A DNA stretch of 64,000 nucleotides, taken from IMG/VR virus record IMGVR_UViG_3300040758_000214, positions 1 through 64,000 of that record; one strand, given 5' to 3'. A program made the position numbers and the translations under genes. How positions within the stretch are numbered: position 1 is the stretch's first letter; every line of letters begins with the position of its first letter. Positions 1 to 64,000 of this stretch are shown one piece after another. The stretch comes from a virus. Under the pieces are notes generated by a model, which was not told where the DNA came from, did no database searches, and saw only the letters and a program-made list of their open reading frames with translations.

Positions 1-2
1 AC

Positions 3-2213
3 CCTGGCGGGAATGACTACTGGAGCAATATGTGGTTGAAAACTATTGGAACTCAAACCCATGTGTTCGTAGGTTTTTCTATCAAAGTCGAACCGGGCTT
101 CTCTAAGCCTGCCGGGTGTTCTGCCGGTTACAAACTGATGGATAGGTTTTTCATGTCAAATGATGATGACACTATTTATTTAGAGGCCGAGAATGGCAAC
201 TGCCCCGGCGATATGCAGATATACAGCGAACCGTCTGGATGGTTCTATGTTGGCATCAACCAAGCGGATTACGTCGACGGGAACTGGCATTATATTGAGT
301 TGGAATTTAACTTGGCCGGGAATAAGTTTTCATCCTGGTTGGATGGAAACATAAAAGTAAATAATCAGACAACCACATGGGCGGCAGGTGTCGGGATGGT
401 AGGCGTATCCTTTGGGATTGGCAATACTACTTCTGCCACGAATTATCAGTCCACATGGAAGCGATTGTGGTACGACGATTTAATTTTTGCCACAACTCAA
501 GCTGAAGCTGGTTTGCCCTCAGATTGGGGGGGAGTGGTGAACGGTGTATGCGGATCGAATAATGGAGGTTCGTTCGCATCGCTTACCAGTGGCGACCCCG
601 CGAACTGTGCATCAGGGACCGTGGCGAGTTTCACCGGGACCGGACCGTGGACATGGGGCTGCAACGGTAGTGGTGGAGGCACAAGCACGGCGAGCAACGC
701 CTGCTCGGCCACTTTAAATAGCGGCTCGGTTCCGGTGGTCACATTCACATTGCCGTCTACCTATTCGAGTCTGACTGTGCCAATAACCACATTCACCGCG
801 ACAAACAGCCCCACTAATTACTGCATTACGACCGTCAACAGTTCGGCGGGGTGCTCTTGGACAGGGGGGGCTCCGACGACTGTCACGGGCGTTTCAGGGG
901 TAAATACTTTCTATGCGTGGGCTGAGAATGGGGCGGGGATATCGAGCGGAGTGAGCCAACCAACAACAATTACCTTGGGGACCACGCTTTTCAGCGAGAA
1001 TTTTGATGATACGAGCTTCACGGCAAGGGGATGGTATGACGCTATTCCTTCATCCATTGCTTCATCCGGTTGTTACTCTGGTGCGGGGTGCGCTCAATTT
1101 TCCTTCACGCAAGGGGGGACCAACCCGACACAACTACCTACGGGGGCGATGAGAAAAGAATTTACGGCCACGGATTCGCTGTATCTTTCCTTTTACATCA
1201 AATTTGCTACTGGTTGGGAAGGGTCCCAGAACACCGTTGGACCGCATATGATGTATATTTTGTCAGACCTTGACGACACCGCTAACCAATACAGCCCGTT
1301 GGCGAACTGTTACCTTAACACCTACATTGAATTTTTATCAGACATTGGCAGTCCCTATAACATCCATTCACAGATCGACGTGCAAGACGAAAAGAACTCC
1401 AATATGTCTTATTCGTGTTCGGCGGGAAGTAGTTATGTCACCCAATCGTCATGTACTGGGGCCGGTGGGACTTGGACGTTGCCAATAGATTTGCGGGGTG
1501 TCACAGAAAACAGAAGCGTTGGATGGTGCAATACCCCACTTTATAACGGGGCCGCAGGATCATGCTATGCTGATTACACATACTATTCCGCGGCTAATTG
1601 GGAAGCTCCACTCCCCCCGATTTCTACGAATACTTGGCATCATATAGAAGTCTATCTGAAGATGAATTCTATCGTTGGCGGCATCGGGCAAACAGACGGT
1701 ATCATGCAGGAGTGGATGGACGGGACGCAGGCGATTAACTACTTCAATATGATTTATAGGACCGGTCAACACCCGACAATGAAATGGGCTCAGTTTGCAA
1801 TATCACCCTTTTACGGTAATGGGATGCCAATCGCGCAGTCATTTTATATAGATGAATTAACGGTGGGAACTGCATCTCCATACAGTTCCGGAGATACGAC
1901 TCCTCCAACTGTAACATCTTTTACATTACCTTCAACATCATATAGTTTAATTATACCAATTAATACTTTTACTGCTACAGATGATGTTGGTGTAACAGGA
2001 TATTGTGTTACAACCACAAATAGTTCAAGTGGATGTACCTGGGTAGGTTCTGCTCCTACATCATTAACAGGAATTGTGGGATTAAATACATATTATGCCT
2101 GGGCTGAAGATGCAGCAAATAACATATCTTCTTCAGTTTCTGCTTCCACAACTATAACTTTACCCACAGTGGGAGGAAGTTTAATTTGTAAAGGATGTAT
2201 AATAAAACATTAA
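3..2213 (+). CDS. Large Ser/Thr/Gly-rich surface or virion-decoration protein (ConA/LamG- or polysaccharide-lyase-like beta domains plus two Ig-like repeats); 5' partial
   Basis: Frame is open to the window edge (PGGNDYWSN precedes M30). Two WHxIE...W(L/M)DG...(W/F)Y(D/I)D(L/E) beta-sandwich-like domains, a Cys-rich NGVCGS...GPWTWGC module, and a duplicated FTLPST..L..PI.TFTAT...YAWAE module. Confidence 0.6.
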   Translation, partial: PGGNDYWSNMWLKTIGTQTHVFVGFSIKVEPGFSKPAGCSAGYKLMDRFFMSNDDDTIYLEAENGNCPGDMQIYSEPSGWFYVGINQADYVDGNWHYIELEFNLAGNKFSSWLDGNIKVNNQTTTWAAGVGMVGVSFGIGNTTSATNYQSTWKRLWYDDLIFATTQAEAGLPSDWGGVVNGVCGSNNGGSFASLTSGDPANCASGTVASFTGTGPWTWGCNGSGGGTSTASNACSATLNSGSVPVVTFTLPSTYSSLTVPITTFTATNSPTNYCITTVNSSAGCSWTGGAPTTVTGVSGVNTFYAWAENGAGISSGVSQPTTITLGTTLFSENFDDTSFTARGWYDAIPSSIASSGCYSGAGCAQFSFTQGGTNPTQLPTGAMRKEFTATDSLYLSFYIKFATGWEGSQNTVGPHMMYILSDLDDTANQYSPLANCYLNTYIEFLSDIGSPYNIHSQIDVQDEKNSNMSYSCSAGSSYVTQSSCTGAGGTWTLPIDLRGVTENRSVGWCNTPLYNGAAGSCYADYTYYSAANWEAPLPPISTNTWHHIEVYLKMNSIVGGIGQTDGIMQEWMDGTQAINYFNMIYRTGQHPTMKWAQFAISPFYGNGMPIAQSFYIDELTVGTASPYSSGDTTPPTVTSFTLPSTSYSLIIPINTFTATDDVGVTGYCVTTTNSSSGCTWVGSAPTSLTGIVGLNTYYAWAEDAANNISSSVSASTTITLPTVGGSLICKGCIIKH

Positions 2214-2233
2214 TTTAAAGAGGTAAAAAAATA

Positions 2234-2518
2234 ATGGATATAATTCAAGAATATTTGACTTATTTGAATGAAGGAATTAAGATTCCTTTAAAGGTTGGGG
2301 CTTTAGGTTTATCATTGGATGATTCTTTGGATAAATATAAAAATCAAATTTTATCAGGTAAAAAGAAATGGCTAAGAATGAGTAAAGAATTGAATACACT
2401 TTTTATATACAATAAAAATCACCATCCAGATATTGCAGCTAAAGCAAGAGGTAAGAGAATAGCTTTAGCAAAATGGGTTGAATCTAAACGAAAAAATAAT
2501 CCTGATTTTGGATTATAA
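2234..2518 (+). CDS. Small hypothetical protein with YLxxLxE N-terminus (possible head-internal protein)
   Basis: RBS GAGG; N-terminus MDIIQEYLTYLNEG. Confidence 0.55.
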   Translation: MDIIQEYLTYLNEGIKIPLKVGALGLSLDDSLDKYKNQILSGKKKWLRMSKELNTLFIYNKNHHPDIAAKARGKRIALAKWVESKRKNNPDFGL

Positions 2519-2544
2519 TTAATTTTAAAAGGAGAAATTACACA

Positions 2545-4452
2545 ATGACTGAATCTAAATATGTATATGGATGGAGACCTGATAAACCTGACTTTAGAGA
2601 CCACAAATTTTTTAATTTATTAGCACCAAATGTATTACCTGGTGGAATTGATCTTCGTCCTAAATGTCCTCCTATATATGATCAAGGTCAATTAGGATCA
2701 TGCTTTCATCCTGATACAAAAATATCATTATTGGACGGAACTGTTAAAACTTTAAAAGAATTATATGAATTAAAAGAATCTTTTTGGATTTATTCATGTG
2801 ATATAGATGGTAAAATAGTTCCAGGTAAAGCAATATGTAATTTAACTGGTAAAGATAAAGAATTAATTAAAATAACTTTAGATAATGGAAAAGAAGAAAT
2901 TTGTACACCAGATCACGAATTTATGCTTAGAAATGGAGAATATAAAAAAGCTAAAGATTTATTAACAAATGATTCTTTGATGCCTTTATATAAAAAAATA
3001 AATCGGTTTGGATATGAAGAAATTTTTGATAATTTACTATCAAAATATATATTTACTCATTGGATGACATGCGATGAAATTTATCCAATTGAAGTTAAAG
3101 AAAAGAATATTGCGAGACATCATAAAAATCAAAATCCTCTTGATAATAGACCAGAAAATTTACAAATATTAGATATGAAAGAACATTTTTTACACCACAG
3201 TAAATTATATAATGGAACAGAAGAACAAAGTATTAATTCAAAACGAACTATATTAAAACAATATGAAGATAATCCAAATTGGAATGAAGGAGCAGCAGAA
3301 AAAGGAGGGACTAAATCAATCCAGAATAGAAAAGAAAATGGTACATATGAAGAATTTGTATCTTATTTAGAATTAGGTCATTCTCCAGAATCTAGAGAAA
3401 AAGCAAGACTTTCTATAATTGAAACTTTAAGTTCTCCTGAAAAAAGAAAAGAATTATCAATTAGATCAAAAAAACAATCAGTAGAATATTTATCAAATCC
3501 CGAAAATGAAAAAAAATTAAAATCAGTTATGAAAGAAAATGGAAAAAAGTCTGGTAGATATAAAATAGTTTTATGGGCGAAAAATATATTAGATGAGTAT
3601 GGAGATTTAACAGAAAGAATTTGGAATGAATATAAGGAAAATTGTGGATTACATAATTTTTCTAAATATTCTACAATTTTTAAACATTTTAATTCGTTAG
3701 AAGATTTAAAACTAGCTGCTATTAATAGAAATCATAAAATTAAATCAATTGAATTTCTAAAAGAAACTTCAGATGTATATTGTTTAACTGTAGAAAAGTA
3801 TCATAATTTTGCATTAGAATCTGGCATATTTGTTCATAATTGTACGGCCAATGCTATTGCAGGAGCTGTGGATTTTGATTTAATGAAACAAGGACATGCT
3901 CCAATTTCACCATCAAGGCTTTTTATTTATTTTCATGAAAGAGTTCTTGAGAATACTGTGAACTCAGATGCAGGAGCAGAAATTAGAGACGGAATAAAGA
4001 CTATAAATACTAAAGGTGTATGTCATGAATCATTATGGCCTTATGATATTTCAAAATTTAAAATATGTCCTCCAAGTGAGGCATATGCAGACGCTACAAA
4101 TTTTACAGCTTTAGCTTATAAAAGTGTTGATAATACAAATATCAGTGCTTTGAAATCTGTATTGGCTCAAGGATTTCCAATTGTATGTGGAATATCTGTA
4201 TACGAAAGTTTTGAATCTGCTTATGTTGCTCAAACCGGAATTGTGCCAATGCCTGGCCCCAATGAAAATTTACTTGGTGGGCACTGTGTAGATATTGTTG
4301 GTTATTCAGATAATTCTAAAACTTTTATTATGAGGAACAGCTGGGGACTCGGCTGGGGGCTTAATGGTAGTGGATATTTTACAATTCCTTATGCATATTT
4401 AACAAATATTAATTTGGCATCAGATTTTTGGGTTGTTACCCAAGTAAAATAA
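2545..4452 (+). CDS. Papain-like C1A cysteine peptidase interrupted by an intein
   Basis: YGWRPD..D.RD, DLR..CPPIYDQGQLGS[C], PSRLFIY, catalytic GGHCV and RNSWG..WG motifs. After intein removal the active site reads QGQLGSCTANA. Confidence 0.92.
   Translation: MTESKYVYGWRPDKPDFRDHKFFNLLAPNVLPGGIDLRPKCPPIYDQGQLGSCFHPDTKISLLDGTVKTLKELYELKESFWIYSCDIDGKIVPGKAICNLTGKDKELIKITLDNGKEEICTPDHEFMLRNGEYKKAKDLLTNDSLMPLYKKINRFGYEEIFDNLLSKYIFTHWMTCDEIYPIEVKEKNIARHHKNQNPLDNRPENLQILDMKEHFLHHSKLYNGTEEQSINSKRTILKQYEDNPNWNEGAAEKGGTKSIQNRKENGTYEEFVSYLELGHSPESREKARLSIIETLSSPEKRKELSIRSKKQSVEYLSNPENEKKLKSVMKENGKKSGRYKIVLWAKNILDEYGDLTERIWNEYKENCGLHNFSKYSTIFKHFNSLEDLKLAAINRNHKIKSIEFLKETSDVYCLTVEKYHNFALESGIFVHNCTANAIAGAVDFDLMKQGHAPISPSRLFIYFHERVLENTVNSDAGAEIRDGIKTINTKGVCHESLWPYDISKFKICPPSEAYADATNFTALAYKSVDNTNISALKSVLAQGFPIVCGISVYESFESAYVAQTGIVPMPGPNENLLGGHCVDIVGYSDNSKTFIMRNSWGLGWGLNGSGYFTIPYAYLTNINLASDFWVVTQVK
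2701..3840 (+). mobile_element. Intein (380 aa) with HNH homing endonuclease
   Basis: Begins CFHPDTKI, has block B CTPDHEF, internal HHKNQNPLDNRPENL (HNH), ends VYCLTVEKYHNFALESGIFVHN followed by Cys. Confidence 0.93.
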
Positions 4453-4514
4453 AGAATATAAAAATTTTATTTTAATCTCTAGACCATATAGTTTTTAAAT
4501 AAGACATTCTAACA

Positions 4515-4564
4515 TGACTTTGGTAGTCTAGATATATCCTAATATTAATAGACTACCAAAGTCA
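4515..4564. terminator. Perfect 16-bp inverted repeat (hairpin; terminator or regulatory)
   Basis: TGACTTTGGTAGTCTA-N18-TAGACTACCAAAGTCA in the intergenic region; no clear U-tract. Confidence 0.5.
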
Positions 4565-4592
4565 ATCCTCAAGTTAAATTTGGAGATGTAAC

Positions 4593-5240
4593 ATGGGTAA
4601 ATCATACTTGAAAGTTTTAACTGAGAACAGGACAAGTGTTCTAAGAATACCAAATATAATTACGGAACAAAGTGAAAATAGATTTAAGATGTATGATATA
4701 GGATCTGATCACCAATCATCTAGTTTATTAAATAATACTGATAAGGTTCATAGTTTTATACAAGGATTAGAGGTTGATGAAAAAGAACCATGGATGAATA
4801 CTAAAATGTTTCAAAGAATGGTTGATGAAGTTGAAGACTTTTTAAAAGCTAAAAAAAATTATGGTCAACATTTATATATTGTAACTGAAAAAGAAATATA
4901 TACATTTACATTGAATGGTTTTGATGTGCCGGATATTCAAATAACTAAAGCCGCAACTTTATTAAAAGAAAAATATGGTGATATACATGAATTTTGGTTA
5001 ACAACTTTATTAACTCAAGAAGATGAAAATAAGTCTGGATTTATGGCTATGGGTAGACATTTAGTATCTGGTGATCCTAAAGAAAATTGCTATTATGTGT
5101 GTGAATTAAAAACTAAAACAGGAATATTTGGTAAGATAAAAAATATAGATATTATAGAAGGAAAGATTTATTTATTCCATTCTTTTAAAGCTGAATTAGA
5201 TTCAATCATTAATGCTTTTGCTAAAGGTTTAGGATACTAA
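4593..5240 (+). CDS. Hypothetical protein (YLxxLxE N-terminus)
   Basis: RBS GGAG; 215 aa; N-terminus MGKSYLKVLTEN. Confidence 0.6.
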   Translation: MGKSYLKVLTENRTSVLRIPNIITEQSENRFKMYDIGSDHQSSSLLNNTDKVHSFIQGLEVDEKEPWMNTKMFQRMVDEVEDFLKAKKNYGQHLYIVTEKEIYTFTLNGFDVPDIQITKAATLLKEKYGDIHEFWLTTLLTQEDENKSGFMAMGRHLVSGDPKENCYYVCELKTKTGIFGKIKNIDIIEGKIYLFHSFKAELDSIINAFAKGLGY

Positions 5241-5247
5241 AATAATA

Positions 5248-5505
5248 TTGAAAAGTTGTGAAATATGTAATAAAAATTATCACCACAAACATCATATTGA
5301 ATCTAAATCTTTTCAAGGATCAAATAAAAAATTCAATATAGCATATTTATGTGCATCATGCCATACAGAAGTTCATCTTGGAAATATCATTATTGAGGGA
5401 AGATTCTTAACAACAGAAGGTTACAAATTGATATTTCATTTAAAAGGTGAAAATTCAATAACTGGGCAGGAATCAGAAAAAGTATTTGTCATGAATAAAA
5501 AATAA
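5248..5505 (+). CDS. Small HNH endonuclease-like protein
   Basis: CxxC...HKHHI...GSN...N.AYLCASCHTEVH. Confidence 0.75.
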   Translation: MKSCEICNKNYHHKHHIESKSFQGSNKKFNIAYLCASCHTEVHLGNIIIEGRFLTTEGYKLIFHLKGENSITGQESEKVFVMNKK

Positions 5506-5669
5506 ATCATGCTGAGCCTAGGGAAAAACGTACGATTTTATAAAAATTCAATGTTAGGTTAAATTAGTACTTTATATTCTTTAAGTAATTTTTAGTTTGT
5601 TGCTAATTTAAAATTATCTAAATTTTAAAAATAAATCATGAAACACCTATGGTAAATCGAATAAATTTT
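5498..5669 (+). repeat. Non-coding two-unit repeat element, copy 1 (inverted homologue at 55261-55489)
   Basis: Units AAAAATAAATCATGCTGAGCCTAGGGAAAAACGTACGATTTTA (5498) and AAAAATAAATCATGAAACACCTATGGTAAATCGAATAAATTTT (5627), with box TAGTTTGTTGCTA at 5593-5605. Confidence 0.8.
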
Positions 5670-5701
5670 TTACAAAAAAATTATTTTAGAGGTTAAAGTG
5701 T

Positions 5702-5824
5702 ATGTCGTGCCAATCATGTAAAAATAGTTCTGAACTAAAAAGATTAAAAAAACGAAGAGAAGAACTTGATAAGATTGTTCAAAATATAAAAGATAAATTA
5801 ATTGGAGTAATAAAAAATGACTAA
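5702..5824 (+). CDS. Small 40-aa basic ORF (MSCQSCK...)
   Basis: AGAGG RBS; overlaps the next start; translated by hand. Confidence 0.4.
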   Translation: MSCQSCKNSSELKRLKKRREELDKIVQNIKDKLIGVIKND

Positions 5825-6146
5825 AAAAAATACTATTGTTAGGGATTATCTAAATAAATTATATGAGCAAGAAAAGAAAGAAATTGAATATAATACCGGG
5901 TATGATGAAGACGCTCCAGATGAATTTGGTGAAGAATATAATAGCGTTGAAGGTCAACCAGATGAAGATTTTGTAAAGGAATGTTCATGCGTTGAATGTA
6001 AAAAGTCTTGTCATGAATGTACATGTAATAAAGTAAAAGAACAAATGACTTCATCGGCTGCCGGAATAGGTGGATGGGAATCAATTGGAAATAATGAAAA
6101 GGAAAGATCTGGAATAAAAAAGTCGACTCCATTTGTAAAATATTGA
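5817..6146 (+). CDS. Acidic, Cys-cluster hypothetical protein (YLxxLxE N-terminus)
   Basis: N-terminus ...DYLNKLYEQ; CSCVECKKSCHECTC cluster. Confidence 0.55.
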   Translation: MTKKNTIVRDYLNKLYEQEKKEIEYNTGYDEDAPDEFGEEYNSVEGQPDEDFVKECSCVECKKSCHECTCNKVKEQMTSSAAGIGGWESIGNNEKERSGIKKSTPFVKY

Positions 6147-6147
6147 C

Positions 6148-6183
6148 AAAAAAATATGAGGGAAATTAATCCCTCATATTTTT
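6148..6183. terminator. Bidirectional intrinsic terminator
   Basis: AAAAATATGAGGGA-loop-TCCCTCATATTTTT between convergent genes. Confidence 0.8.
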
Positions 6184-6196
6184 GAATTAATCTTTC

Positions 6197-6448
6197 TTAT
6201 ATCCTTTCATTGTTAAATATATTAGTTCCTTTAGGAAAATACATAGATTTAATTCTATAATCCATATCAGGTAAAATATATTGAACTTCAATAATATAAC
6301 CATCATGAATTAATTCTTCAATTACATTTATAAAATCAAAGTTAGTTTGTAATTTTTGTTCAGATACATAATTCATCATTTTAACTACTAATTCTGAAGC
6401 TTTAATACCTGGATTTTCTGAAATATTCTTTAAAATTATATCTTTCAT
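6197..6448 (-). CDS. Hypothetical protein, possible winged helix
   Basis: ISENPGIKASEL...ELIHDGYI pattern. Confidence 0.5.
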   Translation of the reverse strand: MKDIILKNISENPGIKASELVVKMMNYVSEQKLQTNFDFINVIEELIHDGYIIEVQYILPDMDYRIKSMYFPKGTNIFNNERI

Positions 6449-6502
6449 AAATAAGATCTCCTCCTTAAAATAAAAAAGGGGAAGTTTTCCCCTAATTTTA
6501 GT

Positions 6503-7033
6503 TTATTTAAAATAAGATATTTTATTTAAATTTATGATTAGAACTGGGACCATACTATCTGCTACATAATAGATCTCAGCCCATAAAGCTCTTCCTCCCA
6601 TTTCAGAAGTTTTAATTTCTACAAATACTTCTAGTGGGCGCAATCCAAATTTCTCGCCATTAGTAGAAAATGCATCCACAATTTTTGTTTGTGTATTAAG
6701 TTCCAATAGATAAGGTAATTTTTTATAGTAATGTTGTTTTAGCATTGTGGGAGTATAATAGAATTTAATTTCAAGAGGATCTCTATCTTTAAATAATTCT
6801 TCTTTACCATAAATATTACAATTATATAATCTTAAGGTTTTTGAAAAGAGATCTATTAAACGAGGATCTCTTTCGAGCATGATTGGTTCGGGGTTCATTT
6901 CTGCTAATGACGATCTGAGTGTTGTATTAAAAATTACTTCCCCATACCCATTACACATATAAAAACTTGTAGTCATTTGGTCCTCCCTTTTGTAAGATTT
7001 ATAATTTGATATTTCTTGGTGCCTCATTCTCAA
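6503..7033 (-). CDS. Hypothetical protein (start may be M20)
   Basis: ORF track; GGGAGG precedes M20. Confidence 0.5.
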   Translation of the reverse strand: MRMRHQEISNYKSYKREDQMTTSFYMCNGYGEVIFNTTLRSSLAEMNPEPIMLERDPRLIDLFSKTLRLYNCNIYGKEELFKDRDPLEIKFYYTPTMLKQHYYKKLPYLLELNTQTKIVDAFSTNGEKFGLRPLEVFVEIKTSEMGGRALWAEIYYVADSMVPVLIINLNKISYFK

Positions 7034-7211
7034 ATACTTCTTGGAGTTTATATGATGTAGTTATTAATTTTTTATCTTTATTTATATAGCTTATTATGGC
7101 ACTTTCTATTACATCTTTAAAAATTCTAAAACTTTGCCTTCCTTCAACATCATCATCAACTATAAATTCAAGAGATAATGTTCCTTTACATTTCATAAAA
7201 ACTCCTTCCAA
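6999..7211 (-). CDS. Hypothetical protein
   Basis: ORF directly downstream of the conserved promoter-like motif. Confidence 0.45.
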   Translation of the reverse strand: MEGVFMKCKGTLSLEFIVDDDVEGRQSFRIFKDVIESAIISYINKDKKLITTSYKLQEVFENEAPRNIKL

Positions 7212-7226
7212 AATAAATTCAACTCA

Positions 7227-7246
7227 TTAGTAATTAATATATATAG
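7227..7246 (-). promoter_or_regulatory. Conserved 20-nt motif CTATATATATTAATWACYAA (putative early promoter), copy 1
   Basis: Same motif at 24286, 45186 and 61499, always at the 5' end of a minus-strand accessory block. Confidence 0.75.
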
Positions 7247-7271
7247 TAATATCCAGAATAACTAATTTTTA

Positions 7272-7287
7272 AGAACAAAAATATAAA
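7272..7287 (+). promoter_or_regulatory. GAACAWAWWWAA-type motif (putative late promoter)
   Basis: AGAACAAAAATATAAA; similar motifs precede other plus-strand blocks. Confidence 0.5.
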
Positions 7288-7308
7288 TAACTAAAAAAGG
7301 AATTAAAA

Positions 7309-7740
7309 TTGTTAAGATCAAGCAAACATATATTAAAATATCAAACTGATTATAAGAATGAACAATTAGTTAAATTATTTGAAATATATGAATCTGAATT
7401 GAAGTTTTATATAGATCTTATTATATCTGGAAAATTACCATTGAAGTCTGTAATGTCTTCTAAATTAATTCCTAATAATTTAATAAGTCATAGTAATTGG
7501 AAACAAAATATTTATAAAATGGCATCACAAATTATTAGACTCAGTATTAAAAAATAAAAGATTTAAAAGATATCAGCTTATACACGCCAAAGTTATAGTT
7601 GTTGTGGATTTGTAAGCCCTTTAAATAGGTTAGGAAATTTATTTAAATGTTTACAATGTGGGACTGAAATAGATGCAGATTATAATGCATCTATTAATAT
7701 TTCACGTATGGGAGTATTTGGTCTCCATAATTCAAAAATT
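7309..7740 (+). pseudogene. tnpB: Internally deleted IS200/IS605 TnpB remnant
   Basis: 82-aa TnpB-like N-terminus (7309-7557). From 7573 a separate stretch reads SAYTRQSYSCCGFVSPLNRLGNLFKCLQCGTEIDADYNASINI, the TnpB Zn-ribbon plus RuvC-III signature. RuvC-I/II are missing. Confidence 0.75.
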
Positions 7741-7774
7741 AATTTAAACCAAATTAATATGGAGGATCTCATTC

Positions 7775-8116
7775 ATGAAAATTTTATATAGGTATTTAGA
7801 ACAATTACAGAATGAGAAAACCCTATCCAATTTCTTATCTAATTTTAAAAGAGTTATAAAGTTTACATCTGAAAAGGATCATTCAATAGGATTATTAAGA
7901 TATAATAAAATTCCTAAAGATATAGCTTTTTTATTTGAATTCAATGATAATATTATAAGAACTTTCCATACGATTGGGATGAAGTTCAATATAGATATAC
8001 TATTTTTTGATAAAAATAAGAATTTAATTATTGAATATAATGATGTAACTCCTGGAATAAAAAATATAAGTAGTAAAAAAGAATGTAAATATGTAGTGGA
8101 AATATTGTCTGTCTAA
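7775..8116 (+). CDS. DUF192-like protein with YLxxL..E N-terminal extension
   Basis: FLFEF...FHTIGMKFNIDILFFDKN...YVVEI. Confidence 0.7.
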   Translation: MKILYRYLEQLQNEKTLSNFLSNFKRVIKFTSEKDHSIGLLRYNKIPKDIAFLFEFNDNIIRTFHTIGMKFNIDILFFDKNKNLIIEYNDVTPGIKNISSKKECKYVVEILSV

Positions 8117-8334
8117 GGAGAGTATATAAACTATGGGCTGATTTTAACAGTAAGGAGGATTTTTAAGATGAGACTTTATTTTAGAATGTTAAAATGTATT
8201 TTAAAGAACTTTTTTCATCCAGAAATCCTTTATACTAAAAATAGTACTGAAAAAGGTTTTGTTTATTTAGGTTATCCAATAAAGTTATCTAAGGAAGAGT
8301 ATAAAACTATTAGACTGAAAGGTAAGTCAAATAA

Positions 8335-8907
8335 ATGACAGATTATTTTAAATTGATGAATGATATATTAGAAATGAATATGACTGATAAAGGTTTTAGA
8401 TTTTGGAATGCTATTGAGAAAAAAATTATACCTTGCTGGGGAAAGCTTTCGAGTAGCACCGGAAAATATCACAAAAAGGCCGGAGGTTATGTTCCTAGTG
8501 TTGCAGAACATACACATGAAATGTTATATGCTGCAGTTCCATTATTATCTATGTTTAATATTAAAAGTAAAACTTTAGAAGCAGATACACTATTGTTGTC
8601 TATTGCACTCCACGATAGTTGTAAGTACGGAATTTCGTCTAATTCATTGTTTAATACATTTACCGACAATAGACATGATAAGAACACAGCGGACATAATT
8701 TTAGAAGGTAAAGAAACTTTTTTGAAATTATTTAATGAAGAACAATTCAATTTATTGGAAGAATCGGTTAGATTTCACTCAGGGAGATGGAGTACTGATG
8801 CAGATAAAGACTTTTCATTTTCTAAACTTAATCCTATAACAATGTTTGTGCATATGTTGGATATGTTAAGTTCTAGAAATTTAATTAAAATAAATGGAGA
8901 AAAATAA
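8335..8907 (+). CDS. HD-domain phosphohydrolase
   Basis: SSTGKYH...EHT...LHDSCKYG...H...FHSGRW...VHMLD. Confidence 0.8.
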   Translation: MTDYFKLMNDILEMNMTDKGFRFWNAIEKKIIPCWGKLSSSTGKYHKKAGGYVPSVAEHTHEMLYAAVPLLSMFNIKSKTLEADTLLLSIALHDSCKYGISSNSLFNTFTDNRHDKNTADIILEGKETFLKLFNEEQFNLLEESVRFHSGRWSTDADKDFSFSKLNPITMFVHMLDMLSSRNLIKINGEK

Positions 8908-9738
8908 ATGTTAGATGAGAGAGGTCATTTTTTATTAAATGATAATATTTCAGAGGATGGAAATGTTGTAAATTTTAATCTTTCTGATTCTGGATTCTTT
9001 ATCTTATATTATTCTCCATCAGGAATTCCTTTAAATGTTTTTACTATAACATCATCTGGAAAATTAATATTTTATAGTGAAAGTGAAATATATAGTTCAA
9101 TTATTCCTACATTAACCGGAAAAATTTTAATACCAGATTTACAATTTTATTTTAATCAAATATTAACAAATAGTATAATGAATAAATTTAGCATTGATAA
9201 ACCTTCATATTTCCCTATAGATTATTTAGAAAATAATAATTCTTTTATTAGATTATTATTTGATGATAATTGGGATACTTCTTTAAATAGTTATAATTAT
9301 TTATATCAAGAAGTTATTGATAGATCATCATGGCCAAGAATGATATTTTCTAGATTAATGATATATCCTAATTCTTCAAGATTTTTTGTTCCTGTTGATT
9401 ATGATCCAAATGATGATAATTTGAATATATTTAGTTTACAACAAGATGATTTAAATTTACTAGATATCCTTTTACAATATAGAACTAATAATTCAATTAT
9501 AAATTTTTCTAATATTAATTTTAATAATCTAAGTACTAATTTATCAAAGATGATTTATTTATATTTGAATTTAAAAATTAATAATGATTATAGTTTATAT
9601 AATAATAACACATTACAATCTAATCCAAATAATTTTTTAGAAACATCATATGAATCATATTTGGCAGAGATTATGTTTGAATATGTACAAAGTAAAGAAA
9701 TTATTTTAGCCAATTTACATAACGAAATTATTACCTAA
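8908..9738 (+). CDS. Probable virion structural protein
   Basis: Asn/Ser-rich and Lys-poor composition like neighbouring baseplate proteins; coupled to the next gene. Confidence 0.45.
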   Translation: MLDERGHFLLNDNISEDGNVVNFNLSDSGFFILYYSPSGIPLNVFTITSSGKLIFYSESEIYSSIIPTLTGKILIPDLQFYFNQILTNSIMNKFSIDKPSYFPIDYLENNNSFIRLLFDDNWDTSLNSYNYLYQEVIDRSSWPRMIFSRLMIYPNSSRFFVPVDYDPNDDNLNIFSLQQDDLNLLDILLQYRTNNSIINFSNINFNNLSTNLSKMIYLYLNLKINNDYSLYNNNTLQSNPNNFLETSYESYLAEIMFEYVQSKEIILANLHNEIIT

Positions 9739-9751
9739 GGAGAGATATTGA

Positions 9752-11521
9752 ATGTTTAATATAAATGATGTATGGAATGTTTTAAATTCTCTTCAAGGTA
9801 AAACAGTCTCAGGTTTAGATCCATCATTACAAATTATATCTCAAGCAGAAAAAGTTAAAGCAACTTCTTTATTTACAAATACAATTGACCAAATAGCTTT
9901 TGATTCAAATGATTATCAAAGATTACGAAATATGTTAATTGACTGGTATTCAACATTTAGAACTTTCACTTCAATTCAACAACAAGTGTCTGATCCATAT
10001 GCTTTAACATCTAATCAATTAAATGAACTAATGCTGAGTTTTGGATATTCATATGGTTTAAATATTTTATCCAAAAAAAGTAGAATTAATTTCTTTTTAG
10101 ATTTAGTTAATCTATATAAAATTAAAGGAACTCCATTAAGTTTACAAAAAGCTTTAGGATATTATGGATTACATGACACTGATATTGCTGAATATTGGTT
10201 GTTAAAAAATTCAAATGGAGAATTAGTTTTTAGAGGAACTCCAATATTTCCAGGAGGATCTAATACTGGATGGGATGATCTTGATTTTGATTTAACAATT
10301 GCTAATGACCCACATTGGATTATGACTAAAGAACAAATTTTAGCAGCATCTGCTAATAATCCAATATCATTTCCATCTAGGTCTCCTTATTTTGGAATTC
10401 GTTCAGTATTTGATTTTGGAAAGATAGAAGTATTAATGGCTTGGTTTTATAAACTTTTATATAATCAATATATTCAATTTCAAACAAATCAAACTTTAAT
10501 ACAAGATATTGTATTATCAAATATTAATATTAAAGTATCATTATTAGAATGTTATTTAGCATGCGTTTATACTTTTAATTTAAATTTTAATCATATTGGT
10601 ACTTCTAATAATCCATCTATTTTATTATATAATGGAAATAGTACAACTTCAACATTAGCATTGAATGAATATAATAATATTATAAATCCTAGACCATTAA
10701 ATCAATTAGATAGAGATATAAAATTACAAGAATTATATAATCTTTTTACAAATAGTTCTTCTTATGATTTTATACCACAACAAATAAATGTAGCAAATTT
10801 ATTAGATAGTATAAATTTAATTACAAAAAATAATTTAAGAGCTAGTTTAGATACATGGTTATCATCAACTAAACAAGTTGATTTACTTTCATCTTTATTT
10901 CAAGACTTATCAGGTTGGACAACTTTAAATATTGATGATATTTTTCCAGATATATTTTCTAATATTATAGGAATTAGTTCATATATAAATATTGTTGAAA
11001 TTGTTAATATCTTTAAACCATATAGATCTAGAGTAATTGCTTCACAATATGCCTATATAATTAATAATCATGTATATGATATTTTCTTAGTTGAAGATGG
11101 TAATTTTTCATTAAAGCCTATAGAAATTCATATGGATTATGCAACTGCTGATAGTTTCCCTTGCCATGAACTTTTAGATAATTCAGATTCTAAATATTCT
11201 AGAGATACTTTCGATTGTGGATCTAATTTTGATATAGGAATATTTGATGACCAAAATGATTTTGCTAATATAGTTGAACAAGATTTTATATATGATAAAG
11301 TTAATTATCATACAAATGAAGATTTTATAGATACAGAATATACAGATTCAACAGGTATTATAGATTATATTATTTCTACTGGAGGAATGAATTGTTTTGA
11401 TTCAGGATTTGTTTTTGATGATCCATTCATTAGTGATATAGTTCAAATATATGTACTAGGGATAGGTGGAACTTATTTGGATATTAATGCTGTCTTAGAT
11501 TCTGGAGCTACCATACAATAA
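9752..11521 (+). CDS. Probable baseplate wedge subunit (gp7/P2 gpI-like N-terminal module)
   Basis: DP...L..L..SFGY...LVNLYKIKGT..SL..AL...G...I.EYW and later IFKPYRSR pattern. Confidence 0.55.
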   Translation: MFNINDVWNVLNSLQGKTVSGLDPSLQIISQAEKVKATSLFTNTIDQIAFDSNDYQRLRNMLIDWYSTFRTFTSIQQQVSDPYALTSNQLNELMLSFGYSYGLNILSKKSRINFFLDLVNLYKIKGTPLSLQKALGYYGLHDTDIAEYWLLKNSNGELVFRGTPIFPGGSNTGWDDLDFDLTIANDPHWIMTKEQILAASANNPISFPSRSPYFGIRSVFDFGKIEVLMAWFYKLLYNQYIQFQTNQTLIQDIVLSNINIKVSLLECYLACVYTFNLNFNHIGTSNNPSILLYNGNSTTSTLALNEYNNIINPRPLNQLDRDIKLQELYNLFTNSSSYDFIPQQINVANLLDSINLITKNNLRASLDTWLSSTKQVDLLSSLFQDLSGWTTLNIDDIFPDIFSNIIGISSYINIVEIVNIFKPYRSRVIASQYAYIINNHVYDIFLVEDGNFSLKPIEIHMDYATADSFPCHELLDNSDSKYSRDTFDCGSNFDIGIFDDQNDFANIVEQDFIYDKVNYHTNEDFIDTEYTDSTGIIDYIISTGGMNCFDSGFVFDDPFISDIVQIYVLGIGGTYLDINAVLDSGATIQ

Positions 11522-11537
11522 ATTTAAACAAAAAAAA

Positions 11538-11897
11538 TTATAGTTTATTCTTTTTCTGTTCTTTCCATGTTGCCATAGATATTACATTAGATCCAACGAT
11601 TTTACTTTTTTTAGGAATTAGTTTTACTTTTTGATTTGAATTGTCTTGAGATATTAAAAATTCTACTTTTTCCAATTGATGATTTATTCCTTTAATTGTA
11701 AATTTATCTCCTCTAATTTGTTTTTCATCTAATACCCAAACTATATCTGTTAAAGGAACTGACGTTAAAGGGCTGAAATGGACTTTCCACCAACCATCTT
11801 TAACGTCAGATTCCACTTTATTTATTCTAATGTAACAATGACCATTGTCTGTTTTTAATAATATAACCTCTCCTTCTATTGTTAAAATATCAGACAT
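11538..11897 (-). CDS. Hypothetical protein
   Basis: ORF with GGGAG RBS. Confidence 0.55.
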   Translation of the reverse strand: MSDILTIEGEVILLKTDNGHCYIRINKVESDVKDGWWKVHFSPLTSVPLTDIVWVLDEKQIRGDKFTIKGINHQLEKVEFLISQDNSNQKVKLIPKKSKIVGSNVISMATWKEQKKNKL

Positions 11898-11976
11898 TTG
11901 ATTTAAAACTCCCTTGTACTAATCAATCATTACCTTTTGTTTTTGTTCACATTATTATCTTTAATCTTAGAAGAAA

Positions 11977-12360
11977 TTAAGAAACTAGCCAGGCAATTGA
12001 TTTAGTATAAGGAGATCTCTTTATTACTTCAATATTTTTTGGTTCTAATTTTACATCCTCCCTTGGTATTTCAAAGTTTTTTCTATATTCTTTATCAATT
12101 TGAAATTGATCAGAATCAGAAATTATATTGTGAACTTTTGGTTGAAACTCTTGAAAAAAGTTATCCTTTGGTCCATTTGTTTTACTAAGATAATATTTAT
12201 CAGGAGCTTTTTTTCTACAATTACCATGTGATGCTCTTTTTCTTATTCTTCTACATTCATCACAATATATCCTTTTATAGTTGACTACTTTATTACTACA
12301 GGTCTTTCCAAATTCTGGACCTTTACAAATTTTGTCTCCTACTATTTTCTTCTTAGTCAT
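11977..12360 (-). CDS. Hypothetical Cys-rich basic protein
   Basis: C..C..YCDEC motif. Confidence 0.5.
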   Translation of the reverse strand: MTKKKIVGDKICKGPEFGKTCSNKVVNYKRIYCDECRRIRKRASHGNCRKKAPDKYYLSKTNGPKDNFFQEFQPKVHNIISDSDQFQIDKEYRKNFEIPREDVKLEPKNIEVIKRSPYTKSIAWLVS

Positions 12361-12681
12361 AAGTTATCCTTTTTGTAAGATTTATTCAACAACTACAACA
12401 TCTTTACTGTGTACAAAAGCCATTCCTGTTGATTTTTTCATTCGTTTTAATTCATGATGCCATTCATATCTAAAGGCATCTTCATGATGTTTTACTTTAC
12501 TTGGAGTTGGATTTAAAATCACAGCAACTGGTACATCATTTTTCATAATAACAGTGGCAATTTTCATTTCTTTTTCCTCTTAGGTAATATTTCTTTAATT
12601 AGACATAGAACTAAAAATACTATTAATCCCCATAAAATTATTAAAGTTATATGATATGGATCCAATTTAATTCTCCTGTAA

Positions 12682-12939
12682 TTATTTATTTTTTCCAACT
12701 GGTTGAAACATATCAAATCCAAAAAAGTATATTGGTCCAACTATAGTTTCTATTAAAATAGATCCCCATATTATATTTCCCCAACAAGGCTCATATTTAA
12801 TATCATTAGATCTCACATCTTTTTCATTAATTAAACCATATGGTTCATATTTCTTACCATCAATAATCATATTTGATGAGCATGCAGTACAAATAGAAAT
12901 AGCTATAACTAAAGTTATCAATTTTATAGATCTTTTCAT
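12682..12939 (-). CDS. Putative lipoprotein
   Basis: Signal peptide with lipobox-like TAC and a C-terminal hydrophobic segment. Confidence 0.55.
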   Translation of the reverse strand: MKRSIKLITLVIAISICTACSSNMIIDGKKYEPYGLINEKDVRSNDIKYEPCWGNIIWGSILIETIVGPIYFFGFDMFQPVGKNK

Positions 12940-12953
12940 TTTTAATTCTCCTT

Positions 12954-14252
12954 TTATTTATCTTTTAGATTATGAATTGGGATTATTTGATCAATAATTT
13001 TACATGTTGGTTTTATCAATTCTTTTATTAACTCTGTATTTTTGTACGCATCTGGAGCTTCATCAATTGTGGACTTTCCAACACTTGTTGAAAATATTCC
13101 ATCCATTTGCTTTTCAAATTTTTTAACATCTAATTTTTCTTTTGCTTTACCTCGACTTAAAACTCTTCCGGCACCATGTGGAGCAGAGTAATTCCATTCA
13201 GGATTTGAGAGACCAGAACATATAAGCATACCATCTCTCATATTAAATGGAATAATCATTCTTTCGCTTATGTATGATCTTATGGCTCCTTTCCTTATTA
13301 TAAAATCTTGAAAGTCAATATAATTATGAATTGATTCAATTTTATCGTATGCTTTCCAATCTAAATTTTTACATATAATTCTAATCATTTCATCTCTATT
13401 AACTTTAGCATAAATCTGGCAAAATATCATATCTGTTAAATAACCAACTGCATCGCTTGACTCAAGCCATTCTAAACCACTTGTTTTTATTCCGTAACCT
13501 AGGATATCCTTCTCTTGTTTAATACGAGTCTCAACCTCTCTACTTGAGTAATTTGCCTTAATTTCTTGTATCTTTTGTTGTAATTCTTCACCTTTTTGTT
13601 TAGCCATATTTTTAATTGCTATGTTTTGCCAATATTCACATATTTGTTTTCCAAATTGTCTTGATCCTGAATGAACTGTTAACCATTTATCTTTTGTTAT
13701 ATTAGATTTACCAATTTCTATGAAATGATTTCCACTCCCAAGCGACCCTAAACTATTGATAAACCTAGAGAAATTCATTCCAATCTGATTACATTTACTT
13801 TCAACCCAATCAGGTGAATATAATGGGTATTCAATTTTAACTTTTAAAACTTCTGAATATTTCATAAAGAATTGCCTGGCTATTTCATTAGTTTCTTTAT
13901 AAGGAAAGTCATTTAAACGATATGGATTTTTATGACGGACACTCGTTCCAAATGGAATACTTTCTCTTATAATTTCATCTGCTTCTTTATGATTGATTCC
14001 AATTCTTCCAATATTAATAGATGTCATCCCACAACCAATATCAACACCTACAACGTTGGCAATTATTTTATCAGTCATTAACATCGTAAATCCAATTACG
14101 CTTCCCTTTCCAGCATGAGTATCTGGCTGGATAACTATTGGATTTGTAAATGCTGGATGATTTAAAAAGTTGGTAATTTGTCCAATACATGATTCTTCAA
14201 CATCATCAATCATAATTTTAGCTTTTGTATATTTGCCACTCATTTCAAACAT
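12954..14252 (-). CDS. rtcB: RtcB-family RNA 3'-phosphate/5'-OH ligase
   Basis: PDTHAGKG, VGVDIGCG, GSLGSGNHFIE, HSGSR, HNY, HGAGR and DEAPDAYK motifs. Confidence 0.95.
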   Translation of the reverse strand: MFEMSGKYTKAKIMIDDVEESCIGQITNFLNHPAFTNPIVIQPDTHAGKGSVIGFTMLMTDKIIANVVGVDIGCGMTSINIGRIGINHKEADEIIRESIPFGTSVRHKNPYRLNDFPYKETNEIARQFFMKYSEVLKVKIEYPLYSPDWVESKCNQIGMNFSRFINSLGSLGSGNHFIEIGKSNITKDKWLTVHSGSRQFGKQICEYWQNIAIKNMAKQKGEELQQKIQEIKANYSSREVETRIKQEKDILGYGIKTSGLEWLESSDAVGYLTDMIFCQIYAKVNRDEMIRIICKNLDWKAYDKIESIHNYIDFQDFIIRKGAIRSYISERMIIPFNMRDGMLICSGLSNPEWNYSAPHGAGRVLSRGKAKEKLDVKKFEKQMDGIFSTSVGKSTIDEAPDAYKNTELIKELIKPTCKIIDQIIPIHNLKDK

Positions 14253-14494
14253 TAGAATTTTTACTCCTTACTTTTAATAATCATTTTTAAGAGTTATTTG
14301 ACCATCCCATAATGTAAAGTTTTCTTCATACCAATCAGTTCTATATTCTCCCATTCTTCTCCACATTAAATTTGGTCCAATTAAAGTTCCAGTTTGATAA
14401 CTAGTAAATAAAACTAAACATGCACCATTAGTTTTAATAATAGGATATGACATTTTTCGTTCTGGTGGGTTACATGATTCAACTAAAATTTTTA

Positions 14495-15202
14495 TCATAA
14501 TTCACTCTCTCTTGGATATAATACTAAGTTTATAAATTTATTTGTTATATCATCATCTGACATTAAATTGAAATCGTAATTAAAAGTGGAAAATATAGAT
14601 TCATTACAAATAAAAGTTCCATTTTTATAAACTGGAGATAAATCATTCCAATTAACACCTTTTTGAAAACACATTTCATGCATCATAGAATTATTCTTTT
14701 TTTGTAATTCTTTATGAGAAAACATAGACTGAGCTAACATTTGAATACTATTTCTTACCCAATCCATATATCTCCATCTAAAATTATTAATGACTTCTTC
14801 TTTTGGAATATTAAAAACTCTAGAATCAAACCATGATGTTTTTTCATATAAAGAAGAAAATGTTGTAGATGCAATTGCAGCTGAGATTGATGTCATTTTT
14901 TGTATATTATAATCAAACCATGCGTCAGTACTCAATTTATCAAAATCTGTAATTAAAATATTAATTTCATCAGATTGAACATATGCACATTTTGCGCCTT
15001 GTATTTCTATTAAAAGAGTTAAAGCTGTATTTTTCATACATTCAATTATTTCATCATCAAATGGTTTTATACAACCTCTGGTTAATGTATGAAATGCTTT
15101 TCCATCTAGTCTCATAATTACTGGAGTTCTTCTTGTTAAATAAAATCTACTTCTATCTTCATAATAATCTTTCATTCTATCGCCTAAACTATCTTTAGTC
15201 AT
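14495..15202 (-). CDS. thg1: tRNA(His) guanylyltransferase Thg1-like protein
   Basis: LGDRMK.YE, RLDGKAFH, YVQSDEI, FDSRVF, RNSI motifs. Confidence 0.93.
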   Translation of the reverse strand: MTKDSLGDRMKDYYEDRSRFYLTRRTPVIMRLDGKAFHTLTRGCIKPFDDEIIECMKNTALTLLIEIQGAKCAYVQSDEINILITDFDKLSTDAWFDYNIQKMTSISAAIASTTFSSLYEKTSWFDSRVFNIPKEEVINNFRWRYMDWVRNSIQMLAQSMFSHKELQKKNNSMMHEMCFQKGVNWNDLSPVYKNGTFICNESIFSTFNYDFNLMSDDDITNKFINLVLYPRESEL

Positions 15203-15211
15203 TCAAGACTC

Positions 15212-15499
15212 CTAAAAAATTTTTTTATAATCTTTTGGATGAACACAGTACCAATCTTTGAATTGTTTATTATATTCTTTAATTTTAGTATAGTATCCAT
15301 TATCAAATTCTTTATCATTTAAGAAAAATATATAACTACAATTATCATTTACATTTTGAAAAATTCTATCTTCTCTTATGATAAATCCATCAACTTTTTC
15401 ATCATCTTCATTAAAAATAATATATCCTTTTTCTATAAAGTCATTAATTTTACTTGCAATTCTACATGCATTTTCCCATCTAGCAGTATAGATATCCAT
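15212..15499 (-). CDS. Hypothetical protein
   Basis: ORF in operon context with GAGG RBS. Confidence 0.5.
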   Translation of the reverse strand: MDIYTARWENACRIASKINDFIEKGYIIFNEDDEKVDGFIIREDRIFQNVNDNCSYIFFLNDKEFDNGYYTKIKEYNKQFKDWYCVHPKDYKKIF

Positions 15500-15671
15500 A
15501 ATTATTCCTCAATTATTATAGTATATTCTTCTAACCATTCTTCATCGTAAGATGAAGTCATTCCATTTTCCCATTCTACACATATATCATCAGGTAATTT
15601 AAAATTAGGAATAATCTTACCTTTGATTCCTTGACAAATAATTTTAGTCCCAACTTTGTATTTCATATATT

Positions 15672-16112
15672 CTACTCATAAACTTTCCAAAAAGATTTTG
15701 GTAAATAAATATTATCTGGTAAATCTTCTTTAAAGAATAATGGTGCAATATCTTTTACTTTATATCCTGCCAACGAGCATCCCAATTCAACAACCAAAAA
15801 TTTAAGATGTTGATTAGATTTAGCAAATTGAATAAAATCAACTACTTCTTTTTGTATATCTTTTAAAGGAATACTTCTTAAACCTTTAGATAAATCTTTA
15901 GTAACTATTGCATAAGATTTTCCTTGTAATCCTCTAGGTTGTCCGTAAATTGCACCAAATTTTTGTCTGGCTGTTAATGCTGCTCCTTTACCGTGTCGAC
16001 CTTCTGTATTAGATCCAAATACAAATATCTCATCATCTTTCAAAGAAGTAATCTTTTCTGGTGAAACATTAAACCATATTTTAATTCCTTTCATGATAAC
16101 TCCATAAAACAT
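15672..16112 (-). CDS. A1S_2505-like phage protein (Macro-like fold suspected)
   Basis: IFVFGSNTEGRHGKGAA...FGAIYG...GLQGKSYAI...LGCSLAG...IAPLF. Confidence 0.75.
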   Translation of the reverse strand: MFYGVIMKGIKIWFNVSPEKITSLKDDEIFVFGSNTEGRHGKGAALTARQKFGAIYGQPRGLQGKSYAIVTKDLSKGLRSIPLKDIQKEVVDFIQFAKSNQHLKFLVVELGCSLAGYKVKDIAPLFFKEDLPDNIYLPKSFWKVYE

Positions 16113-16866
16113 CGAATATATTTTTTATATTATGATGATAAAATCCACTTGAATTTATACAATTAAACTCAATAACTTTGAGATCATTTTCAATTAATGC
16201 TAAATCCATAACACAACAAGGATCAGGAAGCCATCCATCTGCAAATTCTTGAGCTTCATTTATAACATCTATATCTAATTCCTCTTTATTGAAAAGTTGT
16301 TTATTATATCTATAAACGCTCCCACTTATAATTTTTCTATCTACGATAAACCATCTCCATTCTGCAGATATATTTTTTGGTTTATCTAATACAATCATTG
16401 TATTAGGATCTAATTGATAGGATCCAGATGATGCACATAGCATTCTATCTTCCAACCATTCAATTATTTCTAATGTAGACATTATACATCCAGAAAATTG
16501 TTTTAAATCTTCTGAAGGTCTAATAAACCAATCTTTTTCTTTTTCAGTTTTTAAAAATTCTATAATTTCTTTTAGAGGCCATATAAGTCCATTATTCAAC
16601 ATGTCATTTCTATTCTTTACTGCTTCTTCATAATTGAAATATTTTAAATCAAAATGTAGTCCTTTCCATCCTTTGTCATATGCAATATTTGTTAATGATG
16701 TAGATCCATAAGGAATAAAATCTATTCCTATTAATTCTTCATTTGATGTAATTTCAGTTGTAAAAGGAATTAACCCAATAAATTCATGCGGATAATCAAT
16801 AATAGAATCTTTTATAATCTGAAGGTGATTTTGGTTTATTAGATTATGTTGAATTAAAAATTTCAT
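16081..16866 (-). CDS. ATP-grasp protein, R2K/DUF4343-like
   Basis: FIRP...K.F.G, EWRWFIV, VMDLA...KVIEFNCINSSGFY. Confidence 0.8.
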   Translation of the reverse strand: MKFLIQHNLINQNHLQIIKDSIIDYPHEFIGLIPFTTEITSNEELIGIDFIPYGSTSLTNIAYDKGWKGLHFDLKYFNYEEAVKNRNDMLNNGLIWPLKEIIEFLKTEKEKDWFIRPSEDLKQFSGCIMSTLEIIEWLEDRMLCASSGSYQLDPNTMIVLDKPKNISAEWRWFIVDRKIISGSVYRYNKQLFNKEELDIDVINEAQEFADGWLPDPCCVMDLALIENDLKVIEFNCINSSGFYHHNIKNIFDVLWSYHERN

Positions 16867-17052
16867 TTATTTACCTCTCTTTAATATATAAAGGCAATTA
16901 GTATGTTCTTTATTTACATCACAAACAACATGATAATGAAGTTCATCGTACATTATAAGATTTTTACATTTTTTACAATAGTTCAATCTATCAAAAAATT
17001 TATAATCTACTCTGAAAGTCACATCTGAATTTTGAAAATAAATAGTTCCCAT
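16867..17052 (-). CDS. CxxC-DEL family mini-protein 1
   Basis: CKKCKNLIMYDELHYHVVC...C. Confidence 0.6.
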   Translation of the reverse strand: MGTIYFQNSDVTFRVDYKFFDRLNYCKKCKNLIMYDELHYHVVCDVNKEHTNCLYILKRGK

Positions 17053-17196
17053 TTTATTTCCTTAAATTTCTTTCTTTAAATTCCTCAATTCCATCTTGTA
17101 TTTGCTTTTTAACATTATCTTTTTTCTTTTCGATAATTGTTTTAGATGGAGGAATTTTAATTTTTCTAGATTCACGTTTTATAATTTTGAGTATAT

Positions 17197-17613
17197 CTAA
17201 CTTTTTTGCCATTTTAGTTGCGCATCCTTAACATATTCTTTTCCTTCTTGTAGAGCTTTGATTAAGTCATCAAGATGTTCTTCTGAATCAATAACTATAT
17301 CAGAGCTTATTTTAATATGGCCTATAAATAAAATTTTAAAGGCAGATGAAATTCTCCACCAAATTCCTTTCTGCCAATTTTTAATTTTTTCAAGTATTTC
17401 ATCTGTATATGTGGTGGGATAAAAGAAATAAAATTCTTTGAAGAAAGTTATACCAAGATTCCCATATTTTTTATCAAATTCCATATCTATTGTAGCACCA
17501 CAATCTTGATTCCCGCAATGGCATGATAAAGTATATGATATCCTATCTTCATATTGATGTAATTTTGAAATACCTGATGATATTTTACTTTCTTTATTCA
17601 TTTGAATCTCCAA
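17197..17613 (-). CDS. Hypothetical protein
   Basis: CHCG motif; WWRI..AFK.LF motif. Confidence 0.5.
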   Translation of the reverse strand: MEIQMNKESKISSGISKLHQYEDRISYTLSCHCGNQDCGATIDMEFDKKYGNLGITFFKEFYFFYPTTYTDEILEKIKNWQKGIWWRISSAFKILFIGHIKISSDIVIDSEEHLDDLIKALQEGKEYVKDAQLKWQKS

Positions 17614-17624
17614 TTTAATATAAA

Positions 17625-17855
17625 TTATTTTCGTCTTATATCTTTTCCATTGATTCCTGCTAAATAACTTTTATTTCCACATTTATAAAATGATAAAAAC
17701 TTTGTTTCTTTCCATGTTCCATCAGGCATTTTTTCTTTACCAAATTCAATTATATGTCTTTTTCCGCACATATTACAAAGTATAAAACTACCTAATGGAT
17801 TTGCTTTTTTAAGTTCATCATTTCCAATAGTAAACATATTCTTAGTTCCTTTCAT
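17625..17855 (-). CDS. Small Zn-ribbon-like protein
   Basis: CNMCG...YKCG. Confidence 0.5.
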   Translation of the reverse strand: MKGTKNMFTIGNDELKKANPLGSFILCNMCGKRHIIEFGKEKMPDGTWKETKFLSFYKCGNKSYLAGINGKDIRRK

Positions 17856-18550
17856 TCTAATTCAATCCACCATCTTGAACCTGACCAACAATGATTTAAA
17901 GCAGTCCATTTTGTATTTTCACATATTCCAGTTTTGAATTTATGAAAATGTCCAAAAAACCATAATGGAGGATTATACTTTTCTAAAACATATGATAAGG
18001 CTTTTCTTGATGCAGGTTCCAATGGATCTGTATCTCTTATTATATCAAATTCTATCGGACAAGTATGAGATATAATGATATCAATTTTTACATCTGGTAA
18101 ATTATAGATATCTTTTTGAGATATAGTTTCTTGAGGAAACCAATCGTATCCTGGAGTTCTTCCATCTTTATCAGTAGAATCAGCTCCTCCCATAAATAAA
18201 ACATTTCGACCATCCGGAAGAGTTAAATAAGAACCTCGTTTTTGAAAGAATACATTTTGAAGGGGAGTTTTATTATCTATTAATTCATTTAAAGAATCGT
18301 GGTCTTCGTGATTACCATCGCAGAAATAAATTTTAACATCATGTGGTTTAATTGAATAGAAGTTCCATCTCTTTTGTTTTAATGAGTTTCCACATTTTTG
18401 TCTACTAATTGCCGTTGTATTATGACATTTTGGCCAATACCCAAAGTCACCACATTGTAAAATTGTAGTTAAACCTTTATTTTGTTTTTTATTAATCAAT
18501 TTATTTAACTCAGAAAAATCTGCATGTATATCACCAACAATTAAAATCAT
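17852..18550 (-). CDS. Calcineurin-like metallophosphoesterase
   Basis: GDIH, GDFG, DGNHE, SHTCP, FGHFH. Confidence 0.9.
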   Translation of the reverse strand: MILIVGDIHADFSELNKLINKKQNKGLTTILQCGDFGYWPKCHNTTAISRQKCGNSLKQKRWNFYSIKPHDVKIYFCDGNHEDHDSLNELIDNKTPLQNVFFQKRGSYLTLPDGRNVLFMGGADSTDKDGRTPGYDWFPQETISQKDIYNLPDVKIDIIISHTCPIEFDIIRDTDPLEPASRKALSYVLEKYNPPLWFFGHFHKFKTGICENTKWTALNHCWSGSRWWIELE

Positions 18551-18555
18551 AACTA

Positions 18556-18822
18556 TTATTCCTTTAGAATTCTTGTCTTACATTCCCAGCCCTCTGTTTC
18601 ATGTTTCCAATAGGTAGTGTGTCGTCCATATATAATAGGAGCATTACATATAACATGATAAATTAATTCATCTACTAAAATATTATGTTTACATTTTTTA
18701 CAATTTATGAAAGCCTTATAATGATTTCCATAAGTATAAGTATAAGTACCAGTACCCTTAATAAATTCAAAAGTTATATTATCTCTCAACTTATCCTCCA
18801 GATTTAATCTTTGGTAAAACAA
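18556..18822 (-). CDS. CxxC-DEL family mini-protein 2
   Basis: CKKCKHNILVDELIYHVIC...WEC. Confidence 0.6.
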   Translation of the reverse strand: MFYQRLNLEDKLRDNITFEFIKGTGTYTYTYGNHYKAFINCKKCKHNILVDELIYHVICNAPIIYGRHTTYWKHETEGWECKTRILKE

Positions 18823-19018
18823 ATCTTATAAATATTCCATATTCTCCACTGCAATCATATCCTTGTTTTTTAAGTTCTTCTTTAGTCCAGGAACTTTGAC
18901 ATGCATCATCAGAGTATTCCCAAATTAATGTCAAAGCTTTTTGAATTTCTTCTGGTACTGGCATCTTTGGAAACATATTCTCTTTAGACATAATTAGAAT
19001 CTCCTTTTATATATATAT

Positions 19019-19246
19019 TTAAAATTCTTTCTCTTTAAATTTAGTACATTCATATTTATATCCTACACCTTCAAACCAATGATCATAACTCAAACAATCA
19101 GGATTATTACAATATAAATGATTTATTAATTCATTAAAGAATACATAATATTCGCACTCTTTACAATTTAAAGGAAAATCTTTAAAAGCAAATTCAATAT
19201 TTTCTATTTTAGAATTATTTATATTTTCAATGCTTATATAATACAT
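19019..19246 (-). CDS. CxxC-DEL family mini-protein 3
   Basis: CKECEYYVFFNELINHLYC...YEC. Confidence 0.6.
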   Translation of the reverse strand: MYYISIENINNSKIENIEFAFKDFPLNCKECEYYVFFNELINHLYCNNPDCLSYDHWFEGVGYKYECTKFKEKEF

Positions 19247-19260
19247 AATTCACCTTAAAC

Positions 19261-19524
19261 TTATTTTTTTAAATTACAAAGAAATTGTTTTATATTATGA
19301 TCCCAATATAAGGACTTACTATATTTAATTGGATCATCGTATTTAGTCATAGTTCTAGGTATTATCTCAGTTGAATTACATATGATATAATTTTGCAATT
19401 CATCATATAAGATACAATTTTTACAAGTTTTACATCCATTATCACAAAAAGATAAAAAATCATGGTTAGGAAATGAGTACTTATCTACTATATTTTTTTG
19501 TCGATATTCTACATACAAATCCAT
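19261..19524 (-). CDS. CxxC-DEL family mini-protein 4
   Basis: CKTCKNCILYDELQNYIIC...FLC. Confidence 0.6.
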   Translation of the reverse strand: MDLYVEYRQKNIVDKYSFPNHDFLSFCDNGCKTCKNCILYDELQNYIICNSTEIIPRTMTKYDDPIKYSKSLYWDHNIKQFLCNLKK

Positions 19525-19535
19525 AATTCACTCTC

Positions 19536-19757
19536 TCATATATTATTAATCTTTCTTGCTTCACATTCAAAAATATTTAATTTAGAATTATAAATATAAT
19601 GACCGCAGGCTGCAGTTGAACTACAAATTATATATTGTAATAATTCATCATTTAAAATGCAATAAATACAATCTTTACAAATTTTAAATTTTTCATATTT
19701 AGTGGTTATTATAGGACTAGACTTCATATTTCTATATTCAATTAAAGGTCGATCCAT
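19536..19757 (-). CDS. CxxC-DEL family mini-protein 5
   Basis: CKDCIYCILNDELLQYIIC...FEC. Confidence 0.6.
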   Translation of the reverse strand: MDRPLIEYRNMKSSPIITTKYEKFKICKDCIYCILNDELLQYIICSSTAACGHYIYNSKLNIFECEARKINNI

Positions 19758-19760
19758 ATA

Positions 19761-20954
19761 TTACCTTTCAAATATTGGTTTAATTTGTTCTATCTTATCA
19801 TTAGATGTATGGGAATAGTTTTTCCAATCATCTATAATTTCAGGATATAAATGAAACTTAGCATCAAAGTCTAATATCCCGTTATTTTTAATCGTAGCTT
19901 TAACAATATATCCACCAATAGCAGGGACTAATCCTTTTCGTTTTAAATAATTTGTAATACCCTCAAATGCACCACATTGTGCACCAAAAATACTTCCAAA
20001 TAAAGCTTGAACTTGTATATGTAAATGTCCAGATAATACAAACTTAATTGTAGGTTTTTCTTTTATTCCTCTTGTAACTGCTAATAATTCAGAAAAAGCA
20101 ATTTGCTCAACACCTTTTTGTAATCTATAAGAAACAGAATAAGGAACACCACCTGAAGGATGCCACATTTGTAAATCAACACCATCTAATATTGGTACTA
20201 TACATTCATCATACCCTAATGAATGTAAATCTTTTCGTTTACTTGCCATTACATTTAAGGGATTAAATCCACCATTTTTTATATGAGAATAGTCATGATT
20301 TCCACCTAATAACCACCAATCAAATCCTTCTGGTAAATTAGATAATAACGACTCAGTTTGGTCTTGAGCTGATAATGCATATAAATCAAAATCTTGACCA
20401 GAATAAACATTTCTTCCTGCTGTTACATCTCCAGGTACAAATATATGTTTAGCATTTTGTTTTTTACATTCTTCTGAAAATTCATTTAAAGCTGTTATTT
20501 GACATGCTTTAGATCCAAAATGTAAATCTGATGCAACACCAAATACTATTTCTTTTGTTTCTAATTGTTGAACTTTTTCTACATTCCCATTATTTAAAAT
20601 TTTGTCTCCATAATATAATCTATCATTATCAATTAGGATATGATAACCTTGAGATTTAAAATCATTTATATGTTTTAGTATTTCTATTCCTGAACATTGT
20701 AATTGAACTGATAAATCAAAAAGCTTTATTACTTTTTCTCTTTGTATCTTTTCTAAAAATGTTTCTTTTAATGATTTAGTTTCAGTTTTTGTTATTTTAG
20801 TTTTTGATTTAATTCTACACACATATACTTTAAATGATGAATATGTTCCAGTATAAGAAAATTTTTCTCTAGCAATCTCAAACATTTCTTTTCTTGAAAT
20901 ACGTCTGAGATTTTCTACAATAAAATCTCTTAAATCTTGAGAATTACGAATCAT
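19761..20954 (-). CDS. Calcineurin-like metallophosphoesterase with N-terminal HTH-like region
   Basis: SDLHFGS, PGDV, GGNHD, WHPSGG..Y..SY, GHLH. Confidence 0.85.
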   Translation of the reverse strand: MIRNSQDLRDFIVENLRRISRKEMFEIAREKFSYTGTYSSFKVYVCRIKSKTKITKTETKSLKETFLEKIQREKVIKLFDLSVQLQCSGIEILKHINDFKSQGYHILIDNDRLYYGDKILNNGNVEKVQQLETKEIVFGVASDLHFGSKACQITALNEFSEECKKQNAKHIFVPGDVTAGRNVYSGQDFDLYALSAQDQTESLLSNLPEGFDWWLLGGNHDYSHIKNGGFNPLNVMASKRKDLHSLGYDECIVPILDGVDLQMWHPSGGVPYSVSYRLQKGVEQIAFSELLAVTRGIKEKPTIKFVLSGHLHIQVQALFGSIFGAQCGAFEGITNYLKRKGLVPAIGGYIVKATIKNNGILDFDAKFHLYPEIIDDWKNYSHTSNDKIEQIKPIFER

Positions 20955-21075
20955 ATTAATATCCTCAACTATATTATGGATTTAAGTACCATCATTTATT
21001 TGTTCCATTTCATTACATAGATAAACCCTTATTTTTTAAAAGGTTTGTTGCTTAAATCTATTTGTATTGAAATTT

Positions 21076-21090
21076 AGAACATATAAATAG
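21076..21090 (+). promoter_or_regulatory. GAACA-type motif (putative late promoter)
   Basis: AGAACATATAAATAG upstream of an isolated plus-strand gene. Confidence 0.45.
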
Positions 21091-21151
21091 AGCAGTTCAA
21101 ATCCAATGGACTTTAAAAATCTAAGACTTTAGTCCATAGTCTTAAAGGAGA

Positions 21152-21976
21152 TTGAAAATGGTATACCAAGACAAGTTCGTTGTAGCAATTCGTTGTAATG
21201 GTAAAATCCTCAGAGAAGATCAAGATGTAGTAACCCTTCCATTTAGTTCAAGTTATGAAATTCTTCTAAAAAATCTTTCCACAAGAAAAGCTCAAGTTAA
21301 AATTTCCGTTGATGGGCAAGATGTTTTAGATGGACAAAGTTTAGTTGTATTTCCAAATTCAAATAGTGAATTGACTGGATTTTTAAAAAATTTAAATGTT
21401 ACAAATAAATTCAAATTTATTCAAAAGACAGAAGAAATAAGTGAATTTAGAGGAGATAAAATTGATGATGGAATGATAAGAGTAGAGTATGCATTTGAAA
21501 AAGAAATTGAAAAAACCATATTATATGAAACTCATATCTATCATGATGTACAACATCATTATCCTATGTATTATACTCAAAATCCTTTTTGGAGTAATTC
21601 GATAGGAGGGTCTTCAGTTTCAAGTTCTCCACCATCAAGTACTTTAACCAGATCATGTTCTAGTCATCAAGTTTTAAATTGTTCGATTAATAATAGTAAT
21701 ACACCAAATGATGGAATTAATGCTTTATTGGGTAATAATATAGATCAAGGAATAACTGTTAAAGGAGAAGAAACAATTCAACGATTTAATTCTACATCAA
21801 TTGGACAATTGGAAAATCCAAAAGTTCTTATTATTAGATTGAGAGGAATTAATAATAATGGAAATATTGTTGAACAACCAATAATGTCACAAGAAAAAAT
21901 TCAGTGTAATACTTGTGGTAGAAAAAATGAATCTTTATTTAAATTCTGTTCTAATTGTGGTACATCTTTAAGATAA
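21152..21976 (+). CDS. Hypothetical protein with C-terminal zinc ribbon
   Basis: YEILLKN...V.ISVDGQDV...G.IRVE.AFEK; C-terminal CNTCG...FCSNCG. Confidence 0.7.
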   Translation: MKMVYQDKFVVAIRCNGKILREDQDVVTLPFSSSYEILLKNLSTRKAQVKISVDGQDVLDGQSLVVFPNSNSELTGFLKNLNVTNKFKFIQKTEEISEFRGDKIDDGMIRVEYAFEKEIEKTILYETHIYHDVQHHYPMYYTQNPFWSNSIGGSSVSSSPPSSTLTRSCSSHQVLNCSINNSNTPNDGINALLGNNIDQGITVKGEETIQRFNSTSIGQLENPKVLIIRLRGINNNGNIVEQPIMSQEKIQCNTCGRKNESLFKFCSNCGTSLR

Positions 21977-21983
21977 TTTTATG

Positions 21984-22028
21984 ACAAGGCAGAGGTTGAA
22001 TGTTTCTTTAATTCTCCCTCTGCCTTGT
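21984..22028. terminator. Hairpin between convergent genes
   Basis: ACAAGGCAGAGG...CCTCTGCCTTGT, 12-bp stem. Confidence 0.65.
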
Positions 22029-22042
22029 ATTCCACTGAAATA

Positions 22043-23011
22043 TTATTTACATGCTTCCTTTTTCTTATGGTGAACTTTCTTTTTTGCATGGTAAGGAATG
22101 GGAGTAATTACTGCCGACATAGAAGCAACCGGTTCGGCTTTAACTTCAGGCGCCGGTGGATATTTTACTTCCAACACTAAATGGACTTCTTGCGGTGTTG
22201 AAATATGTTGTGGAGCTGGAGTCGCAACAACTACAGGTTTCTCAGCCGGAATAATCCCTGGAATAACTTCATATACTGTAACGAAGAATTTGGGATTAAA
22301 TGTAGATGCATTATATCCTGGAATAATGGCAGCTCCGACTGAACCAAGTGCATTACCAGATCCTATAGCACCACTCGCACCGCCACCTATTCCTCCAGCA
22401 GTGGCCGCCTCATTGAACTTGACCGAGAATCTTATATTATTCTGCCCTGCATATTTCTTTGCAAGAACTAGAAGATCAGATTCAATGTCTTTATATCTTT
22501 CAGCGGTAATGATTCCTCCATCATAGACTTCGAGAATATCCACAATTACATCGTATTTGTTAATGGGCTGAAATCCCTTAATCAAATGGATTGTGTCTGT
22601 GATATCTCCGACCCGGCCATTCAAAATGGGATATGGTTGAGGAAGAATAGGCAATGCCTGCATTGGATTGACATAGGTGTTAGCACTGTTCCCAGACTTA
22701 TCGACCTCAGATTTGTTGTCATTAATGTTTTTATTGGTATTTTTGGTATTGATCTTGGGGTCAACTGTAATCTTTGGATCCACCGTAATTTTAGGGTCAA
22801 CTGTGATCTTGGGATCGACGGTGTTTTTTACATTGACCGTAGGGTTGCTGACTGCTATAGCGGTGGCATTTGCTGTATTTATAGTTGTAGGAGTAGGCGG
22901 ATTTATGATGCAGGTTGGATCCAATTTTTGGTTGGCATACGATGTGCAAGACAACACAGTTGAGATAAAGATTGCTACCACAGTGGACATAAGAACGTTA
23001 TTTGTTTTCAT
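22043..23011 (-). CDS. Secreted or envelope protein with TVDPKI repeats and Gly-rich segment
   Basis: N-terminal signal peptide, (TVDPKI)x4, GGIGGGASG segment, Pro-rich and basic C-terminus; GC higher than flanks. Confidence 0.65.
   Translation of the reverse strand: MKTNNVLMSTVVAIFISTVLSCTSYANQKLDPTCIINPPTPTTINTANATAIAVSNPTVNVKNTVDPKITVDPKITVDPKITVDPKINTKNTNKNINDNKSEVDKSGNSANTYVNPMQALPILPQPYPILNGRVGDITDTIHLIKGFQPINKYDVIVDILEVYDGGIITAERYKDIESDLLVLAKKYAGQNNIRFSVKFNEAATAGGIGGGASGAIGSGNALGSVGAAIIPGYNASTFNPKFFVTVYEVIPGIIPAEKPVVVATPAPQHISTPQEVHLVLEVKYPPAPEVKAEPVASMSAVITPIPYHAKKKVHHKKKEACK
22751..22822 (-). repeat. 4 x 18-nt coding tandem repeat (TVDPKI)
   Basis: Units ACCGTCGATCCCAAGATC / ACAGTTGACCCTAAAATT / ACGGTGGATCCAAAGATT / ACAGTTGACCCCAAGATC; all differences are synonymous. 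Confidence 0.9.
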
Positions 23012-23062
23012 TTTAAATTTTCCCTCTTTCTATTATAGATTTATAAATCTCAACTTGTCTGA

Positions 23063-23521
23063 TCATTGACTTTTCTTCATAGTATCGGAGAACTTTATAA
23101 GGTTCTGGTTGATATCTACGGTCATATTAACAGCCGGCGCAAAAGGTGATGAATCGAATGACAATACTGCATTTGATGTAACCACTTGGTCATCACTCGC
23201 TGTTGAGCTCCAAGGATCCTCGGGCCCACAGTACATGAGATTTAAATATTTCTGGACAAATCTAGGATTGGTTTTATTAGTTCCAATCTCATATAACCAT
23301 GCTTTATTTACAGCGAGTGTATACTCTGATGCGCCACAACTTTTCAGATTTTGATAATGTACGACTGTTTCAGGGCGAGAACTTAAATCAAATAGAAACC
23401 ACCCTGCGTGTTGAGTAGAAGATGAATCTGAGGATGCTATATTGGCGCATAATGAAATTACCAATACAGCAAATAGTATGAAAATTTTTTTCATTATATC
23501 CTCCTCCTTAGAATTTAACAT
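23063..23521 (-). CDS. Secreted hypothetical protein (start probably MKKIFIL)
   Basis: Classical signal peptide after GGAGGAGG. Confidence 0.6.
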   Translation of the reverse strand: MLNSKEEDIMKKIFILFAVLVISLCANIASSDSSSTQHAGWFLFDLSSRPETVVHYQNLKSCGASEYTLAVNKAWLYEIGTNKTNPRFVQKYLNLMYCGPEDPWSSTASDDQVVTSNAVLSFDSSPFAPAVNMTVDINQNLIKFSDTMKKSQ

Positions 23522-23604
23522 AAATACTTCTTTTTGAAATTGATGAATTGATTATAAATCTTATAATACCCTCAACGGCATCACATCCTTTCAATTTTAT
23601 TTTA

Positions 23605-24066
23605 TCATTGATTTTCTATAATTCTCGGCTTTGAATCTTTGGCCTTAATTCTTTCCAGAATTTCATTTATGTCAATTTTTATATCGCTTAAAGTCAGAAG
23701 CAAATCATCTCCTCCGTTGATTTCTGCAGGTTTATCTAATTGTTCATTGACCATGGTTATCCGTTTTGAAATGTATCCAAGAATTGCCAAAACTTCAGCC
23801 TCGAGTTTTACCGGATTTTCAAGGCTTCTCTGGATTGCCATAAGTTTTTCTTGCACACTTATAAGTGCATATGGCGCTCCAGATAATTCACGAAGAATAT
23901 CTATCGTTTCATTAAACTCTTTTCTCGTTATTGTCTGATTCTGTTCATCACTCAATACATCTGAAAGTTTGGTGTTAAATTTTTTAACCTTTTCCTGCCC
24001 AAGAAGAAGTAACTTTTTCCCGATACTTGTGAAGATTCCATCAGTTTCATTTAATGTAATTTCCAT
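23605..24066 (-). CDS. Hypothetical helical (coiled-coil) protein
   Basis: AAGGAG RBS; heptad-rich sequence. Confidence 0.55.
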   Translation of the reverse strand: MEITLNETDGIFTSIGKKLLLLGQEKVKKFNTKLSDVLSDEQNQTITRKEFNETIDILRELSGAPYALISVQEKLMAIQRSLENPVKLEAEVLAILGYISKRITMVNEQLDKPAEINGGDDLLLTLSDIKIDINEILERIKAKDSKPRIIENQ

Positions 24067-24285
24067 GACTGTCTCCTTTACTTTTTAGGTTGTGTTACTC
24101 CATAAAAGATTCCATCAACTTTACCCTTTAGATTAGCAATCATTCCCTTGGTACATAAACCTATTTCATTTGAATTTGTGATTTCTTCAATTTCATTTAA
24201 TATTGAGGTTACTTCATGTACTAAATTAATAATTTTATTTTCCATTATTTTTCACCTCTTTTTTAACACAAATACAAATCTTCTC

Positions 24286-24305
24286 TTGGTTATTAATATA
24301 TATAG
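24286..24305 (-). promoter_or_regulatory. CTATATATATTAATWACYAA motif, copy 2
   Basis: CTATATATATTAATAACCAA at the head of a minus-strand block. Confidence 0.75.
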
Positions 24306-24350
24306 TAATCTGATCTTAAAAATAACTAAAACTAATACTTATAAATAATT

Positions 24351-24364
24351 AGAACAAAAATAAA
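24351..24364 (+). promoter_or_regulatory. GAACA-type motif (putative late promoter) for the sheath operon
   Basis: AGAACAAAAATAAA about 30 nt upstream of the structural gene. Confidence 0.5.
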
Positions 24365-24394
24365 GGATAGTACTTTTTAAAGAGAGGACTAAAA

Positions 24395-25057
24395 ATGGAA
24401 GAAAAAAATACAGTGATTGAAATAGAAGATAGATATGGTGATATATGTTTTGGAGACTCTTCAAAATTTTCACCAAGTGAAAGACGACCTCAAGGTTTTG
24501 TTAATATATTTGAAGTTGATAAAAATGGAAATAAAGAATTAGTAGGAAAAAGTAATCTTGTATTATATCAAGGTAGAGAAATAGTTGCATCTAGAATGTT
24601 TGATCTTCAAAATCCAAATATTTCTGCATCTCCAAATGAGTTTATTGGATGGTTTGGTTTAGGATCAGGAGGTGCACCTGTAGGAAATCCATTTATTCCT
24701 AATCCTCCAAATAGTACTGATACAGATTTAACAACTCCAATAATGATAAATCCTACAGATGCAACATGTGGAGATTTTAATATAACTCTAGAAGGTTATA
24801 CGAAACATCCATTTGATTCAGTAAATTTTCAACAAGATTCAAATAATAGTAATAAATATTTAGTAATACAAGTTTTAACAACTATGGGATTAGATGATGG
24901 TGTTGGTCAATTAATGAATGAAGCAGGATTATTTACTGCAGCAAGTTCAGCTCCTGGATATTCTGGAACATTTCATTTATTTGCCAAAGTTACATTTCCT
25001 ACAATTTATAAATCAGATACTAGAGAATTACTTTTCGTTTGGTATCTATACGTTTAA
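24395..25057 (+). CDS. Virion structural protein (tail-collar/fibre-attachment-like)
   Basis: NLVL..GR, FGLGSGG, NEAGLF, LFAKVTFP.I.K pattern; adjacent to the sheath gene. Confidence 0.6.
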   Translation: MEEKNTVIEIEDRYGDICFGDSSKFSPSERRPQGFVNIFEVDKNGNKELVGKSNLVLYQGREIVASRMFDLQNPNISASPNEFIGWFGLGSGGAPVGNPFIPNPPNSTDTDLTTPIMINPTDATCGDFNITLEGYTKHPFDSVNFQQDSNNSNKYLVIQVLTTMGLDDGVGQLMNEAGLFTAASSAPGYSGTFHLFAKVTFPTIYKSDTRELLFVWYLYV

Positions 25058-25165
25058 AAATAAATTCTGGATTTTTAGATCACTCCAGATTAATAAAAGG
25101 AATTAAAAAAATTTTAAATTCTAATAAACTATCTAGAGAAAACTAAAAATCGGAGGTAACCTAAA

Positions 25166-27133
25166 ATGGGCACACCAATATCACCAGGTGTATATTCAAC
25201 CATCATTGATTTAAGTAATTATGTAGGAGCAGTCCCAGGAACAATTGGATTCGTTGCAGGTCTTACAAAACAAGGAGAAGATAATAAATTCAAATTCTTT
25301 GGATCAAGAACTGATTTTATTAGAGAAAATGGATCTCCAAATATTAATACCTATGGTAAAAATTACGGACAAGGTCCATATATAGCCTATAATTATTTAG
25401 GTGAATCTGGTTCGTTGTTTTGGATGAGATGTTTACCTAATGATGCAGCATATTCAAATTTACAAATAAATGGAGCAGTAAATCAGTCTGGGGTTGCATC
25501 AATTCAATTAGCATATAATACAGCTTTAAATAATAAAGATGAAATAAATACTGCTCTCGTAGGAGATAGTACTTCTGTATTTCCAATTTGTATTTTATAT
25601 CCAATTGGAAGAGGCGACTATTATAATGGACTCAGTGTGAGATTTACCAAATATTCAAATCCCTTAGCCGTAGGGATATATGTACTTGATATTTACGAAG
25701 TACAAACTTCGAGTGGAGTTGAGTCAATTATTGAAAGTTTTGAAGTTTCTTTTGATCCTTCTGCTACGGATAATTCTGGAGATTCCATTTGGATAAGTTA
25801 TGTATTAAATACTTATTCTTCAGTACTAAGAGCTCAAATGACTCTTCCTAATCCTGAAAATGACACAGATCCAAATGATATAACTTATACTCCGGGATTC
25901 AATTTAATTAAAAACTATGATACAAATGTTGGAACCGTTAGTGTAGTTAAAACTGCTTCTGCAACAATTACAGATAATAAACAAGATTTCTCTCAATGGG
26001 AAGGTACTGGTGGTATAGCCAATTATATGGTTATTGCTCAAGATAATAGAGGAAATACTATATATGGTTATATTGGAGAAGTTACTCCTGATAATGAAAC
26101 TGCAGTAGTATATCAAAATCTTAGTTTAACAACTCAAGGCTGGATTAATGATACAACTTTATTTAATATTAATTCTACAATTACTTATCAAGTCAAAAAG
26201 TATAATTTAGATATTTCCACAGTTTTTTCTTCTTCTATTCCAGTTCCTTTAAAAAAAGGAAGCGATGGAAGCTTAGTCGATAGTACCGGAAAATTAGTAC
26301 CGAGCATTGCAACTCAAGTACTCGCAGATGCATATGCCGGAACCATAGATGATGCAGTTTTAGATACCGAAAATCAATATTTCTCTATGGTCTTTGATGC
26401 AGGATATCCATCTTCTGTAAAAACTCAAATTTCAAATTTAGCAGTTACAAGAGCAGATTGTTGTGCGATAATGGATAATTCTGATAATAATTCTGTGTCA
26501 GCAGCATTAACTACCAGAGAAAATACTAATGCTTTTAATAATTTTTATACTGCTCTTTATGAACCATTTAATAATGTATATGATATATTTACTGGATCTA
26601 ATATATGGGTAAGTCCTGTATTTCACATGAGTTATTTACTACCAAGCAATGACAAAATAGCAGAATTATGGTTCGCAGCGGCGGGATTTAATAGAGGTGC
26701 TATTTCATCTATCACCCAGATGAGATTTAATGCCAAACAAGGTGAGAGAGATGCATTATATTTAGCTCGGCTTAATCCTATTGTAAAATTCAATGAAGGA
26801 TATACTGTTTTTGGGAATTTAACAACTCAATATAAAGACTCTAAGATGGAAAACCTTAGCGTAGTAAGGTGTGTTCTTTATATTAAAAGAGCAATTGAAA
26901 GATATTGTAGATTCTTTATTTTTGAACAAAATGATGCTATTACTTGGAGTAAAATTAGTAATGAAATAACTCCATTTTTAGACGATGTAAAATGTCGAAG
27001 AGGATTAAATAGCTATTCAGTATCGGTTGGTGCAACCGATTACGAGCTAAAGACAAAGCGTTGCCATGTTTCGTGTACCCTAAATCCGGAAACCCCACTT
27101 GAAATTATATTGCCTCAATTTTTTATTGTTTAA
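25166..27133 (+). CDS. Contractile tail sheath protein (gp18-like)
   Basis: SPGVY..IIDLS, WFAAAGFNRG, RDALY..RLNPIV, VVR, FIFEQND..TW motifs. Confidence 0.93.
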   Translation: MGTPISPGVYSTIIDLSNYVGAVPGTIGFVAGLTKQGEDNKFKFFGSRTDFIRENGSPNINTYGKNYGQGPYIAYNYLGESGSLFWMRCLPNDAAYSNLQINGAVNQSGVASIQLAYNTALNNKDEINTALVGDSTSVFPICILYPIGRGDYYNGLSVRFTKYSNPLAVGIYVLDIYEVQTSSGVESIIESFEVSFDPSATDNSGDSIWISYVLNTYSSVLRAQMTLPNPENDTDPNDITYTPGFNLIKNYDTNVGTVSVVKTASATITDNKQDFSQWEGTGGIANYMVIAQDNRGNTIYGYIGEVTPDNETAVVYQNLSLTTQGWINDTTLFNINSTITYQVKKYNLDISTVFSSSIPVPLKKGSDGSLVDSTGKLVPSIATQVLADAYAGTIDDAVLDTENQYFSMVFDAGYPSSVKTQISNLAVTRADCCAIMDNSDNNSVSAALTTRENTNAFNNFYTALYEPFNNVYDIFTGSNIWVSPVFHMSYLLPSNDKIAELWFAAAGFNRGAISSITQMRFNAKQGERDALYLARLNPIVKFNEGYTVFGNLTTQYKDSKMENLSVVRCVLYIKRAIERYCRFFIFEQNDAITWSKISNEITPFLDDVKCRRGLNSYSVSVGATDYELKTKRCHVSCTLNPETPLEIILPQFFIV

Positions 27134-27143
27134 AATATTACAA

Positions 27144-27186
27144 AAAATTTACTCCTTATCATATGTTGAGATAAGGAGTAAATTTT
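27144..27186. terminator. Bidirectional terminator after the sheath gene
   Basis: 17-bp inverted repeat AAAATTTACTCCTTATC...GATAAGGAGTAAATTTT. Confidence 0.8.
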
Positions 27187-27854
27187 CCGTTGTTGAAATT
27201 ACTTCCATAATAGTTCATTTGTAAACTGTGCAGGATTAGTTACAACTTGAGTCCAATCAGATTCTGGAATCATTCGTAATTTAATTGTTGTTAAATTCCT
27301 TTCACATTGTATTAATTCTTTTGTTCCATCCTTTCTATACTTTATCATTTTCATTATGATTTAAGTACTCCTATTTTTATTTTTTCTTGTTCTTCTTTTA
27401 ATTGGTTGTCGTTTTGCCATTGTATTATTATTAGGAACTTGCCCTATCCATTCAATTGGTACTTCGACTAATTTTCCTCTTCTCATACGAAAAAATTGTC
27501 CATCTTTATTAATAAGTTTTTTAGTTTTAGGTATCCAGTTTGGAGATGGACCAGAAATTAACTTTAGTTTAATTTTTTGATATCTATTCATTTATCTTTT
27601 ATCCTTGGTTTAAGTACTAAAGTTCTTGGATTTATTCCAGTATATCTTTCATATCCTGCAGCTTCTAATGCCTGGTAAAATTCTTCATCAGTTGCATTTT
27701 CAAAAAATTTTTTCATCTTCTTTTTTACATCTTCAAGAAAATCGTATTTTAAACATATACTTTGCATATCTAAATGAAATCCACATTTTTCGCAATACTG
27801 ATTTTTAAGAAGTTTTATATCATGTAAATCACAATAAGCTGTATATTTCATAAT

Positions 27855-28178
27855 TCACTCCAATTTAAAATTAAAGAATCCACATAGATAAAAAGATAAA
27901 AATGATAATCCAACTGTTAATAATGTTATTGGACCTAACATGATAACCATAATTGATCCAATAATATTATCATTGAACTTTTTTAATTTAATCAAAATTA
28001 ATAGTACAATAAAGCCACAAATGTACCATATAGTTTTGAATACATTATTGTAATAAGTTCCTGGTGGAAATCTCCCATCTGGTGTAAATTGCCACATTAT
28101 CGGTATCATAATTAACATTGCAATAATTAAACATAATGTAAAAACCATATTTTTTTTAGTAGGTTGTTGGAATTCCAT
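27855..28178 (-). CDS. Membrane protein (3 predicted TM segments)
   Basis: Three hydrophobic stretches. Confidence 0.55.
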   Translation of the reverse strand: MEFQQPTKKNMVFTLCLIIAMLIMIPIMWQFTPDGRFPPGTYYNNVFKTIWYICGFIVLLILIKLKKFNDNIIGSIMVIMLGPITLLTVGLSFLSFYLCGFFNFKLE

Positions 28179-28186
28179 ATATTCTC

Positions 28187-28321
28187 CTATTCTTGTAGAA
28201 TTGTAAATTTACATTCATAACTCCCACCACAAGTTGATTCATTTAAATTTTCTGAAACTGAGCATTTACCATTTTTGAATTTTTTACAACTTGAACAATC
28301 TTTGGTTAACGGGCATGTCAT
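28187..28321 (-). CDS. 44-aa six-cysteine peptide (not in ORF track)
   Basis: Hand translation MTCPLTKDCSSCKKFKNGKCSVSENLNESTCGGSYECKFTILQE; fills the gap between flanking genes, with AAGGAG upstream. Confidence 0.5.
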   Translation of the reverse strand: MTCPLTKDCSSCKKFKNGKCSVSENLNESTCGGSYECKFTILQE

Positions 28322-28327
28322 TTTAGT

Positions 28328-28651
28328 TTAAGTCTCCTTTACCCACTTATTAATATCGAATGTTCCACCATTATCATGATCATAGTTTATATGTTCTTCT
28401 GGGATACCTATTTTAATTAAAAATTCTCTGAAGTCGAAATTATCCATCGTCGTATATCCTGAAATTGAATTTCCATCATCATTAATCCACCAACCTTCTG
28501 CTTCTTCAGGATAATCAAAATCAGGAAAACTAGTCATACATACTTCTTTCGCATTAAATATTTGATGAATTTGTAATATTGTAAGATGTTCTTTTTGAAT
28601 TATAAAACTTGCAGAACTTGAATTTGTTACGAAACTATGTCTTCTTTTCAT
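28328..28651 (-). CDS. 'K.R..FV(T/S)NSSS' N-terminal-motif protein
   Basis: MKRRHSFVTNSSSASFII. Confidence 0.7.
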   Translation of the reverse strand: MKRRHSFVTNSSSASFIIQKEHLTILQIHQIFNAKEVCMTSFPDFDYPEEAEGWWINDDGNSISGYTTMDNFDFREFLIKIGIPEEHINYDHDNGGTFDINKWVKET

Positions 28652-28832
28652 AATATATTACCTCTTTTATTTTATAATCATCACATAACATTATATAAGT
28701 ATTATCTTGATAATATGGCCTTTTATCAATTTTACAAATATCATATCTTAATAATTGATCATATAAAACATGTATACAACTACAACATTTTATTGGGTAT
28801 GGAACATCTAAAGCTACATATTGTTTAATCAT
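28635..28832 (-). CDS. CxxC-DEL family mini-protein 6
   Basis: YPIKCCSCIHVLYDQLLRYDICK...RPYY...C; start reassigned to M15 (AAAGGA upstream, coupled to the previous stop). Confidence 0.55.
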   Translation of the reverse strand: MIKQYVALDVPYPIKCCSCIHVLYDQLLRYDICKIDKRPYYQDNTYIMLCDDYKIKEVIYYEKKT

Positions 28833-29091
28833 TTGTATTATTCCTTTTATAAAATCCTTTACATCCAAATCCATTTGTTGTTATAGTACCAAATCCTTTA
28901 TTAACATTATAATCTTTATAATCTTTAGCAATATAATAAGGTCTTTTACCAACTTTACATATACAATATTCAATTAATTCATCATATAATCTATTATCAC
29001 ATTTAGAGCAAATCCAAGGATAAGAATTTCTTTCAGAAATATATATTATATCTTCTTCATTCAAATTATTTATCTCTTCCTCCTCAATCAT
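28825..29091 (-). CDS. CxxC-DEL family mini-protein 7
   Basis: YPWICSKCDNRLYDELIEYCICK...RPYY...C. Confidence 0.6.
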   Translation of the reverse strand: MIEEEEINNLNEEDIIYISERNSYPWICSKCDNRLYDELIEYCICKVGKRPYYIAKDYKDYNVNKGFGTITTNGFGCKGFYKRNNTND

Positions 29092-29353
29092 TATTTATAA
29101 TAGTCCAGCTATATAACATAACATCATATCCATATCATGTTCTTTACAAAAATCCCCATTCATTCTTGCTCTTGATTTAATTTTAAACTCTGATGATCTT
29201 TTTGTATATATTATTGGATCATCTGGAAATATATAATTTTCTAATCTTAACGGCTTTACTTTAATATATCCTTCTTGATATGGTCTTGCTGCTAAATATA
29301 CATCTACAAATTGATATTCTTCACCTGTAGATATTTCAGTTAAAATAATCATA

Positions 29354-29602
29354 TTATTTCCTTTTTACAGTATGAACTAAACTAGGCCAAGGTTCGTATT
29401 TATAACATGTTCCACCATTAGGCCATGAACTTTCAAATGGAGTAACTCCATTTTTACATAAAGTAAATCTAATCAACTCATCGAAGAATGAATGTTTACA
29501 TCTCAAACATATTTCAGCGTAATAAGATGAGTGTTTGTAATAAAACTCCACAACATTAGGAATATATGGATTACAAATTATAGGGGCAGGAACATCTATC
29601 AT
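29354..29602 (-). CDS. CxxC-DEL family mini-protein 8
   Basis: CLRCKHSFFDELIRFTLCK...C. Confidence 0.6.
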   Translation of the reverse strand: MIDVPAPIICNPYIPNVVEFYYKHSSYYAEICLRCKHSFFDELIRFTLCKNGVTPFESSWPNGGTCYKYEPWPSLVHTVKRK

Positions 29603-30599
29603 TTAATAACCTTTCTCTGAATTTTTGAAATAACTCAGTATTCCATGCATTTTTAATTGATGTATTGAGTAAAGAAATACCTTCAGAATGATTACCAAAA
29701 GAACATGGAACTAATTTTAAATCATTAGTTATATATACAGACATTCTTCCACCTTCACAAGTATCTATAGATTCAATTTGTTCTTGTGTTAATTCAGTCC
29801 CAGATTTCATAACTTTATTTATTAAACATGAATCTGCACCTAATGAATAATTTACACCTCTACATTGTCTTAGAGCTTGAAATCTTTCACTTGTTAAAAT
29901 ACGAGAGAAAATATTTAGGTTAATATCTCTCATTTGCCAATCTAAATCTTTTCCTTTCCCTTGAGGTTTAAATAAAAGAAAAATCACAGCATTTAATTTA
30001 GTAATATCAAATTTATCTTCAAATCTTTCACTTCCATTTAAAATTTTAAGAGATGGAATAAAAGATTTATTAGATAAAATATAATGAATATTTGTTCTAA
30101 CTCCAGCATCTATAAATCTTTTAAGGGCATCTAATGTATACTCTGGATATTTCTTTTCATCATTAAGATTGCAGCTTACAGCAACTGCCCCTACATATTC
30201 TTTTGATATTTTAATTTGTTCATCTGTTAAACAATTTCCACTTGTTGTATAATTTGGAACTATATTATTATCTCTGCAATACTTTAGTATATCTTCAAAA
30301 TTTTCATGTTGATTAGGATCTCCTTTACCTCCTAACGCAACTTGATTAACATATGGTTTAGCTTCATCAATTAATTTAGTAAAATTTGAAAATGTCATAT
30401 TTGGTTCGTTCTTTTCACCTTGATAACAAAACTGACAATCATTTGAACAATGCCCCATAATGCCTACATCCATTAATATAGGAAAATCTAAAACAAATGG
30501 GTCTTCATGACCATTAATTCCTTCAAGAGTTTCTTCTCCAGTTTCTGTATTAAATTCAATTTTATATCTATCAGTTTGTACGGTTTTCATTATATTCAC
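29571..30599 (-). CDS. Radical SAM enzyme with SPASM/Twitch-like C-terminus
   Basis: CSNDCQFCY (CxxxCxxC), GGKGDP, YTTSG, CEGGR.S.YI..D..LVPCSF...CSCP. Confidence 0.9.
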   Translation of the reverse strand: MNIMKTVQTDRYKIEFNTETGEETLEGINGHEDPFVLDFPILMDVGIMGHCSNDCQFCYQGEKNEPNMTFSNFTKLIDEAKPYVNQVALGGKGDPNQHENFEDILKYCRDNNIVPNYTTSGNCLTDEQIKISKEYVGAVAVSCNLNDEKKYPEYTLDALKRFIDAGVRTNIHYILSNKSFIPSLKILNGSERFEDKFDITKLNAVIFLLFKPQGKGKDLDWQMRDINLNIFSRILTSERFQALRQCRGVNYSLGADSCLINKVMKSGTELTQEQIESIDTCEGGRMSVYITNDLKLVPCSFGNHSEGISLLNTSIKNAWNTELFQKFRERLLNDRCSCPYNL

Positions 30600-30603
30600 C
30601 TTT

Positions 30604-30951
30604 TCATTTATTTATTGGAAGACTTAAAAAATTATTTACAATTTTAATAATTTCAACTGCTAAATTTCCTTCTTCATCATAAAATTCACATTCTCCATCA
30701 TCAACATCCCAAATATATGCTTGAATGTCATATACTACTTGTGCATCTAAATCATCACCGGCAACTGTTAAAAATTTCACTTTACCAAGATATAAAATAT
30801 GTTTTTCATCTTTAGCAACTAATCTTCCAGTACATAAAAATTCTAAAGCTTTTTTATTCTTTCCATTTTTAAAAAATTTTGATGTATCATCATAAGGAGA
30901 TTCAGATTTAATTAAATTATTTTTTGGTAAATATTCAATTCTTGAAAACAT
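30604..30951 (-). CDS. Hypothetical protein
   Basis: AGGAG RBS; ORF in operon. Confidence 0.5.
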   Translation of the reverse strand: MFSRIEYLPKNNLIKSESPYDDTSKFFKNGKNKKALEFLCTGRLVAKDEKHILYLGKVKFLTVAGDDLDAQVVYDIQAYIWDVDDGECEFYDEEGNLAVEIIKIVNNFLSLPINK

Positions 30952-30966
30952 AAAATTCTCCTAACT

Positions 30967-31458
30967 TTATTTACAATTCTCACATGTATAATTTTTATCA
31001 TTATAGAAAAAATCTAGTTTAGAAATATTAAATTCCTTTTTTATTTGTTTCTTTATATTAATATCATCTAAACATTTATCCATTAAACATTCAAATTTTC
31101 CATCTGTGATATTATACATAATCCTTCCTCTTGGAGATTGTTTCCAATCTTTAATCTGAGGATAAAGTCTTTTTATTAAATCTTTAAACATATCAATATG
31201 AAGAGCTTTATATCCAATATAAGTTTTATAATCATCATTTATAACATACATTCCCAGATGAGTCAATACTGATTTTATTTCATCATTATCTTTATCTTTA
31301 ATTTTTCCTAATGGAAGATTTATTTGTTGACTTTCAACAATTCCATCTATATAATAAAAGATCCCTACAGCAGGCAAAATTGATTCTTGTAAAAGTTCTA
31401 TTTCATTTTGAATAGTATTTAAATATTCTATAATATTTTTAAACTTTTTTTGTTTCAT
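30967..31458 (-). CDS. Hypothetical protein (YLxxI..E N-terminus; VGIFY...H...PRGR motif)
   Basis: IIEYLNTIQNEIELLQES; PRGRIMYN. Confidence 0.6.
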   Translation of the reverse strand: MKQKKFKNIIEYLNTIQNEIELLQESILPAVGIFYYIDGIVESQQINLPLGKIKDKDNDEIKSVLTHLGMYVINDDYKTYIGYKALHIDMFKDLIKRLYPQIKDWKQSPRGRIMYNITDGKFECLMDKCLDDINIKKQIKKEFNISKLDFFYNDKNYTCENCK

Positions 31459-31472
31459 ACTAAACTCCTTTA

Positions 31473-31934
31473 TTAAATTAATTCAAATAACTCCATGGTA
31501 TTCTTTATTATATGATACAATTGATCTGATAATTCAAATCTTTCTTTATTCTTAGACATTTGAGTTAAAACATTTCCATCATTTTGCCTAAGACTTGTAG
31601 CTTTCCAATCGCAGACCAATTCAATTAAATCTACTAAATTCATATCTTGTATGCCATTTTCGAAGTGTTCTGGATGATGTCTATTATGGGCATAATGATG
31701 TTTAAGTGCAACATTCATTTCTTTTAAATGTTGTTTATATTCATCTGAATTATATTCTAAATCTATAAGAACAGGTGTATGTTTTGCAAAAACTTCTAAT
31801 TCTGGACTCATAAGTTTAGTAGAGTCATGATACTTAGATCTATCATCAATTAAATTTTGAAGTTTATTCATGAATTGTTTAACAGTTTCTTGATGCGACC
31901 TAGTCTCAATTTTTGATTTTTCAAGATTGTCCAA
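31473..31934 (-). CDS. DUF5662-like HD-fold protein
   Basis: H...HDSTK...E...HHY.HNRHHPEH...E.VCDW. Confidence 0.75.
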   Translation of the reverse strand: MDNLEKSKIETRSHQETVKQFMNKLQNLIDDRSKYHDSTKLMSPELEVFAKHTPVLIDLEYNSDEYKQHLKEMNVALKHHYAHNRHHPEHFENGIQDMNLVDLIELVCDWKATSLRQNDGNVLTQMSKNKERFELSDQLYHIIKNTMELFELI

Positions 31935-32185
31935 TGATTAACACCTCCATTATTTTCCTTCATATTGCCTTTTGATTTGCTTAATTCTATTTCTTTTAAT
32001 AAGTGCTTCCCCATCTCCTCTTATAATTTCTTTAAACACTTCTTTAATTCCATCATCTGTCTCATCAAATATAATTTTTAAATCTTCAACAAATGTTGGT
32101 CTTAAGGATGTCAAGAAATTAGTAAATTTATCTATAGATAATTTTTCTGAATGATGTTTCTCAAAATCAATAACTTTTCCCATAA

Positions 32186-32764
32186 TTAATCCCTATTATA
32201 AGCTTCTAATAATTTTTTATCAACTTCCTCTAAATTCATTCCATTATATTTAATGACATTTGGATGATTAAAAGATATATTTCTTTTATTTACAGGCATT
32301 ATTACTAAACCTCTTGGTCTATACTCCAACCAATTCAAAATATATTCTGGAAAATCATCTACTAAAACTCTCCCGTATACTAATCCTTTATTATGAGTTA
32401 TCGTCACTCCATCAATATAATCTTTTAAATGTGTATTACACCAATCTATTTTTTCAGACCATGCATGACTTTTACTTGAAGGACCTTTTGTTAAAATTGA
32501 AATATTAAAACCAATAATTTTACATGCATCTAAAATATCCCAGCCAAGTCTTAATCTATTTAATTTTGACCACCATCCAACTTGTTTAGTTATCATTTGT
32601 CTTCTAGCTTCTAAATATGAAGGCATATGCATATAATTAAATACTTCTTCAACCTCAGGTTCCCAATATGAATGTAATTTTTTTAAGTCTAATAATAATT
32701 GTCCATCATAATCTGCTAAAGTTCCGTCTAAATCAAATAATGCTATTTGTGGATGTGGATTCAT
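32186..32764 (-). CDS. HAD-family 5'(3')-deoxyribonucleotidase-like protein
   Basis: FDLDGTLAD, ILT, WSEK..W, K...G.VLVDD. Confidence 0.8.
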   Translation of the reverse strand: MNPHPQIALFDLDGTLADYDGQLLLDLKKLHSYWEPEVEEVFNYMHMPSYLEARRQMITKQVGWWSKLNRLRLGWDILDACKIIGFNISILTKGPSSKSHAWSEKIDWCNTHLKDYIDGVTITHNKGLVYGRVLVDDFPEYILNWLEYRPRGLVIMPVNKRNISFNHPNVIKYNGMNLEEVDKKLLEAYNRD

Positions 32765-32779
32765 TTTATATCCTTTCTT

Positions 32780-33847
32780 CTAAATTTCTGGAATTGGTCT
32801 ACTGAAAAATTTAATATCATTAAATTGTGATAAATCACTACTTGCAATAAGACTTCCATGCCCTTTTAAATTAATATGAAATCCATATATATTTTCATAA
32901 GGAAACATATTTATAATTTCAGTTGCTTCTTCTAATGCACCACATGGAATCTTAGAATGAGTAAATGGTGCATTTTTAATATAAACATGACTATGAATCA
33001 TATAATTTATATTTTTATAAAAGTTATATAATGATAATTGAATAGGTGAATCTACAGATGGTTTATGTTCCCCATAATATTCAACTATTGCTGAATTAAG
33101 ATTACATGCGATAAATCCTTTTGTTGATAAATCTCTTTTATCTATATTTCTTTTAGATACAAAGACTTTATCTTTTACTTTCATAGATGGGAATCCTCTT
33201 TCACATCTATAAGATGCATTACCTAAAAATCTAGATGTGTTTAATCCATGAATTAATTCATGAAATTCATTTGCATATTCATTAATTATTTCAATAAATT
33301 TTGCATTTTCGGGGCTTGGTATTTTAAATGAATCTCCAACTTTTATACTGGGAATCCTATGAAAACTGAGTAATTCAACAATTCTATTAAATAATGAATA
33401 AACTACTTTTTCTATATTAACTTCATTGATTATAAAACAATTTCCCAATGGATCTAATATTGTAACATTTATCATATTAGTTGTACTTTGCCAAAACTCT
33501 ATTATCAAATTAGATTTGGTTTGTAATGCTCTACTAATAATATCCATACAATTATATTTATTATCTCTATTATTTTTAGAAGTAACTAAAATACAAGTTG
33601 GATTCTTTTCTTTAATTTTATTTACAATTTTTTCTTCTTCATTTGGAACATTAGGAAACCATAAAATTACGTCATAAAGTACAAAGTTATTTGAATTTAT
33701 AATAGATTCTAAATTAAAGAAAAATCCTCCATTAAAATAATCAAACCAATTAAATTTTAGAGATATTGAATCAATAACTTTTTCAATATAATGTGATGTT
33801 TTTCCTCCTTTTCTATCAAAAGTACCTCCAATTAATAATATTCTCAT
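32780..33847 (-). CDS. Protein with C-terminal class II aldolase/adducin-like domain
   Basis: GNAS.R, VSKR, KPSVD, IHSH, LKGHG. Confidence 0.7.
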   Translation of the reverse strand: MRILLIGGTFDRKGGKTSHYIEKVIDSISLKFNWFDYFNGGFFFNLESIINSNNFVLYDVILWFPNVPNEEEKIVNKIKEKNPTCILVTSKNNRDNKYNCMDIISRALQTKSNLIIEFWQSTTNMINVTILDPLGNCFIINEVNIEKVVYSLFNRIVELLSFHRIPSIKVGDSFKIPSPENAKFIEIINEYANEFHELIHGLNTSRFLGNASYRCERGFPSMKVKDKVFVSKRNIDKRDLSTKGFIACNLNSAIVEYYGEHKPSVDSPIQLSLYNFYKNINYMIHSHVYIKNAPFTHSKIPCGALEEATEIINMFPYENIYGFHINLKGHGSLIASSDLSQFNDIKFFSRPIPEI

Positions 33848-33860
33848 GCTTACCTCTAAT

Positions 33861-34433
33861 TCATAGTAATTTTAAATGCCCCGTTATTTTATCTATTTCT
33901 TCAGAATTAGCCGGACCAATTGTTATACAAGTATTAGTAGGAACACCATGGAACTCTGTAGTTCCATTATCGGTTATAAGAATACAAGGAAGATCAGCTA
34001 GTTTTGCTAAACTATATAATTTTAATAATTCAACTTCACTATCACATTGCAGGCATACTTTAGCAAAAGATTCTTCAAGCCATTCGACCATTTCTTTAGT
34101 TAACCTAAAAGTTACATCCACTTCTTTATAATCATTTTCGTCTATACTATTAATATATATTCTTTTTTTATCAATTATTCTCCGTGTAAAAATACCTAAA
34201 GCTGCATGTTGCCCTTGTGAATTTTCCTTCCCACGTCTCATTTTAAGATCTTTGCGGATTACAGTTACCATCTTAATATCATAATGATTTTTATTAACTA
34301 ATTCACATTTAGCATCTTTATCCATTGGACATTTATTACATTCTCCATCCTGAAAAAGATGAGGCTTAGATCCTCCACAATTAATTGCTTCATCACATTT
34401 CAATCGTTTGTTACATTGATATAAATCAGTCAT
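33861..34433 (-). CDS. pth2: Peptidyl-tRNA hydrolase PTH2 with Cys-rich N-terminal extension
   Basis: KMV.VIRKDLKMRRGK..SQ..HA, KVCL, I.D.G.TEF, T...IGP...IDKITGHLKLL. Confidence 0.9.
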   Translation of the reverse strand: MTDLYQCNKRLKCDEAINCGGSKPHLFQDGECNKCPMDKDAKCELVNKNHYDIKMVTVIRKDLKMRRGKENSQGQHAALGIFTRRIIDKKRIYINSIDENDYKEVDVTFRLTKEMVEWLEESFAKVCLQCDSEVELLKLYSLAKLADLPCILITDNGTTEFHGVPTNTCITIGPANSEEIDKITGHLKLL

Positions 34434-34833
34434 AATTAATTATCCTTTACTAAATTTTTATTTAAAGTCTTACGATACATTCCTTTAATTTTATGACTGG
34501 AATTCATCCATATTCTTTTTCCTTGTTTAAAATTTATTGTAGTTCCACCCCATATTTTTCTAATTAATTTAACAGATCTTCCTCTCATGGTATTCTCCTT
34601 TTCAGTTTAATAAATGTGTTCACCATCATTTAACTCATCACATGGCAATTCTTCTTGAAATGTATCTAATTTTTTAGTTGATATAAAAGCAGAACCATGA
34701 CTATGATTAAAACAATGTAAATGAGCTTTTAATTTAGCAATTAAATAAAAGTGACTTTGTCCTACTAACCGAGTATGATCTTTTCCCCACCTGTCATAAA
34801 AAGGAGTTAAATCTCCATATACATAATACATAT

Positions 34834-35220
34834 TTAATCTCCTAATAGATAGATTTCTAAATCATAATCATCTACAAAACCACTTTCCCAATCTCTAGAT
34901 ATGTTTACCATACGAACTGAATAAAGTTTCTCATTTTCTATTTCTGGAAATATAACATTTCCACATGCAATACTTTCATTTATATCATCCATTAACCACA
35001 TACAATTAGAACATCCAGGACAAGATTGTCTTTTTAATAATCTTATCCCTTGTCTTAATTCCACTCTATTTTTAACTTTGAATAAACTTTTATAACCTTT
35101 GAAAACTAATCCAATACATGAATTAGAAACTACAGTTACATCAAATATTAAATTATCCATAAATTTATCCTGTAATAAATAGTGATTTAACTTGACTTTG
35201 ATGTAATTGAATAGTTTCAT
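34834..35220 (-). CDS. Hypothetical protein
   Basis: SCPGCSNC and RDWESGFVDDY motifs. Confidence 0.5.
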   Translation of the reverse strand: MKLFNYIKVKLNHYLLQDKFMDNLIFDVTVVSNSCIGLVFKGYKSLFKVKNRVELRQGIRLLKRQSCPGCSNCMWLMDDINESIACGNVIFPEIENEKLYSVRMVNISRDWESGFVDDYDLEIYLLGD

Positions 35221-35572
35221 CTACATCTAATCTCAAATCATAGCTCATTAATATTTCTTCTTCTGTTTCTAAAAATTCAGGAATTATTAAATAAATAAGA
35301 GATTCATTATTCTTGTTCATGTTATATTCTCCTTATAGGTTTAATCCCAACCTCTTTCTTTGGGAATTAATTTAACTATTTCTTTTAAGTTTATAGCAAA
35401 TGACCCTTCAATAGTTAAGGTATATTTGTCATCATTTAAATTAGTCCATGAAAAGTTAACATTTCCTTCACTTATTAATTCATTTACTAAATTTATTAAT
35501 CTCTTATGATCTTTTATTTTAATTTCAAGTTTAAAATCAAGAGGCGAATCTGTTACACTCTTATCCGTAGAT

Positions 35573-35875
35573 TTAGATTTTGACATTATTATTTTCCTTT
35601 TTTAAAATGTATTCACCCATTCTACAATTAGTATTTTTACTTTGTTCAATTTGGCCATGAGAATAACACGGAGTTTTCTTATACCATTTATAATCATGGA
35701 TTCTACATGAATAATTCCCAGGTTTATCTCCTATTAAATGTTTACATGCAACTCTTTCACCTGAATGAAATGTAATATTATCTTTCTTAAGTCCTTTTTC
35801 TGGATCATTAACTATCATTACACATAAATTTATACAACAATATCCACATCTTAGACATATCATTATATCCTCCAT
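35573..35875 (-). CDS. YkgJ-like Cys-cluster (Fe-S/Zn) protein
   Basis: CLRCGYCC...CKHL...CRIH...C. Confidence 0.65.
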   Translation of the reverse strand: MEDIMICLRCGYCCINLCVMIVNDPEKGLKKDNITFHSGERVACKHLIGDKPGNYSCRIHDYKWYKKTPCYSHGQIEQSKNTNCRMGEYILKKENNNVKI

Positions 35876-36273
35876 GCTTTATATTTTTCATCTAGTTCTT
35901 TGAATGATTGATAATCACTATGGATTTGATAAGTTAATGCTCTGAGATATATAATTAATGACTTTTTCACAACATTTTTCATGAATGATACAATTTGGAA
36001 ACATAACATAATTATTAAATACTAAATAAATTGTTTCTCCTTCTTTAATAATATTATTACATAAAGGACAATAATATTTCGCATTATAAGGAACTTTACA
36101 TGAAACCATTTTTTTATACATACAAAATGATCCATCTTCAAATTTAACAGTTTCTGTCATAAATTGGTCCTTTTTTTATAAATAGAGTATCACAATTACT
36201 ATAAGTGTTTGTATAATCATAAATGATAAACCAAGTCCTTGAATTCCAATATTTTCAAACATTATTTCTCTCC

Positions 36274-36675
36274 TTATTTAAAAAATCTCCAAAATTCTTC
36301 TGGTTCGAATTTTTCAGCCATTCTCACTTGTTCTTTAGCTTCTTTAATTTGTTTATTCATTACCTTTTTATCACCTTCTAAAATATCTTTTCTTACATCT
36401 TCTATTGTGGATCCAACAAAAGCTCCAGTTTCACTTTCTGCAACATAAGTTTTTCCTTTAGGTGATATAATCAAGTAACCTTTCTTTCCTTTTCCTAAAT
36501 CAAAGATTTGATTGTCATTAATTTCTATTTCAGTTTTAATTGGTCGATGAACTTTTCCGCCCATAGTAAAAGGAAAATAACCAATTGACCAGATTGTAAT
36601 TTTCTTTTTTTCATTACCATGCATTGGTTCGAAACATGTTCCAGAATAATCTACACTCATAATTAATCCTTTCAA
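36274..36675 (-). CDS. Hypothetical protein
   Basis: ORF in minus-strand block. Confidence 0.5.
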   Translation of the reverse strand: MKGLIMSVDYSGTCFEPMHGNEKKKITIWSIGYFPFTMGGKVHRPIKTEIEINDNQIFDLGKGKKGYLIISPKGKTYVAESETGAFVGSTIEDVRKDILEGDKKVMNKQIKEAKEQVRMAEKFEPEEFWRFFK

Positions 36676-36995
36676 TTTTAAAATGGTAATTCTTTAATAA
36701 ATAAAATACTCACCTTGTCAGAATTTGTATCTTTAGCAATTTTATTTCTCATCCATTCAAAATCTTCATAATTTTTAATTAATATATCTTTTTCTTTACC
36801 TGTTCTTGATATAATAACATTATGGTATTTAAATTTAGTACTTCCATTATTTTGTGAAATATAAGTAATCAAATATTTTTTAGTTACTTCTTGATTCGAT
36901 GAATAAATTGCTAAACTTAAAAATAAAAATATTAGTAAGAATACACAACATATTGCTATTAACTCTATTTTTTTCATATATTCCTTTCTTTATTC

Positions 36996-37826
36996 CTATT
37001 CCATAATCACATAAGGTTTGGATTGTTCAAGAAATCTTAGAACTTTTATTAAATCAAATTTTTCATTACTATGTGATCTTACTAAGGTTTCTACATCAAT
37101 CCACATTTTCAAATCTTTTATAACAGACCAATTAATATCTTGACTTTTAAGCTTAGCCATTTTTTCTAGTAAACTATAAAAATTATTTACAACCTTTGAT
37201 ATTTTTTCTAATTCACCATTTACATTATCAGGAGATAATCCACCTGCAAATCCTATTGGCATTGTTGTTGAAATTAAGTTACCATTTGAATCCATTGGTA
37301 ACTTCCATTCAACAGGAAGTATTCCTGCTCCATGAGATAAATCATACAAAGCTGAAACATTTAGATTTTTATTTAATGCTGCAATCAATGGTTCATTATT
37401 AGCTTCATCAAATTGAAATATTATTTGTTGACTAATTGTATTAACTGCTTTTATAATTTGTGAAAATCTATCAATATTACAATTATGTTTCACTCCATGT
37501 GTGTTTAATTGCCATCTATTTGCAATAAGACTAAAATTTCTTGGAACATCTAAGCTGATCCATCTTCCTAAGAATATTTGTTCAACCCATTCTCCGCATA
37601 AATGACCTGACACATTAATTGCTTTTTCAGATTCTAAACATAACTCAGAAAACTCTTCTATCCATTTTGTTGAGGGGAATCTTCTTCTATATCTGGTTGA
37701 ATTTTTTGATTGTAAGATTCCCCATTCAACATATGGAAATTCTCCAGAAATTTGTATTAAATCTTTTGGATTTATAGAGTCATCAGCTCCTGTGATTGTA
37801 ACCTTATTTAAAAATTGTTTATTCAT
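36996..37826 (-). CDS. Phosphoribosylanthranilate-isomerase-like TIM-barrel protein
   Basis: TITGADD, VEWGIL, HLCG, RWQLN, LYDLSHGAG, GFAGGLSPDNV, WIDVET. Confidence 0.7.
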   Translation of the reverse strand: MNKQFLNKVTITGADDSINPKDLIQISGEFPYVEWGILQSKNSTRYRRRFPSTKWIEEFSELCLESEKAINVSGHLCGEWVEQIFLGRWISLDVPRNFSLIANRWQLNTHGVKHNCNIDRFSQIIKAVNTISQQIIFQFDEANNEPLIAALNKNLNVSALYDLSHGAGILPVEWKLPMDSNGNLISTTMPIGFAGGLSPDNVNGELEKISKVVNNFYSLLEKMAKLKSQDINWSVIKDLKMWIDVETLVRSHSNEKFDLIKVLRFLEQSKPYVIME

Positions 37827-37934
37827 TTATTTATCCTTTTCAAAAATATTTACAAAATAAATATCCACAAATACATATACCAATACATACACTTATACAC
37901 TCTAATAAATGTTGTAAATTAGGCCCTATTTCTA

Positions 37935-38204
37935 TCATCTTTTATTCTCCCTTTCAGTAAATAATTCACATCCTCCATGATGATGAGAAATCATTCCGTT
38001 ATTATTCAATTCTATATTATGCTCTACAATACAACAATATATTCTGGTTGTGTGAGTACATCTATTATTATCAATCCAAGGATGAGAAAATAACTCAATA
38101 AGACTTGAGCATATACAACAACATTCTTCTCCCATACTTGTATTTTTTAATTCATTTAATCCAATATGGCATACAGAATTATCTTCTACTCTATAATCAA
38201 TCAT
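37935..38204 (-). CDS. Cys/His-rich hypothetical protein
   Basis: CCCIC...YCC...HHHGGCELF. Confidence 0.45.
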   Translation of the reverse strand: MIDYRVEDNSVCHIGLNELKNTSMGEECCCICSSLIELFSHPWIDNNRCTHTTRIYCCIVEHNIELNNNGMISHHHGGCELFTERENKR

Positions 38205-38259
38205 TAGATTTCCTTTCTCGATACTTTTTATTTAGAACAAATATTAAAGGAGACTTAGA

Positions 38260-39051
38260 ATGAAACATACAATATATCAAGTAACAAATTTAATTGATAA
38301 TAAAATTTATATAGGTAAACATAGTACTAATAATATTAATGATTCTTACTTAGGATCAGGTGAATATTTGAATCGAGCAATTAAAAAATATGGCAAAGAA
38401 AATTTTAAAAAAGAAATTCTTTATATTTTTGATACAGAAGAAGAATCATTATTAAAAGAAATGGAAATAGTCAATAAAGAATTTGTATCTAGAAAAGATA
38501 CCTATAATGTAACATTAGGTGGTCGGGGTTCATTTTTTCATTTAAAAGGAATTCCAAAATCAGAAGAAACTAGAAAGAAAATAGGTGATTCATTCCGAGG
38601 AATTCCTAGACCTAAGGAAATTGGTGATAAAATAAAAGCTTCATTAACTGGTAGAAAAAGATCAGAAGAAACCAAAGAAAAACTTAGAAAACCTAAATCA
38701 GAAGAACATAAATTAAAAATGTCAATTAATAGAAAGAATATGAATTTAACTGGAGAAAGAAATCCATTTTTTAATAAACAACATTCTGAAGAATCTAAAA
38801 TTAAAATTGGGAATAGAGATTATTCCAAACAAAGTGGTAAAACCCATTATTTATCTAAAACTTATTTATTAATTTCTCCAAAGAATGAAGAATTTATTTT
38901 ATATGGAGGAGAAGTATCTAAATTCTGTAAATCAAATAAGTTGAGTGAGTCATTGCTTAGAAAGAATATAAATAAATCAGTTAAAATTAAAAATATCCAT
39001 AATTGTAAATATCCAAATACAGAAGGATATTCTTTAAATGTGATGGTCTAA
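38260..39051 (+). mobile_element. Free-standing GIY-YIG homing endonuclease with NUMOD3 repeats (Seg-like)
   Basis: TIYQVTNLIDNKIYIGKH...YLGSG...AIKKYG.ENF; repeated (K/H)SEET(K/R).K; inverted relative to its block; own GAACA motif at 38234. Confidence 0.9.
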
Positions 39052-39546
39052 AATAGGTTTATCTTTTAATTTAGCTATAATTTGTTCAAAAGAAAAAGGA
39101 TAATAATTATTACAATCTACACCAACATCCATTGATTTACCAATTCCCTCCAATTGACCATGACTATGACCATAGGTATGAATTGATCCATAGTGTGATC
39201 TATTCCAAACTCTATGCGCATAGTGAGACATATAAATATATTGATCATTAATTTTTGTAAAATAAGTATCTTTTACGAATTGAAATCCTGCAGTATAAAC
39301 ATCTTTGGAATCATGATTTCCTAATATGAGGATCCAACATCCCGACAATCTTTGTAAATATTTTTTAGGATCTTTCCATGCAAAATCCCCAAGACAATAT
39401 ACTATATCGTTAGATTTAATCATTGAATTATAGTTTTGTATAAGTGTTTCATCATGTTCTTCTATTGTATCAAATGGGCGACAATGATGCTTAATTATTA
39501 AGTTAGAGTGTCCCATGTGACAATCTGATGTGAACCATGTATTCAT
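39034..39546 (-). CDS. Calcineurin-like phosphoesterase
   Basis: FTSDCH.GH, LGDF, GNHD, HY, YGHSHG, DVGVD. Confidence 0.88.
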   Translation of the reverse strand: MNTWFTSDCHMGHSNLIIKHHCRPFDTIEEHDETLIQNYNSMIKSNDIVYCLGDFAWKDPKKYLQRLSGCWILILGNHDSKDVYTAGFQFVKDTYFTKINDQYIYMSHYAHRVWNRSHYGSIHTYGHSHGQLEGIGKSMDVGVDCNNYYPFSFEQIIAKLKDKPILDHHI

Positions 39547-39713
39547 AAAATTGTTTTAACTCCTATTTCTAAACCACAATCTGGATTAGGACATTTATAG
39601 ACATTACATTTTAATTCTGGCTTATAATCTTTCTTTATCATCAAATGATGACATTTAGTGCAATCAGGATGTCCTTCTATCCATCGTATATCTTTCTTTT
39701 CAAATACTTTCAT

Positions 39714-40031
39714 TTATACATCCTCTGTAAAAAAGGTATTAATCCAACAAATTTTTCTTTGCATCATTCCTACTTGTGTTGGTAAATCTTGATCTCCCCA
39801 ATTATATAATGATTCCATAATGGAATCAAATGTTTCTACATCATCTACACTGTATTCAAAGTCTAATGCAATAATCTCTAAATCATTATCCCTTTCCTTT
39901 TCAAAGAAACTTGATTCTTTAATAACTTTAGCAATTCTTTTTCCAGCTTCTTTTACATCTATTTCATCACTTTCTAATTTTTTCCAAATATCTTTTATAT
40001 TTAATTCATATCGCCAATTTGCCATAATCAT
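39714..40031 (-). CDS. Hypothetical protein
   Basis: ORF in minus-strand block. Confidence 0.5.
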   Translation of the reverse strand: MIMANWRYELNIKDIWKKLESDEIDVKEAGKRIAKVIKESSFFEKERDNDLEIIALDFEYSVDDVETFDSIMESLYNWGDQDLPTQVGMMQRKICWINTFFTEDV

Positions 40032-40295
40032 TCCTTTCTAAAATAAAGCAATTATTGAAATATACACTTTTCATTATTTTTATCAATCATCTACATAACT
40101 TTTCTAATTCAAGTCTCATTTGTTGCCTGATTCGATTTCCATCTTTGCTATTGAATTTGAGATATTCTCTTACAAATTCTTTAAGGTTTGAAAGTTCTAA
40201 TTCTTTCTTTATTAGATCATCATAATCTTTTTGAGGGAGTATAATAAGATATTCTTTATTACTTACTCCTAGATCTTTACCTAAAATAGCTCCAA

Positions 40296-41012
40296 TCATT
40301 TTATATTCCTCTCTATACATATTTGAGTTATAAATTCATCTTTATCTAAATTATAAGCAACCAAACATCCACACCCAACTTGAGATTTATAATTATTCAA
40401 GGCAGTAAAACATCCATTATCCAATCTTATATAATATTTTTCATGATTGATAATCTGATTAATAGGAGTTATTGTATGACCAACGATTAAAATTTTACCA
40501 CATAATTTAGATTCATCAATATTATTATTAGACATCCATAGATGATTACATTTCAAAAATCCTAGATTTGAATCTTCTATTATTCTTTTAATAGGATCAG
40601 TATATATAAAAGCTAATCCTCCATGAACTAAAATAATATCTTCTGCGATTAAATATAAAGGAAGATTTTTAATCCAAGAAATATAAAAATCAGGAATTTC
40701 TCCGCTAAAACTTTGTATTGTATTATATCCACCATTATCAATCCACCAACCTAATTCTTGAGTGTCCTTAGATTGATCATAATCACATACCTCTAATAGC
40801 ATTGATTCGTGATTACCCATAATAGATAGCCAATCATATCCTTCTAATTGTTTATTAATAATAAAGTCAAGGACGGCTTTACTATTAGGACCTCTATCAA
40901 TTAAGTCTCCAACAAATCTTACTGTATCTTCTTTAGACGGATTTATCTTTTCAATTAAGGCTTTAAGAGTTTCGATACATCCATGAACATCACCAATAAA
41001 AATACGATTCAT
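40296..41012 (-). CDS. Ser/Thr protein phosphatase (PPP/NinI-like)
   Basis: GDVHG, GDLIDRGPNS, GNHE, VHGG, VGHT, LDNGC. Confidence 0.9.
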   Translation of the reverse strand: MNRIFIGDVHGCIETLKALIEKINPSKEDTVRFVGDLIDRGPNSKAVLDFIINKQLEGYDWLSIMGNHESMLLEVCDYDQSKDTQELGWWIDNGGYNTIQSFSGEIPDFYISWIKNLPLYLIAEDIILVHGGLAFIYTDPIKRIIEDSNLGFLKCNHLWMSNNNIDESKLCGKILIVGHTITPINQIINHEKYYIRLDNGCFTALNNYKSQVGCGCLVAYNLDKDEFITQICIERNIK

Positions 41013-41165
41013 ATTTATCCTTTATAAAATTTAATAAGATGAACTAAAAATGTAACACCATAAAAAATTGAGGCAAATAAAATAGTATCTTTATAACGTC
41101 TTAGAACATTTAATTCCCACCATAAAAGAAAAAATATAGTTCCCCAAATAACAGAAATTGGTATA

Positions 41166-42530
41166 TCAATTGACATTGGATTTCTCCTCATAAAACTCTT
41201 TAATGATTTTTGTTAAATCTTCTTTATTATTCAATTCTGGATTTTCTAAAACTTGGTCCATCAAATAGTTTAAAATTTCACCTATTATTTTACTGGGTTT
41301 AATATTTAGAATTTCTTGAATATCATTGCCGTCTAATTCTAAATCATTAAAACATCCAACTTGATTAGGTCTATTAACTTCAATTTTGAACATTCTATTT
41401 AATTTCTTAGTTTTATAAAATCTTTTTTTCTTATCAAGATTATATCTTCCAGATGTATCACAAAAATTTACTCTTAATAAATCTTTATAATGTAATGACC
41501 TTTCATTTAATATTCTTAGAATTCTTCTTATACATTTTTGAGTTAATTCATCTGGAGGCATAACTCTCATATGTAAATCTGTTAATCCGGTAATAAAATT
41601 AATCTCTTTAGAACTAAATGTTAATTTTAATAATTCTTCTTTTAATTGTTTAGCCCCTATATGAGCATGATCTAAAAAGAAATAATCATTAGTTCTTGGA
41701 TTTATTTTACATACTAAAGGTTTTCCTACATCATGTAAATAAGCAGATAATTTAACTAATTTATTTTTTATTGGAGCACTATCTCCACTTAACATTAAAT
41801 GTGTAAAAATATCTTCTACATGATGTGGGCCATGAGGATGATTATAACATGAAGTCATTGATGGAAATATATGTTCCAATCCCCCTATTGAATGTAATGA
41901 TTCAAAAAATATTGATGCTTTTTTTATTTCCATTGCCTTAAGAATTTCAAGTCTAATTCTTTCAGGATTAACATGAGATTCAATAGTACTTGAATATTCC
42001 TTTAAAGCTTTAAATGTTTCAGATTCAAATTCTCCATCAATTTTTGCTTTAAATCTACATGCTCTAATAATCCTATTTGGGTCTTCAAATATTCTTTTAT
42101 GAGGATCTCCAATAAATCTTATAATCTTTTTTTCTAAATCTTCTCTACCATTATGATAGTCAATTATTTTATCTTTAATTGGATCATATGCGATAGAATT
42201 TATGGTTAGATCTCTCCTTGCCAAATCTTCTTGTAAGGATGGAGTAAAATTAATTTGAACTGATTTATCATCTAATCCATTATATTCATCTGTTCGATAT
42301 GTAGCAACTTCAATATCATTAATTAATAAAACTCCAAAACTTTTTCCCACTTCTTTTATACTACATTTATAATTTTTGAAAATTGAAGATATTTCATCTG
42401 GAGTTGCATTTGTAACTATATCATAGTCCTTAGATTTTAAACCTAAAATCATATCCCTAACACAGCCTCCTACGAAATAAACTTCAAATTTATTAGTATG
42501 TAAAATTTTAATTATTTCAATTGCTGTCAT
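41166..42530 (-). CDS. cca: CCA-adding enzyme / tRNA nucleotidyltransferase with HD domain
   Basis: VGGCVRD..LG...KDYD, EVATYR, DLARRDLTIN, F.EDP.RI.R, ERI..E, HDVGK. Confidence 0.9.
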   Translation of the reverse strand: MTAIEIIKILHTNKFEVYFVGGCVRDMILGLKSKDYDIVTNATPDEISSIFKNYKCSIKEVGKSFGVLLINDIEVATYRTDEYNGLDDKSVQINFTPSLQEDLARRDLTINSIAYDPIKDKIIDYHNGREDLEKKIIRFIGDPHKRIFEDPNRIIRACRFKAKIDGEFESETFKALKEYSSTIESHVNPERIRLEILKAMEIKKASIFFESLHSIGGLEHIFPSMTSCYNHPHGPHHVEDIFTHLMLSGDSAPIKNKLVKLSAYLHDVGKPLVCKINPRTNDYFFLDHAHIGAKQLKEELLKLTFSSKEINFITGLTDLHMRVMPPDELTQKCIRRILRILNERSLHYKDLLRVNFCDTSGRYNLDKKKRFYKTKKLNRMFKIEVNRPNQVGCFNDLELDGNDIQEILNIKPSKIIGEILNYLMDQVLENPELNNKEDLTKIIKEFYEEKSNVN

Positions 42531-42673
42531 TTTATTATCCTATTAAATATTATATGCTATCAAAAATCCACCAATAAAACATCCTAAATTATTTCCAAAA
42601 ATTGCATTCTCTCCATTTTTAAAATCATCTATTATTAGAAGAATTCCTATTAATATACAAATTGTTCTGATGA

Positions 42674-43021
42674 TCATATATACTCCTTTAATAATATTAA
42701 TGTTAAAAATAAAGTTGACATATGTAACATTTGGTCAAATCCTATAACTACAAAGAACCAATGTCTTTCTTCTTTTTGCCAAAGATAAGATGTAATTCGA
42801 CTTGTAATAGCATCAATTATAAAATGACATATTCCATTAATTAATGCATAAAGAGGATTGATAAAAATAAATAATACAGTATAAACGACAGAATGAATAC
42901 CAAGCCATTTCCAACTTTTACTTTTATTCAACGCCATCTTATCATTTTGAAATAGAAAATCTGAAATAAAATGAAGAATAACAATTGTTAAAATTATATT
43001 CAAATTTATAGATTGTGTCAT
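42674..43021 (-). CDS. DUF3307-like membrane protein
   Basis: HFISDFLFQ...MA..K, H, HFIID, DQMLH. Confidence 0.8.
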   Translation of the reverse strand: MTQSINLNIILTIVILHFISDFLFQNDKMALNKSKSWKWLGIHSVVYTVLFIFINPLYALINGICHFIIDAITSRITSYLWQKEERHWFFVVIGFDQMLHMSTLFLTLILLKEYI

Positions 43022-43073
43022 ATTAAAGTCTCCTGGTTTATTTTGTTCTAATTTTAATAAAAAATTGCTATAA

Positions 43074-43114
43074 AAATTGGGGCATTAATATATAAAATAC
43101 CAATGCCCCAATTT
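43074..43114 (-). terminator. Intrinsic terminator
   Basis: AAATTGGGGCATT...AATGCCCCAATTT with a T-run on the minus strand. Confidence 0.7.
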
Positions 43115-43122
43115 CTATTAAA

Positions 43123-43551
43123 TTATTTATTTTCTTTTTGAATTGGTGGATCCATTTCAGAAATCCATTGATCAAGTTTTAATCGAATAATTTTAGCTGC
43201 ATCATTCGGAATTTTTTGGATATCTTGATTATTGCTTATTTTGGGGATTAAATAAATTGCAGCCGCTTCATTTTCATTTGGTATTATAATACAAAGAAAG
43301 ATTGTTACTATTGCAAAAGGTATAAACCTTTTAGTTAATTTTGCCCATAAATTAAGCCAACCTTGCCATTCTTTTCTATTATATAAATTAGTACTTTCAG
43401 ACATATTAGGATCATCCTGAAATTTTACATATGCTATTAACCATGCGATTGAAAAGACAATAACAGTAATAATTCCAATTACCATAAAGAAAATTGATAT
43501 ATTATTTATTGTATCTAATCTTGTAAACAAATAAATTTGCATTGTAGTCAT
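43123..43551 (-). CDS. Membrane protein (2 TM)
   Basis: IYLFTRLD, two hydrophobic helices, AAIY.IP.I. Confidence 0.6.
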   Translation of the reverse strand: MTTMQIYLFTRLDTINNISIFFMVIGIITVIVFSIAWLIAYVKFQDDPNMSESTNLYNRKEWQGWLNLWAKLTKRFIPFAIVTIFLCIIIPNENEAAAIYLIPKISNNQDIQKIPNDAAKIIRLKLDQWISEMDPPIQKENK

Positions 43552-44033
43552 AACTTTTTCTCCTTAGTTAAATTGATTTTAAAATTTTTGAATTGGTCCA
43601 AATCTATATTCCAACCACGGTTGAATTGCAAGTAATGGTTTATCTCCATAGCGATATCTTAATTCTAAGGTATCACATAATACTGGTTCCTCCCCAAAAT
43701 GTACAACATTTCCTTTACGAATTAAAGAAGCCCACCAGTTATTTCCTGTATCCAATGTCCAGAAATCTTCAGTCTTTTTAAAAGGTATTTCTTTGGTATA
43801 TCGAGACCCTTGAATGATTTCTGTGATTGCTTTCATTAGATCTCCTTCAACCCAATCATTCTGTAATTGAATTCTGACTGTATCACTCATATGATTATTT
43901 CTCCTTTTTTATTATTATACTATACATCATATTTTTATTATATTTAAAATTTTTAGTATATGGTTGGTAATGACTCCCATTAAATACATAAAGTATATCC
44001 TTTAAAATTTTAGGTTTTTTCTTTATCATTTCT

Positions 44034-44435
44034 TTACTCCTCAATTATTATATTTGGTACACCACCAGGAAATACACTCCAAAATTGTCTCGGAACTTCA
44101 AATTTAACTTTACCAATTGCAATTCCTAAACAAACTAGTTCATCACAACTTCTGTGATAATCTGTCCAAGGCATTGTATTTTTATCATAAGCCATATTTA
44201 AAAATGACCATCCAGTTTTACTAAAAAACATTGGATGTAATTCTTTTAAGAAAGTTATGATTTGATCTCTGAATTTTTCAATTCTTTCACTACAAAATTT
44301 TGTCTTAATTACTACACCTTCAACTTCAATGAAATTTTTTGTTATTGGTTGTAATGCCAAATCCAATTCTACATTTTTAAATAAACAACTCATAAAAATT
44401 GTATGAACTGCTATTTCTGTAAGGATAGTTTTCAT
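44034..44435 (-). CDS. Hypothetical phage protein
   Basis: GWSFLNM..D....WT..H...LG.AIG...W..FPGG.P pattern. Confidence 0.6.
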   Translation of the reverse strand: MKTILTEIAVHTIFMSCLFKNVELDLALQPITKNFIEVEGVVIKTKFCSERIEKFRDQIITFLKELHPMFFSKTGWSFLNMAYDKNTMPWTDYHRSCDELVCLGIAIGKVKFEVPRQFWSVFPGGVPNIIIEE

Positions 44436-44828
44436 GATATTCTCCTTAAATTATGTTAGTACTAAATATAGAAAAACAATGATAACTAACCATATTAATA
44501 ATTCATGATCTCTGTAATATTGAAGACAAAGATTACTAAATTCTCTCATTTCCATTCACCAGAACTTATTAAACGTTCTTGATCTACTTGATAATGGTAA
44601 TTTGCAAGGAAACTAAATTTTGGAGTTTCATCATCAATCCATTCAACTGTAGCAAAAGGTTCATTGAATAATGTAATTCTCCCATCATCGTGAAATATAC
44701 ATCTATCAGAGTTTAGTATATGAAGTTTGTCATATAAAAAATGCATCATTCTTCCAATATTTTTTCCTTTATATTGACTATAAAATCCCATGATATATTC
44801 CTTTCTTTTATTTAATAAATTCCCTTAG

Positions 44829-45149
44829 TTATTTATCATTGATTAACCATTGTTCAATCATTTCGATTCTTTTTAATGCGAATTCTGGGTAGTTTTGTGG
44901 AAATTTTTGAACTGTCAAAAAAGCTCTTGTAACTCCAAAATATTTATTTCTCCAATTAATACAAGGAGTTCTGTTATAATTTCTTATAAATCCTTCCTTT
45001 GTCCATTGACATTCTTCACAATTTCTAACATTATTTTTTATTCCTACGACTTCACATAAAGGACAGTCATTATTATGATCATTAGGTTCTCTGCCTTCTT
45101 TATAATAATGTAATAACTCTTCAAGAGCTTCCTTCATTTTATTTGTCAT
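44829..45149 (-). CDS. Cys-rich hypothetical protein (first gene after the putative early promoter)
   Basis: CPLC...CEEC.W...C. Confidence 0.5.
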   Translation of the reverse strand: MTNKMKEALEELLHYYKEGREPNDHNNDCPLCEVVGIKNNVRNCEECQWTKEGFIRNYNRTPCINWRNKYFGVTRAFLTVQKFPQNYPEFALKRIEMIEQWLINDK

Positions 45150-45185
45150 TTTTAATGTCCTTTCTTTTAAAATAAATTCCTCACC

Positions 45186-45205
45186 TTGGTTATTAATATA
45201 TATAG
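45186..45205 (-). promoter_or_regulatory. CTATATATATTAATWACYAA motif, copy 3
   Basis: CTATATATATTAATAACCAA at the head of an ~18-kb minus-strand block. Confidence 0.75.
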
Positions 45206-45234
45206 CATTTCTTTTCTAACTTAATTAATTTTTT

Positions 45235-45323
45235 AGAACAAATTAAAAAGGGTTATACTTTCTAATTTTTAGAGAATTTTAAAAAGTATCTGAATTAAAA
45301 GGGATTATGGAACATATTAATAG
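45235..45323 (+). promoter_or_regulatory. Two GAACA-type motifs (putative late promoters) for the tail tube/baseplate operon
   Basis: AGAACAAATTAAAA (45235) and GGAACATATTAATAG (45309). Confidence 0.45.
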
Positions 45324-45387
45324 TATATGGATCGTGGAAATTTAAAGTTTAAGATGGTAAATCCATCTTAGAGGAGGCTTACATATT

Positions 45388-46104
45388 ATGAAGTATTCAT
45401 TTGCTGCATTAGGAGAAAATATATTAACTCGTAAATTCGGAGGATCAGCTTCTACGGGTGCTGCGGAGCCATATATTTCTGGCTATTTTTTCGTCTGGTT
45501 TGACAGACTACCTAATAACCTTATTAACTATACTCAATTAGGAAATAGTGGTCTTTCCTCTCTTAGTGATTGCCAAAATATTTTAAGTGCAAGTTGTACA
45601 GGTTGTACGCCCCCAGGCGGCACTTTAAACAAGGTTGAATATACCGGACTAGGTGGTGTTAAGTGGGCAGTTCCTGGTCATATTGATTATCAAAATTCGG
45701 TATCCTTAAAATTCATTGAATTTTATAGAACTCCAATTCTTGATATTATGCATGGGTGGGTAAAAATGATTAGAGATTATAGAACTGGTACTACAGATCT
45801 TCAAGCTGATGATTCTGGTCAGGGATATACGAAAAATGATTACTCTGGGACGATATACTATTGGACTACAACTCCTGACGCAAAAAATGTTGAGTATTTT
45901 GCATGTTATGATGGATGTTTCCCTGCAAAAGATCCACAAGATTTATATCATGGTGATGTTGAAACTGTAGGAAGATTAGATGTTGAAATTGAATTTAACG
46001 TAGATTATATTTGGCATGAACCTTGGGTTAGAGAAAAATGTCAGAGTTTAGTTTCTGTATTCCAAGCAGCAAAGCAGACTGTTCAAAATTATCAGGAACC
46101 TTAA
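45388..46104 (+). CDS. Tail tube protein (gp19-like)
   Basis: C.PPG.TL..VE..G.GG....PG.IDY...SLKF.E......W; Y.G.FP; EIEFNVD. Strong GGAGG RBS. Confidence 0.75.
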   Translation: MKYSFAALGENILTRKFGGSASTGAAEPYISGYFFVWFDRLPNNLINYTQLGNSGLSSLSDCQNILSASCTGCTPPGGTLNKVEYTGLGGVKWAVPGHIDYQNSVSLKFIEFYRTPILDIMHGWVKMIRDYRTGTTDLQADDSGQGYTKNDYSGTIYYWTTTPDAKNVEYFACYDGCFPAKDPQDLYHGDVETVGRLDVEIEFNVDYIWHEPWVREKCQSLVSVFQAAKQTVQNYQEP

Positions 46105-46145
46105 TATTTACAATGTCAATATTTGGCATTAGGAGGAATTTATAA

Positions 46146-46838
46146 ATGGAACTAACTGGCATGAAAATAAATGAACAAGATATGGAATGGGCGTGCAAGC
46201 AATATTTACTTGATCAAATTCCTTCTAGTAAATATATTCAATAAAATTCAACAGTAGATCAAAGACAACAATTTAAAGAATGGATTAAAAAAGCATCTTT
46301 AAAAGAAATTTTAGTTATTATAGAACAAGATAGTAAAAATAATATGTATTTAAATAAGGGATGGAAATATATTTATGGAGTAGGTTTAGCTGCGGCATTA
46401 GGTGGAATGGTTGGGGCCGCATCTTCTTATACTAGGAAAGGAGATGCTCTAGCCGTAGGTTCTATGTTGGCTAGCGCATCTACATTATTATATTATTTTT
46501 ATAAACGAAAAAAAGATCCATGTCATCAAAAATGCAAAGATGCATCGACTACACATAAATTTGGGGAATTAGAAAGATCTTTAAGGTATCAAATATGTAG
46601 AACAGAGTGTTCTATAGTTGCTGCAAAAGATGTATTAAGGCAAGTAACAAGTCAAAAAGGAAAATGCAGTAGTACAGAAAAACCAGAAAAATGTTTAAAA
46701 TCTTTATCTAAATTAGAATTAAAATGGAGACGTAAAATAGAAAACTTAGAAGATATATTACGTGATCTTAAACATAGATTTTCTACAGGAAAAACTAAAA
46801 CATCACCTATTAAATTACAACCTGCTTTTAAAAGTTAA
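46146..46838 (+). pseudogene. EQ/Cys-rich paralog 1 with an in-frame TAA at 46242-46244
   Basis: AGGAGG RBS, then MELTGMKINEQDMEWACKQ...KYIQ*NSTV in frame with the 46344 ORF. Paralogs have Glu at the stop position. Confidence 0.75.
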
Positions 46839-46854
46839 TGGAGATTAAACCCAA

Positions 46855-47610
46855 ATGAGTGCTATATCTGATTCCCTATTATTTCTTATCACATTACGCA
46901 AGACAATGTGTGAATTTATAGACAATTCTAAAATAAGTGATATTGATAAAGCTAAGGGTAAAAATTTTATAATGAATGAAGGTAGTGATTATGAGATTTT
47001 AACTTTAGCAGTAAGAGGACAAAGACCAACAGAAAAATATAATATAGTTGAAGAAAAGAAATTATTTGAAGATATTAAAAATTGTGTATCTAAGAATAGT
47101 GAAACTTTTAATAAACTATTATCTGAAAAAGTTGCAAAGGATTTTGCTAAAGATTTAACTCCATTATCTGAATATGGATTAACTTCTTGTGTTCCTATTA
47201 TGAATTTTATAATAGAACAACAAGTTTGGGGAAATGTTCAAAAAGCTGCAAGGGCTGAAAGATGGAAGGGAGTTGATGCAGGTATTGCAAAATTGAGGGC
47301 TACAAATGATATGTATGCTAAGAATAAAAAATTTAGCAAACAAGTTGGTGGAGCTTTATTAGCTGCTATGATTGCCTATGCGGCTTATAAAATATACAAG
47401 AATAAATTCAGTGCAGCAGCTAAAGCATGTAAAGGAAAGACTGGTCCTGAAAAAACTTTATGTATGAATAACTTTAAGGTTGCTGCAATTAAAGCACAAA
47501 TTGCTCAATTGAAGTCCGGTTCGTCTGGATGTAATTCATCTAAAGATCCTGTAAAATGTAAAGCTGTTATATTGGCTAAAATTAAGAAACTTGAAGGGAA
47601 ACTTAAGTAA
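46855..47610 (+). CDS. EQ/Cys-rich paralog 2 (subfamily B)
   Basis: DSLLFLIT.RKT, FIMNE..DYEI, IIEQ, hydrophobic helix, AAKAC...C...C...PVKC. Confidence 0.75.
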   Translation: MSAISDSLLFLITLRKTMCEFIDNSKISDIDKAKGKNFIMNEGSDYEILTLAVRGQRPTEKYNIVEEKKLFEDIKNCVSKNSETFNKLLSEKVAKDFAKDLTPLSEYGLTSCVPIMNFIIEQQVWGNVQKAARAERWKGVDAGIAKLRATNDMYAKNKKFSKQVGGALLAAMIAYAAYKIYKNKFSAAAKACKGKTGPEKTLCMNNFKVAAIKAQIAQLKSGSSGCNSSKDPVKCKAVILAKIKKLEGKLK

Positions 47611-47640
47611 TTTCAATGTAGGGCGGGGGTTATACTTTAG

Positions 47641-48465
47641 ATGAATAATTCATTACTTTTTACATTAGCCATTAGGAGAACTTTGTGTGAGTTCCTCAGC
47701 TATAGTCAGTTAGACTTAAAGGCTAAGAAATATTCTAAACATTTTGTTATGTATGAAGCAACTGATTATGAAATTATGTCGTTATTAATGACCGGAGATT
47801 ATCCTGTTAAGAAGTATAACCCTCTCAAAGAAGAAAAGTTATATAATCAATGTAAAAATATTATCTTAGAAAACATATCTGAAATCTCACCTTATATAGA
47901 AAAATCAATTTTAAAAAATATTATCACTGAATTAGCTCCTATTAAAGGTTCGTCTAATGTTTTATTAAAAGAATATATTAATGAGCAAATACAAGTCAAA
48001 CATCAAATAGATCCCCAAGGAAGACCAAATTGGAAAGCAATTGCTGGTGCTGCGTTTACTGCGGGAATGGCTGCAAATGTGGGAAATCCTTTAGGTAAAG
48101 ATTTATATGAATATGGTAAGAAAAATGCTAGGCAGGGATTAGCATCTCTTATGTCATATTTAAAATCTACAAATGGCAAAATGGTTGGATCTGTAATGGC
48201 TGCATCTTTGATTGTATATGCTTCTATAATTATATATCATAAATATTTTTCAAATGCAGCAGTTACATGTAAAAATTTAAAAGGAAATGAGAAAGATCAT
48301 TGTGTTAAAAAAATAAAAATGAATGCTTTAAAAAATCAAATTAATACATTAAAACAAGGAAGTTCTGCATGTTATAGTAAAGAGAATCAAGACAAATGCC
48401 AAAGAGTTATTAAAATGAAAATTCTAAAACTCCAACTTAGATTACAAAAATTGGAGCGGAGTTAA
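47641..48465 (+). CDS. EQ/Cys-rich paralog 3 (subfamily B)
   Basis: SLLF...RRT, EATDYEIMS, INEQ, hydrophobic helices, 4 conserved Cys. Confidence 0.75.
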   Translation: MNNSLLFTLAIRRTLCEFLSYSQLDLKAKKYSKHFVMYEATDYEIMSLLMTGDYPVKKYNPLKEEKLYNQCKNIILENISEISPYIEKSILKNIITELAPIKGSSNVLLKEYINEQIQVKHQIDPQGRPNWKAIAGAAFTAGMAANVGNPLGKDLYEYGKKNARQGLASLMSYLKSTNGKMVGSVMAASLIVYASIIIYHKYFSNAAVTCKNLKGNEKDHCVKKIKMNALKNQINTLKQGSSACYSKENQDKCQRVIKMKILKLQLRLQKLERS

Positions 48466-48472
48466 ACATATA

Positions 48473-49390
48473 ATGAAAAATATTAAAGATTCAATGTTAT
48501 TTTTATTAATCACTAGAAAAACCATAAGTGATTTAATTGTTAGTGAATCTAATTTAAATCCTTCAGATAAAGTTTTAGCAAAAAATTTTATTATGAATGA
48601 AGCTACTGATTATGAAATTATGTCTGTATTAATGGAAAGTCAATTACCTAATGAACAATATAATGATATTAAAGAAGATAAATTATTTGAATCTTTAAAA
48701 AAATGTATATTAATAAATGAAAAAGTATTATCTAAATATATACCTAAAGAAACAATTCAATGTGTTTTAGAAATTGATTCAGTTTCTCAATATGGATTTT
48801 CTTCATCTATTCCTATAATGGAATATATGATTGAACAATATCAAGCTGATATGAGTGATGATGATTATCGTCATAGTGGTGGAAGTAATGTTGTAGGAAA
48901 AGCGGGCGAGGCAGGAATGACTGCTTTAATAATGAGGCCAAGAGGTGGATATAAACGAGCATTTACAAGATATAAAAATAGAAAATTACCAAAACAAATT
49001 GCAGCTGCAAAAGCATTACCGGCTAAAACAATGAATTTTTTAAGAACTGGAAGACAAGCTGCAATGAATGGAATTTCATCTGTTGTTAATTTTGCTAAAT
49101 CTGGTCCTGGAAAAGTATTAGGAATAGTTGCAATTGTTGCTTTAGTTGCTTTAGCTGCAAATAAAATTTATAGAGAAAAATTAAGTCAAGCAGCAAAAGC
49201 GTGTTCTAAATATACTGGCCCTGAAAAACAAAATTGTATGAGAGGATTTAAAAGAACAGCTCTTTCTGCTCAAATTGCTCAATTAAAAGCTGGATTAGCT
49301 GCATGTAAAGGAACAAATAATCCAGAAGGTTGCCAAAATAAAATTGCTAAAAAAGTAGCATCATTACAAAGGAAAATATCTAAAATATAA
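48473..49390 (+). CDS. EQ/Cys-rich paralog 4 (subfamily B)
   Basis: DSMLFLLITRKT, FIMNEATDYEIMS, MIEQ, TM VLGIVAIVALVALAA, 4 Cys. Confidence 0.75.
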   Translation: MKNIKDSMLFLLITRKTISDLIVSESNLNPSDKVLAKNFIMNEATDYEIMSVLMESQLPNEQYNDIKEDKLFESLKKCILINEKVLSKYIPKETIQCVLEIDSVSQYGFSSSIPIMEYMIEQYQADMSDDDYRHSGGSNVVGKAGEAGMTALIMRPRGGYKRAFTRYKNRKLPKQIAAAKALPAKTMNFLRTGRQAAMNGISSVVNFAKSGPGKVLGIVAIVALVALAANKIYREKLSQAAKACSKYTGPEKQNCMRGFKRTALSAQIAQLKAGLAACKGTNNPEGCQNKIAKKVASLQRKISKI

Positions 49391-49400
49391 AGAGGATAAT

Positions 49401-50102
49401 ATGGAACCTAAACTTGATAAGAAAGCTCTTGAATGGGCTTGTAAACAATTAATATTAACTTCTGCAAAAAATAGTAAATATTTAAAAGAAAATTCTGAAA
49501 GTAAAGAAAGAATATTATTTGCTAAATGGGTTAAGGGATTAACATATAATCAAACATTAGGAATTTTATTTGAGCAAAATTATAAACCAAATACTCAAAA
49601 AATTAGAGATATTGAAGACGCCTATGCTATATTATCATTATTAGGATTTGCTTCATATCTAGGAACAGGAGCTGCAACATTAAAAAATATATTTCAAGAT
49701 AGAACGGGTAGAGCTGGAATATATTTTGCATCACATATATTAACTACAGCTTCTATGATTTTATATTATAAATATAAACAATATAAAGATCCTTGTTATC
49801 AAAAATGTAAGAATGTTTTACCTGCGCATATTAGAAATAGATATGAAGAACGTCACAGTTTAGAGGATCTACCTGAATATAATGTTTGTACTACTAAATG
49901 CGCATTAGACGCTGCTATTAATATATTAAGACAAATTAAAGGAGAAAAAGGAAAATGTTCTAGAACAGAAAAACCAGAAAAATGTATAGAACGATTAAAT
50001 AAATTAGAAATAAAATGGACTGAAAAAGTTAAAGATTTAAAAGATAGTTTGATAAAATATGAAAAAGAAGCTAGAGAGGAAAGAGAAACTCGTAAATATT
50101 AA
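49401..50102 (+). CDS. EQ/Cys-rich paralog 5 (subfamily A)
   Basis: LDKKALEWACKQ, LFEQ, DPCYQKC...C...C...KC..TEKPEKC...KLEIKW. Confidence 0.75.
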   Translation: MEPKLDKKALEWACKQLILTSAKNSKYLKENSESKERILFAKWVKGLTYNQTLGILFEQNYKPNTQKIRDIEDAYAILSLLGFASYLGTGAATLKNIFQDRTGRAGIYFASHILTTASMILYYKYKQYKDPCYQKCKNVLPAHIRNRYEERHSLEDLPEYNVCTTKCALDAAINILRQIKGEKGKCSRTEKPEKCIERLNKLEIKWTEKVKDLKDSLIKYEKEAREERETRKY

Positions 50103-50128
50103 ATCAACCAACGAAAGGAAATCAAAAA

Positions 50129-50917
50129 ATGTTTAGAGGATTCAATTTAAAGTATCCGGAATACGAAGTAATCACACCTCAGACTAAAAGATCATTTACT
50201 TTGAGGTCATTGAATGTCAGTGAAGAAGAGAATATGAAAGGGAGTATGATGACTCCATTGAAAATTACGGAGCATCTTAATTCATGTATTTATGAAGTCT
50301 TAATTAAAAAGCCAGATGATATTACTGACTTTAAATCTTTTTTAACTAAGACTACAATTAAAGATAGAGAAGCTTTATTGTATGGTCTTTATCATATTAC
50401 ATATGAAGAGATTAGAAATTATGAAATAAAATGTGCAGCATGTAAAAAGGATTATCCTGTTACAGCTAAAGCATCTGATATGTTTGGATTCAATATTTAT
50501 CCTAGTGATGATAATATATTAGACATACGTATTAGAGTTGATCTTCCTATATCTAAAGGTATTTCAGTTTATATTAAACAACCATCTTTAGAAGATGAAG
50601 TTTCATCTTTAAAAAATTATGCAACTTTAGCTGGAACTAATATGGATATTATCACTCAAACATTAATAATTGATAGATTTGAACAAAGTACTGATTCACC
50701 TGACCCAATTATTTATGATCAACGTGGTGATATTATAGATGCATATAGAAGTTTACCTTCTAAAGACAGAAAAGAAATCAATGCTAAATATACTGAAAAT
50801 TTTGGTAAATATGGTATTGAATTAAAAATGAGAACTTTCTGTCCATCATGTTCCAATGAGGAGGTAATCAATATCGACCTTGTCGAAAACTTTTTTCGTA
50901 TGGTGTACACGGTATGA
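50129..50917 (+). CDS. Baseplate hub / tail assembly chaperone (T4 gp26-like)
   Basis: P.YEV..P, LRSLNV.EE, DREALL, CAAC and CPSC Zn knuckles, C-terminal ENFF. Confidence 0.75.
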   Translation: MFRGFNLKYPEYEVITPQTKRSFTLRSLNVSEEENMKGSMMTPLKITEHLNSCIYEVLIKKPDDITDFKSFLTKTTIKDREALLYGLYHITYEEIRNYEIKCAACKKDYPVTAKASDMFGFNIYPSDDNILDIRIRVDLPISKGISVYIKQPSLEDEVSSLKNYATLAGTNMDIITQTLIIDRFEQSTDSPDPIIYDQRGDIIDAYRSLPSKDRKEINAKYTENFGKYGIELKMRTFCPSCSNEEVINIDLVENFFRMVYTV

Positions 50918-51098
50918 TAATATAAGTGAGTTTAAGAAAAATTTACAAGAAAATATTTTTGCATGTAAAGAATTAACTGGAGAAGGATATATAGACATAA
51001 TGTCCTTACCTGTTGAAAGATTCTATGGTCTTATAAAATGGAAAACAGACTTAGAAAAAGATAAGCAAAAGATGATGAACGAAAAAATACAAAAATAG
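50880..51098 (+). CDS. gp51/GT-like tail assembly extension (possibly frameshift-fused to the upstream gene)
   Basis: Y.DIMSLPVERF...I.W motif; overlaps the upstream gene and has no well-spaced start. Confidence 0.55.
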   Translation: MSKTFFVWCTRYDNISEFKKNLQENIFACKELTGEGYIDIMSLPVERFYGLIKWKTDLEKDKQKMMNEKIQK

Positions 51099-51108
51099 GA
51101 TATAATAA

Positions 51109-51543
51109 ATGGCCTCAATTCTAGACAAATTTATTAATAACTCTATAGGTGCACGTGGTAGGATTACAGATTATACATCTACTATTACACCATCTGGAGA
51201 CTTTGATAGAATTTATGAATTAAATGCTATTTTAATGTCATGGAATACTATATTAATTACTCCATTAAGAAGTTATACATATGATCCTGATTTTGGTTCT
51301 GAGTTATATAAATATGTATTTGAACCGTGTGATGATTTTACAAAAGATGAAATTCAAAATGAGATTAAATTAAGATTAACAACATATGATGATAGAGCTT
51401 CTATTGAATCAATTGATATTTCATATTTTCCTAATAAAAAAGGATTCACTGTAAATATAATAGCAAATTATCAAGGAACTACTGGGAGTTTAAATACTCC
51501 TATAGATCAATCTACATATTACAATTTCTTGAGATCTCAATGA
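51109..51543 (+). CDS. Baseplate wedge protein gp25 (GPW/gp25 family)
   Basis: AI..S...IL.TP......P.FGS.L..YVFEP...I...L..YD.R. Confidence 0.85.
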   Translation: MASILDKFINNSIGARGRITDYTSTITPSGDFDRIYELNAILMSWNTILITPLRSYTYDPDFGSELYKYVFEPCDDFTKDEIQNEIKLRLTTYDDRASIESIDISYFPNKKGFTVNIIANYQGTTGSLNTPIDQSTYYNFLRSQ

Positions 51544-52040
51544 AAATATTCTATTATTTTGTATTAAAGAATTATCGTGGATTATTTCGTAAAAAGTTTG
51601 TTGGGAATACCCACTTATTCTTAATTCCTAGAGCTGGTGATGATTATCTATATTTAGCCCTTTTAGGAAATATTGTAGATGAAGATAATTCATATGCTTG
51701 CGTATTAATATCAAGAATTCCTGATGATTTATTAGATGAAATAATTAATGGTGAACATAAACATTTTGGTGAAAGATTTGAATTAATTGATGAAATAAAA
51801 GTGAACACTATTAATGAGAATAAAGGTGAATATGAAATAAAAGTATTAAGTAAAAGTCAGCATATTCTTTCCGATTTAGAAATGATATATAATGAAGACT
51901 TAAGTTCAAATTCAAAAAGGATTTATATTATTAAAGGTAAATTAAATTTATCAACAGAAGATGTTGGATTAGATTCAACACTTAGAATTGATGCTTATAA
52001 AAAGTTAGCATTAGTTTCTAATAAAAATAGGAAAGTCTGA
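51540..52040 (+). CDS. Hypothetical protein
   Basis: ATGA-coupled ORF in the structural operon. Confidence 0.55.
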   Translation: MKIFYYFVLKNYRGLFRKKFVGNTHLFLIPRAGDDYLYLALLGNIVDEDNSYACVLISRIPDDLLDEIINGEHKHFGERFELIDEIKVNTINENKGEYEIKVLSKSQHILSDLEMIYNEDLSSNSKRIYIIKGKLNLSTEDVGLDSTLRIDAYKKLALVSNKNRKV

Positions 52041-52051
52041 TCGGGGAGGAT

Positions 52052-52630
52052 ATGATGACTAAAGAAATTAAACTTGATAAAAAAGCTCTTGAATGGGCTT
52101 GTAAACAATTAATGATAAACTCAGCTAAAAATGATAAAGTAATTAAAGAAAGTACTTCATTATCGGAACATGTAAAATTCATTAGTTGGATTAATGAATT
52201 ATCTTATATTCAAACCTTAATGTTATTCTTTGATAATAAATATATTAAAGTTAATGAACAACATGTAGCTGAGCCTCAGATTAGACAAAAAGAGTCTAAA
52301 ATTAAAACTGCTCTAAAATATGGATTGGCTGGTGTTGCTGGAGGTATGGTTAATAATGGAACAGGATTAGCTGCAATGTTAGTTTATTATTTTTATAGAA
52401 GATCAAATGATGTTTGTCACAATCAATGTAAAACATCAGCTGATAGTAAGAAATGCCAATATATTTGCAGAGTTACTGCAGCTAATCAAGTTTTAAATAA
52501 TATTAAATCTGAAATAGGTAAATGTAATAAAATGTCTAAACCTGATAAATGTAGAAATAATTTACAAAAGATGGCTAATAAATGGAACAAAATATTGATG
52601 CATAATAAGGCTAAGTTGGATCAATTATAA
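52052..52630 (+). CDS. EQ/Cys-rich paralog 6 (subfamily A)
   Basis: LDKKALEWACKQ, VNEQ, KYGLAGVAGG, 6 Cys, PDKC...KW. Confidence 0.75.
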   Translation: MMTKEIKLDKKALEWACKQLMINSAKNDKVIKESTSLSEHVKFISWINELSYIQTLMLFFDNKYIKVNEQHVAEPQIRQKESKIKTALKYGLAGVAGGMVNNGTGLAAMLVYYFYRRSNDVCHNQCKTSADSKKCQYICRVTAANQVLNNIKSEIGKCNKMSKPDKCRNNLQKMANKWNKILMHNKAKLDQL

Positions 52631-52633
52631 ATA

Positions 52634-53362
52634 ATGGAGGATAGAAAACAAATGGAAAAGAAAGTGGTAAAAAAGGAAGTTAAGAAAGAAGTAAAGAAAC
52701 CTGTTCAAGAATCAAAAGAAATAGTTCTTGATAAAAAGGCTTTAGAATATGCTATTAGAAAAATGTTATTCTCCTCTATTTCTGAGAGTAAAATTCTAAG
52801 AGAAAAATTATCTTTTGATGACCATATTAAACTTTGCGAATGGACTACTAAACTTACTTATGAAAATTTAATCCTTGTTTATTTAGGTGAGAATCCTAAG
52901 TCTAAATTAAATGAACAAGATGCAGGTAAAATTAGAGATTTTGAAGGAAGAGCTAAAACCGCTATGAAATATGGCTTTGCTGGTCTTGCCGGTGGATATG
53001 GTATTAAAAAGGCTGCTGGTAAAATAGGTGTTGCATCTAAACTTCCTGGTGCAACTAAAACTATTGGCGCAGCAATGTTGGCATTTTATATATTTAGAAA
53101 ATTTACAGATCCATGTTTTAGAAAATGTTTAGGTACAGGCACTTTAGGTGTAATGGGCAAGAAACATAAACTTTGTAAATATGAATGCCAAATTAATGCA
53201 ATAAAAACTGTATTAGGGCAGCTCAGAAGTCAAAAGAGTGTATGTGCTAAAACTCATAATCCAGAAAAGTGCCTAAGGCAATTATCTAAGCTCGAAATTA
53301 AATGGGCTAAAAAATTACAAGAAACTTTAGCTAAATTTAATGAAACCCGTGCAAAGATATAA
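52634..53362 (+). CDS. EQ/Cys-rich paralog 7 (subfamily A)
   Basis: LDKKALEY, LNEQ, KYGFAGLAGG, DPCFRKC...PEKC...KLEIKW. Confidence 0.75.
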   Translation: MEDRKQMEKKVVKKEVKKEVKKPVQESKEIVLDKKALEYAIRKMLFSSISESKILREKLSFDDHIKLCEWTTKLTYENLILVYLGENPKSKLNEQDAGKIRDFEGRAKTAMKYGFAGLAGGYGIKKAAGKIGVASKLPGATKTIGAAMLAFYIFRKFTDPCFRKCLGTGTLGVMGKKHKLCKYECQINAIKTVLGQLRSQKSVCAKTHNPEKCLRQLSKLEIKWAKKLQETLAKFNETRAKI

Positions 53363-53897
53363 ATCAATAAAGTCATTTATATTAGAGACAATTTCTAAGA
53401 GTAAAATATTACGAAAGAAATTGTCTCTATCAGAACATCTAAAATTGTATAAATGGGCTACACAATTAAATGAAGATCAACTATGTGATTATTTATTTGA
53501 ATCTAATCATATTCCTAATTACACAGTTCAAAAAATTTTAGATGTAGGATTGGCTGCTGCAGTAATAGCACCTATTCCTGGGAGTGAATGGTTATTTTTA
53601 GCTGTAAGATATTTAGAAGAAAATTTTAGTAAACAGTGTTTGAAAAAATGTGAATCAAGAAAACATGAAAAGCAAATTTGCTATTGGAGCTGTCATCTGG
53701 ATTCAATAATTAAAGTTAGAACAATTATAGAACAAGAATATAATAAATGTCGTTATGAACCATTAGAAAAATCAAAAAATAAATGTTTTAAAAAACTAGG
53801 ATATTTATTAGGTAGATGGAAAGATAGAGAATTAAAAATTAAAAATAAAGTAGATATAATGCAAAGAATGAAAGTCATTAATAGACTACGGAGATAA
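53340..53897 (+). CDS. EQ/Cys-rich paralog 8 (divergent subfamily A)
   Basis: SKILRKKLSLSEHLKL..W, LFES, hydrophobic segment, C..KC...C...C...KC...KC...W. Confidence 0.7.
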   Translation: MKPVQRYKSIKSFILETISKSKILRKKLSLSEHLKLYKWATQLNEDQLCDYLFESNHIPNYTVQKILDVGLAAAVIAPIPGSEWLFLAVRYLEENFSKQCLKKCESRKHEKQICYWSCHLDSIIKVRTIIEQEYNKCRYEPLEKSKNKCFKKLGYLLGRWKDRELKIKNKVDIMQRMKVINRLRR

Positions 53898-53902
53898 TCA
53901 TA

Positions 53903-54544
53903 ATGCAATTGTATAACAGAATATATGATTACATTAAAGACTATCAAAGTTTAGTATATGACACATATAGCAAACATGTAGTTGCATATCCTATTACATA
54001 TTATCATTTAGATATAACTACAGTTGTATGGGATGATAAGAACCTCATGGGCGGATACTATGAAAGGATTGGTGAATTATCAGGATTGAAATGGGATAAA
54101 ATATTATTGCTTCCTGTTTATTATACTGAAGAAATGATTGCTCAATGGAATGCTGAAGATATAGGTTATGTATCATTTACTGAAACTTATGCCATTATTC
54201 CTGAGACTTATGGATTTATACCTTATCCAAATGATGTAATAAAAATAGATCAATTGTATCAACCACAACCTGATAATAAATATACTATTTATACATGTAC
54301 TGGAGTTTCAAAAAGTACAACAGATAAAGTTTTTTATAAATTACATTTTGAGGTTGAACAATCTAGAACTCCAGCTGATATGGATTTACAATTATCAAAT
54401 ACTTATACATGGTTAGATTATACTAAAAAGATTCATACTTTAAATGATGCAACATTCTTAACAAATATGTTATCTAAAAATCAACAATTGAAGGAAAATT
54501 CAAAAATAAAGTATGATAAGAATGTAGGATATTATTTTTTATAA
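53903..54544 (+). CDS. Probable virion (neck/head-closure-like) protein
   Basis: Located in the structural operon; ITYY...LPVYY...PYPND pattern; weak assignment. Confidence 0.4.
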   Translation: MQLYNRIYDYIKDYQSLVYDTYSKHVVAYPITYYHLDITTVVWDDKNLMGGYYERIGELSGLKWDKILLLPVYYTEEMIAQWNAEDIGYVSFTETYAIIPETYGFIPYPNDVIKIDQLYQPQPDNKYTIYTCTGVSKSTTDKVFYKLHFEVEQSRTPADMDLQLSNTYTWLDYTKKIHTLNDATFLTNMLSKNQQLKENSKIKYDKNVGYYFL

Positions 54545-54554
54545 GAAAGGAAAA

Positions 54555-54929
54555 GTGATGAACAAATTAATTTCATTATTTATTCTATTATTTATAATGG
54601 GATCTTATAATTTAGTTTATGCAATAGATGGATTTATATCTGCAGAAATTGATTCAGATGTTTATGGTAAACATTTAGCTCCAGATTTTCAAGGGCAATT
54701 AGGACAAGTGTTTGGTGATTATAGAATTTATGGAGCTTTTGAAAGATGTAATGAAACTCCAATATTTACTAATAGTGATGAACATTACAGACTTGGAATT
54801 GAATATAATCATTTTGATAACTTAAAATTAGAAGCTGGGCCTGGATTATATCACGGACGAGCTTTTTTATTTGGGAAAATTACATACTCATTTGATACAT
54901 CGAGGAAAGGAGATGCCAAAACTAAATAA
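54555..54929 (+). CDS. Secreted protein, possibly a small outer-membrane beta-barrel
   Basis: Signal peptide; alternating aromatic strands (YRLGIEY, FGKITYSF). Confidence 0.5.
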   Translation: MMNKLISLFILLFIMGSYNLVYAIDGFISAEIDSDVYGKHLAPDFQGQLGQVFGDYRIYGAFERCNETPIFTNSDEHYRLGIEYNHFDNLKLEAGPGLYHGRAFLFGKITYSFDTSRKGDAKTK

Positions 54930-55263
54930 TTGGATTGATAAAATTTGTATTACTATATCTGATTTATTAGGAACTAATTTTTGTATATTTATATTTATAC
55001 TTATAGCATTTGTTCCTTTATATTATCAAACACCAAAAACAATATCAGAATGGCAAAATTGGTTAAGCCAAACATGTATTCAATTAGTCGCTCTTGCAGT
55101 ATTACAAAAAGGAACTAAAATTGAAGGTAATCGTACATATAATATGCAAAAAGAAACTCATGATACAGTAATGAATGAATTTGCTGAAGTTAAAGAAATG
55201 CATGAGTTCTTACTGAAAGAGATAAAAGAAACTAAAATATATTGTAAAGGATGCAAGAATTAG
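54913..55263 (+). CDS. DUF1003-like membrane protein
   Basis: Hydrophobic N-terminal half, W.SQT.IQLV.L.V; start set at M15 after AAGGAG. Confidence 0.55.
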   Translation: MPKLNNWIDKICITISDLLGTNFCIFIFILIAFVPLYYQTPKTISEWQNWLSQTCIQLVALAVLQKGTKIEGNRTYNMQKETHDTVMNEFAEVKEMHEFLLKEIKETKIYCKGCKN

Positions 55264-55489
55264 CAACAAACTATCCTTAGTATTTTTATAAAATTTATTC
55301 GATTTGCTATAGGTATTTCTTGATGTATTTTTAACATTTTAGTTATAGCAACAAACTAAAATAGAATAAAGAAGTAACATATCATTAAATGTTTGTTGTT
55401 CAAAAATATGTACTAAAATATAAAATCGTACGTTTTTCCATAGGCGTTTCTTGATTTATTTTTAACATTTTGAATTTAGCACACAACTA
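55261..55489 (-). repeat. Non-coding two-unit repeat element, copy 2 (inverted relative to 5498-5669)
   Basis: Minus strand reads box-AAAAATAAATCAAGAAACGCCTATGGAAAAACGTACGATTTTA ... box-AAAAATACATCAAGAAATACCTATAGCAAATCGAATAAATTTT-box; box = TAGTTTGTTGCTA or a variant. Confidence 0.85.
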
Positions 55490-55517
55490 AAAATATTTTT
55501 AGAGGTTAAAGACCAAA

Positions 55518-55694
55518 ATGAGTAAATTTAAAACAATTGTTGAGGCTTTAATTGCATCATCAAATTATATACTAAGAGACATAGAAATTACTGATGATAA
55601 GATAGTTGCCGATTCTGGTAAAAAAGTTATTGCTAAAATTGAACTTGCAGTTGACACTCTTTTAAAAATAAGAAAAGAAGATAAGGATAAATAA
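55518..55694 (+). CDS. 58-aa hypothetical protein (not in ORF track)
   Basis: AGAGG RBS; MSKFKTIVEAL...; ends just before the gp6-like start. Confidence 0.5.
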   Translation: MSKFKTIVEALIASSNYILRDIEITDDKIVADSGKKVIAKIELAVDTLLKIRKEDKDK

Positions 55695-55697
55695 ATA

Positions 55698-58205
55698 ATG
55701 GCAAGTACTCCTACGACTGACACACAGACCAGTATTTCTAATCAAGTATATTTATCCCGTGATAATATCCGTAATCAAATAATTGAATTAGCTCAAACTT
55801 ATCTAGATTTAAAAGATGTTGATTTAACAAAGTCTTCTTTCTTATCTTTTATAATTAATGTAATGTCTACATTAACATCCAATCTTTTATTTTATGAAGC
55901 AAGTGTATTTAGAGAATTCTTTTTAACGCAAGCACAGCTTCCCTCATCGGTATTAAATTTATCGACCTTTATAGGATATACACCAAAACTTGCATCGTAC
56001 TCAGTGGCAGAATTATTGGTTACAGTACCATTAACTTTTGATAGTTCTAATATAACTTTTGATATTCCATCTCAATTTAATTTTTATGCAAATGATTTAA
56101 CCTTTCAAACATATTTTGATTCTTTAGTTACTGTAACCAATAATAATTCTGCAACTATACTTTGCACTGAGAATAATAAAATATTTAATTTACCAGTATA
56201 TATAGATACAACATCTACAAATACTCTTTCATTTATATTACCTGTAAATCAATATCAAACTGTAGTTCAAGAATTTCAATTAGATTCTGACATACAGACT
56301 TATCAATTTGTCTCATTGGATGTTCCATTTTCAGGACAAATTGCAGATATTTTAGTTGAAGTAAATTATCCAAATAGTTTAGCATGGATTACATATACAC
56401 AATTTAATAGTTTATATTTAATGGCTGCTACAGATTTAGGATATACAATAAAAAGGACAACCTCTGGTGTAACATTGAATTTTGGAAATGGTTTAATTGG
56501 ATTCCAACCTATTCCCGGTTCTTCAGTAAGAGTTACTATTGAATTAACAGAAGGTGAAAATGGAAATGTAATTGCTGGTTCTATATCTCAAGGGGATAGA
56601 TTATATACTCAAAGTGATAATGTTACAGAATTGGTTAGTTATACAGTTTCTAATCCAACTTCATCTAGTGGCGGAGCAGATGAGGAATCTTCTGATCAAA
56701 TTAAATCAAATGCAATTAAAAATTTAGTATCTATGAATAGATTAGTTTCAGAAACTGACTATTTGTATGCAGATGTAGTATTACAAACTTCACCAATAAC
56801 TACACCATTTCCTGTATTAAAAAGATCAGATGTTAAAATTAATGAGATTCAATTATATAGTGCTATTAATTATTTAAGTGGAATAGTTCCTACAAGAAAT
56901 TTAGTTTATAATACAAATACTGGAAATTTAAATATTCCAAGAGGAACTATTATAAACGATAATGGAACTAATTTTTATACTTTATTTGATTTAAATGTAG
57001 ATTTAATAAATAGTTGTACTTATTATAATTATACAGTTTATCAAATTACTCAGGTTGTTTCATTATTATCAAGTTATGGATCTACATATAATTTAGTTGC
57101 AAATGCTTTAACGATTACTAAAAATTTAGATTCTTCTGTTACATTAGATTTAGGTTATCAATCTACAGAATCTGATTATCAAACTGCATCATGTACGATG
57201 ACTATTCAACAAGGAAATCTTAGTTATAGTTTTTCCAATGATTATAATAATAGCCAATTCACTTATACATTTCCATCTTATTTAAATGTACCTGATGGTA
57301 GCTTAACTTTTATTTTTACAATATCTCATAATAATACTACAATATCTCAGTATTCTGTTAATTCAATTATTAGACAAGATTTAAGTCAATTTATGTTATC
57401 CAATACTTTAATAGATGGAACAAGTGTTATTATATATGATATTCCTGGAATTGAACAAGATTATTATGATGACTTATCTACAGTTTCATCTAAAAGAGAT
57501 TTTGAATTAAATGTATTACAATCAATGTTAACTTCATTTAATTTCTCTAATTATAGAATGATGACAGATTTTACAAATATTAAATTTACAAATACATCTG
57601 GTTTAATGATGAATATGCAATTAAATACTACAACACAAAAAGATGTAAAAGATATTTATTTGACTGCAGTTCCTTCTAATCCAACTCTTGGTGATAGATA
57701 TATTGTAACAGGAGCAGAAGGTGGAGCATGGTCTGGACAAAATTGGACTATTGCTCAATGTATTCATACAAGCCCAACATCATGGTCATTCCAAACATGT
57801 TCTACAGATGATATAGTCTATGTTACAAATAAAGGATTAAAATATATTTTTAGTGAAGGAACTTGGGTTCTTCCAAATTATCAAATACCATTACAAATTT
57901 CATTAGAAGTATTTAGATCTCCAATTTATTTTGGTGGAGATAATGATTTAGCTAATGCAATCACAACTGCATTATTAACTGCATTTAGTTCTAGATTTGG
58001 ATCCAATATTGAATTATATAGATCCGAAATAATTTCAATTGTTCAATCCATAGATGGTGTAAACCATTGTAGATTAATTACTCCAGCTTCTAATATTTTC
58101 TTTAATTTTAGTATAGATAATTTTACTCAAGACCAATTATTAAATTATGGACCTGAATATGTATTCTTTACAGCAGATGATATTACAGTAAAGGTCATAC
58201 AATAA
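55698..58205 (+). CDS. Baseplate wedge subunit (T4 gp6-like) with DUF2793-like insert
   Basis: FLTQAQLPSSV..L...GY.P, FGNG..G..P, G..GNV, GGAD.ES...IK, RLVS..DY; P..GDRYIV....GAW.G. Confidence 0.85.
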   Translation: MASTPTTDTQTSISNQVYLSRDNIRNQIIELAQTYLDLKDVDLTKSSFLSFIINVMSTLTSNLLFYEASVFREFFLTQAQLPSSVLNLSTFIGYTPKLASYSVAELLVTVPLTFDSSNITFDIPSQFNFYANDLTFQTYFDSLVTVTNNNSATILCTENNKIFNLPVYIDTTSTNTLSFILPVNQYQTVVQEFQLDSDIQTYQFVSLDVPFSGQIADILVEVNYPNSLAWITYTQFNSLYLMAATDLGYTIKRTTSGVTLNFGNGLIGFQPIPGSSVRVTIELTEGENGNVIAGSISQGDRLYTQSDNVTELVSYTVSNPTSSSGGADEESSDQIKSNAIKNLVSMNRLVSETDYLYADVVLQTSPITTPFPVLKRSDVKINEIQLYSAINYLSGIVPTRNLVYNTNTGNLNIPRGTIINDNGTNFYTLFDLNVDLINSCTYYNYTVYQITQVVSLLSSYGSTYNLVANALTITKNLDSSVTLDLGYQSTESDYQTASCTMTIQQGNLSYSFSNDYNNSQFTYTFPSYLNVPDGSLTFIFTISHNNTTISQYSVNSIIRQDLSQFMLSNTLIDGTSVIIYDIPGIEQDYYDDLSTVSSKRDFELNVLQSMLTSFNFSNYRMMTDFTNIKFTNTSGLMMNMQLNTTTQKDVKDIYLTAVPSNPTLGDRYIVTGAEGGAWSGQNWTIAQCIHTSPTSWSFQTCSTDDIVYVTNKGLKYIFSEGTWVLPNYQIPLQISLEVFRSPIYFGGDNDLANAITTALLTAFSSRFGSNIELYRSEIISIVQSIDGVNHCRLITPASNIFFNFSIDNFTQDQLLNYGPEYVFFTADDITVKVIQ

Positions 58206-59314
58206 TGAATATATTACTTCAAAATGCTAATATTGATGATAGAAAATTAAAGTCATATCTCATTAATGTTGTAGCCAATGAATTGACTAATCTTTCTGAG
58301 CCATGTTATTTTCCGAAGTTAAAAGTCCATTATTTTCAAATTTTACATCTTTGTAATTTAACTGAAAATGAAGTAAAAGATTCAGTTCAAAGATTCTATA
58401 AAGACACCCCTATTATAGAAAAAGAGTGGAAACTCGAACAGAATGTTTATTCTACTTTATTAATTGCCTTAATGAGTTATTATCTAAATAAAAAAGATAT
58501 ACAAACATACAATTCTTTAATGTTATATTTTGTTGTAATGATGTATACTAATCTTATGTTAAGTCATATAAGATATTGTAATCCAGATATATTTAGATAT
58601 ACTTTAGAGCATTTAAATAAAACTCATTTATTTAGTAGAGAAAAAACTATATCAGGCGCATTATTTTTTATTGGTAGAGAAATGTCTAGAAGATATCCAA
58701 ATACATTTCAAGAGTTAAATGATCCAATGTTGGTTAGTAAATTCATAAGAGAGTGTAGACATAGAATTTCTCAAAGTGTTAAAAGTTTTAGAGAATTATA
58801 CTATAGAACTAAAGAAGAAGGAGTTGGATTTAAAAATCCAATGGAAGATGAAGAAGGAACTGAAATTAGTCCCATTGATAGAAAAGGTGAAGTTATAGAA
58901 AAAGTAGTAAAAAAAATAACCATGTATAAAGAAGTAGATAGGAAAGCCCTTGAAGATGCAAGAAAGATAACAAAAATACGAGAATCTTTAGCTACAATGA
59001 TAGTTCATGAATTATCCGATATAAAGTATTCCGATGATGTTAAGATGATCCTAGAACTATTTGTGAAGGATTTAAAGGATGTTAAATCTGTATGTGATAA
59101 AGAATTTTATAAGTATGTCCGGTCTCTAATGGCAATTAAAAAGACTCTACAAAAAGTATTTTTTAAACAACAAGTCGTTGTCTTACTTGAAAAAATATTT
59201 ACAAGATTAGATTATATGCAAGCCTTTCATAATTTTACTACACAAACTCAGTTCTTTATTTTATCCTTCCTTGCTTTTTATATCACCATAGTATTTAGAA
59301 ATTTTGTTTGTTAA
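58205..59314 (+). CDS. Hypothetical alpha-helical protein
   Basis: 369-aa ORF coupled to the gp6-like gene; no recognised motif. Confidence 0.6.
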   Translation: MNILLQNANIDDRKLKSYLINVVANELTNLSEPCYFPKLKVHYFQILHLCNLTENEVKDSVQRFYKDTPIIEKEWKLEQNVYSTLLIALMSYYLNKKDIQTYNSLMLYFVVMMYTNLMLSHIRYCNPDIFRYTLEHLNKTHLFSREKTISGALFFIGREMSRRYPNTFQELNDPMLVSKFIRECRHRISQSVKSFRELYYRTKEEGVGFKNPMEDEEGTEISPIDRKGEVIEKVVKKITMYKEVDRKALEDARKITKIRESLATMIVHELSDIKYSDDVKMILELFVKDLKDVKSVCDKEFYKYVRSLMAIKKTLQKVFFKQQVVVLLEKIFTRLDYMQAFHNFTTQTQFFILSFLAFYITIVFRNFVC

Positions 59315-60852
59315 AATCTTGGTATATAATTCTGTACCTTGGTAATAGCTTTAGCAGAACTTACTACAGAATTTGCAGTTGATGTTGCTTCATTCACTAT
59401 TCCTTTTGCAGTATTCTCCGCTTCTTTAGCCACGCCTAATGCTGTTTTTTCCAATTCCCCGGGTATTGCAGTTACCTCATTTATTATTCCTTTAGCCTCC
59501 GCTATAGCACCTTGAACTGTTCCTTTAATTTCATTAATATTACTTTGAACTTCTGCAACAACTCCGGTTACTGTAGACCTTATATTTGCAATAGTTTGGT
59601 GCACATTAGAAATTACAGATCCTAAACTCACAGGTTGTTCTTGTTGCAATGTAGTAAAAGTACTCATATCAGAATTATTAATCCTAGAAGCTGAAGAAGT
59701 TTCTGTAGGAATAGTTGTAGGAGTATTTGATGGAGTTGTAGGTGTTGTATCAGTGGAATTAGTTATTATAGAATTAGTTTCGGAACTAAATTGAACATCC
59801 GGACTTTCTGCTCGAACTGTTCTTTTTTCTCTTAACACAGTTAAATATTGCCCTATGGAAGGTCTGTCTGGACTTTTACCTGTAATTAAACTTGTATATA
59901 ATGATTGGAATTCAATTCTTACATCTATCATTGTGGGTCTTTGATTATATGCAATCATATTTTCCATACCCAATTGCACCGATATTCCTGATATTGCAGC
60001 AGGATTCATAATAAATAAACCTTTACATTTAATATTACATAAAAATGGAAAACCATAAACATTATCCTCTTTTGCCATTTGAATTGGTGTGCCCAAAGTA
60101 AGAAGAGCTGCTAATGGTGCCAATAAATAATTTTCATGCATTTTATCATTTGCAGGAACTGGATTATGTAATCTTACAGTTATAGAAAATGTAGGTACAA
60201 AACTACTTCCCTTCCATACATGAGGGAAATCAATTCTATTTCCTGCCATTACTTCATCCATTAATGTTGTTACTCTTTCTGCTACTCCTTTATTTCCTAA
60301 TTGAGTTCCTAATTTTCCAATAAAATCGGTTGCCGATTGTTTAGCTCCTAATATTCCAGCCCCCAATGTTTTTGCAATTTCACCTTGTGACCCAGCCAAA
60401 GCCCCAGCTATTTTACTAACACCTTCAGATGCAGTTCTAGTTCCTGTCATAAAAGCTATTTCACTTGCTCCTTGTGATGCAACATCTGTAGACTTTTGTA
60501 AAAAACTTTCACCCCATTCATTATTTACAGATAATGAAGGAAAATTATCTGCTATAAATGCAATTTGAATTGGAAAATTAATTGAATATCCAACTTTTTC
60601 TAATTCCGCTTTATATTGTTCTTTAGCATCTTTTAAAGTAAATAAAGTTAAACCTTGCTGAAAGTTTGGAATACTTGGTATAATTTTTAATATTGGCATA
60701 GAATTCAAAATCATATTACTAGACATTTCATCTTGAGGGGGTAATCCAATAATTAATGGAACTTCAGCTCTTATAGTTTCTTTATTTGAAGATGTAGGAG
60801 CTTGACTTTTATTATTCTTAATTACTTTTGTACCTTGACTTGGTGTTGCCAT
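59311..60852 (-). CDS. Tail-tube-cap / baseplate-tube junction protein (gp48/gp54-like) with low-complexity C-terminus
   Basis: FP.VW..S....FS.TV.L; YG.PF......G; AI..ISV; P..IDV.IEF..LY tube-fold pattern; next to the tape measure gene. Confidence 0.55.
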   Translation of the reverse strand: MATPSQGTKVIKNNKSQAPTSSNKETIRAEVPLIIGLPPQDEMSSNMILNSMPILKIIPSIPNFQQGLTLFTLKDAKEQYKAELEKVGYSINFPIQIAFIADNFPSLSVNNEWGESFLQKSTDVASQGASEIAFMTGTRTASEGVSKIAGALAGSQGEIAKTLGAGILGAKQSATDFIGKLGTQLGNKGVAERVTTLMDEVMAGNRIDFPHVWKGSSFVPTFSITVRLHNPVPANDKMHENYLLAPLAALLTLGTPIQMAKEDNVYGFPFLCNIKCKGLFIMNPAAISGISVQLGMENMIAYNQRPTMIDVRIEFQSLYTSLITGKSPDRPSIGQYLTVLREKRTVRAESPDVQFSSETNSIITNSTDTTPTTPSNTPTTIPTETSSASRINNSDMSTFTTLQQEQPVSLGSVISNVHQTIANIRSTVTGVVAEVQSNINEIKGTVQGAIAEAKGIINEVTAIPGELEKTALGVAKEAENTAKGIVNEATSTANSVVSSAKAITKVQNYIPRF

Positions 60853-60937
60853 TAATTTAATCTCCCATTTTTAAACATTTTCAAAAAAAAAATAAACCCG
60901 GTGAATTGGATTTATTTTTGAATATTATATTTTTTTG

Positions 60938-61462
60938 TCATTTGTGGTTGATTTCTTCTTTTTTTAATTCATCTATTACTTTATCTGCCAGTTGTGAAGT
61001 CCATTCTGCTAAATCTTTTTCAGATTCTTGAACCCAAGCTAATTCAGAATTGTATTTTTTAAAATTTTCTTTGGCTTGCATATATTCATTGCAATCATCT
61101 TTATATCCATACCATCCTTCTTTACATGCAACCCATCCTTCTAAATAATGTCTCTTCTGTATATATTCATTTAATTCATTAATCATATTAATATCTTCAT
61201 TTTCTTTTTCAACCAAAAGATCCATTAAAAATTTCTGAACTGCTATGTAATTATCGCCATATTGTTTTATATCTACTTGTGATTTAGGAGTTAATTCAAT
61301 GGAAAATCCTTTAGACATTGCATTACCTTTAATTATATCTTTCATAGTCGAAATATAAAGTTGACATTTTTCATGTTCTATTTTTGCTTTTTCTTCTTTA
61401 CTTTGCCCACATCCACATACTAAACATATTGTAATTATTCCAAATATTAATTTTCGTAACAT
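60938..61462 (-). CDS. Putative lipoprotein
   Basis: MLRKLIFGIITICLVCGC lipobox-like; has its own putative early promoter. Confidence 0.6.
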   Translation of the reverse strand: MLRKLIFGIITICLVCGCGQSKEEKAKIEHEKCQLYISTMKDIIKGNAMSKGFSIELTPKSQVDIKQYGDNYIAVQKFLMDLLVEKENEDINMINELNEYIQKRHYLEGWVACKEGWYGYKDDCNEYMQAKENFKKYNSELAWVQESEKDLAEWTSQLADKVIDELKKEEINHK

Positions 61463-61498
61463 AATATATCTCCTTTATTATAAATTAATTTTAAATTC

Positions 61499-61518
61499 TT
61501 AGTAATTAATATATATAG
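61499..61518 (-). promoter_or_regulatory. CTATATATATTAATWACYAA motif, copy 4
   Basis: CTATATATATTAATTACTAA upstream of the lipoprotein gene. Confidence 0.7.
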
Positions 61519-61537
61519 AAGATATAGATATAATGAT

Positions 61538-64000
61538 TTAAAATAGATTACCATGAGCAACATTATGTAATTCTGCATCAAATGGATTTTGATGTTGCCC
61601 ACTATTATTTGTAGTATTTATATTTTTTATAGATGATGCAACATTATTTGTGCTTACCACTAAATTATTTCCAAGTGTTGTTAAATTTCCCATTGCTGCA
61701 GCTTGAAATTTTTCATTTGAATTTTTCATAGCGTCTATCTGCAACGATTCTTTAGCAACATGCATATCTACTAATTCTTTTTTAGAGAATGCATTATAAT
61801 ATTTTTTAACTTTTTCTATATATTGGCGTGTTTCTTTTACTGGATGAGAAGCTCCTCTTCCCCCACCATTATAATAGCCTAAAGCTTTATCTAAATTACC
61901 ATGATATTTGTTTAATAAATATAATAAAAATTTAGTTCCCCCCCTTACATTTTGTACCGGATCATATGCATTTGTGACGCCCAGTTGCCTTGCAGTAGGA
62001 GGCATTAATTGCATTAATCCCTGGGCTCCTCTACTAGATGTAGCATTTGGGTTTCCCCCACTCTCCGCTTGAATGACGGCTTTTACTAAATCACTACCAT
62101 TAACTCCCCAATTTTTAAAGTCAAATGTTTTACCAAATCCTAGATCATCAATACTCCATCCTTTTTTTCCAGTCCTAGCAGCTGGATTTTTAGAAGCAGG
62201 TGCATTTGGAGCAGGTCTCATATTATTAGGAACTGCACCATTTCCAATATTAACTTCAGGAAATAATTTAGAAAATTGAGATAACCATTCACCACCTTTC
62301 CATCCAATTATTGCTCCTCCTAATATACCCATTGGATTCCCACCAGTGGCAACAGCTCCCAAAGATGCACCAATTACAGCCCCTTCTATTTTCATAGATC
62401 GTTTACTTAAAAAACTAAAAGTAGATTGAACAACATCTTCAATTGTATCAACCGGATGTTGAATAACTTTCATAGCTCTCATTGCAATACTTTCTATTCC
62501 TTCCCACATTCCATTCAATGATTTAGCAATTCTTTCAGGTCCAATATATCCAAATATTCCACCTATTAAAGCTCCAACAGGAGGCCCAAATGGGGGAGCC
62601 AACATTCCAATGACCATACCTCTCATTGCACCAAAGAATGCACCTTCCATTTTTCCTAAGAATCCATGGAATCCTCCTTTAGATTGACCATAATCTCCAC
62701 CACCTAAATATCCACCTAAAGTAGAGAAACTTTTTTGAGCACCAGTTGCTTTACCACCAAACCATTCATTAGACTTTCCCTCGCCAGCAAAGGCATTCAT
62801 TAGGGAATCTACAATTCCTAATATTCCAGCTCCTTTTAAACCACCTCTAGCAATTGCACCTTTATTATTCCATAGACCTTTTGCTCCACCCCATAATCCT
62901 TTACCTAAAAATTTTGCTCCGGACCATGCCATTTTACCCATAGCTAAAGGTATAGTCCACTTAAAGAATTTTAAAAGTTTAAATATTTTTTCTCCGCCCC
63001 AAAATCCAGCCTTGAATATAGGACCTAAAAATGGTATTCCTCCTAAGAAACCTTTTACTCCTGAATATAATGCCATTATCATTAAACCTAGATCACTAAA
63101 GAAACCTTTACCTTTTTTATACATAGTATGAACACCTTCTTTAGTTCCTTCGGTTGCATCTTGAATTTTCTTTAATCGTTTATCCATTGTACTATTTTTG
63201 GCAACATCTATATATTCCGCATCAATATATCCGGCTCCACCTGTCAATAATTTTTGACCGCCACCAATTTGACCATATTTTCCTCTTCTAAATTTATTTG
63301 CTATCCAACCAAACATTCCGCCTAAACCTATTGCTGAGGCTACGGCTCTAATTCTTTGATAATTTGTATATGTTTGATTCCCAGGAGGTGCAACATCTTC
63401 ACCTGTAATTTTTTCACTTAATCTTCTTAAGTAGAAAATCATTTGGTCATATCTTTCCATACTTCTTACATAAGTTATAGCTAAAATATTGGCCATATTT
63501 TCTTGAACATTTGTGGAATGTGGTAATTCTCTTTCATACCTATTTCTAACTTTGAATAAGAATTTTGGTATTTTATTAAATACTGAATCTAAGACATGTA
63601 ATCCTGTTGCTACTTTTCTAAAGAATGGATTTTGCATTACATATTTAATTAAGTGAGATTTAAGATCAAGTCCCATTCCAGTCATTGCTAATTTTAAACT
63701 AAATAATGTATTATAAATTTTAGATAACCAACCACCTTTATCTAAGCTAACTTTACTATTCAATAATTGTTCTGTTGAATATTTTCCTTTTTTAAATAAT
63801 TTACTTATTGGAGAAACTACTTCACCAGCATGAACGTATACAACTCCACCTTTAGATATTAATCCTCCGGATTGTAATTTTGGAATATTTTTTGCTCTAA
63901 TACTTGCATTGGAAGGTGAATCAAAATAATCATCGGATTCATTTAATCCTTGTTTTTTTCTACGTCTTCTTGCTCTAAATTCTTCAAATGTAATTGCGGA
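61538..64000 (-). CDS. Tape-measure protein with soluble lytic transglycosylase (SLT) domain; 5' partial
   Basis: Frame open to the window edge (PKLQSGG...VHAGEVVSP); Gly-rich hydrophobic repeats; [25 protein letters not shown]...YNGG...ETRQY. Confidence 0.88.

Follow-up and report, generated by a model that had tools for sequence, protein, structure and literature searches.

An unnamed family of late-operon phage proteins, represented eight times in one baseplate operon, as candidates for head loading, protease maturation and delivery with DNA

The viral DNA analyzed in this study (the window; 64,000 nucleotides of IMG/VR record IMGVR_UViG_3300040758_000214) carries, within a baseplate operon, eight homologous plus-strand genes which, judging by sequence, are part of a large unnamed family of late-operon proteins. 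The architecture of the family and its conservation, the gene neighbourhoods, an N-terminal leader and an uneven distribution of hydrophobic-x-Glu sites were observed directly. The most likely interpretation, with a probability of roughly one half, is that these proteins enter the head, undergo cleavage by its protease and accompany the DNA on delivery; the steps of docking, cutting, packaging and ejection are inferred. In this scheme, (i) the N-region, or in short relatives a leader of 12-16 residues, would dock the protein to the prohead core in the manner of the T4 capsid-targeting sequence, (ii) the prohead protease would cut after the boundary Glu and shred the pro-region, (iii) the basic, protease-resistant C-terminal piece would remain in the head alongside the DNA, and (iv) this piece would exit with the DNA at infection.

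As a sequence-only reading of the window had proposed, the eight genes are related and fall into two subfamilies, and their junction motifs lie where that reading had placed them; five genes proved to be A-type and three B-type:

46146 to 46838, plus strand: A1, A-type; junction IIEQ at 46317-46328; in-frame TAA inside
46855 to 47610, plus strand: B1, B-type, 251 aa; junction IIEQ at 47209-47220; four C-terminal Cys
47641 to 48465, plus strand: B2, B-type, 274 aa; junction INEQ at 47977-47988
48473 to 49390, plus strand: B3, B-type, 305 aa; junction MIEQ at 48827-48838; structure modelled
49401 to 50102, plus strand: A2, A-type, 233 aa; junction LFEQ at 49566-49577; six C-terminal Cys
52052 to 52630, plus strand: A3, A-type, 192 aa; junction VNEQ at 52250-52261
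52634 to 53362, plus strand: A4, A-type, 242 aa; junction LNEQ at 52907-52918
53340 to 53897, plus strand: A5, A-type, 185 aa; junction LFES at 53493-53504

The A-type grouping is upheld by matches to 49401 of genes 46146 (E 1.4e-41) and 52634 (E 1.3e-25) and, more weakly, of 52052 (E 1.8e-18) and 53340 (E 9.6e-6), and the B-type grouping by matches to 48473 of 46855 (E 2.8e-26) and 47641 (E 1.3e-22). A4 has a Lys/Glu/Val-rich extension at its N-terminus; A5, the most divergent A-type member, shares its first 23 bases with the end of A4. When the A and B profiles were compared (hhalign; 93.6%, E 2e-7), only the end of the hydrophobic helix and the Cys region aligned, and no relationship between the N-regions was detectable. 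Of the single architecture claimed for all eight proteins, A- and B-type members have just the C-terminal module in common.

The sequence-only reading had overlooked an in-frame TAA in gene 46146, at 46242-46244, where the paralogues have Glu; the match of this gene to 49401 contains one TAA. Its ATG-started open part comprises only 46344-46838 (164 aa), which is almost exactly the post-junction portion. A strong GGAGGA precedes 46146, and no clear ribosome-binding site was seen upstream of 46344.

The proteins consist of an acidic N-terminal region, an aromatic-aliphatic-x-Glu|Gln boundary motif, a variable Ala/Gly/Lys-rich linker (in relatives 23-289 residues; A 17%, K 15%, G 11%) and a C-terminal module in which one Ala/Gly-rich hydrophobic helix is followed by a strongly basic helix-turn-helix-turn-helix, with a Cys pair flanking each turn. 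The cationic, Cys-rich C-terminal domain described earlier was confirmed: the part after the helix has a net charge of +8 to +16 in the window paralogues, and the Cys spacing is C-x3-C...C-x3-C-x18-C-x8(11)-C in A-type and C-x10-C-x22-C-x8-C in B-type proteins, the four B-type Cys being conserved in 149-152 of 153 representatives. Across 153 relatives, the N-domain has a median net charge of -10 and the C-module one of +13. In B-type proteins the N-region, about 125 residues long, is predicted to fold as a helical domain. AlphaFold2 gave pLDDT 80.5 and pTM 0.77 for the whole 48473-49390 protein, and 95.1 and 0.85 for its N-domain alone; the model comprises a helical N-domain (4-132), a low-confidence linker (134-213) and three C-terminal helices (218-304). 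A structure search with the C-module returned generic three-helix matches and no standout fold (best match 8u7y_A; Z 7.7, rmsd 2.3 Å, 76 residues aligned).

The earlier statement that no named family could be recognized was borne out, since searches of Pfam, PHROG, PDB and GenBank-phage sequences were all empty: with the eight proteins or six short relatives as queries, no PHROG family reached E 1e-3, and tblastn of 50,697 phage records gave no match. Neither a cultured relative nor a virion proteome was found. In metagenomes, the family has matches in 1777 cluster representatives (50% identity) at E<=1e-3, and in 271 at E<=1e-30. It belongs to a clade of uncultured phages, approximately 250-310 kb in size, whose head and baseplate genes are of the T4 type; the phage of the window also encodes multisubunit RNA polymerase beta-like proteins.

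Within the window all eight copies lie in the baseplate operon, and none with head genes. They occupy two slots, the first between a tail-tube-like and a hub gene, and the second between a gp25-like gene (plus ORF 51540-52040) and ORF 53903-54544. The bounding genes are:

45388 to 46104, plus strand: tail-tube-like gene, upstream bound of slot 1; phrog_21400 at 4.6e-10, phrog_45 (tail tube) at 1.6e-3, Pfam Phage_TTP_15 at 9e-3 (below cut-off)
50129 to 50917, plus strand: T4 gp26-like baseplate hub gene, downstream bound of slot 1; PF12322 (T4_baseplate) at 8.9e-12 (above cut-off), phrog_150 at 5.8e-13
51109 to 51543, plus strand: gp25-like sheath initiator; phrog_261 at 1.1e-18, Pfam GPW_gp25 at 6.2e-6 (just under cut-off)

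The same two slots are filled in related contigs, with varying copy number: across 76 loci around the gp26-like gene there are 0-4 copies between the tube and gp26 genes and 0-3 between gp25 and the 53903 homologue, and further members follow the 53903 homologue or gp6. This arrangement raises the possibility, which we regard as unlikely, that the proteins are cargo of the tail lumen or baseplate hub. The N-domain would then dock in the tube or hub during tail assembly without any head protease, and the proteins would exit first at contraction, the helix entering the inner membrane and helping the tape measure or lysin to open a path. Consistent with such a role, members were located between the tube-like and gp26-like genes or among wedge genes in all 21 loci first analyzed and in most of the 76 further ones, a single B-type gene occupies exactly the tube/hub slot in several relatives (L016, L017, L027, L030 and L031), the module combines a borderline membrane-span helix with a cationic tail, and a gene close by (61538 to past the window end, minus strand) codes for a protein of 1000 aa that has a lytic transglycosylase domain. 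However, at least four contigs spanning the baseplate module (L049, L100, L106 and L108) have no member there, and members also adjoin the prohead protease, portal and capsid genes, in five of 17 related head modules. In one head module (G005) the order is portal, 297-aa ORF, member, head maturation protease (phrog_207 at 3.2e-23), member, 137-aa ORF and major head protein; in another (L124), four members precede the protease and one follows it. Neither a head module nor a protease was found in the 143-kb fragment of the window phage. The position of the family is fluid within late operons and not tied to the baseplate.

Since the interval between tube-like and hub genes is the classical position of the tape measure gene, and the proteins are helical throughout, contain a hydrophobic stretch rich in Gly and Ala and vary in their middle part, they could in principle be one or more helical rulers. 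We consider this highly improbable: within one clade the copies number 0-4 and range from 70 to 424 residues, their summed lengths vary across relatives, and the separate transglycosylase protein matches lytic tail protein/tape measure families (phrog_2013 at 5e-33, phrog_669 at 1.1e-30, phrog_1506 at 6.9e-7). A single ruler gene of tail-fitting length would agree with the position, but is contradicted by the copy number, by the several relatives with no copy in the slot and by the copies in head modules.

The interpretation as head-loaded proteins draws on the short relatives, which begin with a 12-16-residue leader, Y-L-x-Y-L-N-E|Q. In the form x-Y-L-x-Y-L-N-E|Q it is present on seven listed members (L132:1541, L135:501, L137:7819, L124:6669, L117:5663, L050:10660 and L043:6718), the last two of which are located in the baseplate module. 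The same leader is carried by a conserved, Cys-free protein of about 80 aa (net +11 to +19) encoded just upstream of the portal gene, and, in L131, by a protein of net +26 that follows the protease. It also occurs in the window:

2234 to 2518, plus strand: small basic ORF (94 aa, net +8), unrelated to the family; residues 1-13 form the Y-L-x-Y-L-N-E leader

This ORF, for which PHROGs gave no match, shows the leader to be in use in the window phage. The leader pattern (an aromatic residue at both P7 and P4, an aliphatic one at P3, Glu at P1) matches the key positions of the T4 capsid-targeting sequence. That signal is 10 residues long (PMC9026906; PMC8442874); in the targeting peptide of IPIII, whose sequence is given in PMC8442874, targeting depends on residues 4 and 7, and processing on residues 8 and 10 (PMC9026906). 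Unlike the T4 signal, which acts at the extreme N-terminus, the motif of the window paralogues stands at the end of a long N-region.

In the eight paralogues, 55-122 residues separate the junction pattern from the N-terminus. Each of the junctions conforms to aliphatic-x-Glu, with I, M, L or V at P3, and those of the B-type proteins are F-I-I-E|Q, Y-I-N-E|Q and Y-M-I-E|Q. The several hydrophobic-x-Glu sites noted in the N-terminal regions were also recovered: 44 fall within the 701 residues that precede the junctions, and 6 within the 1211 that follow them. Their density ahead of the junction is roughly tenfold that after it. The B-type N-regions contain 6.37 [ILVM]-x-E sites per 100 aa (1234 observed vs 646.8 +/- 18.7 in shuffles) and the post-boundary parts 0.56 (191 vs 217.5 +/- 13.1), while A-type proteins have 5.37 before and 0.86 after the boundary (76 observed in the post-region vs 105 +/- 8.5 expected); these counts come from related sequences and are not independent events. 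The mean over the ORFs of the window phage was 2.25 +/- 1.05. The N-regions thus hold about twice the number of sites predicted from composition, and the remainder of the protein fewer than predicted, although acidic amphipathic helices may also favour this motif. Under the reading as tail-lumen or hub cargo, neither the leader nor the skew would play any part.

Alignment of the E|Q column across homologues, chosen beforehand as a point on which the idea could fail, did fail. Among the 153 B-type relatives, the junction Glu is kept in 38 (25%) and the Gln in 15 (10%); in the A-type alignment the junction occupies two different columns, and the best-conserved Glu lies within I-R-D-F-E, with Asp at P3. 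The misalignment is softened by a conserved site four residues upstream and by the presence of [ILVM]-x-E inside a 12-residue boundary window in 136 of the 153 B-type relatives; at Glu117, conserved in this type, P3 is I, V or L in 134/153. The B-type boundary site lies within a confidently predicted helix of the 48473-49390 protein (AlphaFold2). Where maturation of the clade's capsid protein is expected, N-L-L-E|N is retained, in keeping with a protease cutting at L/I-x-E. The proposal of packaged, protease-matured proteins is partly supported, with about even odds: the head-module copies, the T4-pattern leader and the site skew speak for it, and the unaligned E|Q column, the baseplate-operon location of the window copies, the place of their motif after a long N-region and the B-type site within a helix speak against it.

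If so matured, the proteins would resemble T4 IPI, IPII and IPIII (and Alt), which are likewise small, basic, poorly conserved and made late. The likeness extends to the basic charge of the putative mature part, to a leader common to unrelated proteins, to the T4-type order of the protease and capsid genes and, in the short relatives, to a short amphipathic N-terminal peptide with the P7/P4, P3 and P1 pattern given above. PHROGs revealed no sequence similarity to the T4 internal proteins. The window copies differ from these in that 55-125 residues of folded or semi-folded putative pro-region precede the motif, that the motif is followed by a conserved hydrophobic helix and a Cys-paired hairpin, and that the genes are part of the baseplate operon. 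A second parallel is offered by phiKZ-like giant phages: the SPN3US ejection proteins gp53 and gp54 are paralogues with propeptides of 125-137 residues that are cut at several sites, and their mature C-terminal portion stays in the head until ejection (PMC10052503). The family shares with them paralogy and a long N-terminal region with several candidate protease sites; the RNA polymerase beta-like proteins of the window phage are a further point in common with this group. However, the SPN3US protease cuts after A-x-E, and the A/S/G-x-E motif of phiKZ/SPN3US does not occur at the window junctions, where the aliphatic P3 is of the T4 type; no homology to phiKZ/SPN3US families was detected (PHROGs, E 1e-3), and the C-terminal module has no counterpart in the literature found on their processed head proteins.

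The hydrophobic helix is unusual for soluble capsid cargo and counts against packaging. Such an Ala/Gly-rich helix does follow the junction, as had been claimed, but as a putative membrane span it is borderline: Kyte-Doolittle means over 19 residues range 1.1-2.2 among the window paralogues (2.0 in B2, gene 47641), with no mean above 1.0 and no clear peak in the 52634 protein. Together with the paired-Cys domain that follows, expected to oxidize outside the cytoplasm, it suggests a rather doubtful alternative, in which the family would be non-virion, late bitopic inner-membrane proteins with a cytoplasmic N-domain and a disulfide-held periplasmic Cys hairpin; these could act in lysis timing or superinfection exclusion, or as membrane anchors for head or baseplate assembly. 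The varying copy number and position are accessory-gene-like, and other small membrane ORFs lie in the same operon (54555-54929 and 54871-55263, and a 187-aa ORF in L101). Export is nevertheless argued against by the +13 C-terminal domain, since positive flanks of a membrane span are normally cytoplasmic. Moreover, the family median is just 1.46, with 39% of members reaching 1.6, the helix is absent from L117:5663-6037 and L137:7819-8379, PHROGs and Pfam gave no PADLOC-type or holin-type matches, and the leader is common to Cys-free soluble basic proteins of the head module.

For a piece delivered from the head, the mature form could serve in DNA charge neutralization or as an inner core, in membrane insertion, or as a Cys-pair redox switch. 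The membrane-inserting hetero-oligomeric conduit or protective compartment suggested earlier may be a further candidate, its basis being the moderately hydrophobic helix. Small Tim proteins, CHCH domains and plant alpha-hairpinins are helical hairpins stapled by disulfides, with twin C-x3-C or C-x9-C motifs. By description, the small, helical, basic C-module may resemble them: A-type proteins have C-x3-C...C-x3-C, and in the predicted model the B-type Cys flank each helix-helix turn.

Because the 143-kb record, of which the window is the initial 64 kb, was rated 46% complete by CheckV, the phage (approx. 27% G+C) should be about 310 kb in size. Between positions 45388 and 59314 every gene lies on the + strand with intergenic gaps that are nearly nil, and the eight genes of the paralogous family are interspersed among the tube-like, gp26-like, gp25-like and gp6-like genes of this baseplate operon. 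The principal tail genes are as follows:

45388, + strand, tail-tube-like gene (similarity searches)
50129, + strand, T4 gp26-like hub gene (Pfam T4_baseplate, 8.9e-12)
51109, + strand, gp25-like gene (similarity searches)
55698, + strand, gp6-like wedge gene (similarity searches)
25166, sheath gene, located outside the baseplate operon

The T4 late-promoter word TATAAATA was uninformative (29 occurrences versus 25.8 expected), and the sigma-70 and terminator scan gave signals at chance level. Two small + strand ORFs (54555-54929 and 54871-55263) separate the 53903 gene from the gp6-like gene, neighbors that are usually contiguous in relatives. One of the ORFs begins like a signal peptide and looks beta-rich, and the other contains a long hydrophobic span; neither matched Pfam or PHROG entries, and they resemble inserted accessory membrane genes.

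Sequence comparisons confirmed the paralogy of the eight genes, which form two groups: A-type (46146, 49401, 52052, 52634 and 53340; E-values against 49401 from 1.4e-41 to 9.6e-6) and B-type (46855, 47641 and 48473; 2.8e-26 and 1.3e-22 against 48473). The groups are related to each other via the C-module alone, i.e. an Ala/Gly-rich hydrophobic helix followed by a basic Cys-paired hairpin (hhalign 93.6%, E 2e-7, 65 columns). In gene 46146, codon 33 is TAA (46242-46244), where the paralogues have Glu. The sole ATG-started frame of this gene (46344-46838) begins five residues past the junction, the hydrophobic-x-E|Q site closing the N-terminal pro-region, and thus encodes almost exactly the post-junction piece. 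As read from the sequence, its product would lack the pro-region and be "mature" from the outset. Gene 46146 may be a pseudogene, or its truncation may be deliberate. Counts of in-frame TAA codons in relatives, considered as a lead toward recoding, were dropped, at least one of them (224990-226024 of the related genome G004) being the gene's own stop codon.

The earlier remark that no named family was recognized for these proteins was borne out by all of the searches performed. Pfam and PHROGs gave nothing above noise for any of the eight proteins, and PHROGs no useful match with the short relatives described below. The best hit of the B-type profile in a PDB sequence search had an E-value of 0.28, Foldseek found no match at E<=1e-3 in PDB and BFVD with the whole model or its N-domain, ESM Atlas yielded no usable match, and no GenBank phage matched at the DNA or protein level, which was likewise the case for the gp6-like protein. 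A word-indexed protein search found 3-7 relatives, all unnamed, whereas profile searching through the entire set of 1.84 billion representatives retrieved 1777 at E<=1e-3, 1210 at E<=1e-10 and 271 at E<=1e-30. The family is large yet nameless in databases, comprising more than 1000 sequence clusters.

The B-type alignment comprised 29 sequences from related contigs. The AlphaFold2 model of the B-type member 48473-49390 (pLDDT 80.5, pTM 0.77) consists of a helical N-domain (residues 4-132), a low-confidence stretch (134-213) and three helices (218-246, 249-280 and 284-304); the N-domain alone reached pLDDT 95.1 and pTM 0.85. A structure search independent of Foldseek (VIA-align, pdb_via_wide) turned up nothing but generic three-helix proteins for the C-module, 8u7y_A being the best (Z 7.7, rmsd 2.3 Å, 76 residues aligned). 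The N-domain matched 5ncm_B best (Z 3.9, rmsd 4.0 Å, 56 aligned) among 48,161 solved chains. With a high-confidence prediction and a best structural match of only Z 3.9, this domain is of interest in its own right.

According to the secondary-structure string of the model, Cys 244, 255, 278 and 287 flank both helix-helix turns, so that each pair could staple one turn, an arrangement in which the four residues cannot form one single site. They are retained in 149-152 of the 153 representatives of the wider family. The order in the A-type proteins is C-x3-C, a loop, C-x3-C and then C-x8-C. Among the 153 representatives the median net charge is -10 for the N-domain and +13 for the C-module, and the linker is Ala/Lys/Gly-rich and 23-289 residues long. 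The sequence-only reading had taken the hydrophobic helix to be membrane-inserting; this is possible, not established, because the median of the 19-residue Kyte-Doolittle mean is 1.46 and only 39% of the representatives reach 1.6. That the members are membrane proteins acting outside the virion, an explanation on which this helix also bears, seems unlikely to us.

The distribution of hydrophobic-x-Glu sites differs markedly between the two parts of these proteins. The explanation that such sites merely occur at background frequency holds for whole proteins, whose site density is close to the mean for the genome (2.25 +/- 1.05 per 100 residues), but fails once the N-region and the remainder are separated. 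The window paralogues contain 44 sites in the 701 residues before the junction versus 6 in the 1211 residues after it. The 153 B-type representatives have 6.37 sites per 100 residues in the N-region (1234 observed versus 646.8 +/- 18.7 in composition-preserving shuffles) and 0.56 in the remainder (191 versus 217.5 +/- 13.1), and the 47 A-type sequences 5.37 versus 0.86, the remainder being depleted (76 sites versus 105 +/- 8.5 expected); all these counts were taken on related sequences, so that their independence is overstated. The E|Q junction, which had been considered conserved, did not align as a column across homologues (E in 38 and Q in 15 of 153). The Glu four residues upstream, within P-[IVL]-[LM]-E-[FHY], is kept in 119/153, and a site falls within the 12-residue boundary window in 136/153, where the mean density would predict approx. 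24%. Among 254 clusters, the segments preceding the helix contain hydrophobic-x-E-Q 117 times, compared with 37.4 +/- 6.2 in shuffles; the sequences behind these counts are likewise related. The capsid protein of the clade retains N-L-L-E|N approx. 15 residues ahead of its conserved mature core, a presumed maturation position that fits a protease of T4-type specificity; T4 gp21 cleaves after L/I-x-E (PMC9026906).

Short members of the family, which lack the long N-region, start with a leader of 12-16 residues, x-Y-L-x-Y-L-N-E, followed by Q, T or V and running straight into the Gly/Ala-rich stretch. In contigs of related phages (L numbers) they occur in baseplate modules (L050:10660 and L043:6718) as well as in head modules or at other non-baseplate sites (L132:1541, L135:501, L137:7819, L124:6669 and L117:5663). 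The leader is common to three kinds of unrelated protein. It is carried by a +26 protein encoded after the protease in L131, and by a conserved Cys-free protein of approx. 80 residues (net charge +11 to +19) in L124, L125, L127 and L133, with looser variants in L123, L126 and L131. Approx. 250 bases separate the gene of this basic protein from the portal gene downstream of it (e.g. L127:3076-3312 and L125:2898-3140), and the L127 protein shows a weak similarity (8e-4) to a virion-structural PHROG. Judged by its sequence, it is the best candidate in the clade for a T4-style internal protein. One such leader was found by protein scan within the window:

2234-2518, + strand, basic ORF of 94 residues, the first 13 of which form a Y-L-x-Y-L-N-E leader

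The product of this ORF is a candidate for packaging in this phage. A degenerate DNA pattern of the leader found nothing in the genomes G000, G004 and G005; the window variant differs from the pattern at one codon class.

The leader pattern (aromatic residues at P7 and P4, an aliphatic one at P3, and Glu at P1, directly before the proposed cut) is the same as that of the capsid targeting sequence of T4 IPIII, as printed in PMC8442874. In IPIII, residues 4 and 7 govern targeting, and residues 8 and 10 processing (PMC9026906). The B-type junctions of the window match the last four positions of the leader (F-I-I-E, Y-I-N-E and Y-M-I-E, with Q as the next residue in all three), and the A-type junctions retain aliphatic-x-Glu. 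The helix and Cys hairpin module occurs twice in tandem in the products of L132:1541-2386, L135:501-1400 and L137:27-761, those of L132 and L135 bearing the leader at the N-terminus.

The search for syntenic arrays that had been suggested found them in relatives; they are not fixed to the baseplate and vary in position and copy number. In all of the first 21 loci, identified with the B-type profile, a tube-like gene, 1-4 B-type genes and a gp26-like gene follow one another, and in a few the stretch from gp25 to the 53903 homologue additionally contains A-type genes. A broader survey, for which the gp26-like gene served as anchor, covered 252 relatives and gave 80 loci; the 76 new ones were analyzed. 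The first slot (tube-like to gp26-like gene) holds 0-4 members and the second (gp25 to the 53903 homologue) 0-3, only one slot being occupied in many contigs, and members are also present downstream of the 53903 homologue or of gp6. Four contigs (L049, L100, L106 and L108) have no member in the baseplate module, where the flanking genes directly abut, nor a copy elsewhere on the fragments checked. The eight copies in the window form the largest array among the loci surveyed.

The complete genome G004 (312 kb, direct terminal repeats) has copies in the baseplate module only, whereas G005 (248 kb) contains five further copies outside it. The order in G005 is portal (phrog_213), a 297-aa ORF, member, protease (phrog_207, 3.2e-23), member, a 137-aa ORF and major head protein (phrog_20655, 1.5e-42); two of the five extra copies thus flank the head maturation protease. 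In T4, the equivalent portal-to-capsid stretch encodes prohead core proteins (PMC9026906). A protease-anchored survey revealed members in 5 of 17 head modules. They precede the portal gene, occupy the interval from portal to protease (four in L124) or directly follow the protease. The variable slots, the head-module copies and the member-less modules indicate that the family is a mobile set of late-operon genes and not a fixed part of the baseplate.

Several minor observations were made in these surveys. In the member-less module of L101, a 187-residue Cys-free ORF (8984-9547) with two hydrophobic spans at its end lies between the gp26/gp51-like and gp25-like genes. Cys-rich ORFs (306-388 residues, 17-18 Cys) are inserted beside the prohead protease in L125:6655-7584, L126:6648-7568, L133:4980-5978 and L137:6656-7822, and a different ORF of 202 residues with 1 Cys occupies the same region of G004 (L122:5069-5677). 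By their look the inserted ORFs may be homing endonucleases, which would mark this stretch as one that tolerates insertions. A scan of genome contigs found only three, assigned to metagenome-assembled genomes, and gave no clue to the host. The same baseplate module is present on L140 and L141, filed under metagenome-assembled Thermoplasmatales (35.8 kb) and Woesearchaeota (211 kb) genomes, respectively; these are probably phage contigs misbinned with low-G+C archaea.

The simplest account of the data is that the members are packaged head proteins in the T4 sense, matured by the prohead protease, as the sequence-only reading had proposed. The N-terminal part would dock the protein on the prohead core, the protease would cleave after Glu, and the basic C-terminal piece would stay inside the head. 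From sequence alone we give this a probability of about 0.5, because the window copies lie in the baseplate operon on a fragment without a head module, the eight window proteins carry the motif internally, and a hydrophobic helix is odd for soluble cargo. The baseplate location also bears on the idea that the members are cargo of the tail lumen, which we consider improbable. A long, site-rich pro-region is documented for gp53 and gp54 of SPN3US (PMC10052503), and the family resembles these proteins in this respect; however, the SPN3US protease prefers A-x-E, unlike the family sites, and no homology is detectable.

If the members are indeed packaged in this way, T4-type head loading by a short peptide and a protease cut would be at work in a distant clade of uncultured giant phages, serving more than 1000 sequence clusters unnamed in any database. 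Injected proteins of metagenomic phages could then be predicted from their sequences by means of the leader, and the C-module would represent a novel type of protein, either internal to the head or injected.

An extended form of the conduit or compartment proposal of the earlier reading, in which the ejected mature pieces of several paralogues insert in the inner membrane, forming a mixed channel or coating an early compartment, appears quite doubtful. The mature piece (linker, Ala/Gly-rich helix and cationic Cys-stapled hairpin) would exit ahead of or with the DNA, the membrane potential would draw the +13 hairpin inwards, and the early compartment would be membrane-bound and surround the incoming genome. 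The acidic pro-region would act as a built-in inhibitor, protecting the producing cell from the membrane-active part.

That the members could serve as the tape measure is very hard to reconcile with their varying copy number and length, and with the presence of a separate protein:

61538-64000 (continuing to 64543 of the genome), - strand, transglycosylase-bearing protein of 1000 residues (Pfam SLT 6e-22)

Its lytic transglycosylase domain spans residues 816-950, and it matches phrog_2013 (5e-33) and phrog_669 (1.1e-30), families annotated as lytic tail protein and tape measure. In this phage it is likely to be the tail lysin or the tape measure. The gene is divergent from the baseplate operon.

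At the opposite end of the window, the + strand ORF 30-2213 (727 codons) has a G+C content of 48.5%, versus 27% for the genome. Its product is Gly/Ser/Thr-rich, with a module repeated near residues 230-330 and 640-720 and only a weak PHROG match (5.7e-4), and the ORF looks foreign to the remaining genome.
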